Below, one piece after another: positions 1-64,000 of a DNA stretch of 64,000 nt (position 1 is its first letter; every line of letters begins with the position of its first letter). Below the pieces are notes generated by a model, which was given only the letters and a program-made list of their open reading frames with translations, did not search any database and was not told the origin of the DNA. The position numbers were made by a program, and so were the translations under genes. Origin of the DNA: Anaeramoeba ignava BMAN (lineage: Eukaryota > Protista > Anaeramoebae); contig JAPDFW010000101.1 of the NCBI GenBank assembly GCA_028826165.1, forward strand, positions 124,001 through 188,000, given 5' to 3'.

Positions 1-57
1 TTTATCTTTAAGCCAAGTACCAACTGAAAAAATAGCACCAATAATATCAGTTGCCAT
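1..57 (-). CDS. 5' end of an unidentified gene running off the window (MATDIIGAIFSVGTWLKDK...)
   Basis: Minus-strand ATG at 57 with an open frame to position 1 and coding-like composition; reverse-orientation TTTTCATTT motifs at ~74-97; divergent from the gene at 242. Confidence 0.55.
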   Translation of the reverse strand, partial: MATDIIGAIFSVGTWLKDK

Positions 58-241
58 TAATAAAAAAAATATTGAAATGAAAAATAAAAAAATGAAATTT
101 TGTTTTTTTTTGCTTTTTAAATTTAAATTTAAAATTAAAAATTAAAATTAAAAAAGTGGAATTTAAAAGCAATTTTCATTTTTTTCATTTTTTTCATTTT
201 TTTCATTTTTCATTTTTTTCATTTTATTTATTTTTTATTAA

Positions 242-2233
242 ATGAGAAAAATAAGTCAAACTCCTCAAAAAAAAATAACTTCACAAGATCAACAACATAT
301 TTTAATTTCTCCACAAAAAAATACACAATCAAGAATATTTCAAACACCAAGAAAAAAATCAGAAAGAATTTCAAATAAAAAACCAATTTTACAACATAAA
401 AATATACTTGATATTGATGATATTGAATTTTCAACTCCAAAAAATTCACAGAATAATTCAAATGTTGAAGAAATTATTACAGATTTTGAAATATTAAATC
501 AACCTCAAAATTTAATTGAAATTGATCCTATTAATTCATTTAATTTCCCTATAAATTTAAGAAAACAAGAAGTCAATTATTTAAATGACAAAAATGAAAA
601 TCAATCAAATTTTTATCATCTTCCTACTCAATTTAAACAAAGAAGTAGTTCTAAAAAAAAAGAAGAGAAAATTCAAAAATATAATTTGGAAAACAATAAT
701 TTTTCTCCAAAAAATTCTGGGAAGTATTTAGAGTATTGGAAATCATTAAATTCATATGAAGATACTGATGATTGTTTTATTTATCTTTTACGATTTGCAC
801 CTCCTATATTTAATTTAACTCCAACTTTATGCATTTATTATTCAAATGAAAATTTAAATCAAATTCAAATTCAAAATCAAAATCAAATTGAAAATTTAAA
901 TCAAAATCAAATTCAAAATCAAATTCAAAATCAAAATTTAAATTTAAATATTATAGATGCTCTTATTCCTAATGATATCATCTCAAATTTCAAAATAGGT
1001 GATATATGCAATGTTCCGAATTCTTGCTTCAGAACTTTCAATTTACATTTTGGTAAAAAACAAAGATATTTCTTGTTTGGAACTCAAAATATAACAAAAA
1101 TATCTTCTCAAACATTATCAAATATCAATGAATTTCAAACTAAATTTTCCAAAATTGAATCCTATTTTGCAAAAATAAACGAAAACAAAGAATCTTTTGA
1201 AAGAAATATAATTCCTGAATTTTTACAAACTTACAAACATTATCATCCAAATGATATTTCTCAAATTGAATTTCCTGATAATTCCCAAATTGAACAATTT
1301 AAATCACTTTCACAAGCATTCAAACAAACTCAAAATCAAGAATTTTCACTGAAAAAAACAATGGATGAAAACGATATAAATAACAATCAAACAGAAGAAG
1401 AATCTCGTTTAAATGCGATAAGATATATGAGTCTTTCAAATAATTCACTCACTTTTTTACTTATGAGATTCTTTAGAAATATTCAGCCAAATTTACACGC
1501 TTGTTTTATTCAAGATTTAACCGGTGGTTTTGGATTGATTTTTTTGGATCCTCAAAAAATTTCTTTATCAATCAATGAAAACGATGAAGGAAAAACATTT
1601 CGATGCTCAAATTTACAACTTTTCAAACCAAAATTATCGTCCAATTCGTTAAATTCTATCGTTAATTTAGTTCCATGTGGCGGAGTAATTACAACACTCA
1701 AATTTGGGTTTTTATCCCAACTTGATTTTTCACAAAAGAATTTCAACTGGAAAACTTCTTTTGAAAAAATTCCATTTTATTTACTTGACGAAATTGGAAA
1801 AAAATTCAAAAATTTATTTTACTCAAAGAGAATAAATGTTGTTGTAAAAGTTAAACAATTCCTTCAGGCGAAACAACAAAATTCTTCATTTTTTGGAATT
1901 GAAGTCACAGATTTTTCTCTTTTCCAAAAAAATTACACTGGACAAAAAATTCCGAATTTACAAATTTCAATTATGGATTTTGATAAATATAATTATTTCT
2001 GTTCTTTGTTTCAGATCAATTCATTGGTTTCAATTCGTAATTTGCTTTTTTTCCAAAATTCAAACTCGAACTTTATTTTGATTTCTGATGCTTTAACTTC
2101 ATTTGAAGAAGTTCAAATTTATTCAACTGATGATCTAACAATCCAAAATTCTTTTTTGGATCTTGAAATTAAAAATAATTTACCAAAAAGGAATATTTCA
2201 AATACATTATTTGTTTTACTTTCTAATATTTAA
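242..2233 (+). CDS. Hypothetical protein, 663 aa; disordered S/TP-rich N-terminus, possible OB-fold-like C-terminal region
   Basis: Long intronless ORF preceded by TTTTCATTTT repeats (175-230). The C-terminal beta-rich pattern (RINVVVKV...IEVTD...LVSIRNL...LISDALTSF) is only suggestive of an OB fold. Confidence 0.6.
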   Translation: MRKISQTPQKKITSQDQQHILISPQKNTQSRIFQTPRKKSERISNKKPILQHKNILDIDDIEFSTPKNSQNNSNVEEIITDFEILNQPQNLIEIDPINSFNFPINLRKQEVNYLNDKNENQSNFYHLPTQFKQRSSSKKKEEKIQKYNLENNNFSPKNSGKYLEYWKSLNSYEDTDDCFIYLLRFAPPIFNLTPTLCIYYSNENLNQIQIQNQNQIENLNQNQIQNQIQNQNLNLNIIDALIPNDIISNFKIGDICNVPNSCFRTFNLHFGKKQRYFLFGTQNITKISSQTLSNINEFQTKFSKIESYFAKINENKESFERNIIPEFLQTYKHYHPNDISQIEFPDNSQIEQFKSLSQAFKQTQNQEFSLKKTMDENDINNNQTEEESRLNAIRYMSLSNNSLTFLLMRFFRNIQPNLHACFIQDLTGGFGLIFLDPQKISLSINENDEGKTFRCSNLQLFKPKLSSNSLNSIVNLVPCGGVITTLKFGFLSQLDFSQKNFNWKTSFEKIPFYLLDEIGKKFKNLFYSKRINVVVKVKQFLQAKQQNSSFFGIEVTDFSLFQKNYTGQKIPNLQISIMDFDKYNYFCSLFQINSLVSIRNLLFFQNSNSNFILISDALTSFEEVQIYSTDDLTIQNSFLDLEIKNNLPKRNISNTLFVLLSNI

Positions 2234-2363
2234 GAATAAGAATAAGAATAAGAATAAGAATAAAAAAAGCAAAAATTATAAATAAATTTGAGAAAAAAAA
2301 AATTTTCTTTTCATTTTTTTCATTTTTGAAATAATTTGATCAAAAAAAAAACACAATTAAAAA

Positions 2364-2840
2364 ATGATTGAATGGATTTTAGTTATTTTACTTTTTTTAA
2401 TGGTTATTGGAAGTACTCAATTTTTTTTGGTTCAAATGAAAGCAACAATTAAAGAATGGCTTATTTTTAATGCTTGTGCTCCTTCAATTTTCTTATGGAT
2501 TTTAGGAGTTTTTATTGAAAAAATTTTTCACCTTCGATTTCTTATGCATTCAGCAATTATTCCTTTAACTTTTTTTGGAACTCAAGGTTTATTTATATTT
2601 CCTTGGAAAGGAATGGATATTATTCCTCAAATAAGTCATATTTTTATGACTTTAGCTTCTATTTTGACTGTTTTTCAAACTTTTGTTTTGAATGATTTTA
2701 AACAAGCTACTATTGGTTTTCTTTTTGGTTTGTTAACTTTTCCTTTTATTTCAATTCAACAAAATTATTGTGCAAGAAATCCGGAAAAATTAAAGAAAAT
2801 GCTTGGTTTATCATTTGGAGAAGAAAAAAAGGAGAAATGA
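2364..2840 (+). CDS. Small polytopic membrane protein, 158 aa, function unknown
   Basis: About five hydrophobic segments; motifs WLIFNACAPS, FFGTQGLFIFPW and IIPQISHIFMTLA; upstream TTTTCATTTT motif. Confidence 0.75.
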   Translation: MIEWILVILLFLMVIGSTQFFLVQMKATIKEWLIFNACAPSIFLWILGVFIEKIFHLRFLMHSAIIPLTFFGTQGLFIFPWKGMDIIPQISHIFMTLASILTVFQTFVLNDFKQATIGFLFGLLTFPFISIQQNYCARNPEKLKKMLGLSFGEEKKEK

Positions 2841-3779
2841 ATTAAAATTAAAATCAAAATTAAAATTAAAATTAAAATTCATTTACAAAATTAAAATCAA
2901 AATTCCAATTAAAATTAAAATTAAAATTAAAATTAAAATTAAAATTAAAATTAAAATTAAAATTAAAATCAAAATTAAAATTAAAATTAAAATTAAAATT
3001 AAAATTCAAAATTAAAATCAAAATTAAAATTAAAATCAAAATTAAAATTAAAATCAAAATTAAAATTAAAATTAAAAATTAAAATTAAAAATAAAATTAA
3101 AATTTAAAATTAAAAATTAAAATTAAAATTAAAATTTAAAATTTAAAATTAAAATTAAAATTAAAATCAAAATTAAAATTAAAATTAAAAATTAAAAATT
3201 AAAAATTAAAATTAAAATTAAAAATAAAATCAAAATTAAAATCAAAATTAAAATTAAAATTAAAATCAAAAATTAAAATTAAAAATTAAAAATTAAAATT
3301 AAAATCAAAATTCCAATTAAAAATTAAAATTAAAATTAAAATTAAAAATTAAAATTAAAATTAAAATTAAAATTAAAATTAAAATTAAAATTAAAATCAA
3401 AAATTAAAAATTAAAATTAAAAATCAAAATTAAAATTAAAATTAAAATCAAAATTAAAATCAAAAATTAAAATTAAAATTAAAAATCAAAATTAAAAATT
3501 CATTTATAAAATTAAAATTAAAATTAAAATTAAAATTAAAATTAAAATTAAAATTAAAATTAAAATTAAAATTAAAATTAAAATTAAAAATTAAAATTAA
3601 AATTAAAATCAAAATCAAATCAAAATTCATTTATAAAATTAAAATTAAAATTAAAATTAAAATTAAAATTAAAATTAAAATTCATTTATAAAATTAAAAT
3701 CAAAATTAAAATTAAAATTAAAATTAAAATTAAAATTAAAATTAAAATTAAAATTAAAATTAAAATTAAAATTAAAAAT
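2841..3779 (+). repeat. (AAAATT)n / (AAAATC)n hexamer satellite, intergenic
   Basis: Directly visible tandem array with occasional ATTCATTTAT interruptions. Confidence 0.95.
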
Positions 3780-3816
3780 TTTCTTTTCATTTTTTCATTT
3801 TTTTCTTTTTTTTAAA

Positions 3817-5592
3817 ATGAATGAAATTATATTTTTTGGTCAAAATTATGCTCCAAAACTTTTCAAAAATGAAACAAATAAAATAAGAAAACCAATTCAA
3901 TTTAAATTTGAAAATGAAAATGAAAATCAAATTAAACAAATTTCATCAGGTTATTTTGGAATAATTTTCCTTTTCAAAAACGGAAAAGCAATAGAATATT
4001 TAAATGAAAAAGATTCAAATCCAAATCCTTCAGAAATCCAAATTGAAAATATTCAAAAAGTAACTGTTGGTGCTCATAATGAAGCTATTTTAACAATAGA
4101 AGGAAATGTATTTGCCAAAGGAGAAGATATTAATCCAAATAATCCAAAAGAATTTATCAATATTTCATCATTAATTGAAGATACAAATGATAGAATAATT
4201 CAAGATGTTGTTTCTGGATACAATTCAATTTACTTATTAACTTCAAATCATAATGTTTATGGAATTGGTTCAAATGAATATGGTCAACTTGGTTTTGATT
4301 CTGAAACACTTAAAGAAACACAAAAACCAATTTTAATAATGAAAAATATTTCTAAAATATTTTCAGGAAATTCTTCACTTCATGCTTTTCTTTTAAATTC
4401 AAATCAAGAATTATTTGGATGTGGTTGGAATGATTATGGTAAACTTGGATTAGGAGAATCAAGAAAAGAAATAATAGTGAAAAAAGTAACCCAAATCCAA
4501 AATATTCCAAAAGGCAAAATACTTGATATTCAATGTGGATATACTCATTCAATAATGTTGATTGAAGATGAAAATGAAAATGAAAAAGAAAATCCAAAAA
4601 GAAAACTTTATTCATGTGGGCATTGGAAATATAACGGATTTGGCAAAAATGAATTTGATGATACTTATGAATTTACTGAAATCAAATCATCTTTATTTGA
4701 AAATGATGATGATATTCTTGATTTCTCTGTTGGATATGTTCATACTTTGATTTTAACTTCCAATTCAAAATTAATTGGATTTGGGCATAATGGATTTGGT
4801 GAATTAGGAACTGGAGATACAGAAGATCAATCAATTCCAATTCAAATTGAACTTCCTAAATTAAGATTTAATGAAGAAATTTCTAATTATCATGTTTTTT
4901 GTGGATATAATAGTACAATCATTTATTTTTCTTCTCCTTTTTCCAATCTTGAAGAAGATTTGATAAAACTATTTAGAAGAAAAGAATTTTGCAATATTTC
5001 ATTTAAAACCGAAAATGGAGAAATAATTGAAGCTCATAAATTAATATTGAAATATAGATTAAAAGATGAAAATCAAATTGAAAAACTTCAAGAAATTATT
5101 TCAAATAAATCAATTAAAGAATCGAATCAAATATTTGAAATGATTTATTCAAATAATTCCAAAATAAATCCAAAATTATATTCTGAAATTAAAGAAATTA
5201 TAAATTTAAATGAAAAAATTGAAGAAACAATTAAAAGAATTTATTTAAATGAAAATGAAAATGAAAAAGATTTTATAATTGAAAGAAAAGAAAAACAATA
5301 TAAATTTCCAAAATTAATATTAATAATGAGAAGTGAATTATATCGAGGAATGTTTTTATCTGTAACAGAAGATACTTCTAATAAAGTTACAGATTATAGT
5401 GAATTAAGTAATAAATCATTCCAAATATTTGAATATTGGATTTATTCAAATCAAATTAAAGAAGGAATTCAAATTACACAAGAAATCATTAATGAAATTA
5501 AAATTGGAATTGATTATTTTCAATTAAATCAAACAAATCCAAATTTATTTGATTTATTAATTAACAAATTTAATAATCAAAATCAAAATTAA
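3817..5592 (+). CDS. RCC1-repeat plus BTB/POZ domain protein (paralog 1, intact)
   Basis: RCC1 motifs (YGIGSNEYGQLG, FGCGWNDYGKLGLG, IQCGYTHS, SVGYVHTL, GHNGFGELGTG) followed by BTB-like motifs (FCNISF...IEAHKLIL; FPKLILIMRSELYRGMF). Confidence 0.9.
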   Translation: MNEIIFFGQNYAPKLFKNETNKIRKPIQFKFENENENQIKQISSGYFGIIFLFKNGKAIEYLNEKDSNPNPSEIQIENIQKVTVGAHNEAILTIEGNVFAKGEDINPNNPKEFINISSLIEDTNDRIIQDVVSGYNSIYLLTSNHNVYGIGSNEYGQLGFDSETLKETQKPILIMKNISKIFSGNSSLHAFLLNSNQELFGCGWNDYGKLGLGESRKEIIVKKVTQIQNIPKGKILDIQCGYTHSIMLIEDENENEKENPKRKLYSCGHWKYNGFGKNEFDDTYEFTEIKSSLFENDDDILDFSVGYVHTLILTSNSKLIGFGHNGFGELGTGDTEDQSIPIQIELPKLRFNEEISNYHVFCGYNSTIIYFSSPFSNLEEDLIKLFRRKEFCNISFKTENGEIIEAHKLILKYRLKDENQIEKLQEIISNKSIKESNQIFEMIYSNNSKINPKLYSEIKEIINLNEKIEETIKRIYLNENENEKDFIIERKEKQYKFPKLILIMRSELYRGMFLSVTEDTSNKVTDYSELSNKSFQIFEYWIYSNQIKEGIQITQEIINEIKIGIDYFQLNQTNPNLFDLLINKFNNQNQN

Positions 5593-6305
5593 AATTCAAA
5601 TTAAAATTAAAATTAAAATTAAAATTCATTTATAAAATTAAAATTAAAATTAAAATTAAAATTAAAATCAAAATTAAAATCAAAATTAAAATTAAAATTA
5701 AAATTAGAATTAAAATCAAAATCAAAATTAAAATTAAAATCAAAATTAAAATTAAAATTAAAATTAAAATTAAAATTAAAATTAAAATTAAAATTAAAAT
5801 TAAAATTAAAATTAAAATTAAAATTAAAATTAAATTAAAATTAAAATTAAAATTAAAATTAAAATTAAAATCAAAATTAAAAATTAAAATAAAATTAAAT
5901 TAAAATTAAAATTAAAATTAAAATTAAAATTAAAATTAAAATTAAAATTAAAATTAAATTTAAAATTAAATTTAAAATTAAAATTAAAATCAAAATTAAA
6001 ATTAAAATTAAAATTAAAATTAAAATTAAAATTAAAATTAAAATTAAAATTAAAATTAAAATTAAAATTAAAATTAAAATTAAAATTAAAATTAAAATTA
6101 AAATTAAAATTAAAATTAAAATTAAAATTAAAATTAAAATCAAAATTAAAATTAAAATTAAAATTCATTTATAAAATTAAAATTAAAATTAAAATTAAAA
6201 TTAAAATTCATTTATAAAATTAAAATTAAAATTAAAATTAAAATTAAAATTCATTTATAAAATTAAAATTAAAATTAAAATTAAAATTAAAATTAAAATT
6301 AAAAT
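5593..6305 (+). repeat. (AAAATT)n hexamer satellite between RCC1-BTB paralogs
   Basis: Directly visible; begins at the stop codon of paralog 1. Confidence 0.95.
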
Positions 6306-6335
6306 TCATTTTTTCATTTTTTTCTTTTTTCAAAA

Positions 6336-8127
6336 ATGAATGAAATTATATTTTTTGGTCAAAATTATGCTCCAAAACTTTTCAAAAATGAAACAAATAA
6401 AATAATAAAACCAATTCAATTTAAATTTGAAAATGAAAATGAAAATGAAAATGAAAAACAAATTAAACAAATTTCAACAGGTGATTATTCAATAATTTTC
6501 CTTTTTAAAAATGGAAAAGCAATAGAATATTTAAAAGAAAATGAATTAAATCAAAATCCTTCAAAAATCCAAATTGAAAATATTCAAAAAGTAACTGTTG
6601 GTTTTCAAAATGAAGCTATTTTAACAATAGAAGGAAATGTATTTGCCAAAGGATATGATATTAATCCAGATAATACAAAAGAATTTATCAATATTTCATC
6701 ATTAATTGAAGATACAAACGATAGAATAATTGAAGATATTGTTTCTGGATCTAAATCAATTTACTTATTAACCTCAAATCAAAATGCTTATGGAATTGGT
6801 TCAAATCAACATGGTCAACTTGGTTTTGATTCTGAAACACTTAAAGAAACAGAAAAACCAATTTTAATGATGAAAAATGTTTCTAAAATATTTTCAGGAA
6901 ATAATTCGGCTCATGTTTTTCTTTTAAATTCAAATCAAGAATTATTTGGATGCGGATTAAATGCATCTGGTCAACTTGGATTAGGAGAATCAAGAAGAAA
7001 AGAAATAAAAATCCAAAAATTAACCAAAATCCAAAATATTCCAAAAGATAAAATAATTGATATTCAATGTGAATATATTCATTCAATAATGTTGATTGAA
7101 AATGAAAATGAAAATGAAAATCCAAAAAGAAAACTTTATTCAACTGGATATTATCAATATAATGGACTTGGCAAAAATAGAGAAAATACTTATGAATTTA
7201 CTGAAATCAAATCATCTTTATTTGAAAATGATGATATTCTTGATTTTTCTGTTGGGAATAAACATACTTTGATTTTAACTTCAAATTCAAAACTGATTGG
7301 ATTTGGAGATAATTTTTATGGTCAATTAGGAACTGTAGATATAGAATATCAAACAATTCCAATTCAAATTGAACTTCCTAAATTAAGATTTAATGAAAAT
7401 ATTTCTAATTATCATATTTCTTGTGGTTCTTATCATTCATTTCTTTATTATTCTCCTTTCCTTTCTTCTTTTTCCAATCTTGAAGAAGATTTGATAAAAT
7501 TATTTAGAAGAAAAGAATTTTGTGATATTTCATTTAAAACCAAAAATGGAGAAATAATAGAAGCTCATAAATTAATATTGAAATATAGATTAAATCAAAT
7601 TGAAAATGAAATTGAAAAACTTCAAGAAATTATTTCAAAAAAATCAATTAAAGAATCAAATCAAATATTTGAAATGATTTATTCAAATAATTCCAAAATA
7701 AATCCAAAATTATATTCAGAAATTAAAGAAATTATAAATTCAAATGAAAAATCAGAAGAAACAATGAAAAGAATTTATTTAAATGAAAATGAAAATGAAA
7801 ATGAAAATGATTTTATAATTGAAAGAAAAGAAAAACAATATAAATTTCCAAAATTAATATTAATAATGAGAAGTGAATTATATCGAGGAATGTTTTTATC
7901 TGTAACAAAATGATAAATCAAATAGAGTTACAGATTATAGTGAATTAAGTAATAAATCATTTCAAATATTAGAATATTGGATTTATTCAAATCAAATCAA
8001 AGATGAAATTCAAATTAATAAAGAAATTATTGATGAAATTCAAATTGGAATTGATTATTTTCAATTAAATCAAACAAATCCAAATTTATTAGATTTATTA
8101 ATTAACAAATTTAATAATCAAAATTAA
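6336..8127 (+). pseudogene. RCC1-BTB paralog 2 with a +1A frameshift at ~7907-7910 (pseudogene or sequencing error)
   Basis: Colinear with paralog 1. The ORF stops at 7913 (ACAAAATGA), but removing one A restores ...VTNDKSNRVTDYSELSNKSF... through to TAA at 8125-8127. Confidence 0.75.
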
Positions 8128-8385
8128 AATTAAAATCAAAATTAAAATTAAAATTAAAATCAAAATTAAAATTAAAATTAAAATTAAAATTAAAATTAAA
8201 ATTAAAATTAAAATTAAAATTAAAATTAAAATTAAAATTAAAATTAAAATTAAAATCAAAATTAAAATTAAAATCAAAATTAAAATTAAAATCAAAATTA
8301 AAATCAAAATTCATTTATAAAATTAAAATCAAAATTAAAATTAAAATCAAAATTAAAATTAATTTATAAAATTAAAATTAAAATT
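8128..8385 (+). repeat. (AAAATT/AAAATC)n satellite
   Basis: Directly visible. Confidence 0.9.
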
Positions 8386-8418
8386 CCGTTTTTGTTCCAC
8401 TTTTTTTTTTTTTGAAAA

Positions 8419-9285
8419 TCAAAACAAATTAAAAAATAAAAGGAAGCAAACCAAAACAAAATTGAAAACAAAAACAGAAGCAAAAGAAGTAGTAGGACAA
8501 GGCCAAAATTGACCATCTAAATCCTGGTCTTGAGGAAAAAACAAAAGACCCATTTGATTTTGCTGAGCAAAAGTGCATTCATTCAAATCAATATCTTGAC
8601 CTAGATATTCAGCATCAAAAACAGCTTTTCCGTCTTGAAGAAAACCGAAAAAGTAGTCGCACTCATCCCAAACAAAACAAGATTCAACAACAGCAAAATC
8701 GAACCAATTTCTGACTTGAGTTGTATTTGAAACTGAAGCACAATTTTTCAGACCCCTTAATAAACCTCTTGAGTTTGCCTGTTGAGAAATAAAAGAAAGA
8801 TAATCCAAAGCGGTTGACGAGTTCAAATAAAAGCCAGTTAGTTGGTAAGGATTGCTAGCAAAACCAGCATCAACATTATCGCAATCGATTCCATCAAATC
8901 CTTTTGAAACTGCAAGATCCATTCTTTGGGTCATAATAGTTCTCACTTCGGAATTGGTCGTATCAAGCCATTTTTCACCTGCCCAACCGCTTAGTTTATT
9001 TCCTATTGCTTCCGTTGGAAAATCTCCTGCATCCGGTCGCCAGTTTTCCCAACTTCCGCATGACATGTATGCTATTACTATTCTTCCTTCGTTTTTTAAT
9101 TCAGCGACTGTTGTTGAATTTGTGTCAAAAAGATCGATATCGTAAAATTTTGCTTCTTCTAATGTTAAATCTCTTCTTACTTCTCCATCTAATTGTAATA
9201 ACCAACTAGTTCCTTTTGCTACTCCGTTTGTTTCTTTACTTTTGAGTGTAAGTAGAAATATTATTAGTAAAATTGTATATTTCAT
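8419..9285 (-). CDS. Glycoside hydrolase family 114 (endo-alpha-1,4-polygalactosaminidase-like), with signal peptide and C-terminal hydrophobic anchor
   Basis: GH114 motifs SWLLQL, YDIDLFD, IAYMSCGSWENWRPDA, GWAGEKWLD, RMDLAVSKGFDGIDCDNVD, LKN, FAVVESC and GKAVFDAEY; hydrophobic N- and C-termini. Confidence 0.9.
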   Translation of the reverse strand: MKYTILLIIFLLTLKSKETNGVAKGTSWLLQLDGEVRRDLTLEEAKFYDIDLFDTNSTTVAELKNEGRIVIAYMSCGSWENWRPDAGDFPTEAIGNKLSGWAGEKWLDTTNSEVRTIMTQRMDLAVSKGFDGIDCDNVDAGFASNPYQLTGFYLNSSTALDYLSFISQQANSRGLLRGLKNCASVSNTTQVRNWFDFAVVESCFVWDECDYFFGFLQDGKAVFDAEYLGQDIDLNECTFAQQNQMGLLFFPQDQDLDGQFWPCPTTSFASVFVFNFVLVCFLLFFNLF

Positions 9286-9439
9286 TAAACGTAAACAAAT
9301 GATTTTTAATTTAAAAAAAAAATGAAAAATGTTTTTCTCCTTTTTTTTTTTTTTTTTTTTTTAATAAATTTTCATCAAGTTTTTGAAAATAATTCTCTTT
9401 AACATTTTTATTTCTTTTTCAATAATTTAAAATAATCAA

Positions 9440-11300
9440 TTTAAAATAAATAAATTGATTTAAATTAAATAAATTGATCTAAATTAAATAAATTGATCTA
9501 AATTGATTTAAAATAAATAAATTGATTTAAAATAAATAAATTGATTTAAAATAAATAAATTGATTTGGAATAAATAAATTGAAATAAATTGATTTGGAAT
9601 AAATAAATTGAAATAAATTGAAATAAATTGATTTGGAATAAATAAATTGATTTAGAATAAATAAATTGATTTGGAATAAATAAATTAATTTAAATTAAAT
9701 AAATTGATTTAAAATAAATAAATTGATTTAAATTAAATAAATTGATTTAAATTAAATAAATTGAAATAAATTGATTTAAATTAAATAAATTGAAATAAAT
9801 TGATTTGGAATAAATAAATTGATTTGGAATAAATAAATTGATTTAAAATAAATAAATTGATTTGGAATAAATAAATTGATCTAAATTAAATAAATTGAAA
9901 TAAATTGATTTAAAATAAATAAATTGATTTAAAATAAATAAATTGATTTAAAATGATTTAAATTAAATAAATTGATTTAAAATAAATAAATTGATTTAAA
10001 ATAAATAAATTGATTTAAATTAAAATAAATTGAAATAAATTGATTTGGAATAAATAAATTGATTTGGAATAAATAAATTGAAATAAATTGATTTGAATTA
10101 ATAAATTGATTTGGAATAAATAAATTGATTTGGAATAAATAAATTGATTTAAAATAAATAAATTGATTTAAATCAAATAAATTGATTTGGAATAAATAAA
10201 TTGATTTGGAATAAATAAATTGATTTAAAATAAATAAATTGATTTAAATCAAATAAATTGATTTGGAATAAATAAATTGATTTGGAATAAATAAATTGAT
10301 TTAAAATAAATAAATTGATTTAAAATAAATAAATTGATTTAAAATAAATAAATTGATTTGGAATAAATAAATTGATTTGAAATAAATAAATTGATTTAAA
10401 TTAAATAAATTGATTTGGAATAAATAAATTGATTTGGAATAAATAAATTGATTTAAATTGATTTGGAATAAATAAATTGATTTGGAATAAATAAATTGAT
10501 TTAAAATAAATAAATTGATTTGAAATAAATAAATTGATTTGAAATAAATAAATTGATTTAAAATAAATAAATTGATTTGGAATAAATAAATTGATTTAAA
10601 TGAAATAAATCGATTTGGAATAAATAAATTGATTTAAAATAAATTGATTTAAATTGATTTAAATTAAATAAATTGATTTGGAATAAATAAATTGATTTAA
10701 ATTGATTTGGAATAAATAAATTGATTTAAATTGATTTGGAATAAATAAATTGATTTAAAATAAATAAATTGATTTAAATTAAATAAATTGATTTAAATTA
10801 AATAAATTGATTTGGAATAAATAAATTGATTTAAAATAAATAAATTGATTTGGAATAAATAAATTGATTTAAATTGATTTAAATTGATTTAAAATAAATA
10901 AATTGATTTAAAATAAATAAATTGATTTGGAATAAATAAATTGATTTAAAATAAATAAATTGATTTGGAATAAATAAATTAATTTGGAATAAATAAATTG
11001 AAATAAATTGATTTGAATTAATAAATTGATTTGGAATAAATAAATTGATTTAAATTAAATAAATTGATTTGAATTAAATAAATTGATTTAAATTGATTTA
11101 AATTGATTTAAATTAAATAAATTGATTTAAAATAAATAAATTGATTTGAAATAAATAAATTGATTTAAAATAAATAAATTGATTTAAATTAAATAAATTG
11201 ATTTAAATTAAATAAATTGATTTGGAATAAATAAATTGATTTAAAATAAATAAATTGATTTAAATTGATTTAAATTAAATGAATTGATTTAAATTAATTG
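9440..11300. repeat. ~19-bp minisatellite (GG/AA)AATAAATAAATTGATTT between divergent GH114 and Elongin C genes
   Basis: Directly visible 19-nt period with truncated variants. Confidence 0.95.
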
Positions 11301-11438
11301 ATTGAAAAAGGATTGAGAAATTTAATTCCACTTTTTGAAAATTAAAAAAAAAAAACTATAAAAAATAAAAATTTTTTTTTTTCATTTTTTCATTTTTTCA
11401 TTTTTTCATTTATTTTCATTTTTATATATTAAAATAAA

Positions 11439-11880
11439 ATGACAGAAAATTCAAACGAACAAATAATTGAAAATGATTCAAATGAAGAAACAATAACACT
11501 TGTAAGTTCAGATCAAAAAAACTTTCAAATACCAAAATCAGCAGCACTTCTTTCAGGAACAATTAAAACAATGTTAACAGGACCTGGTAATAAAAACAGA
11601 ATTAAAAACAAACAAAATTTAAAAATTAGAAAAAAAAGAAATTTTTAATTAAAATTTTTTTAACTGAAATTTTTTTAATTAAAATTTAAAAGGTAATTTT
11701 AAAGAACAACAAACAGGAATTATTAATTTACCAAAAATTAGAGGAGAAATTTTAGCAAAAGTTGTTGAATATTTACTTTATAAATTTAAATATGAAGATA
11801 CTCCTGAAAGACCTGAATTTAAAGTTGAAACTGAAACTGCTTTAGAACTTTTAATGGCTGCTCATTATTTGGAAGTTTAA
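11439..11880 (+). CDS. ELOC: Elongin C; exons 11439-11586 and 11693-11880
   Basis: Spliced product ...ITLVSSDQKNFQIPKSAALLSGTIKTMLTGPGNFKEQQTGIINLPKIRGEILAKVVEYLLYKFKY...PEFKVETETALELLMAAHYLEV; GT..AG intron 11587-11692. Confidence 0.92.
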
Positions 11881-13642
11881 TTTCCTTTTTTTTTCTTTCA
11901 TTTTAATTTCAATTTCCTTTTTTCTTAATTTTTTTTTTTTTTGCTTTTTTTTCTTTCTAAAAAAAATAAATGGAACCAAATTTATTTTTTTCATTTTTTT
12001 CTTTTTCTTTGTTTTCCTTTTTTTATTTACTTTTTACTTTTATTTGGATTGGTAAATAATTTAATTCAAAATTGATTTAAAATTGATTTAAAATTAATAT
12101 AAAATTAATATAAAATTGATTTAAAATTAATATAAAATTGATATAAAATTAATATAAAATTGATTTAAAATTAATATAAAATTGATTTAAAATTAATATA
12201 AAATTAATATAAAGTTGATATAAAATTGATATAAAATTAATATAAAATTAATATAAAATTGATATAAAGTTGATATAAAATTGATATAAAATTAATATAA
12301 AATTGATATAAAATTAATATAAAATTAATATAAAATTAATATAAAATTAATATAAAATTAATATAAAATTGATATAAAAATTAATATAAAAATTAATATA
12401 AAATTAATATAAAATTAATATAAAATTGATTTAAAATTAATATAAAATTAATATAAAATTAATATAAAATTAATATAAAATTAATATAAAATTGATATAA
12501 AATTAATATAAAAATTGATTTAAAATTAATTTAAAATTAATATAAAATTAATATAAAATTGATATAAAATTGATATAAAATTGATATAAAATTAATATAA
12601 AATTAATATAAAATTGATATAAAATTAATATAAAATTGATATAAAATTAATATAAAATTAATATAAAATTAATATAAAATTAATATAAAATTGATATAAA
12701 AATTAATATAAAATTGATATAAAATTAATATAAAATTAATATAAAATTAATATAAAATTGATATAAAATTAATATAAAATTAATATAAAATTAATTTTAA
12801 AATTGATATAAAATTGATATAAAAATTGATTTAAAATTAATATAAAATTGATATAAAATTGATATAAAATTGATTAAAATTAATATAAAATTAATATAAA
12901 ATTGATATAAAATTAATATAAAATTAATATAAAAATTAATATAAAATTAATATAAAATTGATATAAAATTGATATAAAATTGATTTAAAATTAATATAAA
13001 ATTAATATAAAATTGATATAAAATTGATATAAAATTAATATAAAAATTAATATAAAATTAATATAAAATTGATATAAATTAATAAATTAATATAAATTAA
13101 TATAAAATTAATATAAAATTAATTTAAAATTGATATAAAATTGATATAAAATTGATTTAAAATTAATATAAAATTAATATAAAATTAATATAAAATTGAT
13201 TTTAAAATTAATATAAAATTAATATAAAATTGATATAAAATTAATATAAAATTAATATAAAAATTAATATAAAATTGATATAAAATTGATTTAAAATTAA
13301 TATAAAATTAATATAAAATTAATATAAAATTCAATATAAAATTAATATAAAATTGATATAAATAAAAATTGATATAAAATTGATTTTAAAATTGATATAA
13401 AATTGATTTAAAATTAATTTAAAATTGATATAAAATTGATATAAAATTAATATAAAATTAATATAAAATTAATATAAAATTGATATAAAATTGATATAAA
13501 ATTAATATAAAATTGATATAAAATTGATATAAAATTGATTTAAAATTAATATAAAATTAATATAAAATTAATATAAAATTGATTTAAAATTAATATAAAA
13601 TTGATATAAAATTAATATAAAATTAATATAAAATTAATTATA

Positions 13643-15858
13643 CTGTAAACGTCGATCATATCGGCGAATCAGTCATATCGGCGAAAATAAATAAAAAATA
13701 AATGAAAAAAAAAAAAAAAATTTTTCTTGTTGTTTTTTATTCGTCAATGGTAACGTCAATCGAAGTTTTCCTTGTTGAAAAAGAAGACTTGATGAGATTT
13801 TTTTTGTTTGTTTAAAAGAAAAAAAAAAAAATCATTCATACCGTCGTTTTTTAATTAATTGAAGACAGAAAAAATTTCTTTTGAGAATTATTTTTGTCTT
13901 TAATTTGGAAGAGATTTGATTTAAAAAGAATTGTTGATTTGATTTATTTAATATCAGCTTTTAAAAAGAGTTTTCGAGCACTTTTTAAGCGTGTCATTTT
14001 GGTTTTTGTATTACGAGGAGAAATTATGGAAGGAGAAGACTTCTTTTGAGGAATTTGGGAATTGGATTTATCAAGAGTTTTTTCATTCTGGTTGGAAATA
14101 ATTTCAAATTTCATCCCACTCTTTTTGACTTGATAAAATAATTGAATTTGGAATCATGTCATTTTTGGATTTTTTCTTTTGAACTTCCCATTTGTTTTCT
14201 CTCTTTTGATGACTGAATTTTGAGAAGAACTGATAAACTTTTCTGCATGAGCTTCTTTTCTTTTTGTCGTGTTAAATGTGTTTTAGAAGAATTTTTTCTT
14301 TTTGGTTTCTCTTTTTTGGATGCTTTTCTTTTTTGCTTTCCAAGGAATTTGTTTTCTTCTTCTTTTTATATTGTTTCCTTTTTTTTCTCTCATATTTAGA
14401 ATTGGAATTAGAAGCTTCGATAAATAGTTCTAGACATTCACGATCAAAGCTGTCGATATTATCTCTAATTATTCCAGTTTTTCGAAAAGATCTTGCTACT
14501 GAATTTCCTTCCACTTGATCCCACATTTTCATGCAAGCTTTTGACACTTTTTCTCGCTTGATTTGTGCCGTATCCCCTCTTTTAATCCCCCCTTCGAAAT
14601 AACGTTGATACTTTACTTTCAGTTGACGGAATATCATTTTATCTAAGGGTTGGAGTTGTCCTGTTAGATTTGCCGGAATCATTTGGATCAAAACATGATG
14701 TTTTTCGGCAAGTGTCAAAAAATCTGGATCAAAATGAGCCTTAAAATTATCCATAAAAAGGGCACAAGGAGTTGCAACATTTTTTAAAAAGACTTCTTCG
14801 AACCATTTTTTCATAAGTACTTTAGTCATCCATGCTGCTTTATTAGCGTAAAAATAACCTTTTTTAATTGCAGATCTCATTTGTTTTTCTACTCTTGGTC
14901 CACCTTTGAAAATAAAAGTTAAGGGAAGCTTATACCCATCTCCGCCGATACATCCAACTACTGTACAACCTTCCTTGGGTGATCCATAATGATTCACATA
15001 CACTTCCTTTGCACCTTGTGGACTAATCGTTTTCTCAGGGGGATAAGAAAATCGAAAATTTGTTTCATCCATGTTATAAATAGATTGATAAGTATATACT
15101 GACATAATCTCTTCACACCTTTTATGAAATATTTCAGTTTCTTTTCTTGCATCGAAATCTTTGGGCAATGTTTGGTGAAGACAACTTTTTCTTAAAACCA
15201 GGTGAAATTTTTTCCTAAATCTTCGAACCCAACTTTCTGAGATTCGAGGAGCTCGTGATGGTAAAAATCTTTGCCAAGCTTCTCTAGCGAGATCTTTTGA
15301 GCTGATTGGAATGCCTGCTCTTCGATTATCAATTATCCACTCATAGAGCTGGAGCTGTTGATTTTCGGATAGTCGACTCTTATACTTCCTATTTGAATTC
15401 CTTTTTCCTGTATTTGTGTCCTCAATTCCCAATCCCCCTTCCAGCCAACGATGATAACGAGATGAGAGAGTAGTTCGTGGTATGTTTAAATCTTTCGCTA
15501 ATTTGCTGATAATTCCTCTTTTCCCACCTTCTATAGTTTGGAATAATTCCAGCCAATTGATACCCGAATATGCTCTTCTTGGCTTGATAATTTTAATTTC
15601 ATTTGAATTACCACTCTTTTTAGATTTCCGAACTCGAGCCATTTGACGTTATGATTGACGTTTTTCAGAACAATAAGAAAAAATGAAAATCCAAAAAATC
15701 CCCAAAAAAAAAAAATTTTTTTTTCTGTAAAAAAAAAAATTAACATAAATTTGATTATTAAAGAGACAAGCCTCTTCAAATATTTTCTTTATTTAATGAA
15801 ATTTCATCGATTAAAAAAAATTGGATTTCGTTTTCGCCGATATGTCCGACGTTTACAG
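13643..15858 (-). mobile_element. pogo/Fot1-like (Tc1/mariner superfamily) DNA transposon, 2216 bp, 26-bp TIRs, TA target-site duplication
   Basis: Left TIR CTGTAAACGTCGATCATATCGGCGAA (13643-13668); the right TIR reverse-complements to CTGTAAACGTCGGACATATCGGCGAA (15833-15858), 24/26 identical; TA at 13641-13642 and 15859-15860; encodes a transposase. Confidence 0.95.
14272..15642 (-). CDS. pogo-family transposase (HTH + CENP-B-like HTH + DDE_1; DD35D)
   Basis: LAKDLNIPRTTLS HTH; ISESWVRRFRKKF; catalytic motifs YNMDET, LFMDNFKAH and QLQPLD, with 35 residues between the second and third Asp; AWMT motif; basic C-terminal tail. Confidence 0.93.
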   Translation of the reverse strand: MARVRKSKKSGNSNEIKIIKPRRAYSGINWLELFQTIEGGKRGIISKLAKDLNIPRTTLSSRYHRWLEGGLGIEDTNTGKRNSNRKYKSRLSENQQLQLYEWIIDNRRAGIPISSKDLAREAWQRFLPSRAPRISESWVRRFRKKFHLVLRKSCLHQTLPKDFDARKETEIFHKRCEEIMSVYTYQSIYNMDETNFRFSYPPEKTISPQGAKEVYVNHYGSPKEGCTVVGCIGGDGYKLPLTFIFKGGPRVEKQMRSAIKKGYFYANKAAWMTKVLMKKWFEEVFLKNVATPCALFMDNFKAHFDPDFLTLAEKHHVLIQMIPANLTGQLQPLDKMIFRQLKVKYQRYFEGGIKRGDTAQIKREKVSKACMKMWDQVEGNSVARSFRKTGIIRDNIDSFDRECLELFIEASNSNSKYERKKRKQYKKKKKTNSLESKKEKHPKKRNQKEKILLKHI

Positions 15859-16255
15859 TAATATAAAATTAATTTAAAATTAATATAAAATTAATATAAA
15901 ATTAATATAAAATTGATATAAAATTAATATAAAATTAATATAAAATTGATATAAAATTAATATAAAATTAATATAAAATTAATATAAAATTGATATAAAA
16001 TTGATATAAAATTGATTTAAAATTAATATAAAATTAATATAAAATTAATATAAAATTGATATAAAATTAATATAAAATTAATATAAAATTAATATAAAAT
16101 TGATATAAAATTAATATAAAATTAATATAAAATTAATATAAAATTGATATAAAATTGATATAAAATTGATATAAAATTGATTTAAAATTGATATAAAATT
16201 AATATAAAATTAATATAAAATTAATATAAAATTGATATAAAATTAATTTAAAAGA

Positions 16256-17404
16256 ATGCAAAAATCAACTCCTTTTAGACCAATCGTTTTTGATAATGGT
16301 ACAGGTTTCTCTAAAATTGGATTCGCTGAAGATATGAGTCCACAATTCATAATTAGATCAATTGTTGGAAATGAAGATTACTTAGATAGATTAAATCAAC
16401 TAACTTCAAAAGAATTAAGTTTTAAACAATATTATATCCAAGAAGAAAGCATAATAAAAAGAAAGATTCTCATATTGAAATACCCAATAGAACAAGGAGT
16501 TATTACAAATTGGGATGATATGGAAACTCTTTGGAAATACTCTTTCGAAAATAAACTCAAAATTTCACCTGAAGAACATTCAGTTGTATTAACTGATTCA
16601 ATCAAAAACCCCAAAAAGAATAGAGAAAAAGCAATAGAAATCATGTTTGAAAAATTTGGAATCCAAAATTTTTATATTGAAAAACAACCAGTTCTACCAA
16701 TGATTCAAATGAAAAAGAAAACAGGAATTGTTGTTGATATTGGAGATTCAATTATTCAAATTGTCCCATTTTTTCAAGGAAAAATCATACTTAATGGAGT
16801 CAAAACAATCAATTTGGGAGGAAGAGATCTAACAAATTATATGGCAAAAATATTGACTGAAAAAGGATTCTCATTCATAACAGCATTCGAAAGAGAATTT
16901 GTTCGAGATATCAAAGAAACTCTTTGTTTTTCTTCAAGTGATTTTGATCTTGATTTGAAAATTGCAGAAGAAGAACCTCATCAATTCAATAAAGAATATG
17001 TACTCCCAGATGATACAAGTATTACCATTGGAAATGAAAGGTTTAGATGTCCTGAAGTTTTATTTCAACCCTATTTACTTCGAATTGAAGATCCAGGAAT
17101 TCATGAACAAATTTTTGAATCAATTATGAAATGCGATCAAAAAATCAGAAAAAATCTTTTTCAAAATATTATTTTATCAGGTTCTTCTTCAATGTTTCCT
17201 GGTTTTTCTGATAGACTTCAAAAAGAAATTTATCAACTTTGTCCCGAAAATACTGAAGTTAAAGTCATTGCTGATTCAATAAGAGATATTTCTGTTTGGG
17301 TTGGTGGTGCTTGTTTTGCTTTGGATAAAAACAATCAAAAATGGATTTCTAAAAAAAATTATCAAGATTCAGGAGTTTCAATAGTTCATCAAAAATGTCA
17401 ATGA
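16256..17404 (+). CDS. Divergent actin / actin-related protein, 382 aa
   Basis: IVFDNGTGFSKIGFA, LKYPIEQGVITNWDDME, GGRDLTNYM, EREFVRDIKETLC, IGNERFRCPEVLFQP, SVWVGG and IVHQKC; colinear with actin but heavily substituted. Confidence 0.92.
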   Translation: MQKSTPFRPIVFDNGTGFSKIGFAEDMSPQFIIRSIVGNEDYLDRLNQLTSKELSFKQYYIQEESIIKRKILILKYPIEQGVITNWDDMETLWKYSFENKLKISPEEHSVVLTDSIKNPKKNREKAIEIMFEKFGIQNFYIEKQPVLPMIQMKKKTGIVVDIGDSIIQIVPFFQGKIILNGVKTINLGGRDLTNYMAKILTEKGFSFITAFEREFVRDIKETLCFSSSDFDLDLKIAEEEPHQFNKEYVLPDDTSITIGNERFRCPEVLFQPYLLRIEDPGIHEQIFESIMKCDQKIRKNLFQNIILSGSSSMFPGFSDRLQKEIYQLCPENTEVKVIADSIRDISVWVGGACFALDKNNQKWISKKNYQDSGVSIVHQKCQ

Positions 17405-17533
17405 AAGAAACTATTTATTTATTTAAAGAAAAAATTATTCCAAAAAAAAATTTTTTTGCTTTTTTCCTTTTTTCCTTTTTTTTTTTTCATTTTTTTTTCA
17501 ACAAAAAAAACCTTCAAATTTATTCAATTCAAA

Positions 17534-18451
17534 ATGTTTAATTTATTAGATTTGCTTTTCAGAAAAGAAACTCTCTTTTTTATTATTGTTTTGTTTTTTA
17601 TTTTACTTCAAATTTTTTTAAACAAAACAAAAAAAAACACACAAAAAATCCAAAAAGAATTCAAAAATTTATTAAATCAAAAAGATGAGGAAATTAAAAA
17701 GAAAAATGAAGAAATTCAAAAGAAAGATGAAGAAATTGAGAAAATGAAATTAGAAATTGAAAAGAAAGATGAAGAAATTAAAAAACAAAATGAAAAAGAA
17801 AATGAAAATGAAAAAGAAAATGAAAAAGAAAATGAAAATGAAAATCAGTTATTGAATATTTTTTCAGATTCAGAAATTATTCAAGATATTGAATATGTTA
17901 AGAAATTACAAGAATGGATAAACGATAATGAATTCTTTTCTAAAATGAAATTGGGATTTTCAGCAAAAAGAGATGGATTTAATTGTAAAAAATGGCATTC
18001 AAAATGTGATAATAAAGGAAAAACATTAGTTATTATCAAAACAAATGATAATTTTATTTTTGGAGGTTTTACTCAAGTTGGATTTACAACTGATAAATCA
18101 AAATGGAGAGAAAAAGATAGAAAAGATGATTACGGATACATTATTGATTCAAATGCCTTTATTTTTTCATTAAGAAATGATAAAAATGATAGAAAACCTG
18201 ATCAATTCTCACTTCAGACAAGCAAACAAGAATTCCCAATTTTTTATCATTTAAATTACGGTCCAAGATTTGGATATGGATATGTTTCAGATTTTTCTTT
18301 GAATTCTAATTTGCGAACTGGTTGGTCAGATTTTGGTTATAGTTATAAATCTCCTAATGGAATTAATTGGGATACAAATGAAGCTAAAAGTTATTTAGCT
18401 GGTTCTTATGATAAATGGATTGTTGATGAAGTTGAAACTTATTTCATTTAA
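17534..18451 (+). CDS. N-terminal TM + coiled coil + TLDc domain protein (likely ATG at 17534)
   Basis: TLDc motifs FSAKRDGF...WHSKCDNKGKTLVIIKT..NFIFGGFT, DSNAFIFSL, YGPRFG and VDEVETY; hydrophobic LFFIIVLFFILLQIFL; the TTTTCATTTT motif lies upstream of 17534. Confidence 0.88.
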   Translation: MFNLLDLLFRKETLFFIIVLFFILLQIFLNKTKKNTQKIQKEFKNLLNQKDEEIKKKNEEIQKKDEEIEKMKLEIEKKDEEIKKQNEKENENEKENEKENENENQLLNIFSDSEIIQDIEYVKKLQEWINDNEFFSKMKLGFSAKRDGFNCKKWHSKCDNKGKTLVIIKTNDNFIFGGFTQVGFTTDKSKWREKDRKDDYGYIIDSNAFIFSLRNDKNDRKPDQFSLQTSKQEFPIFYHLNYGPRFGYGYVSDFSLNSNLRTGWSDFGYSYKSPNGINWDTNEAKSYLAGSYDKWIVDEVETYFI

Positions 18452-18624
18452 AAACTTTTTTTCCATTTTTTTTTCAAAATTGGATTTTATTTTAATTTAC
18501 TTTTAATCAAATTAAATTCTTCAAATCAATAAAATAAGAAACAAATCCGATTTTAAATAATTTCATTTTAATTTAAAAATATTATTAAAAATTTGATAAA
18601 AATTTAAATAATTATTATTTATTA

Positions 18625-18905
18625 AATATAAAAAATAAGAATAGATTTAATTTAATATTTAATTTATAAAATAATTTAAAAATATAATTTAATATTTAAT
18701 TTTATGTTTAAAATAATAATTTATTGTTTTAGATTTAAATATTTTATTATTTAAATATTTAACATAAAAATATAAAAAATGAGAATATATTTAATTTAAT
18801 ATTTAATTTATAAATTAATTTAAAAATATAATTTAATATTTAATTTTATGTTTAAAATAATAATTTAATGTTTTTAGATTTAAATATTTTATTATTTAAA
18901 AATAT
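18625..18905. repeat. Two tandem copies of a ~144-bp AT-rich unit
   Basis: TTTATGTTTAAAATAATAATTT recurs with its G at 18706 and 18850. Confidence 0.8.
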
Positions 18906-19277
18906 TTTGAAAATTGATTTTTTTGAAATTAAAATTTTATCTTTTTTTTGAATTAAATTGAATTAATATTAATTTGGAAATTTGTTTTTAAAATTTAAAT
19001 TTATTAATAATTTTTAAATTCCAAAAAAAAAATTAAATTAAAAATTAAATTAAAATAATTTTCCTTTTTTTTTAATAAAAAAAATTAATAAAAAATAATA
19101 ATAATTTATTAATAAATTAATTTAAAATAATAAATTAAAAAGAAAATTAAATTAATTATTAATTTAAATTTATTCTCATTTTTTATATAAATTTAATTCC
19201 CAAAAAAAGGAAAAAAAATATTTTTTTATTTTCATTTTTTTCATTTTTTTCCTTTTTTTTTAAACACAAAAAACAAA

Positions 19278-20885
19278 ATGGATAATAATAATGATAACCA
19301 AATTGAAAATGCAAATGAAATTGAAAATGAAAATCAAATTGAAAATGCAAATGAAAATCAAAATGAAATGAAAAATTTAGAAAAAAAAATAACAAAAAAT
19401 TTAATTAAAGATTATTCAAACCTTTTAAAAGGAAATTCATTTAAAGATTTTTCAATTTTTGTTGAGAATAAATCAAATCCTTTTGAAATTAAAGTTCATA
19501 AATCAATTTTATCTTCAAGATCTCCTTTTTTTAATGAGTCATTAAGACAAGAATCTCTTTCTATTTCTTTAAATCAATTTAATAAAAAAGAAATGGAATC
19601 AATTTTAAGTTATATTTATTATGGAAATATTTCTTTTGAGAATCAAGAAAATCTTATTCAATTATTGGAAATTTCAATTTATTTTAAATTAAATTTATTG
19701 AAAGAAATTATTCAAAAAAAAATTTCAAATTCAATTAATTATTCAAATTTTTTCCAATTTTTATTCCAAAATCGAAATTTAAATTCAAATGAAATTGAAT
19801 TAAAATGTTTTGAATTAATAAATCAAAATTTTTCCCAAATTCAAAATAATGAGAATTTATTCAATTTAACTAAAGAAGAAATTATCAAATTTATTCAATT
19901 TAAACAAGAAAAAAAAGAAATTTTCCAATTTGATTTTTTTCAATTTTTAAATAATTGGATTGAAAAAAGAAATAAAAGATTAAAATTAAAGAAATATGAA
20001 CAGAAAATGAATGCAAAGAAAAGATTATTTCATTCTTTTTTTTCATTATTTGATAAAGATTCAATTTCAAAACAAAATTTTGATAAATTAAAACAATTTG
20101 ATTTTTTTCTTCCAAATTCTTTTTTAGTTGATATTCAAACCCAAGTTATTCAAGACAATCAAAAAGAAAATAAACAAATGAAAAAGGAAATTGAAGATAA
20201 ATGGAAGAAAGAAAATCAACAAATGAAAATTGAAATTGAAGATAAATGGAAGAAAGAAATTGAGAAAATGAAACCTATTTTTGATAAATATGAAAAGAAA
20301 ATGAAAGATATCAAAAAGAATTTCCCTCAATTTTCAGATTCAGAAATTGTTAAAGATATTGAATATGTTAAGAAACTAAAAGAATGGATAAATGATAATG
20401 ATTTTTTTTCTAAAATGAAAAAAGGATTTTCAGCAAAAAGAGATGGATTTGATTGTAAAAAATGGCATTCAAAATGTGATAATAAAGGAAAAACATTAGT
20501 TATTATCAAAACAAAAGATAATTTTATTTTTGGAGGATTTACTCAAGTTGGATTTAGAGGAAATTATGATAATTACATTCATGATTCAAATGCATTTATT
20601 TTTTCATTAAGAAATGATAAAGGAGATAGAACTCCTGAAAATTTTTCAATTAAACAAGGTCAAGAAAGCTATGCACTTGTTGATAATTCAAATCTTGGTC
20701 CAATTTTTGGTTATGGTCGGAGAGATTTGAATTTAAATTATAATTTACAACCTGGTCATTCAGATTTTGGTTCTAGTTATAATCTACCTAATGGAATTAA
20801 TTATGGAACAAATGAAGCTAAAAGTTATTTAGCTGGTTCTTATGATAAATGGGTTGTTGATGAAGTTGAATCTTATTTCATTTAA
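19278..20885 (+). CDS. BTB + BACK-like + coiled coil + TLDc domain protein
   Basis: BTB (FKDFSIFV...IKVHKSILSSRSPFF...ILSYIYYG); C-terminal TLDc domain very similar to that of the 17534 gene. Confidence 0.9.
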   Translation: MDNNNDNQIENANEIENENQIENANENQNEMKNLEKKITKNLIKDYSNLLKGNSFKDFSIFVENKSNPFEIKVHKSILSSRSPFFNESLRQESLSISLNQFNKKEMESILSYIYYGNISFENQENLIQLLEISIYFKLNLLKEIIQKKISNSINYSNFFQFLFQNRNLNSNEIELKCFELINQNFSQIQNNENLFNLTKEEIIKFIQFKQEKKEIFQFDFFQFLNNWIEKRNKRLKLKKYEQKMNAKKRLFHSFFSLFDKDSISKQNFDKLKQFDFFLPNSFLVDIQTQVIQDNQKENKQMKKEIEDKWKKENQQMKIEIEDKWKKEIEKMKPIFDKYEKKMKDIKKNFPQFSDSEIVKDIEYVKKLKEWINDNDFFSKMKKGFSAKRDGFDCKKWHSKCDNKGKTLVIIKTKDNFIFGGFTQVGFRGNYDNYIHDSNAFIFSLRNDKGDRTPENFSIKQGQESYALVDNSNLGPIFGYGRRDLNLNYNLQPGHSDFGSSYNLPNGINYGTNEAKSYLAGSYDKWVVDEVESYFI

Positions 20886-21024
20886 AAACTTTTTTTCCAT
20901 TTTTTTTTCAAAATTGGATTTTATTTTAATTTACTTTTAATCAAATTAAATTCTTTAAATTAATAAAATAAGAAACAAAAAATTAAAAATTATTATTAAA
21001 AATTATTAAAATTATTCAGTTATC

Positions 21025-21745
21025 TTTATTAAAATATTTTATTAATTTTATTAAATTATTAAGAATAATTTTATATTATTTTAAATAAAGAAATATTGAT
21101 AAAATATATAAGATAAAATTAATTCTAAAATTATTTATTTAATATTCTTGATTTAATTTTTGAAATAAATTTATTAAAATATTTTATTAATTTTATTAAA
21201 TTATTAAGAATAATTTTATATTATTTTAAATAAAGAAAAGTTGATAAAATATATAAGATAAAATTGATTATAAAATTATTTATTTAATATTTTTGATTTA
21301 ATTTTTGAAATAAATTTATTAAAATATTTTTATTAATTTTATTAAATTATTAAGAATAATTTTATATTATTTTAAATAAAGAAATATTGATGAAATATAT
21401 AAGATAAAATTAATTCTAAAATTATTTATTTAATATTCTTGATTTAATTTTTGAAATAAATTTATTAAAATATTTTATTAATTTTATTAAATTATTTAGA
21501 ATAATTTTATATTATTTTAAATAAAGAAAAGTTGATAAAATATAAAAAATAAAATTAATTCTAAAATTATTTATTTAATATTTTTGATTTAATTTTTGAA
21601 ATAAATTTATTAAAATATTTTAATAATTTTATTAAATTATTTAGAATAAGTTTTATATTATTTTAAATAAAGAAATATTGATGAAATATATAAAATAGAA
21701 TTAATTCTAAAATTATTCATTTAATATTCTTGATTTAATTTTTTC
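21025..21745. repeat. Five tandem copies of a 145-146-bp AT-rich unit
   Basis: Unit starts at 21025, 21170, 21315, 21461 and 21606. Confidence 0.92.
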
Positions 21746-21782
21746 ATTTTTCATTTTTCATTTTTTTTTAGTTTTTATTTAA

Positions 21783-22832
21783 ATGAGTTCAATTTTAGGT
21801 TTAATTTTAGATACAAATATAAAATCTTGGGTTATTTTAGAAAAGAAATACCCAAAAATTAAATTCAAATCATTTCTTGAAAAATTACTTTTATTTCTAA
21901 ATTCATTTAAAATTTTGAATGAAAAAAACAAATATATAGTTATTGGAAATAATCAATTTAAAACAGAATTTATTTATCCAAATCAAAATGAAAAAGAAGA
22001 AGAAGAAAAAAAATCATTTGAAGAATTTGTTGATTCGGTTCAAAAACATCTTTTCACAACACAAAAACTAGCAAAGAAATCACAAGAAAAACAACCAGAA
22101 AAATCACTGCTTTCACAAGCGCTTTCAAGATCACTTTGCTATTTAAATTCGGAAATACAAAAGGATTTAGAAAAGGATAAAATACCAAAATTTTTAAAAC
22201 AAAAAAACATTATCAAGTCAATTTTAACAAGAAACAAACTTGAAAATGAACAAAAAAATACAGAAGAAAAAAAAACAGGAAATATATCAAATCAACAAGA
22301 AAAAACTGGAAGAAATGATGAAATCAAAACTGATTTTCTTGCTATTCAACCAAGAATTTTTGTGATCCAAATTTCGAGTGATTCACCTTCACAATATATT
22401 CCACTTATGAATTGTGTTTTTGCAGCACAAAAATCACAAATTCCAATAGATGTTTTAATGTTATCATCTCAAGATTCACAATTTCTTCAACAAGCAGCAA
22501 AACTAACAAATGGGATCTATTTTCGTCCCGAAATTTTTGATGAATCGCAAATTTTTAAGTTGATGATTTCAACTTATCTTATTGATTCAAATTCTCGTTC
22601 AAATTTCCTATTTCCTGAACCTATAAATATTAATAATTCCGCTACTTGTTTCTCTTCAGGAAAAAATATTGAACTTGGATTTGTTTGTTCTGCTTGTTTT
22701 TCAATTTTTTCTCAATTTTATCCAATTTGTCCAACTTGTAAATCCAAAATTTCCATTTTAAAACCTTTTTCAAAAATAATTGAAGATGAAAATGAAAATG
22801 AAAATGAAATTGAAAATGAAAAAGAAAAATAA
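21783..22832 (+). CDS. GTF2H3: TFIIH subunit p34/Tfb4
   Basis: vWA-like N-terminus (LGLILDTN...W); ALSRSLCYLN; PRIFVIQ...SQYIPLMNCVFAAQK; FLQQAAKLTNGIY; C-terminal GFVCSACFSIF...CPTC zinc finger. Confidence 0.93.
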   Translation: MSSILGLILDTNIKSWVILEKKYPKIKFKSFLEKLLLFLNSFKILNEKNKYIVIGNNQFKTEFIYPNQNEKEEEEKKSFEEFVDSVQKHLFTTQKLAKKSQEKQPEKSLLSQALSRSLCYLNSEIQKDLEKDKIPKFLKQKNIIKSILTRNKLENEQKNTEEKKTGNISNQQEKTGRNDEIKTDFLAIQPRIFVIQISSDSPSQYIPLMNCVFAAQKSQIPIDVLMLSSQDSQFLQQAAKLTNGIYFRPEIFDESQIFKLMISTYLIDSNSRSNFLFPEPININNSATCFSSGKNIELGFVCSACFSIFSQFYPICPTCKSKISILKPFSKIIEDENENENEIENEKEK

Positions 22833-22989
22833 TAAATAAACCAAAAATTTTTTAAAAAACCAATTTTTTCATTTTTAATTTTTTCATTTTTTCATTTTTA
22901 ATTTTTCCATTTTTTTCACTTTCTTTTCTTTCCAAATTTTTTGCCTATTTAAAAAAAAATTAATTTAAAAATTTTAATTTAAATATAAA

Positions 22990-25779
22990 ATGTTATCAAA
23001 TTTAAATCCTTCTTCAAGAAAAACAAGTTTTTTCAAAAGAAAAATTCCCAAAACAGAACAAAAAAAAAGAAAATCAAAAAACCAAAAACAAATTAAAAGA
23101 GTTTTATCAATGAGATTAATACATTTCAAAACAAACAAGCCAAGAATACAATTACCAAAAATTAGAAGAAAAAAAATAAAGCAACCTCATAAAATTTATA
23201 TTATAATTGAAGAAATTTATATTCAAAATAAATTGAATCAAATTGAATTTATTGATCCAAAAAAATTCTTGAATAATAGTTTTTCTCGAGAATCAGTTTT
23301 CTCAGAGAATCCATTGGATCCATTGATGATTCCCATGCTAAAAGATTCTAGAAACTTGCTTCCAAATTCTGTTCTAATTGATTCTAATTTAGATCCGATT
23401 GAAATCATCCAAAAAAATTTTCAATCGTTTGAGTTTCAAAAATACAATAACAATTTATTATCTCAATCATCAAATTTGGAATTCTTCAATTATTCTAATC
23501 AAGTCTTAACTGAAAATCACTTGGAAATGATGTTTCAAAAAGAACTTTGTTATAAACCCAATGAATATTATCTTTTAAATCCAGAATTTTCTCAACAATT
23601 TCGAATTAATTTTGTGGAAAAAATATCAAAATTTTGCTGGATTCTAAATTTACATAAGAAAACTTTTTATTATGCATTGAATTATTTTGAAAGATTATTA
23701 AATTCAATTCCAAAAATAGTTGTAAATAATTTAAATCTTGTTATAACAACTTGTATTTTTATTGCTTCAAAAATTCAAGAAATTGATGTTCCTTCAATCA
23801 ATTTTTTCAATCAAATATTAAGTGGAAATACAAATCAAGATCGAAAATCTGAAATTAAAAAAATGGAACTTTTTATTCTTAAAAATCTTGATTATCTTCT
23901 AATTCCTCAAACTCCTTATTGTTTTCTTAAATATTTTTTAAATCGTGCTCGTTTTTTGTTTCCTTTGGATAGGCAAAGTGTTTATAGAAAAATGAATCAA
24001 AATATTAATTTAGCTCCTGAAGTTTCTTTTGTTTCAGAACACTTTACAATTTTGATTAAAAATCTATTTAATTTAGAGAAGAATAAAAACGATAATTATG
24101 ATTTAGTTGATGATACAAATTTAAATACAAATACAAATACAAAATCAAATACAAATACAAATTTAAATACAAATACAAAATTAAATACAAATACAAATAG
24201 AAATACAAAATTAAATTCAAATTTAAATACAAATTCAAATTCAAATATAAATTCAAATATAAATACAAATATAAATACAAATATAAATACAAATTCAAAT
24301 TCAAAATCAAATTCAAATACAAATACAAATACAAATTTAAATACAAATTCAAATACAAATTTAAATACAAATTTAAATTCAAAATTAAATACAAATACAA
24401 ATTTAAATACAAATTTAAATACAAATATAAATTCAAATTCAAATTCAAATTCAAATTCAAATCCAAATACAAATACAAATACAAATTTAAATACAAATAT
24501 AAATACAAATATAAATTCAAAATCAAATTCAAATACAAATTTAAATCCAAAATCAAATACAAATTCAAATACAAATCCAAATTCAAATTCAAATATAAAT
24601 ACAAATTTAAATACAAATTTAAATTCAAATTCAAATATAAATTCAAATACAAATTCAAATACAAATTTAAATACAAATTCAAATACAAACACAAATTCAA
24701 ATTTAAATACAAATACAAATACAAATTTAAATACAAATTCAAATACAAATTCAAATACAAATTTAAATACAAATTTAAATACAAATTCAAATACAAATTT
24801 AAATACAAATTTAAATTTAAATTCAAATACAAATACAAATACAAATTTAAATTCAAATTCAAATCCAAATACAAATTCAAATTCAAATACAAATACAAAT
24901 ACAAATACAAATACAAATTCAAATACAAACACAAATTCAAATTTAAATACAAATTCAAATACAAATATAAATACAAATTCAAATTTAAATACAAATAAAA
25001 ATACAAATTTAAAGTCAAATTCAATTTTAGATTCTATTTTTAATTCAAGTTTAAAAATACATCAAAAAAGAAATCCAAATTCAAAATCAAAGATAAATTC
25101 AAATTCTAAATCAAATCCAATTTTAGATTCTATTTTTAATTCAAATTCAAATTCAAATTCAAATACAGATTCAAATTCAAATTCAAATCCAAATTCAAAT
25201 ACAAATTCAAATTTAAATACAAATATAAATACAAATACAAATACAAATACAAATTCAAAATCAAATTCAAGATCAATTTATGATTCACTTTTTAATTCAA
25301 ATTTAAAATTAAAATCAAAACAAAAAAATAAAAGTAACTTTTTACAAAAAATACAAAAAATTATATTAGAAGAAAATAATGGAAATAATGAAAATGACAT
25401 ATCAGAAATAAAATCTACAACTTGCTTTTCCATGACAAGACTTTTTCGCTTACCAAAATTTGCAGAAAAAATTTATGCTTCTTTATGTGAAACAATTAAT
25501 ATTTCACTTTTTGATGAAAAGTCTCTTCATTTTCTTCCAAGTACAATTGCAGCATCTGTTTTGTCTCAATATTTTGTTCGAGATTCAGAACTCAAATTAA
25601 TTACACGATATTCTTTTGATGATTTAAGAATCTGTAATGAATGGATGTTTAAATATATAAAAATTCCAGTTAATTTTCAACAGGAAAATTCTATTAAAGG
25701 AATTGATCCTTTTAGTCGCCATATTTACAATAAAAATAACAATTTTGATCTATTATTTGGAAAAGATATAAAAAAATAA
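22990..25779 (+). CDS. Cyclin (cyclin E-like) with a very long in-frame Asn-X repeat insertion
   Basis: Cyclin box (RINFVEKI...LHKKTFYYALNYFERLL...TCIFIASKIQEIDVP...MELFILKNLDY..PQTPYCFL) and C-terminal cyclin fold (LHFLPSTIAASVL...LRICNEWM), separated by (N-T/S/L/I/P)n. Confidence 0.85.
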   Translation: MLSNLNPSSRKTSFFKRKIPKTEQKKRKSKNQKQIKRVLSMRLIHFKTNKPRIQLPKIRRKKIKQPHKIYIIIEEIYIQNKLNQIEFIDPKKFLNNSFSRESVFSENPLDPLMIPMLKDSRNLLPNSVLIDSNLDPIEIIQKNFQSFEFQKYNNNLLSQSSNLEFFNYSNQVLTENHLEMMFQKELCYKPNEYYLLNPEFSQQFRINFVEKISKFCWILNLHKKTFYYALNYFERLLNSIPKIVVNNLNLVITTCIFIASKIQEIDVPSINFFNQILSGNTNQDRKSEIKKMELFILKNLDYLLIPQTPYCFLKYFLNRARFLFPLDRQSVYRKMNQNINLAPEVSFVSEHFTILIKNLFNLEKNKNDNYDLVDDTNLNTNTNTKSNTNTNLNTNTKLNTNTNRNTKLNSNLNTNSNSNINSNINTNINTNINTNSNSKSNSNTNTNTNLNTNSNTNLNTNLNSKLNTNTNLNTNLNTNINSNSNSNSNSNPNTNTNTNLNTNINTNINSKSNSNTNLNPKSNTNSNTNPNSNSNINTNLNTNLNSNSNINSNTNSNTNLNTNSNTNTNSNLNTNTNTNLNTNSNTNSNTNLNTNLNTNSNTNLNTNLNLNSNTNTNTNLNSNSNPNTNSNSNTNTNTNTNTNSNTNTNSNLNTNSNTNINTNSNLNTNKNTNLKSNSILDSIFNSSLKIHQKRNPNSKSKINSNSKSNPILDSIFNSNSNSNSNTDSNSNSNPNSNTNSNLNTNINTNTNTNTNSKSNSRSIYDSLFNSNLKLKSKQKNKSNFLQKIQKIILEENNGNNENDISEIKSTTCFSMTRLFRLPKFAEKIYASLCETINISLFDEKSLHFLPSTIAASVLSQYFVRDSELKLITRYSFDDLRICNEWMFKYIKIPVNFQQENSIKGIDPFSRHIYNKNNNFDLLFGKDIKK
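24115..25300 (+). repeat. Coding hexamer repeat AAT-NNA (Asn-X)n inside the cyclin
   Basis: Directly visible; frame stays open throughout. Confidence 0.9.
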
Positions 25780-25917
25780 AATTGTTTTTATGATCTAAGA
25801 TTAATCTAATTTAAATTGAAAAACGAATTTTTAATCAAAAAAAAATTTTTATTTAAAAAAAAAAAGAAAAAATTTTTTTTCATTTTTTTCTTTTTTTTCA
25901 TTTTTTTCATATTTAAA

Positions 25918-28900
25918 ATGGAAACTGTTAAATTTTATGAATTTTTACCAAATCGTTTATATTTTTTTGGATCTCAAAATTTACTTGATTCAAGTCAATC
26001 AATAGATTATTATTTTACAATAGAAACTGAATTTCATTATGATCCTTTTTTATTTGATTTTGGTCCTTTTAATCTTTCTCAATTAACTCGTTTTTGTCGT
26101 TTATTACATTCAAAACTTCAAGTATATATTTTATTTTTATTCTTTTTTTTAACGATTATTTTTAACATTTCAAATTCAAATCTAATTAAAATTTAAATTA
26201 AAATTATAATTAAAATTAAAATTAAAATCAAAATTAAATTTATAATTAAAATTAAATTTATAATTAAAATTATTATAATTAAAATCATAATTAAAATTAA
26301 AATTAAATTAAAATTCAAAATTTAAATTAAAATTATAATTAAAATTAAAATTAAAATTAAAATTAAAATTAAAATTAAAATTAAAATTAAAATTAAAATT
26401 ATAATTATAATTAAAATTAAAATTAAAATTAAAATTAAAATTTAAAATTAATATTAAAAATTAAATTATAATCAAAATTAAAATCAAATTAAAATTAAAA
26501 TTAAAAATTAAAAATTAATATTAAATTAAATTTAAAATTAATATTTAAAATTAAAATTCAAAATTTTTATAATTAAAATTAAATTTATAATTAAAATTAA
26601 AATTAAAAATTAAAATTAAAATTAAAATTAAAATTAAAATTAAAATTAAAATTAAAATTAAAATTAAAATTAAATTAAAATTGAATTAAAATTAAAATTA
26701 TAATTAAAATTAAAATTAAAATTAAAATTAAAATTAAATTAAAATTAAAATTTAAATTAAAATTTAAATTAAAATTAAAATTAAAATTAAAATTAAAATT
26801 TAAAATTAAAATTAAATTAAAATTAAAATTAATATTAAAATTAAAATTTAAATTAAAATTAAAATTATAATTAAAATTAAAATTAATATTAAAATTAAAA
26901 TTAAAATTAAAATTAAAAATTAAAATTAAAATTAAAATTTAAAATTTATAATTAAAATTAATATTAAAATCAAAATTAAAATTTAAAATTAAAATCATAA
27001 TTAAAATTAAAATTAAAATTAAAATTAAAATTAAAATTAATATTAAAATTAATATTAAAATTAAAATTAAAATTATAATTAAAATTAAAATTAAAATTAA
27101 AATCAAAATTTATAATTAAAATTATTAAAATTCAAATTCAAATTAAAAATTAAAATTAATTAAAATCAAAATTTATAATTAAAATTAAATTTATAATTAA
27201 AATTAAAATCAATATTAAAATTAATATTAAAATTAAATTTTAGGATCCTAAACTTAAAAATAAAAGAATTTTCTTTTATTCACTTTCTGATTCACAAAAA
27301 TTCACAAATTCAGCACTTTTAATAAGTTCATTTATGGTAATAGTGATGCATAAAACACCAGAGGAAGCATTTAAACCATTTGAAAATTGTGATACATTTG
27401 TTGGATTTCGAGATGCATCATATGATCCACCTACATTTTTACTTTCGATTCAAGATGTTTTAAATGGATTATATAAAGCTATACAATTTAATTTTTATGA
27501 TTGGACTACTTTTTCAATTGAAGAATATGAATATCATGAAAAAGTTGAAAATGGTTATTTAAATTGGATTATTCCTGAAAAACTTCTTGCTTTTGGTTCA
27601 CCAAGAGATCTTCCTTCTAAATCTTGTTTTTTTGTTGATGAAGAAGATAATGAAAATGAGGATAATGAAGATAATGGAAATTATAATGAAACTAAAAATG
27701 ATCAAAATTTAGTTAATCAAGAAAATCCAATTATTCCAGAAAATCAAATTAATCAAGAAATTAATCAAGAAATCAATAAAGAAATTAATCAAGAAATTAA
27801 TCAAGAAATTAATCAAGAAATTAATCAAGAAATTAATCAAGAAATTAATCAAGAAATTAATCAAGAAATTAATCAAGAAATCAATAAAGAAATTAATCAA
27901 GAAATTAATCAAGAAATTAATCAAGAAATCATTAAAGAAATTAATCAAGAAATTAATCAAGAAATTAATCAAGACTTAAATAATAAAGAAACTTCAATGA
28001 ATATTGACCCCTCACAACCTAAAATTGAATATTTCGATGAAAATGATTTAAATTTCCAATATTGGACATCAAGTCAACATCTTGAATATTTTAAAAAGCA
28101 TAATATTACTTGCATTATCAGATTAAACCTCCCTTTATATGACCCTCAAATTTTTACCAAAAATGATATTTCACATTATGATCTTTATTTTGAAGATGGA
28201 AGTGTTCCTTCTTGGGAAATTATAAACTCATTCTTGAATATTGTAGAACAAGAAATTGAAACAAATAACAAAATTGGAACAAATCCAAATGAATTAGAAA
28301 ATTCAGAACAATCCAAAGACAAAGATCAAGACAAAGATCAAGAAAATCGTGAAAGAGTTGTTGCAGTTCATTGCTTTGGGATTGATACTCAAGTTTTAAT
28401 GGCTGATTTTTCTTCCAGAAAAATTCAAAATATTCAACCCAAAGATCAAGTTATGGGAATCGATTATTCCCCAAAAAAAGTAAAAACTATTATTCAAGGA
28501 AAAGGCAAATTATTTGAAGTTAAAAGAGCTCATCAAGAAAAATATATTGTTAGTGAAAAACATATTTTGTGTCTTCTGTTAAACAAGCAAACAAACAGAC
28601 AAATTGATATTCAATTCCAAAATGACGATTACTGGTTTTTTTTCCGTTATTTTGATTCTAATCACAATTTAGTTACAAAACGTTTTCCTGTTTTTCAAAA
28701 AAATATCGGTATTGAACAGAATGTGATCAATTTCTGTTGGAAAAATCAAACACTTTTTGATTCAAATTTTAATTATCTTGGAAAAAATCAAAAAATGGAA
28801 AAATTGATAATTGAAGAAAAAGACTTTTTGGATGTGAAAAGGAATTTTTCACGCGCATTTCTAGAAATGGAATATTATTACAAAAATAATTACGCAGTTG

Positions 28901-29853
28901 ATTTTGGTGATCGTATTGAAATTACTGTTGAAAAATATCTTCAGAAAACAAAAGAATGGAAAAACAATCATTCAGGATATTCATCATTTATGAATCAAAA
29001 TCAATGCGAATCAAATTGGAATTTGAATCAGAAAACAAATGGAAAAAATCTCAATTTGGATTTGCATGATATTGAAGTTTCTTTATATAAAAAACAGGGA
29101 AATTTTTATGGATTTGAATTGGAAGAAAAAGATCCTCGATTTTTATTAAAAGATTATACTGTTGTTCATAATTGTAAAGCAGGATTAGGAAGAACAGGAA
29201 CATTGATATCAATTTATTTAATGAAAAACTATAATTTTTCAGTTAGAGAAGCTATTGGTTTTTTAAGACTTTGTAGACCTGGTTCTGTTGTTGGTCATCA
29301 ACAACAATTTTTGGAAAAAATTAGTGATGAAGTTCAAGAATTAATAAAAGGAGGAAAACAAGTTCAAAAGAAAATTAATAAGATTGTTTCAAGTATTAAT
29401 AATGGATATTATCAAGATTATTTATATGAACAAGAAAATGTGAATGAAAATGTGAATGAAAATTTGAATGAAAATTTAAATCAAAATTTGGATGAAAATT
29501 TGAATGAAAATTTGAATGAAAATTTAAATGAAAATTTAAATGAAAATGTGAATCAAAATCAAGAAATTATTAAAGGAGATGAATTGATTGAATCTCAAAA
29601 AACAGCTCAACAAATGATAATAGAAAATTTAGAAGAATCTAAAAGAAAACAACAAACTCCAGATCAAACTCCAACTAAAACTCCAGATCAAACTCCAAAT
29701 CAAACTCCAACTAAAACTCCAAATCAAACTCCAGATCAACCTAAAAATTATAAAGCAATTCTTGCTCATAAAAGAATAGAATTATTACAAAAAAAACAAC
29801 AACATCATCAAAATCAAAATATTAAAAATCAACAAGAAAATTTAAAGAAATAA
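25918..29853 (+). CDS. CDC14: CDC14 dual-specificity phosphatase precursor containing an intein; exons 25918-26121 and 27244-29853
   Basis: DSPn domain (YEFLPNRLYF...HYDPFLFDFGPFNLSQLTRFC; FRDASY; YEYHEKVENGYLNWIIPEKLLAF), IIRLN...HYDLYFEDGSVP and the split signature VAVH|intein|CKAGLGRTG...LRLCRPGSVVGHQQ; GT..TAG intron 26122-27243. Confidence 0.95.
26122..27243 (+). repeat. CDC14 intron (1122 nt) filled with (AAAATT)n
   Basis: GTATAT donor and TTTTAG acceptor; phase 0 joining gives SKLQ|DPKLKNKRI, as expected for CDC14. Confidence 0.9.
27745..27975 (+). repeat. Coding 12-bp repeat (INQE)n within CDC14
   Basis: ATTAATCAAGAA tandem units, in frame. Confidence 0.9.
28372..29172 (+). mobile_element. 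Intein (VMA-type mini-intein, 267 aa, no recognisable homing endonuclease) inserted before the CDC14 catalytic Cys
   Basis: Block A CFGIDTQVLMAD; IQNIQPKDQVMG; block B YIVSEKHILCL; block F FYGFELE..DPRFLLKD; block G TVVHN followed by +1 Cys. Removing it restores VAVHCKAGLGRTG exactly. Confidence 0.96.
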
Positions 29854-30297
29854 TTCAAATTTAAAAAAAAAACAAAAAATTTGTTTTGTTTTTGTTTTTG
29901 CTTTTTTCTTTTTCTTTTCTCAATAAAATTCTTTTTCTTTTTTTTATTTTTTTTTTTTCGACTTTAATTTAAATTTTATTCTTCTTTTTTTTTTAAATTT
30001 GAATACTTAAAAAAAAAATCTAATTAAAAAAAAAATAATTAAAAAAATAAAAAAATACTTTTTTCCAAATCATTCCTTAATTTAAAAACGCGTGGAAATC
30101 CAACTCATAAGACAATTAATCAAAATAAATTAAAATTTTAAATTAAAAAAAAATTTTTTTCTTTTTCAATCATTTTTTTTTTTTTTTGGAAAATTGTTTT
30201 TTCCTTTTTTTTCTCTTTTATTGTTTATTATTTAAATTAGATTTATGAAAAATAAAAACAAAAACAAAAACAAAAACAAAAACAAAAAAATTTTCAA

Positions 30298-32869
30298 ATG
30301 ACTTTTAAATTTAAATTTAATCCTTTTGAAAGCTTTAATTATAATCAAAACAATCAAATTTCAAATCAAATTCCAAATCAAAATTCAAATCAAATTTCAA
30401 ATCAAATTTCAAATCAAAATTCAAATCAAATTTCAAATGAAAAAATAAATTTTCATCAATCAAATCAAATTTCAAATCAAATTTCAAATCAAATTTCAAA
30501 TCAAATTCCAAATCAAATTTCAAATGAAAAAATAAATTTTCATCAATCAATCCAAAATTCTCAAATAAAACAAAAAAATGAAAATCATGAAATTGTTCAA
30601 ATTGGAGCAAAAAGTATTTTAATTGATCCAAACGATCCAAGATTATATACTACTCCTTGTAAATATTGGTTTTCTGGAACTTGTAAATTAGGAAACAAAT
30701 GTAGATTTCTTCATGGAAGATCTGTAAGAATTTAGAAATAATTAAATAATAAATATTAAATAATAAATATTAAATATAAATTAAATTAAATTCTAGTTTG
30801 AAGAAGATCCGAGAAGACCTGAATATTTCCTAAAAAATTCCTTAAATAATCCTTATAATCAGAAAATCAATCTTAATTTAAATCCAAATGTAAATTAAAT
30901 TAAATTAAATTAAATTAAATTAAATTAAATAATAATTTTTATGGAATGATTTTTAGTTAAATCAAAGAAATATTAGTCCTCCTATTAGTAATAATTTAGA
31001 TCAATTAGAAACAAGCAAAAGTTATAATGAAAATTTATTTCTTATTCCAAATTCAAATTCAAATTCAAATCCAAATTCACCTCCAAAAATTAAATCTCCA
31101 AAAATTAAATCTCCAAAGATTAAATTGGAAAAGACAGAAAACCAAAAAGTAAATTTCCAAAGATTTGGAAGACATCCTTATATTCATATTGTTGCAATAG
31201 GATGGTCTCAAAATTCAGTGAAAAAATATTCATTTCAACTTTGCAATCTTTTCATTTCTAATGGAATTGATATTTATTTTCAAAAGGAATTTGAAGAACC
31301 AAAAAGTAAAACAAAATCAAAATCAAAATCATTTTAATTTAATTATTTTAATTTTAATTATTTTAATTTTAATTTTAATTTGATTTGATTTGATTTAGTT
31401 GATATCCAAATCTCAGAAATTCCCAAAATATTTTTCGATTCAGTTGCTGATTATTTTGTTGTAATTAAAGAAAGCAATATTGAAAATTTTACTTGTTTTA
31501 CAGAAAATTTTCGAGAATTTATTGAAATTGATGTTTTAAGATTTATTGAAGAAATTTGGGTTGATTGGACTAAATCACAAGATATTATTGAAGAAAAATT
31601 TGGATTTAAAATTAAAGAAAATATAGATGATAATTATAATAGATCTGAAGTAAAAAAAAATTAATATAATCATTCCAAATTCTAAATAAATAATATTTAT
31701 TTTAAAAATACAAAAAATAGCTTATTCGCCTTCTTGAAAATCATACAAACCTTAATAATATAAAAGAACAAATTAATAAAATAGAAAACTCAATCCAAAT
31801 TTTACATTTCGATAAAATTTCTCATCAAAAATTAATTCAAACTGAACAAAGATTAATTCATTTTCATAAAAAATTACAAGAATCTAAAAATCAAATTATT
31901 CAACTTGAAACTCAAAAATCTAAACATGAAACTCAAAAAATGAGAATGAAAAAAGGAAAACTTGTTCCAAAATCTTTTATTCCAAAAAATTCTTCTCCTA
32001 AAATTCCTGAAGAAATAAAAAATAAATTAATTCAATTAATCGAAAAATTCGTTTTAGAAATTGAAAATATTGGAAATAAATCTTCAAGTTTTTTGCAAAA
32101 TTCACAATGGAAAATTTACAAATCAGATAATTTACAAAAAGATTTTGATGATATTTATTATTCATTATTTGATCCATTTGAGATTCTTTATGAAAAAACT
32201 AATTCCAATCCAAATTCTAAAGAAAATTTTCAAAATCAAAATCAAAATCAAAATCAAAATCAAAATCAAAATCAAAATCAAAATCAAAATCAAAATCAAA
32301 ATCAAAATCAAAATCAAAATCAAAATCAAAATCAAAATCAAAATCAAAATCAAAATCAAAATCAAAATCAAAATCAAAATCAAAATCAAAATCAAAATCA
32401 AATTGAAAATCAAAATCAAAATCAAAATCAAAATCAAAATCAAAATCAAAATCTAAATCAAAATCAAAATCAAAATCAAAATCAAAATCAAAATCAAAAT
32501 CAAAATCAAAATCAAAATCAATTTTCTTCCTTATTTTATAATTCTTTGAATTTCTCAAAAAATAATCAAAATCAAGATAACTTTTTAGATCAACAAAAAA
32601 TAAATATCAATAAAAAACCTATTTATGGAAAAATTAGAAAAATTGAACCAAATAAAAATTTGATTCAATCTATGCAACTTAATTCAGAAAAAAATAAAAT
32701 TAAAAATCAAAATCAAAATATTCATAAATTTCAAAGAAGTAACAGTATAACTCTTGCTTTTCTTGAATTTCAAGATAGAATTAATAGTAATAATCAATAT
32801 ACAAATCATTCATTAAAAGAATTAAATTTGAATCCAAAAAATAATTCTTTTGAAAAATTAAAAAATTAA
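30298..32869 (+). CDS. CCCH zinc-finger protein with Q/N-rich tracts; exons ~30298-30723, 30797-30889, 30957-31305, 31399-31649, 31721-32869
   Basis: YTTPCKYWFSGTCKLGNKCRFLHG CCCH finger; four GT..AG introns join the ORF fragments in frame; (QN)n tract at 32231-32520. Confidence 0.75.
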
Positions 32870-32942
32870 ATAAAATTTTTTGAATTATTTTTCATTTTTC
32901 ATTTTTCATTTTTTTTAAATAATAAAAAATAATATAAATAAA

Positions 32943-35900
32943 ATGTCAACTTTTCAAATTCTTATAAAAAGAATAACACAATATACACAACAAATAGGAA
33001 CAAAACAAGTTGATGTTGAATTAGTAGAAAATCATTTAAGAGAAACATATCAAGATTATACAAGAGTGAAAAAAATAGCATTACAAAATAATATTAAAAG
33101 AGCATTTAAACAACTTTCACTTTCAAATTCAAATTCAAATTCAAATTCAAATTCAAAATCACAAAAAAATCAAAATTTAAGAAATCAAAAAAGAAGATTT
33201 CCAAATACAAAATCAGAATCAATTGATGGATTTGATTCAATTCAAGAAAATACTTCTTCAGATGATGATTTTAATCCAGAAATTAAACTTATGAAAGATG
33301 TTGTAAAATTTATTGTTTATTTAAATTCTATTTTATTATTTACAAAAAAATTTTTTTTCTTTTTTTCTTTTTTTTTTAATCTTTCTTAGCAAAATAATTC
33401 AATGAATGAAACAATGAGACAAACTTATGAAAAAAATAAATTGAAAAGGAAAAAAGTTACTCAAAAAAAGAATCAATTTCAGAAACAAAAAACAAATGAA
33501 AGTAAATTCGATTTTAATTTATTATGGATTTAATGTGGATTTTATTATTAAATTTATTATGAATTTTATTATTAATTTTATTATGTATTTTATTATGAAA
33601 TTTATTATGAATTTTATTATTAATTTTATTATGAATTTTAATATGAATTTTATTATTAATTTTATTATTAATTTTATTATGGATTTTATTATGGATTTTA
33701 TTATGGATTTTATTGTGGATTTTATTGTGAATTTTATTATTAATTTTATTATGAATTTTAATTTGAATTTTATTATGGATTTTATTATTAAATTTATTAT
33801 GGAATTTATTATTAATTTTATTATGAATTTTATTATTAATTTTATTATTAAATTTATTATGGATTTTATTATTAATTTTATTATGAATTTTATTATGAAT
33901 TTTATTATGGATTTTATTGTGGATTTTATTGTGGATTTTATTATGGATTTTATTATGGATTTTATTGTGGATTTTATTATGGATTTTATTGTGGATTTTA
34001 TTGTGGATTTTATTGTGGATTTTATTGTGGATTTTATTGTGGATTTTATTGTGGAATTAATTATGAAATTTATTATGAATTTTATTATGAATTTTATTGT
34101 GGATTTTATTGTGGATTTTATTATTAATTTTATTATGAATTTTATTATGAAATTTATTATGGATTTTATTATGGATTTTATTGTGGATTTTATTATGGAT
34201 TTTATTATGGATTTTATTATGAAATTTATTATGAATTTAATTATGGATTTTATTATGAAATTTATTATGAAATTTATTATTGATTTAATTATGAATTTTA
34301 TTATGGATTTTATTGTGGATTTTATTATGGAATTTATTATGAAATTTATTATTAAATTTATTATTAATTTTATTATGAAATTTATTATGAATTTTATTAT
34401 GGATTTTATTATGAAATTTATTATGGATTTTATTATGGATTTTATTGTGGATTTTATTGTGGATTTTATTATGGATTTTATTATAAATTTTATTGTGGAT
34501 TTTATTAAGGGATTTTATTATGGATTTTATTATGAAATTTATTATGAATTTAATTATGGATTTTTATTATTAGAAATTTATTATGAAATTTATTATTGAT
34601 TTAATTATGAATTTTATTATTAAATTTATTATTAATTTTATTATTAATTTTATTATGAATTTTATTATTAATTTTATTATTAATTTTATTATTAATTTTA
34701 TTATTTAAATTTTTTTATGAATTTTATTATGGATTTTTATTGTGAATTTTATTATGAATTTTATTATGGATTTTAATTTAATATGAAATTTATGTGGATT
34801 TTATTATGAAATTTATTATGTATTTTATTATGAAATTTATTATTAATTTTATTATGAATTTTATTATTAATTTTATTATGGATTTTATTATGGATTTTAT
34901 TATTAATTTTATTATTAATTTTATTATGGATTTTATTATGGATTTTATTATGAATTTTATTATGAAATTTTATTTTGAAATTTAATTTGAAATTTAATTT
35001 GAAATTTAATTTGAATTTTAATTGAAAAAATAGATGTTAAAGAACAAACACCAAAATCATCTTTTCTTATTACTCCAAACGTAAATTTTTCTGATATTGG
35101 TGGAATAGAAAATGCACTTCAAGAAGCAAGAGAATTACTTGAATATCCATTACTACATCCAGAACTTTATATACATCTTGGAGTTGAACCACCAAGAGGA
35201 ATTCTTCTTCATGGACCACCAGGATGTGGAAAAACACTTTTAGCAAATGCTATTGCAGGTGTAATTAAAATATGATTTTTAATTTTGATTTTGATTTAAT
35301 TTTGATTTAATTTGATTTAATTTGATTTGATTTAATTTGATTTGATTTGATTTGATTTAATTTGATTTGATTTTAATTTGATTTGATTTAATTTGATTTT
35401 GATTTTAATTTGATTTAATTTAATTTTGGTTCTATTTGATTTTGATTTTGATTTGATTTAATTTTAATTTGATTTAATTTAATTTTTAATTTAATTTTGA
35501 TTTTAATTTGATTTGATTTAATTTTAATTTAATTTTAATTTAATTTTAATTTAATTTTGATTTAATTTTGATTTAGGAATTACAAGTTCCTTTTTTAAAA
35601 ATAGCAGCACCAGAAATTGTATCAGGAATGTCAGGAGAAAGCGAAGCTAAATTAAGGGAATTATATGAAGAAGCGAAAAATTTAGCACCAAGTATAATTT
35701 TCATAGATGAAATAGATTCAATTGCACCAAAAAGAGGAACTGTTCAAAAAGAAATGGAAAGAAGAATTGTTGCTCAACTTCTTTCTTGTATGGATGATTT
35801 AACAATGGAAAATACTGGAAATAAACCAGTTATTGTTATTGGTGCTACAAATCGTCCTGATTCTCTTGAACCTGCTCTTCGTAGAGCTGGTCGTTTTGAT

Positions 35901-38900
35901 CGTGAAATTGCTCTTGGAATTCCTGATGAAAAAGCTAGAGCTAGAATTCTTCAAGTTTTATCAAAAAAATTAAGATTAGAAGGTGAATTTAATTTTTTAG
36001 AAATTGCAAGAAAAACTTCTGGGTAAATTTATAACAAAATATAAATCAAAATTATAACAAAATCAAAATCAAAATCAAAATCAAAATCAAAATCAAAATC
36101 AAAATTGGAATTAAAATTGGAATTAAAATCAAAATCAAAATCAAAATCAAAATCAAAATCAAAATCAAAATCAAAATCAAAATCAAAATCAAAATCAAAA
36201 TCAAAATCAAAATCAAAATCAAAATCAAAATCAAAATCAAAATCAAAATCAAAATCAAAATCAAAATTAAAAATCAATATCAAAATTAAAATCAAAAATC
36301 AAAATCAAAATCAAAATCAAAATCAAAATCAAAATCAAAATCAAAATATAAATTAAAATCAAAATCAAAAACAAAATCAAAATCAAAATTAAAATCAAAA
36401 TCAAAATCAAAATCAAAATCAAAATCAAAATCAAAATCAAAATCAAAATCAAAATCAAAATCAAAATCAAAATCAAAATCAAAATCAAAATATAAATCAA
36501 AATCAAAATCAAAATCAAAATCAAAATTAAAAATTATAACAAAATCAAAATCAAAATTAAAAATCAAAATCAAAATCAAAATTCAAAATCAAAATTTAAA
36601 ATTAAAATTAAAATCAAAATTATAACAAAATCAAAATCAAAATCAAAATCAAAATCAAATCAAAATCAAAATTATAACAAAATTAAAATCAGTTTTGTTG
36701 GAGCAGATTTAACAGCATTAACAAAAGAAGCTGCTGTTCTTGCTATTAATAGAATTATTCATCAATTATTTCCTAATAATCTACAAAAAAATCAAAATGA
36801 AAATGAATTTCAAAATGAAAATGAAATTCAAATTAATAATGAAAATGAAAATGAAAATGAAATTCAAATTCATATCCAAAATGATTCTATTCAAATGATT
36901 GAAGATGATTCAAATGAAATAATTGAACAAAAAAATCTTGAAAAAAGAGTATCAGTTTCAACAAAATTAAAACAATTTAATGAACCATTATCAAAAGAAG
37001 TTTTAGAGAAATTAAGTATTACAATGGAAGATTTCAAAGAAGCAATAAAAAAAGTACAACCTTCTTCAAGAAGAGAAGGGTAAATAATAAATATTTAAAG
37101 AAGAGATTTTATCAAGAAAAAAATTGGAATTAAAATCAAAATCAAAATTAGAATCAAAATTAAAATCAAAATTAAAATTAAAATTAAAATCAAAATTAAA
37201 ACCAAAATCAAAATTAAATTTAAAATTAAAATTAAAATTAAAATTAAAATTAATATTAAAATTAAAATCAAAATTAAAATTAAAATCAAAATTAAAATAT
37301 AAATCAAAATCAAAATTAAAATCAAAATTAAAATTAAAATCAAAATTAAAATTAAAATTAAAATTAAAATCAAAATTAAAATTAAAATCAAAATCAAAAT
37401 TAAAATCAAAATTAAAATTAAGATTTACAACAATACCTGATGTTACTTGGAATGATATTGGAGCACTTGATAAATTAAGAGAAGAATTAAAAACATCAAT
37501 AGTTGAACCAATTTTATATCCAGAAAAATTTTCACAATATAATTTAAAAGTAGCATCAGGAATTTTACTTTATGGACCACCAGGATGTGGAAAAACACTT
37601 TTAGCAAAAGCAATTGCGAATGAAAGTGGAGCTAATTTTATAGCAGTAAAAGGTCCTGAACTTCTTAATAAATATGTTGGTGAATCTGAAAAAGCAATTC
37701 GATTAGTTTTTCAACGTGCAAGAGCTTCTTCTCCTTGTGTTATTTTTTTTGATGAAATTGATGCTCTTTGTCCTCAAAGAGGTCGTGATGGTAATGCTGC
37801 TACAGAAAGAATTGTAAATCAATTACTTACTGAAATGGATGGAATTGAAGATCGAAAAAAAGTAAAATAGATTTAAAATTTAAAAATAGATTTAAAAATA
37901 GATTTAAAATTTAAAAATAAATTTAAAAATAAATTTAAGATTTAAAAATAAATTTAAAAATAGATTTAAAAATAAATTTAAAAATAAATTTAAAAATAAA
38001 TTTATTTATAGATTTAAAAATAAATTTAAAAATAAATTTATTTATAGATTTAAAAATAAATTTAAAAATAAATTTAAAAATAAATTTAAAAATAAATTTA
38101 AAATTAAATTTAAAAATAAATTTAAAAATAGATTTTAAAAATAAATTTAAAAATAAATTTAAAAATAAATTTAAAAATAAATTTAAAAATAAATTTAAAA
38201 ATAAATTTAAAAATAAATTTAAAAATAAATTTAAAAATAAATTTAAAAATAAATTTAAAAATAAATTTAAAAATAAATTTAAAAATAAATTTAAAAATAA
38301 ATTTAAAAATAAATTTAAAAATAAATTTAAAAATAAATTTATAAATAGATTTAAAAATAAATTTAAAAATAAATTTAAAAATAGATTTATAAATAAATTT
38401 ATAAATAAATTTAAAAATAGATTTATAAATAGATTTAAGATTTAAAAATGAAAAATGAAAAATATTTGATCAAAAAAACATCTGATCAAAAAAAAAAAAT
38501 TAATTGATCAAAAAAAAAAAATTTTTTTATTTATTAATTAAATTTAATTTAATTCAAGACATATATAATTGCAGCTACAAATAGACCAGATATACTTGAT
38601 CAAGCAATTCTTAGACCAGGAAGATTAAATAAAAGATTATATGTTCCATTACCAACAGAAAAAGATCGATTTGAGATTTTAAAAACACATACAAGAAAAG
38701 TTCCAATTGATCCAAAAGTAAATCTTGAAAAAATTGCACAAGATAAAAGATGTAATGGATTTAGTGGAGCTGATATTGCAGAACTTGTTCGTGAAGCTTC
38801 GGTTTTTGCTTTAAAAGACTCTTTATTACTTGAATCTCAAAAAGGTTTAAAAACTGATCAATTTCAAAAAGATTTTCTTGTAAAAGTTAATTTAAATCAT

Positions 38901-38981
38901 TTTGATAATGCTTTCCAAAAAGTTAAACCTTCTGTTTCTTTAAATGATCTTAATGCTTTCCAAACTTTTTCTGATTTTTGA
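32943..38981 (+). CDS. NVL: Nuclear VCP-like / Rix7 AAA+ ATPase; exons 32943-33302, 33390-33501, 35034-35260, 35577-36022, 36693-37079, 37423-37861, 38559-38981
   Basis: N-terminal nucleolin-binding-like domain ([12 protein letters not shown]); D1 [19 protein letters not shown]...[14 protein letters not shown]...[15 protein letters not shown]; link [18 protein letters not shown]; D2 [13 protein letters not shown]...[14 protein letters not shown]. Six GT..AG introns keep the frame. Confidence 0.95.
33502..35033 (+). repeat. NVL intron 2 filled with a 12-bp satellite (ATGGATTTTATT and variants)
   Basis: GTAAAT donor, ATAG acceptor and 12-nt period. Confidence 0.92.
35261..35576 (+). repeat. 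NVL intron 3 filled with (TTTGA/TTTAA/TTTTAA)n
   Basis: GTAATT donor and TTAG acceptor. Confidence 0.9.
36023..36692 (+). repeat. NVL intron 4 filled with (AAAATC)n
   Basis: GTAAAT donor and AATCAG acceptor; joining restores TSG|FVGADL. Confidence 0.92.
37080..37422 (+). repeat. NVL intron 5 filled with (AAAATT/AAAATC)n
   Basis: GTAAAT donor and ATTAAG acceptor; joining restores REG|FTTIP. Confidence 0.9.
37862..38558 (+). repeat. NVL intron 6 filled with a 12-bp satellite (AAAAATAAATTT)
   Basis: GTAAAA donor and TTCAAG acceptor; joining restores DRKK|[11 protein letters not shown]. Confidence 0.9.
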
Positions 38982-38994
38982 AAAAATTAGAAAA

Positions 38995-39578
38995 CAATTC
39001 AATTCAATAATTCAATATTTAATTCAATATTCAATTCAATATTCAATTCAATTCGATATTTAATTCAAAATTCAATATTTAATTCAATTTAATATTCAAT
39101 TCAATATTCAATTCAATTTAATATTCAATTTAATATTTAATTCAATATTCAATATTCAATTCAATATTTAATTTAATATTTAATTTAATTCAATTCAATA
39201 TTTAATTTAATATTTAATATTTAATATTCAATTTAATATTCAATTCAATTTAATATTTAATATTTAATTTAATATTTAATATTCAATTCAATTTAATATT
39301 CAATATTCAATTCAATATTTAATATTCAATATTTAATATTCAATTCAATATTTAATATTCAATATTTAATTCAATATTTAATATTTAATTTAATATTCAA
39401 TATTCAATTTAATATTCAATTCAATTTAATATTTAATATTTAATTTAATATTCAATTCAATATTCAATTTAATATTCAATTCAATATTCAATATTCAATT
39501 TAATATTTAATTCAATATTTAATTCAATATTCAATATTTAATTTAATATTCAATATTTAATTCAATATTTAATATTCA
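38995..39578. repeat. Intergenic mixed 5/7-mer satellite (AATTC, AATATTC, AATATTT)
   Basis: Directly visible. Confidence 0.9.
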
Positions 39579-39686
39579 AAAAAACATTTTGGAAAACAAA
39601 TCTAAATAGAAAATAAATTATAATAGAAAAATAAATTTATTTTTTTTTTCATTTTTTATTCTCATTTTTCTTTTTCTCTTTAAAAA

Positions 39687-42600
39687 ATGAGTGAAAAAAT
39701 TAAATTAAAAGAAATAAATTATGAATTTTTAAGAGATAAACCATTTACTCCAAATTTTTTTACTTATTCTGAATTTGATGAAATGGATACAGATGATTTT
39801 CAAACATTTAAAACAAGTTTACGTGAAATTATTCATAATTTAAAACATAGTAAACAAAAAAAACCAAAAAAAAAAAGAAACAAACTTTTTTATTTAAAAT
39901 TTTTTTTTCTTTTTTCTTTTTTAAAAGCAAATTCAATAACTTTTAAAAATTCTCTTTATTCAATTATTGAATTAATTCAAGCAGTAAAAAAAATGAGTTT
40001 AGGAACAGAAAAACAAGAAAAGTTATTAATTGATATTGGATTAGAACATATTATAAATGCAATAATAAACCGGTAAATCCAAAAAAAAAACAAAACAAAA
40101 CAAAACAAAATAATAAATTTAATTTAAAATTTTTTGTTGATTTATTGAATTTTTTTTTGTAGAAGAGACATTGATCTTGATTTTACTTCTGATATTGCAA
40201 TTCTTTTTCGAGAAATTATAGAATTAATTATTTTAAAAATAAAACAAAGAAAATTTACAAAATTAATAGAATTATTACCAATATTATTTTCTACTTCATC
40301 ATATTCTTGGGATAATCCACAAAAATTTATTCCATTTGATCGTAATTATAAAAAAAAGCGAGCAATTTATATTAGTCCGTTATCAGAACTTGAATATATT
40401 GCTTATAAATCAGATAGTGAATCTGAATCTAGTGATGAAGATGATAATGTATCCGAACAATTTCGTCAATTATCAAATGATAATAAATCAGAAATTGTGA
40501 TTTATAATCTTTTAAAGATTCCAAAACATTTGAAAAAACCAAATTTTTTATTTGCTACAATTCTTGTTTGTTTTCCAAAACAAAAAACAAAAAACAAAAA
40601 ACAAAATTAATCCAAAAAAATATATTTAAAAAATTATATTTAAAAATTTTAGTTCACAGATTATAAAACCTCTTTATTTTTATTGGAAAATATTCAACAT
40701 TTTGGTCACTTAAATGGATTTAATGAATTAATTAAACAAACTGGAAAATTGGAAATTGATACTTTATTAAATTTGGCAAGATTCGTTCATATGGTAAAGA
40801 AAAATAAAAATAAATATTAATTATTAATTATTAATTATTAATTATTTTTGTTTTGCTTATGAAAAGATCCGAAATTTTTTTGCTTTTGAATTTGCTCAAG
40901 ATTTCCTTTCTTCTTATATAGAAAAATTAACAGAAAATTTAGAATTTTTATGGACTAATCCACCAACAAATTTGCCAACTTTTTCAAGAGACTCTTATCG
41001 AGTTATTGAAATAATTGATCGACTTGATTGGGTTATAAACAAAAGAAGACATAAACTTGCGCCATCAGTTCTAATAAGTATAGGCCAAAAATCAATTGAA
41101 CAAGACAACACTTCAACTCAATATTTAGGATGGAAATTCATTTTGGGAGTTCTTCAAATCGCTGATAAATCTCTTCGTAATTTGGCAACATCGAAGGATA
41201 TTGCATATCCAGATTTGGAGGAACAGTATAATTCTCTTAATGAATTGATTCATAAAATCATCACTTGGTTGTGTGAATATAGATTAATTGAAAAGCAACT
41301 ATTAAGAAACCCAAAATTTAAATACATTTTTGATCTTCTTTTTAATATTTTATTGCAAATGGCAATCAGAGAAAAAATCCCCAAAATAACCATTGAAATC
41401 ATTTGGTACTTAATGTTCAACATGGAAAAGGAGCTTTCTCAAATAGAAAAGGAGGTGACCCAAATAATAATCACTGATTTTGGATTCGAAGTTGTTGATC
41501 CAGAAATTTATGAAGTTCCAAATTACCATAAAAAAGAAGAAAACTTACAAAAATCAAAAGTGGAAAAAAATAACCAAAAAAAGCAAAAACCAAAAAAAGA
41601 TTCCAATACTGATAAAGAAAAGGGTGATGACAGCGATGATAGCGATGATTCAACTTCAGTTAGCGATAGTTATGATGAGGACGATGACTACGATTATCAG
41701 GTAAAAACAAACAACGAAAATGTACAAGAAGAGCAAAGCCAGCCACAAAATAAATTGGAAATTGATATTTGGCGTATTCTTGCAAATTCAATCTCATTTA
41801 TTGCGAAATTTGAAAAACCAGAAAATTTGCAATTCATTAACGATCAAGTTGCCAATTTGAAACCAAGTGAATTAACCGACGATGTTATAAAGGTCATTTC
41901 CCAGTTTATCGTTTCCTCAGCAACAAGAAAAAAGAAGATTTACCGGATCCAGTATACTTCCCATTGTCTTTATAAACTGTGGGAAATTGTGAAAGAAAAT
42001 TCAACTTATCCGTTACACATTAAAAATTCAGCCAAAAAGGAAATTCGGAAAATATTGCTGCATCCAGAATGCAGTATTCATCGCGAGTTCTACAAAAGAT
42101 TGTGCATAAAAAACATCACGAAACACACATCTGTGTTGCTATCTCTTGAAATGCTGAAGGTCATTCTCCTTGTTTTTAAAGAGGAATTAACAGACGAACA
42201 AAAACCCAAAAAAATTCGCAAAAGAATTAATCAGTTCGAAAGAAGACACCATTTCCTCAACTTATTTATCAAGGATTTCATTTTTTACAACCAAATAGCA
42301 AGTGATTCTGCAGCCAAAATACGGCAAGTTAGCAAAGGAATTTCCCAAATCCAAAAAGAAAACAAAACAGGCGATAATCAAATAATAGCCACATCATTTA
42401 ATATTGATTTGAAAACAAAATCATTAGTTGGAGAACAACCGCATAGCATGGAAATCAATGGCAGACTCACATTTCTTGATTTTTACATCATGAAATCAAC
42501 TTTGTATTTGTCATATATCCATTTATCGACACTCTGGGAATTACTTTATCTCAAGCCAATTTCTCCCGAGGAAACAGACCAGTTTTTTCTTTGGATATGC

Positions 42601-45600
42601 AAATTCGACTCAACAAGAGCAAAATTCCCTATTCAATTTGATGATCTTGATAAATTTTTCCAGGATAATCTTTCAGGAATGAATTTCTTAAAATTAACCA
42701 TCACCGGTTGGGAAGCCATTCGCAGATTATTTTTAGCTCTGAATAGAACATCAAAACGCATTTTTTTAAACGACAAAATTGATATCCGTTCTCTTACACA
42801 AAGTTCAGTGTTCAAATACTCTCTTCAATACTCTCAACTCCTTCATTTTAACGTGATTTGGGAAATTGTTCTCAAAACATCGAATATAGATGTTGCTCAA
42901 AATTGTATCGATTTCATTTGCAAACTTTATCTTTCCATTTCTCCCAAAGCAAATAACCCAACAACAACGATTTGGGAAAGTCTTATTGATGTAGTCTTGA
43001 ATTCCATTGATAAGGCAAACTTTAACTTATCCAGAATTGATATGATCAATGGAGATGAAAAGGAACGTAAAGCAGGAAATGTTTTCCTTCTTCAAATCCA
43101 AAGATGCGCTTTAATGCTCGACAATTTTGTTGAGTTATATGTTTCAAAATACCAAACAAGAACAACTGATCCCAATTCTATTGCTTCCCATCGAAAAAAA
43201 ATGGGGTTTCATCAAGTCAATCTCGATATCAAAGTTGATAGGGATCAATCTCGTAATTTCAGAATTTCTCTTCATGATTCAACAACCATTTCAGAACTCA
43301 AACAAGGTATTGCAAACCATTTGAATCTGAAACTGACTGATTTCAGAATTCATTTCCATCAAAACGAACTCCATTATGCCTATGAAAAAAAGACTTTGAG
43401 AAATTTAGGAATAACTGGCTCTTCTTTGTTTATTCTTGTTCAATTATTAAATTATTCAGAAAATTATTCAGAACAAAATTATCAAACAATAAATCAAAAC
43501 CAAAATCAAAATCAAAATGAATTTGAAAATGAAAATGAATTCGAAAATGAAAACAAAAAAAGCAAAAACAAAAATTCTCCAAAAAAAGAAATTAAATCTT
43601 CAAATAAAAAAAACCTAAAAAATACAGCAGAAGAAGAACAAAACTCAATTTATCAAAATGAAAGTGATCCTGTTCATCCAAAAAGATTTCCAATAAGAGT
43701 TCTTTCCAAAGAGAAAAATTTCCACACTCTTTTTGATTTATTAAATCTTCCAGCAAAAATTTCAGAATCTTTATGGAATTTAATTATCAAACTTCCAACA
43801 AATGCAAAAATATTCCTGAAATTTAACAAAATTTCTTCAGAAATTCAAGATGAATATTTATTTTTCCAAGAAGAAAAGACATATCAATTATTGAAAACAG
43901 AACATGTATCTGCAAAGGCAAAAGAACTATTCAAAGTTATCCATTTAGATTGGGATGAAGTTTTAAATCCGAAAAAAGGATGGTTCAGTTTCTATTATTC
44001 TTTGCAAATTATAGAAGCATTAATGGTTCGTGGAATAAAAACACAACAACAAAACGCAGGTTTTTTCAATGAGAAAAACATCAAGAACGATGAATTTTGC
44101 ACAAAATTCATTTCCAAAAGAGGGCATGTTCAATTACTTTCTGCTTTTATTACGTTTTGTAATGATATTGCGAATGTCCAAGAACAAAGTGATTCTCAAT
44201 CCTTTATCGAGAACCATCTTTATATTTTCCCGATCATAACAGTTTTATTGAATGTTCTTGAGTTTACTTCATCAGGAGATTACTTTGATTTCAAATCAAT
44301 CCCAGAAATGCATCTTAATGAAGAAGTATTTGCGCAAATGATGTTGAATGATAAACAGCTTCCAAAGGAAATTCTTGTTGCCATTCATAAATTATTGAGT
44401 TCATTGCCTCAAATCTCAATTTGGGAAAAAATACCTTTTGAATCAGTTGATGATATTAATTATGTTTGTAATGGTGCATGTGGATTATATATTCTTTTGA
44501 TAACCCGTTTTCCTGATTTGTTTGAATATTCAATGTCCCAAATTCCTTCATTCCAAAAATGGATTATGCAAATTTTATTAGCGCAAAAAAATCCACTTAT
44601 TAGACGTTCAATCATAAATTTCCTTTTCATTCTCGCAACCAAAACAAATCTAGATTCAAGAAATATTCGTTCTTTACTTCGAGAGAGTGAGCAAAATTCA
44701 CAAGTTGAATTGAAATCAAAGAATATTGTTTGTTATGGAAAGAATATTCCAATGAAGTTCATTTTCCATCACACAGCTGGTTTACTTTCTCAAATTCATC
44801 AATTTGAAATTACTTGTGAAGAATATTTCTCAATGATTGTTCGTTTTATTGAATATATTCAAAAAAATCCTCATCAAAATTTCGAGAAAGAAGATGAAAA
44901 TGATTCAAAAAAGAAAAACAAAAATAAAAAGGAAAATAAAAACAAAAAGGAAAATAAACAGGAAATGAATATATTTATTAATTATGAAATTGAGGAAGAA
45001 TCACAAAACCAAAAAGATTCAGTGAATCAAATTCCTTCGATTGATTTGAACCAAATTTTAGAGGATTATGATCCTCAACTAATTGATTTTCTTGTGAATC
45101 GAGTGAAAGAAAAACAAGTCATCGAAACGAAGAAAATTCAAGACAATATTCTATATGGATTTCTTCAATTAATAAAGCAAATTTTGCAGAGTTATCCTGA
45201 AGAAAAACAAACACGAATTGGAATTCAGCTTGGATTTATTGATGAACTATTAAATACTTGTCTTTTTTCCTTTTTTTCCAACAAGAAACCGAAATGCAAA
45301 CATCCTTTAACAAGAACTTTAGCAATGGATTTGATTGCTTGTCTTATCAACAATAATCCACAAAACACTCAATTTTTATTTAAATTTCTTACATTACAAG
45401 CTAAGCATATCCAGCCAACAAAAGATTGGATTTATGGATTTAAATCTGACAATGAGGAAGAGTTCCAAAGTAAATATGTTGGATTGAAAAATCAAGGAGC
45501 AACATGTTATATGAATTCAATTTTGCAACAACTGTTTTTTACTCCAGAATTTCGCAGATATTTTCTTGATGTTCGCAAAAAACATCCTTTATTTTCAAGT

Positions 45601-48600
45601 TTTGCTAAAGACGATAAACTTCAATCAACTTTTAGCTCCAAAAAGGATCTTATGAAAAAAAATGAATTACCCAAAATTGAAAATGATTCTTCAATAAAAA
45701 AACCAACAAAAGAAGAAGAGCTTAAAGAAGCAAATGAAGTTTTTGTTAATTTGCAAACTATATTTGCTTTTCTTCAAGAATCAGAATCAATATATTATGA
45801 TCCAATGCATTTCTGCAAAGTTTTCAAAGATCCAACAACAAAAAAACCCATAAATGTTCATCAACAACAAGATGCAAATGAATTTTTAAATGTTTTACTT
45901 GAAAAAATTGAGAAAAGTTTAGCAAATACAAACAAACGTTATTTATTGAATCAAGTTTTTGGAGGAGAATTAATTCATCAAGTTATTTGTAATAATCATT
46001 TTCATTCGTCACAAAGAATTGAACCCTTTTTCACAATTGATGTACAAGTAAAAAATCAGAGGAAATTGGAGGATTCTTTAAATACTTTTGTTCAAAATGA
46101 TTTATTAAATGGAGATAATCAATATTTTTGTTCTGCATGCAATGAAAAAACAGATGCTTTAAAAAATTGTTGTATCAAAAAGTTACCAAATATATTGATA
46201 ATTCATCTTAAAAGATTTGAGTTTGATTTTGAAAGGATGGAAAATATAAAAGTTGATACACGTTTTGAATTTCCAAAAGAATTAAATATGAAGCCTTATA
46301 CATTAGAAGCATTAAATTTACATTTAAATGAAAATGAGAAACAAAATGAAAAACAAAATCAAAATGAAAAACAAAATCAAAATCAAAATGAAAAACAAAA
46401 ACAAAATCAAAATGAAAATGAAAAACAAAATCAAAATCAAAATCAAAATCAAAATCAAAATGAAAATGAAAATGAAAAACAAAAACAAAATCAAAATCAA
46501 AATGAAAGTGAAAGTGATTTATTTAAATCTGACTCAAGTTTATTTCAAAGTAATTTAATCGAAAATGAAAATGAAAATGAAAATGAAAATGAAAATGAAA
46601 ATAATGATGATGAAATTAAAAATCAGTTTGAAGAAACTGTAGAAAATGATATGATAAACAATATCTTTGATCAATCAAATGAAAATGAAAAAGAAAATGA
46701 AAAAGAAAATGAAAAAGAAAATGAAAAAGAAAATGAAAAGAAAAATGAAAATGAAAATGAAAATGAAAATCAAAATCAAAATCAAAATGAAAAAGAAAAT
46801 GAAAATGAAAAAGAAAATGAAAATCAAAATCAAAATCAAAATCAAAATCAAAATCAAAATCAAAATGAAAAATCTAAAGAATATTACGAATATGAATTGG
46901 TTGGTGTTGTTGTTCATTCAGGTTCTTCAAATTATGGACATTATTATTCTTATATTGATGTTGCACCAAGTGAAGAAACATTTTTAATAGAAAATGAAAA
47001 TGATAATGAAATTGAAATTGAAAATCAAATTGAAAATCAAAATCAAAATCAAAATTTGAAAAAAAAACAAGAGCAAAATATTAATATTGAAAAAGATGAA
47101 AGTGTTGGAAATGATTTATTTAATTTATTAAAAAGTGAACCAGAAACAACAACTAAATCACATGATTTATTTGAAAATTCACAAAATTTAGAAGCAAATC
47201 AAAAATTCAAACAAAATCCAAAAAAAGCAAATTGGAAAGAATTTAATGATACAAGAGTATCTGATTTCAATTTAAAAAATTTAGAGAAGGAAACATTTGG
47301 AGATTGGGAAGATAATAGTAGAAATCAAATACGCCATCGAAGATTCAATGCTTATATGCTATTTTATCGAAGAAAAAAAATACAAATTGAGTTTAAAGAA
47401 GAAGAAAAATCAGAAGAAAAATCAGAAGAAAATTTAAAAGATATTCAAGATGTAATTGAACAAATCCAAGTCAAAAATAATTTCCAAAAATTAGAGGAAG
47501 ATGTTTACGATTATACATATGCAAATTTTATATGGAAAATGATTGAACAAGATCATTCATGGATGTCAAGAATGGATTCTTTTGAAAATTCAATGCAAAC
47601 AAAACCAGAACAATTAACTTTAGTTAAGTTTTCAACAATATTTTGTTTGAATGTAATTTCTCGAGCTCATGATGCAGCTAAATTTACAGAATGGACAAAA
47701 CAATTAGAAGTTATTTATCATAATTGGGAAATTGCGAGTAAATGGTTTATTTATAAAATTCTTACTTCAAAATGGTGGAAAAGTTTCTTAATTGAATGTC
47801 CTTTTTCTCAAATGAAAGATTCTTTTGTTAATTTACTTCTTGAAGTTTTTAAATCTGTTCATCATTCGGATAAAAATATTTATAATGATTTTATTTCTTT
47901 ATCTGAATTCCAAAGTGATTTGAAAAGTTTTGGTGAAAATGAAGAAATTTTGAATAAAGATTTTGATTCAAATGAATTGATTGCAAAATCGATTTTGATT
48001 CAACTTATAAACAAAATGATAGGAAATGTAAGCAAATTTAAATTAAAAATTAAAAATTTGAATTAAAAATTAAAAAAATTAATTTGATTTGAATTGATTT
48101 TAATTGATTTGAATTGATTGTTTTTTTTTTAGGTTCAAAAATATATTAAAGTTGGAATACTTCCTCATCATTATTTACAAGTAATTGAAAATTTTGCTTC
48201 ACTTGGAAAAGAAGAAATTATTTATCTTTTTTCAGAAAAAACACTAGAAATATTATTTCAATTATTTAATACAAAATGTATGAATGTTCTTTATGAACAA
48301 AGAATGCTTGATCATCAAAAGAAAGGATTTTCAATTGAATCGAATAAATATGAAACAGTTGAATCAGTAAAACCAATTCATTTTAAATCAATAGTTGAAA
48401 TTGTGAGATTAATTATTAGTGGAATTATTTTAAATCAAAATGAAAATCAAAATCAAATTGAAAATGAAAATGAAAATCAAAATCAAAATCAAAATCAAAA
48501 TCAAATTACACTCCAATTTTTCAAAAAATATAAGGATTTCTTTATTAATATTATTAACCAAAATGTTAATAATAATTCAATTATTCGTTTGATTCATTCT

Positions 48601-48951
48601 CTAAATTCAACTAATCAAGAAATAACTGAATTTTTTGAAGAAATTTGTTTTAATGAATTACATTCAAAACGATTAAGTGATATTAATATTGAATCTTTTA
48701 CTGATATTCTTTTTGGAATTTTAAGAATTGAAGAGGATGATAATTTAAAACAAACTCAAAAAATTATGAATAAATTAGCTCAAACAGTTATAGATATAAC
48801 TTATAATCAAGGTTATGCAAAAATTTTATTTAAAAAAATTATTAATGAAGCTAAAACTCATCCAAATGCAAAGAAATATATTTTGCAAAACCCTGATTTA
48901 TGGTCTTCAATTGGAAGTCAACTTGGAGCAAATTTAAAATTAAGGAAATAA
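39687..48951 (+). CDS. Large ubiquitin carboxyl-terminal hydrolase (USP9/24/34-like); exons ~39687-39849, 39928-40072, 40163-40565, 40653-40793, 40867-48027, 48133-48951
   Basis: Cys box VGLKNQGATCYMNSILQQL; QQQDANEF; NQYFCSAC; LIIHLKRFEFD; His box YELVGVVVHSGSSNYGHYYSYI; WKEFNDTRV; NAYMLFY; long helical N-terminus with a ubiquitin-like insert and the PKCKHPLTR motif. Confidence 0.9.
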
Positions 48952-48992
48952 TTTTTTAATTTAAATTTTTTAATTTTAATTTTAAATTGATT

Positions 48993-50413
48993 TTAATTTA
49001 ATTTTTTTTCAAAATGTTTTGCTGATCTTTGACAACAAATTACAAGTTCATTTCCATCTAAAGAAAAAGCAGAAGAAACAAAATTATCTGAAAATTTCTT
49101 TTCTAAAAAAATATCAAATTTTTTCTTAATAAAAATTTCTAATTTCATTTTGTTTAAACTTTCATTTTTTTGAAAGTGAAATTTTTGATTTGATTCTGAA
49201 AGTTTTTTTTCTTTTTGAAAAATAAGTTCAAAAATAGTAACAATAAAAGGAGAAGTTTGAATAGAAAGGAATTTATGATCAAAACTTAATCCAATTGTTT
49301 TTAAACAATCAAAATCACTTTTTTCTTCTTGATAAATTTTTTGTTTGAATTTTAATTGCTTTTTAAAAACGTCCCAAATATAAATTGAATCAAAAGATGA
49401 AAATAGAACCAAATTCTTTTGAATCCAATGAAGGTTTTCTTTGAAAAATTTGATTAAAAAATTAATTTGTAAAAAATTGTTGTTGAATTTGTTTTTGTTT
49501 TGATAAAAAATATAGAATGAAAAAGTAATAGAAATGAGTAAGTAAATAATAAGGAAAAAATAAGATTATATAAAGATGTGTTTAAATTACGAATAGGATT
49601 TTCTAATTGTAATTGAATTTCAGGCGAAATTTTAGAATCAGAAGAAAAAGTAAAAAAATCTGTATTCCAAAGAATTAATTGTCCATAAGAATCGCCAGTA
49701 ACAAAATAGGATTTTGATATAATATTTTCTGTATCTGAAGATTTTGGATTATTTAAAGAAACTTTATCTTTGTTTAATTTAGGATTATTGTATTCAATCC
49801 AACAAATTGAAGTGAAAAAAATATTTTGAGACAAAAATTTATGTTTTAATTGATCATCAAGTTTATCAAGATCTAAATAATAACTGAGCTGCATTGAACA
49901 TAGATCCCACAAGCAGATTACGCCCTCTTTAGAACAAGAGAGCAAAGTGTCTTTAGCTTTTAATTTTTTGTTATTTTTGAATTGTATTTCTATATTTGAA
50001 TTCCAGTAGATAATTGAAGTTATTTCTTCTTTATGTCTTGAAAGTACATTTATAACCTTTTTCTCTGTTATGCTAACAATCTGTATATTTGGCTCTTCAC
50101 CCCCTAATGCTATCAGGATATCTTGATATTTTGATAGACTTTCATTTGAACTTGGACAAATGAAAATTCCTTTTGTTAAATTTTTGCCAAGAGAAAAAGG
50201 TAAGTTTTCGTAATTTCGAAATCGTGAAAAAAGTGTGAAGTTCTCGTTCTCTTTGTTTGTATAGAATAAAAGTGATTGTGTTGATCCTGTTATTAAAAAA
50301 AGATGTGCTCCAAATTCAGATATTTGATTAAAACAAATGGAAATTTTTGGACTTGAATTTTTATGAATTATTTTGTGTTTTTCTTGGAAAATTATTTCTT
50401 TATTATTTTCCAT
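48993..50413 (-). CDS. WD40-repeat protein (weakly EED/LRWD1-like); exons 50413-49591 and 49438-48993
   Basis: IALGGEEPNIQIV...VLSRHKEEITSI...LLSCSKEGVICLWDL; FVTGDSYGQLILWN; SIYIWDV; GT..AAG intron 49590-49439 keeps the frame. Confidence 0.75.
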
Positions 50414-50449
50414 TCTTTTTAATTCTGAATTATAAATTTAAAAGAAAAT

Positions 50450-52320
50450 TAAAAATGTGTAAATAAAAAAATGAAAATATAAAATATTTTAAAAATGAAA
50501 TTAAAATAATTAAAATATAAATTAATAATAAAATATCAATAATTTATTTATTTATATAAATATCTAAACATTTCATAAGTAATATATAAATCAAAATAAT
50601 ATTTAAATAATTAAATAATTAAATAATAAAAATGTAAAATATTTTAATAAAGAAATAAAAATAATTTAAATATAAATTAATAATAAAATATCAATATTTT
50701 ATTTATTTATATAAATATCTAAACATTTAATAAGTAATATATAAATCAAAATATATTTAAATAATTAAATAATTAAATAATAAAAATATAAAATATTTTA
50801 ATAAAAGAAATTAAAATAATTAAAATATAAATTAATAATAAAATATCAATAATTTATTTATTTATATAAATATCTAAACATTTAATAAGTAATATATAAA
50901 TCAAAACATATTTAAATAATTAAATAATTAAATAATAAAATGTAAAATATTTTAATAAAGAAATTAAAATAATTTAAATAGAAATTAATAATAAAATATC
51001 AATAATTTATTTATTTATATAAATATCTAAACATTTAATAATTAAATAATTAAATAATAAAAATGTAAAATATTTTAAAAATGAAATTAAAATAATTTAA
51101 ATATAAATTAATAATAAAATATCAATATTTTATTTATTTATATAAATATCTAAACATTTAATAAGTAATATATAAATCAAAACATACTTAAATAATTAAA
51201 TAATTAAAAAATAAAAATGTAAAATATTTAAATAAAGAAATTATAAATTAAAATAGAAATTAATAATAAAATATCAATATTTTATTTATTTATATAAATA
51301 TCTAAACATTTAATAAGTAATATATAAATCAAAACATATTTAAATAATTAAATAATTAAAAATAAAAATGTAAAATATTTTAATAAAGAAATTAAAATAA
51401 TTAAAATATAAATTAATAATAAAATATCAATATTTTATTTATTTATATAAATATCTAAACATTTAATAAGTAATATATAAATCAAAAACATATTTAAATA
51501 ATTAAATAATTAAAAATAAAAATGTAAAATATTTTAATAAAGAAATTAAAATAATTAAAATAGAAATTAATAATAAAATATCAATAATTTATTTATTTAT
51601 AAATATCTAAAACATTTCATAAAATAATTTAAAATAATTAAATAAATAAAAAAATATAAAATATTTTATTTAAGAAATTAAAATAATTAAAATATAAAAT
51701 AATATTTTATTTATTTATATAAATATCTAAACATTTAATAAGTAATATATAAATCAAAGTATATTTAATTATTTAAATAATTAAATAATAAAAATGTAAA
51801 ATATTTTAATAAAGAAATTAAAATAATTAAAATATAAATTAATAATAAAATATCAATAATTTTATTTATTTATATAAATATCTAAACATTTAATAAGTAA
51901 TATATAAATCAAAATATATTTAAATATTTAAATAATTAAATAATAAAAATGTAAAATATTTTTAAAAAATTTTAAAATAAAAAGAAAATTAAAAATAAAA
52001 AAATTAATAAGTAATATAAAATATCAATATTTTATTTATTTATATAAATATCTAAACATCAATAATTTATTTATTTATAGTAATATATAAATCAAATATT
52101 TAATTATTTTTAAATAATTAAATAGTAAAATGTAAAATATTTTAATAAAGAAATTAAAATAATTAAAATATAAATTAATAATAAAAATATAAAATAATTT
52201 TAATAAAGAAATAAAAATATATAAATATCTAAAATTTAATAATAAAATATCAATATTTTATTTATTTATATAAATATCTAAACATTTAATAAGTAATATA
52301 TAAATCAAAATATATTAATT
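50450..52320. repeat. About 12 copies of a ~153-bp AT-rich tandem unit between divergent genes
   Basis: TATCTAAA marker at 50561, 50716, 50871, 51024, 51147, 51299, 51452, 51604, 51724, 51879 and 52049. Confidence 0.92.
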
Positions 52321-52430
52321 TTGGAATAAGAATTTTTTTAAAAAAATTTAAAAATCATTTTTTTTTCATTAATTTTTTTTCAAAAAGAAAAAGAAAAATA
52401 AACAGAAAAAAACAAAGAAAAATAAATAAA

Positions 52431-55400
52431 ATGGAAGAAAAAAAGAATAAAATTGGAGGATGGTTTAAAATACATCAATTAGTAAAAGAAGGAAATTTAG
52501 AAGAATTAAAAGAAGAATTAAAAAAACCAGAAACTAACGTTAATGCACAGAAAGCTGATGGATGGACTCCTTCTCATTTAGCCGCTTTAAATGACCGTTT
52601 AGATTGTCTTGTTGAGCTTGTTCGTTATGGCGCTAATCTTCATATTCAAGATAAAATTGGAAAAACTCCTTATTCTCTTGCTCTTTCTCAAAATAATTTT
52701 TGTTTAAAATTTATTCTTGTAAATTTTGCCTTTTTTCTTTTTGGAAAAAAAAATTTTTTTATATCAAACTTATTCAATTAAATTTATTTCGAACTTATTC
52801 AATTAAATTAATAATTAAATTTATATTAAAATTTATATTAAAATTTATAATTAAATTTATAATAAAATTTATATTAATATTTATTTCAAAATTTATTTCA
52901 AAATTTATTTCAATATTTATTTCAATATTTATATTAAAATTTATATTAAAATTTATTTTAAAATTTATTTTAAAATTTATTTCAAAATTTATATCAAAAT
53001 TTATATTAAAATTTATATTAATATTTATTTTAAAATTTATATTAAAATTTATATTAAAATTTATTTCAAAATTTATTTAATATTTATTTCAATATATCAA
53101 TATTTATTTTAAAATTTATTTCAAAATTTATTTCAAAATTTATTTTAAAATTTATATTAATATTTATATTAAAATTTATATTTCAATATTTATTTAATAT
53201 TTATTTTCAATATTTATTTCAAAATTTATATTAAAATTTATTTCAAAATTTATTTCAATATTTATATTAAAATTTATTTCAATATTTATTCAAAATTTAT
53301 TTCAATATTTATTTCAAAATTTATTTCAAAATTTATATTAAAATTTATTTCAATATTTATTCCAATATTTATTTCAAAATTTATATTAAAATTTATTTCA
53401 AAATTTATTTCAATATTTATTTCAATATTTATTTCAATATTTATTTCAAAATTTATTTTAATATTTATTTTAATATTATATTAAAATTTATTTTAAAATT
53501 TATTTCAATATTTTATTAATATTTATTTTAAAATTTATTTCAATATTTATTTCAATATTTATTTATTTAATATTTATTTCAATATTTATTTCAATATTTA
53601 TTTCAATATTTATATTAAAAATTTATTTCAAAATTTATTTCAATATTTATATTAAAATTTATTTCAATATTTATATTAAAATTTATTTTCAAAATTTATT
53701 TCAATATTTATATTAAAATTTATTTCCAAAATTTATTTCAAAATTTATATTAAAATTTATATTAATATTTATTTCAATATTTATATCAAAATTTATATTA
53801 AAATTTATTTCAAAATTTATATTAATATTTATTTCAAAATTTAATTAATATTTATTTCAATATTTATATCAAAATTTATATCAAAAATTTATATTAAAAT
53901 TTATATTAATATTTATTTCAATATTTTATTAAAATTTATTTCAAAATTTATTTAAAATTTATATTAAAATTTATTTCAAAATTTATTTCAATATTTATAT
54001 TAATATTTATTTCAAAATTTATTTCAAAATTTATATTAAAATTTATTTCAAAATTTATATTAAAATTTATATTAAAAATTTATATCAATATTTATATTTA
54101 AATTTATTTCAAAATTTATTTCAAAATTTATTTCAATATTTATATCAATATTTATTTCAAAATTTATTTCAATATTTATTTCAAAATTTATTTTAAAATT
54201 TATTTTAAAATTTATTTCAATATTTATATTAAAAATTAAAATTTATATCAAAATTTATATTAAAATTTATTTCAATATTTATATAAAATTTATTTCAATA
54301 TTTTATTAAAATTTATTTTCAAAATTTATTTCAATATTTATTTCAATATTTATTTCAATATTTATTTCAATATTTATATTAAAATTTATTTCAATATTTA
54401 TTTCAAAATTTATATTAATATTTATTTCAATATTTATTTCAAAATTTATTTCAATATTTATATTAAAATTTATTTCAAAATTATATTAAAATTATAATTT
54501 ATATTAAAATTTATATCAATATTTATATTAAAATTTATATTAAAATTTATATTAAAATTTATTTCAATTTATTTATTTCAAAATTTATATTAAAATTTAT
54601 TTCAATATTTATTTCAAAATTTATATTAAAATTTATATTAAAATTTATTTCAATATTTATTTCAATATTTATAATCAATATTTATATCAATATTTATTTC
54701 AAAATTTATTTCAATATTTATATCAAAATTTATATTAAAATTTATATTAAAATTAATATTAAAATTTATTTCAATATTTATTTCAATATTTATTTCAATA
54801 TTTATTTCAATATTTATATCAATATTTATATTAAAATTTATATTAAAATTTATATTAAAATTTATATTAAAATTTATATTAAAATTTATATTAAAATTTA
54901 TATCAAAATTTATATTAATATTTATAATAAAATTTATAATCAAAATTGATATTAAAAATTTATTTCAATATTTATATTAATATTTATATTAAAATTTATA
55001 TTAAAATTTATTTCAATATTTATTTCAATATTTATTTTAAAATTTTTATTAAACTTATTTCAATATTTATTTTAATATTTATTTCAAAATTTATATTAAT
55101 ATTTATTTCAAAATTTATATCAAAATTTATTTCAAAATTTATATTAAAATTTATATCAAAATTTATATCAATATTTATATCAAAAATTTATATCAATATT
55201 TATTTCAAAATTTATTTCAATATTATTTCAAAATTTATTTCAATATTTATTTCAATATTTATTTCAAATTTATATTAAAATTTATATTAATATTTATATT
55301 AAAATTTATATTAAAATTTATATCAATATTTATATTAAAATTTATATCAAAATTTATATTAAAATTTATATTAAAATTTATATTAAAATTTATATTAATA

Positions 55401-57323
55401 TTTATATCAATATTTATTTCAAAATTTATTTCAAAATTTATTTCAATATTTATTTCAATATTTATTTCAAAATTTATATCAAAATTTATATTAAAATTTA
55501 TATCAAAATTTATATTAAAATTTATATTAATATTTATTTCAATATTTATTTCAATATTTATTTCAATATTTATTTCAAAATTTATATCAATATTTATATC
55601 AAAATTTATTTCAATATTTATATTAAAATTTATATTAAAATTTAAATCAAAATTTATATCAAAATATTTAAAATAGGAAAATATGACACTCTCAGAAACA
55701 TTTGAAAAAATTAAATCAGGAGAAGAAATTGAAATGACAAAAGAAGAATTAGAAGAAAGAGATCAAGAAGGAGCTAGTATTTTACACATGGCATGTATTT
55801 TTGGAAGATACGAATTAATAGGGAAATTAATAGGAAAAGGAATACAAGTAAATGATCGTGACAAGCATGAAAATACAGGGATACATCATAGCTGTGTATA
55901 TGGATATCGGGAAATAGTATCTTTATTAGCTGGCGTTGGAGGAGAAATTGATGCAATAAATAGCAAAAACATGACACCTTTACTTTTAAGTTGCCGATTT
56001 GGATTTGCTGATGTTGTCAAGTTATTGATTCAAAAAGGAGCAGATTTGAAAAAAACAAGCAAAAATTTGACAAATGCAATTCATTATTCATGTTTCAACG
56101 GAAACGAAAATTGTGCACAAATTCTTTTGCAAACAAAAACAGCCGTTGAAATGATTAATTCGCAAAGAGTTGATGGTAAAACACCTGCTCATTTGGCTGC
56201 TCAACATGGACATCTCAAATCACTGCAAATACTCTGTTCATTCGGTGCAGATCTATCAATTGAGGATAAAAATTCTGATACTCCGTTTACTTTGGCAGCT
56301 TTAAACAAACAAAAAGAGATTATTAAATGGATATTGCGAACGAGAGAATCTGTCTATCAAAGTCAATCTAAACAGTCTCTAATTCATTTGTTTGTTAATT
56401 CGAATGACTTTGACATGCTCAAACTTCTTCTTTCAAGTTCCCGTTTTGATGTCAATGTCAAAGATAAAGATGGAAATTCACCAGCTCATTTGGCTTGTAA
56501 AAATTCTGCTTATGAATCTCTTGTTTTATTGTTAAAATTTGGTTGTGATATTCATACTAAAAATAATGAAAATAAATTTCCAAAAGATTTGTGCACTGAT
56601 TTTAAATGTTCTGATTTGATTTCTGTAAATTTAATTTAATTCAATTTAATTTAATTTTGAAAATTTCATGTTAAAAAATTTTTATTTTCATTTTGAAAAA
56701 TTTCTTCAAACAAGAAAGCAGAAAATCATAAACTTTTCCCTTCTAGAGTTCAACAATTCGAATGCACTTCTCGAAAATCAACAGCATTAACATTAGTTTG
56801 GTCACAACCACGTTCACTTGAAAAAATATCATCTTATTTAATTGAATTAAAATCAGAAAATGGTCCAATTATATCCAAACTTCTGAAATCAAAAACACAT
56901 GATATCACTGTGAGAAGACTTCTTCCCAACACATTGTATTCATTCAAAATTCGAGCTCAAAATGAATTTGGAATGGGTGAATGGTCGAAAAAACTATTAT
57001 CATGTCAAACAGGTTCACCAACAGTTCCTGATACAATTGTTGAGATTTTTCTCAAATCAAGAAATGAAGACTCTCTTATTATCACTTGGACTCCTCCTGA
57101 AGATAATGGAGACCAAATTACAGAATATGAATTTGAAATTACAAATGTTTCTAAAGGCTCTTCTAATATTCATAAATCAAATAGTTCATTACCTCAATTT
57201 TGTTTTCAAAATTTAAATCCTGATACTGAATATCTTATTAGAGTTCGTTCAAAAAATGCAATTGGTTGGAGTCAATGGTGTATGGAAGAATCTTTTAGAA
57301 CAAAACTTCCTTCAAAAAATTGA
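52431..57323 (+). CDS. Ankyrin-repeat plus two fibronectin type III domains; exons 52431-52718, 55677-56624, 56715-57323
   Basis: Ankyrin motifs ([33 protein letters not shown]); FN3 motifs ([23 protein letters not shown]; [14 protein letters not shown]...[20 protein letters not shown]); two GT..AG introns. Confidence 0.88.
52719..55676 (+). repeat. 2958-nt intron filled with a 12-bp satellite (AAAATTTATATT / CAATATTTATTT variants)
   Basis: GTAAAT donor and AATAG acceptor; phase 0 joining gives KFIL|ENMTLSE. Confidence 0.88.
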
Positions 57324-57430
57324 ATTTTGTGGAATTTGATTTTTTTTTTAAATAAACAAATTGAAATTATTTCTTTCTTGTTAAAGTTGTTTTTTTATTA
57401 TTATTTTTTTTTTTTTAAAAAATTAAAAAG

Positions 57431-60400
57431 TTAATTCATGTGACTTGGATAAATGAATATATATTTTTGTTCTTCAAAATTGGAAATTTCAACTGAATCA
57501 TTACTATTACTATTATTTAAAACTGCTTTGAAAAAAGGAAGAATTTGATGACCAGGAACTAAAGGAATAACATTATAACATAATAAACGAGTGCTTCTTG
57601 GAAGAACAGCCAATTCAACTTGTTCCAAACCATTAAGAACAAAATCAGGATTTGAAATCAACCGAATTTGAATAAATTGGATATTATTAGAATTATTAAT
57701 GATTTGGAAATGAAACAAAATTGTTGATCCAACAAATCCTGTTTGAGGAAATTTACTTTTGATGATAATATCTTGTAATTTATGTAATTGATCAACAATT
57801 GGATAATTTAATATTCCAATCAAATGATTTTCTTTCCATTCATCAGAATAATAACCTGATCTTTTAACAGTTTCTTTTTCTTTTTCTTTTTCTTTTTCTT
57901 TTTCTTTCAAATTTTCATCTTCAATTTCCTTCGTTTTTTTAAATAACATTTCTTCAATTTCTGATTTATTATTCCTTTTCAAATTATTACTTAATAAATG
58001 AATCAATTCCGAAAATTGATGTAAAATTGGATTTTGCAGATCATCTTGAACTCTTTTCAAATGTGTTTCAACAAAACCAAAATTTTTTTCTGTAAAGAAA
58101 TCTTTTTCTTGATCAAAAAAGAAAGAAGAATGAATTGAATAAGTTTCTTTTTGCTCAATTATTTGAGGTAAAAATGCACCATGAACATTTTTTGATTTGC
58201 GAATAAAATTTGAGTTCAAAATCAATTCAACTTCTTGCAAATTGATTTGGAACGGAAGTTGGGATAATAAATCACACCAAAATACTCCCAATGATTGATC
58301 CATATCCAAATCAAGTTTAGGGAACTGCCAATCAAATACTAACTGAAAAGGATTGACAAATTCAATTTGAAATTGTTTTGAAATCAATCTGTTGTATTTC
58401 AAGATTGTTTGGAATTTAATATCCACATTGATCGTGATTTTCCTTGCAGCATTGCTTTGAATGCAGAAAAGAATAAAGTATTCATTATGCGGAGGGATTT
58501 CTGGAAGAACAAAATTCTCGAATATTTTGTTTGGAGATTGAAGAATTTTAAGCGAATAAACTACTTCAAATGATTGTATATTGATTTCTCCTGACGAGAT
58601 GTGTTCATCATCACTTTGAATAATTAATTTAACAGGAAAGAATTCATTGATTATTGCTGGTGGGTCGTATTCAAATAATATTGTGATTTCTGGTTGAGGA
58701 ATTGTGATTTGAAGAATGTTTCTTAAAGGAAATTTCCACATCAAAATTTTTTCCTCTTTTTCCATTTGGATTGGATCCCATGCAAATATAATTCTTTGTT
58801 GGTTTTCTTTTCCATAAACTAATTCGATTGAATAACATTGTAAATTTCCTCCAAATTCTTTTGCCTTATTTTTAAATTCAAGTATTTTTTCTTTTTCGGG
58901 TAATAATTCAATTAGATTTTCTTTATTATTTTCACCAACATCATAAGAAGCAATATTGAATCTGATGAAAATATTTTGGAAAACAATTGGATTAACAAAA
59001 TGTGAGATTAAACGAACTCGAAAAACAATGGGATGATGTTGATAAACTTGTGATTTTAGAAAGTGACTTCTGCATGAGATTAACTTGTTTAATGGATTTT
59101 TATCATTCATTACGATTATTTTTTGTTCTGGAATTGGAGTGATTGGAATTTTTTGAGGATTCTAGAGGGGAATTATTTTTAAAATGAATTAAAATATTGA
59201 ATTGAAAAATTATTTTTAAAATGAATTAAAATATTGAATTGAAAAATTATTTTTAAAATGAATTAAAATAATAAATTAAAATTATTTTTAAAAATGAATT
59301 AAAATATTGAATTGAAAAATTATTTTAAAAATGAATTAAAATAATAAATTAAAAATTATTTTAAAAATGAATTAAAATAATAAATTGAAAATTATTTTTA
59401 AAAATGAATTAAAATATTAAATTAAGAAATTATTTTTAAAAATGAATTAAAATATTAAATTAGAAATTATTTTTAAAAATGAATTAAAATATTGAATTGA
59501 AAATTATTTTTAAAAATTATTATTTTTAAAAATGAATTAAAATATTGAATTGAAAATTATTTTTAAAAATGAATTAAAATATTTAAATTAGAAATTATTT
59601 TTAAAAATGAATTAAAATATTAATTGAGAAATTATTTTAAAAATGAATTAAAATATTAAATTAGAAATTATTTTTAAAAATGAATTAAAATAATAAATTG
59701 AAAATTATTTTTAAAATGAATTAAAATAATTGAAAAATTATTTTAAAATGAATTAAAAAATTAAATTAAAAAATCGCATTTTAAAAATGATTTTAAACAA
59801 TTGAAATTATTTTTAAAATGAATTAAAATATTAAATTGGGAAATTATTTTTAAAAATGAATTAAAATGTTGAATTAGAAATTATTTTTAAAATGAATTAA
59901 AATATTAAATTGGGAAATTATTTTAAAAATGAATTAAAATATTAAATTAAAATTATTTTTTAAAATGAATTAAAATATTAATTAGAAATTATTTTTAGAA
60001 ATGAATTAAAATATTAATTAGAAATTATTTTTTGAATTAATTAAAATATAAAATTGAAAATTATTTTTAAAATGAATAAATTAATAAATTGAAAAATTAT
60101 TTTTTTCATTCTTTTTAAAATGTACAAAAATCGCATTTTGAAGATGATTTTGAACAATTAATCTTGTTTCTTTTGGAAGAGATAAATCAGGATTATTTAA
60201 ATTCAAAAGAGAAAAGAGTAAAACTTTCCAATCATTTAATTGAATTGAACATTCAAATAAATATAATAAATTTTTTGATAATAAACAATTCCAAGAATTT
60301 GGAATCATATTATTAACAAGATGTTGAATAAATGGTGAAGCTTTTTCAAATAATAAATTTTCAAAATATTGTTCAGCAACTAGTTCTAAAATATGAGCTT

Positions 60401-62839
60401 GAATTCCTTTATGATTTTTTTGAATATCAAAATTAAAATGATATGCCATTTTGAGTAATACTAAATTATTTGAGAAATGATCAAATTGGTCTTCTCTAAT
60501 TAATTCTTTGAGTAAATCCTTCATAGCTAAATTAAAATAAGTTTGGAATTAAATTAAAATCAATTTGAAATAAATTTGAATTGAAATAAATTAAATTTGG
60601 ATTTAAAATAAATTTGAATTTAAATCAATTTAAAATAAGTTTGAAATTTGAATTAAATTAAAATAAATTTGAATTTAAATAAATTTGAAATTAAATAAAT
60701 TTGAATTTAAATAAATTTAAAATAAATTTGAAATTTAAATTGAAATAAATTTGAATTTGAAATTTAAATTGAAATAAATTTGAATTTGTAATTAAAATTG
60801 AAATTTAAATCAAATTGAAATAAAATTGAATTAAAATTAAATTAAATTTGAATTTATACATAAACTAAAATTAGATTTCCCAATAAATTCAATATTTTCT
60901 AAATCTAAAGTGCTCTTAGAAAAAGTTGTTTTAATGGGAAAATTCAAATCAGTTTTTTCAATTTCAGATTTAAATTTAATCAATAAATTCTTGACACAAT
61001 GAGTTCTTTTAATAGCATATTTAGCAGCAATATAATAATAAAAAGAGATATTTTTAAAAGGATCAGGAGAAAGTTTTGTATTTTTGATACCGAATTTTTC
61101 CCACAAAGAAGCAAAAAATTGAAATTGTTGAGAAATATATTGAAAATGTTCAAAATCTCTTTCTGAAATTGGGAATCGATATTTTTGATAAATATTCATA
61201 TGATTTCTAAATTGTTGAATAGCAGAATCGAAATCATTCATTTCGAAATAATTAGTGATGATCTTAATAGTTAAAATTTCTGCAAAAACTTTAATTTCCG
61301 TTAAAGTTGTCATTGTACTAACAACTTCTCTTAAATTTTTATAAGATTTTAAAAAGTTTTCATTTGCTTTTTGTAAATCACCCATGCATTCAAAATAAAA
61401 TCCACATTTAAAATAGTTTCTTGTTGATAACATTGAGTTAGATCGTTTGCTTATGCTTTCTTGATATTTTCTTATTCGATTTGCTTCTTTTTTGTATGCT
61501 CGATTAGATAAATTTTGTAATTCACTCTCAATTTTGGTTTTGATTGCTTGTTGGAAACTCATATAAAGTATTCCTGTTCCTCTTTTATGATCAAGTTGTT
61601 TTTTAATTGTTGTTAAAAAATCTTCAAACGGTGGTGCTTGTTCTAATTTTTTTAAAAATCTTCAATTTCAATTATAATTTTAATTTCAAAATGAATTTTT
61701 AATTTCAAAATGAATTTTAATTTCTTTAAATGAATTTTAATTTTTATTTTAATTTTAAAATGAATTTTAATTTTAATTTCAAAATGAATTTTAATTTTTA
61801 ATTTTAATTTTAATTTCAAAATGAATTTTAATTTCAAAATGAATTTTAATTTTAATTTCAAAATTTTAATTTTAATTTTAATTTCAAAATGAATTTTAAT
61901 TTTTAATTTTAATTTTAATTTTAAAATGAATTTTATTTTAATTTTATAAATGAATTTTATTTTAATTTTAATTTTAATTTTAATTTTAATTTTTAATTTT
62001 AATTTTATTTTAATTTTAATTTTAAATTTTTATAAATGAATTTTATTTTAATTTTAATTTTAATTTTAATTTTAATTTTAATTTTAAATTTAATTTTAAA
62101 TTTAATTTTAATTATAAATGAATTTTTGGATTTAATTTTAATTTTAATTTTAATTTTAATTTTAATTTAATTTTAATTTTAATTTTAATTTTTAAATTTA
62201 ATTTTTAATTTTAAAAATGAATTTTAATTTTAATTTTAATTTTAATTTTAAATTTTAATTTTTAATTTTTAATTTTAATTTTTATTTTAATTTTAATTTT
62301 AATTTTAATTTTAAATTTTAATTTTAATTTTAATTTTAATTTTAATTTTTTTAATTTTAATTTTAATTTTAATTTTAATTTTAATTGATGTATTAAATTG
62401 TAAATTGTAAAAAAAAAGTTATTTTGGAAATTTTTGCTTTTTTTTTTGTTTAGAAAAGAATAAACATACGACTTCGAAAACGAATTGCTAACAAAATAAA
62501 AATTTTAAAATTACGAGATTTTTCAATTTCCAATAAATTTTGAACTAAAGTTTTAACTTCAGTTTGAGTTTTTTCAATAGATTCAACATCATGAAGAGAA
62601 ACAACAACAGAAGGAATTTGATAAATATGTTTTAACAACCATTTTGAGTGAAGAATTCCTTCAGGTTGACGGATTTCTGTTTGTGTGTTCTTGATTTTTT
62701 GTGGTTTAATTTCTTGATATTTTATAAACCTAAATTTGTTTTTATAAATATCTTGAAATAATTCTAAATGTTCATCTTTTCCTATAAAACTTATTAATGG
62801 TAATGGTCTTGTTATAATTTCTTTCGGATAAATTTCCAT
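57431..62839 (-). CDS. TRAPPC11: TRAPP complex subunit 11 (foie gras / gryzun); exons 62839-62470, 61642-60860, 60526-60126, 59161-57431
   Basis: N-terminus MEIYPKEIITRPLPLISFIG...PEGILHSKWLLKHIYQIPSVVV; RNYFKCGFYFEC; EIKVFAE...AIQQFRNHM; ELVAEQYF; C-terminal gryzun-like YNVIPLVPGHQILP; three GT..AG introns keep the frame. Confidence 0.88.
59162..60125 (-). repeat. TRAPPC11 intron 3 filled with a ~36-37-bp minisatellite
   Basis: Plus-strand unit AATTATTTTTAAAATGAATTAAAATATTGAATTGAAA; GTACAT donor and CTCTAG acceptor on the minus strand. Confidence 0.9.
60527..60859 (-). repeat. TRAPPC11 intron 2 with a degenerate ~16-bp repeat (AAATAAATTTGAATTT on +)
   Basis: GTATAA donor and TTTAG acceptor on the minus strand. 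Confidence 0.8.
61643..62469 (-). repeat. TRAPPC11 intron 1 filled with (AAAATT)n on the sense strand, including ATTCATTT variants
   Basis: GTATGT donor and ATTAG acceptor on the minus strand. Confidence 0.88.
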
Positions 62840-62969
62840 TTTTAATTTTTAATTTTTGAATTTTTGAAATGAAAAAATGAATTTGTAAAATTTTAAAAAA
62901 AAAAATTGTTTCTTTTTTTTCATTTTAAAATTAAAATTCATTTTATTTTTCATTTTTTTCTTTTTAAAA
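62840..62969. promoter_or_regulatory. Candidate 130-bp bidirectional promoter with TTTTCATTT motifs in both orientations
   Basis: GAAATGAAAAAATGA (~62867-62880) faces TRAPPC11; TTTTTTTTCATTTT and TTTTTCATTTTTTT (~62913-62959) face the RCC1 gene. Confidence 0.55.
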
Positions 62970-64000
62970 ATGATGAATGAAATTTTATTTTTTGGTTTAA
63001 ATAAATATCTAAATTTTATCAAAAATAAACCAAATAAAATAACAAAACCAATTCAATTTAAATTTGAAAATGAAAATGAAAATGAAAATGAAAATGAAAA
63101 ACAAATTAAACAAATTTCATCAGGTTTCTTTTCAACAATTTTCCTTTTTAAAAATGGAAAAGCAATAGAATATTTATTACAAAATTCAAATCAAAATCCT
63201 TCAAAAATCCAAATTGAAGAAAATATTCAAAAAGTAACTGTTGGTTTTCAAAATAAAGCTATTTTAACAATAGAAGGAAATGTATTTGCCAAAGGAGAAT
63301 ATATTAATCCAGAAAATACTTATGAATTTATCAATATTTCATCATTAATTGAAGATAAAAATGATAGAATAATTCAAGGTATTGTTTCTGGAGCTTGTTC
63401 AATTTACTTATTAACTTCAAATCAAAATGCTTATGGAATTGGTTCAAATGAACAAGGTAAACTTGGTTTTGATTCTAGAACACTTAAAAAAACAGAAAAA
63501 CCAATTTTAATGATGAAAAATGTTTCTAAAATATTTTCAGGAAATTCTTCATTTCATGTTTTTCTTTTAAATTCAAATCAAGAATTATTTGGATGCGGTA
63601 ATAATGGATATGGTCGACTTGGATTAGGAAAATCAAAAAGAAGAAACCAAAATCCAAAAATTAACCAAAATCCAAAATATTCCAAAAGGTAAAATAATTG
63701 ATATTCAATGTGGATATTCTTATTCAATAATGTTGATTGAAAATGAAAATGAAAATGAAAATCCAAAAAGAAAACTTTATTCATGTGGTTATTATGAATA
63801 TAATGGACTTGGCAAAAATGAAAATACTTATGAATTTACTGAAATCAAATCATCTTTATTTGAAAATGATAATATTCTTGAGTTTTCTGTTGGAAGAGAA
63901 CATAATTTGATTTTAACTTCCAAAGGGAAACTAATAGTATTTGGAAGTAATTTTTGTGGTGAATTAGGAACTGGAAATACAAAAGATGAACCAATTCCAA
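62970..64000 (+). pseudogene. RCC1(-BTB) paralog 3, with a +1A frameshift at ~63635-63639; runs off the window
   Basis: Same family as the 3817 and 6336 genes. After TCAAAAAGAAG the homologous sequence (ETKIQKLTKIQNIPKGKIIDIQCG...) continues in a shifted frame to 64000. Confidence 0.75.

What the first reader, a model, noticed from the sequence alone, without database searches (positions are those of the whole stretch)
28372..29172. Intein inserted into the CDC14 active-site motif: the catalytic Cys doubles as the splicing nucleophile
Seen: the invariant PTP/DSP signature HCxxGxxR is split as VAVH | CFGIDTQVLMAD...(267 aa)...DYTVVHN | CKAGLGRTG. All canonical class 1 splicing residues are present (Cys1, block B His in SEKH, penultimate His, terminal Asn, Cys+1). 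Known: eukaryotic nuclear inteins are rare and mostly occur in fungal and algal genes such as VMA1, PRP8, GLT1, CHS2 and RNA polymerase subunits; Anaeramoeba species are an intein-rich exception. Inference: the precursor should be inactive until spliced, because the P-loop is interrupted and its Cys is used for transesterification. This would place a mitotic-exit phosphatase under protein-splicing control, potentially as a redox- or metal-sensitive switch in an anaerobe. Whether this insertion site has already been catalogued cannot be checked here.
Basis: partly seen in the sequence, partly recalled or inferred. Interest (0 to 1): 0.92.

Follow-up and report, generated by a model that had tools for sequence, protein, structure and literature searches.

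The report
Known intein in Anaeramoeba CDC14 phosphatases
A real self-splicing protein insert (intein) sits directly before the catalytic cysteine of a CDC14 phosphatase in the intein-rich protist Anaeramoeba ignava, but a sister copy with the same insertion is already named intein-containing CDC14 in GenBank, the cell also has an uninterrupted CDC14, and nothing found here points to a regulatory switch.

Summary
Observation confirmed. 28372-29172 is an in-frame, 267-aa class 1 Hint intein of the VMA1/Prp8 type (Pfam E 6.6e-16; model matches the Prp8 intein at Z 19.5), with Cys1, His64, His266 and Asn267. Its +1 residue is the catalytic Cys of CDC14's HCKAGLGR motif. It has no detectable homing endonuclease.

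The genome is Anaeramoeba ignava. Three of its four CDC14 genes carry this intein at the same site and form one clade (99.5/100). The fourth is intein-free and groups with the intein-free A. flamelloides CDC14s. This fits one invasion followed by gene duplication.

It is not new. One sister copy is GenBank KAJ5077292.1, 'intein-containing cell division cycle 14', from a genome whose 103 inteins were surveyed in 2023 (PMC10710043). A catalytic Cys at +1 also has precedent in ribonucleotide reductase (PMC2677866).

Splicing is inferred, not shown. No RNA-labelled run was available. The switch idea has no positive support, and the intein-free paralog means Cdc14 activity as a whole cannot depend on splicing. 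Best reading: a trapped selfish mini-intein in a site from which it cannot easily be lost. The scan noted other inteins in this genome before, but not CDC14.

The parts
25918..26121 (+). CDC14 exon 1 (68 codons, start of the DSPn domain)
   Evidence: Pfam DSPn positions 1-60, E 2.5e-15; ATG at 25918 and GT donor at 26122
26122..27243 (+). Predicted GT-AG intron, mostly an AATTAA-type tandem repeat
   Evidence: Donor and acceptor read from the sequence; repeat 26184-27237; not confirmed by RNA
27244..29853 (+). CDC14 exon 2: rest of DSPn, catalytic domain with the intein, low-complexity tail
   Evidence: 869-codon open frame; DSPn and DSPc matches
27746..27974 (+). 12-nt tandem repeat coding QEIN repeats in an N-extein loop
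   Evidence: TRF, 19 copies
28195..28197 (+). General-acid Asp of the FEDG loop (N-extein), intact
   Evidence: xDG motif kept in all four paralogs and most other CDC14s; role from established PTP/DSP chemistry
28360..28371 (+). N-extein end VAVH; His-1 of the HCX5R signature
28372..29172 (+). 267-aa class 1 mini-intein, Hom_end_hint (VMA1/Prp8) family, no endonuclease
28372..28587 (+). N-terminal Hint part (residues 1-72): Cys1 at 28372 and block B S-x-x-His64 at 28561
   Evidence: pLDDT 75-95; dN about 0.3 against dS about 1.0-1.3 among paralogs
28588..28896 (+). About 100-aa insert (three strands plus helices), weakly AP2-like; probably a remnant DNA-binding module
   Evidence: No Pfam match; VIA Z 4.8-5.5 to Plasmodium SIP2 AP2 and Toxoplasma mitoribosome chains, which is weak; weak similarity to the Ariadne intein of the same genome, E 0.018 in a small set
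28990..29061 (+). Unconserved 24-aa linker where relatives carry the endonuclease domain
   Evidence: 8-21% identity among paralogs, dN at or above dS; pLDDT below 50 for residues 203-231
29062..29172 (+). C-terminal Hint part: block F (FYGFEL), penultimate His266, terminal Asn267
29173..29193 (+). C-extein start CKAGLGR: the whole CX5R P-loop; Cys+1 is both the splicing nucleophile and the phosphatase nucleophile
   Evidence: Same loop as CDC14A/B structures (query was the intein-free paralog)

Best explanation
This is a selfish, now immobile class 1 mini-intein. Shown: it is translated in frame between His-1 and the catalytic Cys of a CDC14 paralog and has all splicing residues. Inferred from established class 1 chemistry: Cys1 forms a thioester with His-1, the phosphatase Cys+1 attacks it, Asn267 cyclises with help from His266 to release the intein, and an S-to-N shift makes the His-Cys peptide bond and frees the thiol. 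The result is an ordinary Cdc14, so the Cys does the two jobs one after the other. History, inferred from the tree: a VMA1/Prp8-type intein with an endonuclease invaded one CDC14 duplicate once, lost its endonuclease, and was copied along as the gene duplicated twice more. It persists because inteins need a Cys, Ser or Thr at +1, favour invariant motifs, and can only be lost here by an exact 801-nt deletion. Splicing is probably constitutive in this reducing anaerobe.
For: Hint family and fold. Invariant catalytic residues. Same site in three paralogs with 42-48% intein identity and 58-66% extein identity. The intein-bearing exteins form one clade at 99.5/100 and the three inteins form one clade at FastTree 0.96. 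Hint blocks are under purifying selection while the endonuclease-position linker drifts. No LAGLIDADG or Hom_end match, unlike the IF5B intein. At least two dozen related inteins lie in other conserved motifs of this genome, mostly Walker A GK|S/T. Precedent for a catalytic Cys at +1 in NrdA. Host catalytic Asp, Cys and Arg are intact in all copies.
Against: Splicing of this intein has not been observed, and no RNA-labelled run was available. The non-splicing 100-aa insert keeps 29-39% identity with dN/dS of about 0.45-0.65 (rough, near saturation), more than a free linker would; this could be a folding constraint or an acquired role. The donor intein is unresolved.
Confidence: 0.82

Rival explanations
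1. Conditional protein splicing: the intein has been co-opted as a redox or metal gate on a sub-family of three CDC14 paralogs. A Cys1/Cys+1 disulfide or Zn/Cu binding would hold the precursor inactive under oxygen stress and shield the oxidation-prone catalytic Cys, while the intein-free paralog supplies basal activity.
For: Precedents exist: MoaA disulfide trapping, and Zn/Cu inhibition of Prp8 and DnaB inteins (PMC10663303). Human Cdc14B is inactivated by H2O2. Another A. ignava intein was assayed with and without TCEP and Zn (figure legend only). The intein has been kept in three diverged paralogs without an endonuclease. The closest solved structure is the Zn-bound Prp8 intein.
Against: No feature specific to regulation was found. 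The only Cys shared by the three inteins are Cys1 and Cys67, and Cys67 is common in the family. There is no Cys in the last N-extein residues. Retention is expected anyway at a site that needs exact deletion. A. flamelloides CDC14s lack the intein. The genome has about 100 inteins in many unrelated functions, which fits promiscuous spread.
Confidence: 0.1
2. The intein splices poorly or only cleaves, so the three intein-bearing copies are weak or dead phosphatases, and the intein-free paralog does the work.
For: Block B has Ser in place of the canonical Thr, a redundant intein-free copy exists, and the intein clade has long low-complexity insertions.
Against: All splicing and phosphatase catalytic residues are kept in all three copies despite dS near 1. 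Sce VMA1 and Prp8 inteins, which are known to splice, share the same block F Gly pattern.
Confidence: 0.06
3. The 801 nt are an RNA intron or an assembly artefact.
For: No RNA-labelled run could be laid on it.
Against: No intron termini in any register. It codes a full Hint fold in frame in three paralogs on different contigs. A public contig holds it unbroken.
Confidence: 0.02

Closest known systems
A. ignava 'intein-containing cell division cycle 14 isoform a precursor', KAJ5077292.1 / UniRef100_A0A9Q0REL5 (P0001)
   Same: Same genome, same host family, same VAVH|CKAGLGRTG site, allelic intein of 268 aa with 42% identity
   Different: A different paralog (contig C1). The name given to the window's own copy is hidden by the tools, so its listing is likely but was not seen.
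Anaeramoeba intein set of Gallot-Lavallee et al. 2023 (PMC10710043)
   Same: Same species; 103 inteins including 18 novel host classes, inteins in paralogs, spread among unrelated conserved motifs. This intein fits the VMA/Prp8-related group (cluster 15 is likely but unverified).
   Different: The main text never names CDC14 or any phosphatase. Dataset S1 could not be read, so the dual role of the Cys does not appear to have been discussed in print.
S. cerevisiae VMA1 (PI-SceI) domain I and Cryptococcus Prp8 mini-intein (Pfam PF05203)
   Same: Hint fold, block F Gly, HN|C end; Foldseek E 1.1e-10 to 1gpp; VIA Z 19.5, rmsd 2.3 A over 141 residues to 6owu
   Different: No LAGLIDADG domain, a 100-aa insert not found in those structures, and a phosphatase host
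NrdA/NrdJ ribonucleotide reductase inteins (PMC2677866)
   Same: Insertion directly N-terminal to the catalytic thiyl-radical site, described as the most frequent site in these enzymes
   Different: Different host chemistry (radical Cys against phospho-Cys nucleophile); prokaryotic and viral hosts
Conditionally splicing inteins (Pab MoaA, Cne Prp8, Msm DnaB; PMC10663303)
   Same: Cys-dependent splicing in a host enzyme that is sensitive to oxidation
   Different: Those have experimental support. Here there is none, and the MoaA-type N-extein Cys is absent.

Membership tests
Class 1 intein (Hint) | In-frame insert whose removal restores a conserved host protein | tested here: met
   Alignment with the intein-free paralog and other CDC14s shows one clean gap between AVH and CKAG
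Class 1 intein (Hint) | Hint domain by sequence and fold | tested here: met
   PF05203 E 6.6e-16; Foldseek and VIA matches to VMA1 and Prp8 inteins
Class 1 intein (Hint) | Cys/Ser1, block B His, penultimate His, terminal Asn, Cys/Ser/Thr at +1 | tested here: met
   C1, H64, H266, N267 and C+1; block B reads SEKH, with Ser for the canonical Thr
Class 1 intein (Hint) | Retained in mRNA | tested here: inconclusive
   No RNA-labelled run; run X1 of unknown type holds it unbroken; no intron termini
Class 1 intein (Hint) | Excises itself and ligates the exteins | not testable with these tools
   Needs mass spectrometry or an in vitro assay
Full-length homing intein (LAGLIDADG) | Homing endonuclease domain between the Hint halves | tested here: not met
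   No Hom_end or LAGLIDADG match at E up to 1; only about 24 disordered residues at that position
CDC14 phosphatase | DSPn plus DSPc domains with an HCKAGLGRTG loop and an xDG general acid | tested here: met
   49% identity to a fish CDC14A over 235 columns
CDC14 phosphatase | Phosphatase activity on CDK sites and a role in mitotic exit | not testable with these tools
   Needs assays
Conditionally splicing intein | Splicing rate controlled by a physiological cue in the native host | not testable with these tools
   No experimental data found; no paper holds both Anaeramoeba and Cdc14
Conditionally splicing intein | Sequence hallmark of a redox trap (N-extein Cys near Cys1, or an extra conserved Cys) | tested here: not met
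   No Cys in VAVH; only Cys1 and the family-common Cys67 are shared. A Cys1/Cys+1 pairing cannot be excluded.

The most novel reading that the evidence does not exclude
The three intein-bearing CDC14 paralogs form a sub-family whose activation is gated by conditional splicing. The catalytic Cys is locked in the precursor (with Cys1 or a metal) during oxygen or metal stress and freed on splicing, alongside a constitutive intein-free paralog. It would be a eukaryotic signalling enzyme regulated by an intein through its own nucleophile. A second, unrelated intein family in the P-loop of myotubularins of the same genome would offer a natural comparison.
Probability: 0.1. Interest if true: 0.75.

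Novelty: already known. Interest (0 to 1): 0.27.

Why it matters
As it stands, this is a clear example of why inteins lodge in active sites. It also seems to be confined to one species: no other intein before a CX5R Cys appeared among the 150 best relatives from 1.84 billion proteins, or in the viral and metagenome scans. The host class is already annotated, so the gain is descriptive: three of four paralogs carry it, the invasion happened once, the endonuclease is lost, and the empty paralog is a built-in control. It would matter more if splicing proved conditional, since it would then give a testable case of intein control over a eukaryotic phosphatase. It might also serve as a natural splicing-activated phosphatase for protein engineering.

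Tried and rejected
1. Search with the intein alone found nothing at that length range; searching within the full-length protein found the named paralog.
2. Allelic inteins outside A. ignava: none among the 150 best representatives, none in the 8 of 14 viral loci whose flanks could be read, none in the metagenome scan (pattern-based, low sensitivity). Of the 120 listed CDC14 hits only the paralog carries a Hint domain.
3. Donor of the intein: the Ariadne E3 ligase intein looked closest by an extended match, but the Hint core is nearer to the intein of an HBS1/eRF3-like GTPase (45-48%, FastTree 0.85) and the insert alone matches Ariadne only at E 0.018. Unresolved.
4. Shared origin with the myotubularin inteins was rejected: different site (R|T), Ser1, and no significant similarity.
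5. The precursor structure model was uninformative (pLDDT 49.6).
6. Loss of the Cys in the AFC motif, which I recall as the back-door Cys of CDC14B, in the intein-bearing copies: most CDC14s have Ser there (81 of 93 scored), so it means little.
7. NCBIfam gave nothing useful. The paper's supplement is not held. One search, a bacterial promoter scan, was irrelevant.

Full report
1. The observation. The window holds a two-exon CDC14 gene on the + strand: exon 1 at 25918-26121, a predicted GT-AG intron at 26122-27243, and exon 2 at 27244-29853. His is at 28369-28371, then 801 nt in frame begin with Cys and end with His-Asn at 29172, then CKAGLGRTG follows. The insert matches Pfam Hom_end_hint over the whole profile (E 6.6e-16). 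Its nearest solved relatives by sequence are the Cryptococcus Prp8 and yeast VMA1 inteins. An AlphaFold model is confident in both Hint halves and matches PI-SceI domain I (Foldseek E 1.1e-10) and the Prp8 intein (Z 19.5, rmsd 2.3 A over 141 residues). Cys1, His64, His266 and Asn267 are invariant in 37 aligned inteins. The insert has no spliceosomal ends in any of its five equivalent registers. One contig of a public run of unknown type spans it with one silent change; this argues against an assembly error but says nothing about RNA.

2. Anatomy. Residues 1-72 and 231-267 are the Hint halves. Residues 73-175 are an insert of three strands plus helices with no Pfam match and only weak likeness to AP2-type domains (Z 4.8-5.5). 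Residues 176-206 are conserved in the family. Residues 207-230 are an unconserved linker where relatives carry the endonuclease. No LAGLIDADG or Hom_end signal remains, whereas the IF5B intein of the same genome still gives a weak one. It is therefore a mini-intein that cannot home by itself. The general-acid Asp and the loop Arg are intact.

3. Context in the genome. The assembly is 42.8 Mb in 147 contigs and is Anaeramoeba ignava, judged from named proteins that match its loci exactly. It has four CDC14 genes. Three (this one, C71 and C1) carry the intein at the same VAVH|C site, 267-277 aa long and 42-48% identical. The fourth (C116) reads IIAVHCKAGLGRTG without interruption. In a tree of 41 extein sequences (235 columns, LG+G4) the three intein-bearing copies form one clade at 99.5/100, and the empty copy groups with the intein-free A. 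flamelloides CDC14s at 78/92. The three inteins also group together. The simplest history is one invasion of a duplicate followed by two duplications; homing between paralogs before endonuclease loss is not excluded. Between paralogs the Hint blocks show dN about 0.3 against dS about 1, and the linker shows dN at or above dS (crude counts on AT-rich, nearly saturated DNA). Splicing capacity is being maintained, as expected if the products are needed.

4. Elsewhere. A profile search of 1.84 billion proteins found 5,678 relatives. Among the best 150, only the C1 paralog has an intein before a CX5R Cys; most others sit at Walker A GK|S/T sites. Viral and metagenome scans found no allelic copy. 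All 119 other CDC14 hits listed, including both A. flamelloides strains, have a contiguous motif. The site therefore seems confined to A. ignava. The donor is unresolved.

5. Mechanism. Shown: all residues for class 1 splicing are present, and Cys+1 is the phosphatase nucleophile. Inferred from established chemistry: an N-to-S shift at Cys1, transesterification to Cys+1, Asn267 cyclisation, and an S-to-N shift that frees the thiol and makes the His-Cys bond. The precursor is probably inactive, because a 267-residue domain sits between the central strand and the P-loop; I could not test this. The dual use of the Cys is what one expects from two general rules: inteins need a Cys, Ser or Thr at +1, and they persist in invariant motifs. 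I put selfish persistence with constitutive splicing at 0.82, a co-opted redox or metal gate at 0.10, crippled splicing at 0.06, and intron or artefact at 0.02. The gate has precedents and Cdc14B is H2O2-sensitive, but nothing here is specific to it, and the intein-free paralog means total Cdc14 activity cannot hang on splicing.

6. What is known. GenBank KAJ5077292.1, the C1 paralog, is named 'intein-containing cell division cycle 14 isoform a precursor [Anaeramoeba ignava]'. The genome's 103 inteins were surveyed by Gallot-Lavallee et al. 2023, with 18 novel host classes listed in Dataset S1. The main text names no phosphatase, the dataset was not available, and the name of the window's own copy is hidden by the tools. 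So the site is catalogued at annotation level, though I found no discussion of its chemistry in print. Insertion directly before a catalytic Cys site is also known: it is the most frequent site in class I and II ribonucleotide reductases (PMC2677866).

7. A related sighting. A note from this scan (s1-698173) pointed to myotubularins. I checked. Four myotubularin genes are split at the same profile position. Two were read: they carry 370-372 aa Ser1 inteins at HCSDGWDR|T, unrelated to the CDC14 intein. The PTP-type P-loop has thus been invaded twice independently in this genome, at two different positions. This supports general opportunism at conserved motifs more than a purpose special to CDC14.

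8. Verdict. Real, correctly read and chemically neat, but already annotated and best explained as a trapped selfish element. Novelty: already known. Interest 0.27.

Noticed in passing
G000 C64, C35, C75, C112 (L072, L073, L074, L077): Four of about ten myotubularin genes are split at the P-loop. In the two that were read, a 370-372 aa Ser1 intein lies at HCSDGWDR|T and is unrelated to the CDC14 intein; the other myotubularins are contiguous there.
   Followed up: partly
L024 and L025 (G000 C61, C60); P0048 = KAJ5076673.1: Two Ariadne RBR E3 ligase paralogs carry 550- and 513-aa inteins before a RING2 Cys (SYYT|CNRY), already named intein-containing in GenBank. They weakly share the 100-aa insert of the CDC14 intein, and Pfam finds no endonuclease in the 550-aa one.
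   Followed up: partly
L004, L006, L009, L011, L012, L015, L040, L041, L044: Related inteins at GK|S/T or DK|T motifs of hosts that look by eye like HBS1/eRF3-type GTPases, Lon, an XPB-like helicase, a clamp-loader-like ATPase, dynein and P-type ATPases; consistent with the published survey.
   Followed up: no
window 22990-25779 (+): A cyclin N-domain gene (E 5.6e-20) ends 139 nt upstream of the CDC14 start codon; two cell-cycle genes lie side by side, probably by chance.
   Followed up: no
window 14272-15642 (-): Intact-looking pogo/Tc5-type DDE_1 transposase ORF with an HTH domain in the most GC-rich part of the window.
   Followed up: no
P0004-P0019 and others: Many environmental proteins carry two inteins back to back or a few residues apart, for example one intein's terminal HN followed directly by the Cys1 of the next, often at Walker A motifs.
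   Followed up: no
P0079, P0083, P0098, P0105, P0127: Related inteins follow a GNHD motif, which by eye resembles the metal-binding motif of calcineurin-like metallophosphoesterases, so other phosphoesterase active sites may also be targets. The flanks come from a rough script and were not verified.
   Followed up: no
window 27589-27600 and paralogs: The Cys of the AFC motif seen in human CDC14B, A. flamelloides and the intein-free paralog is Gly, Ala or Ser in the three intein-bearing copies; most CDC14s have Ser.
   Followed up: yes
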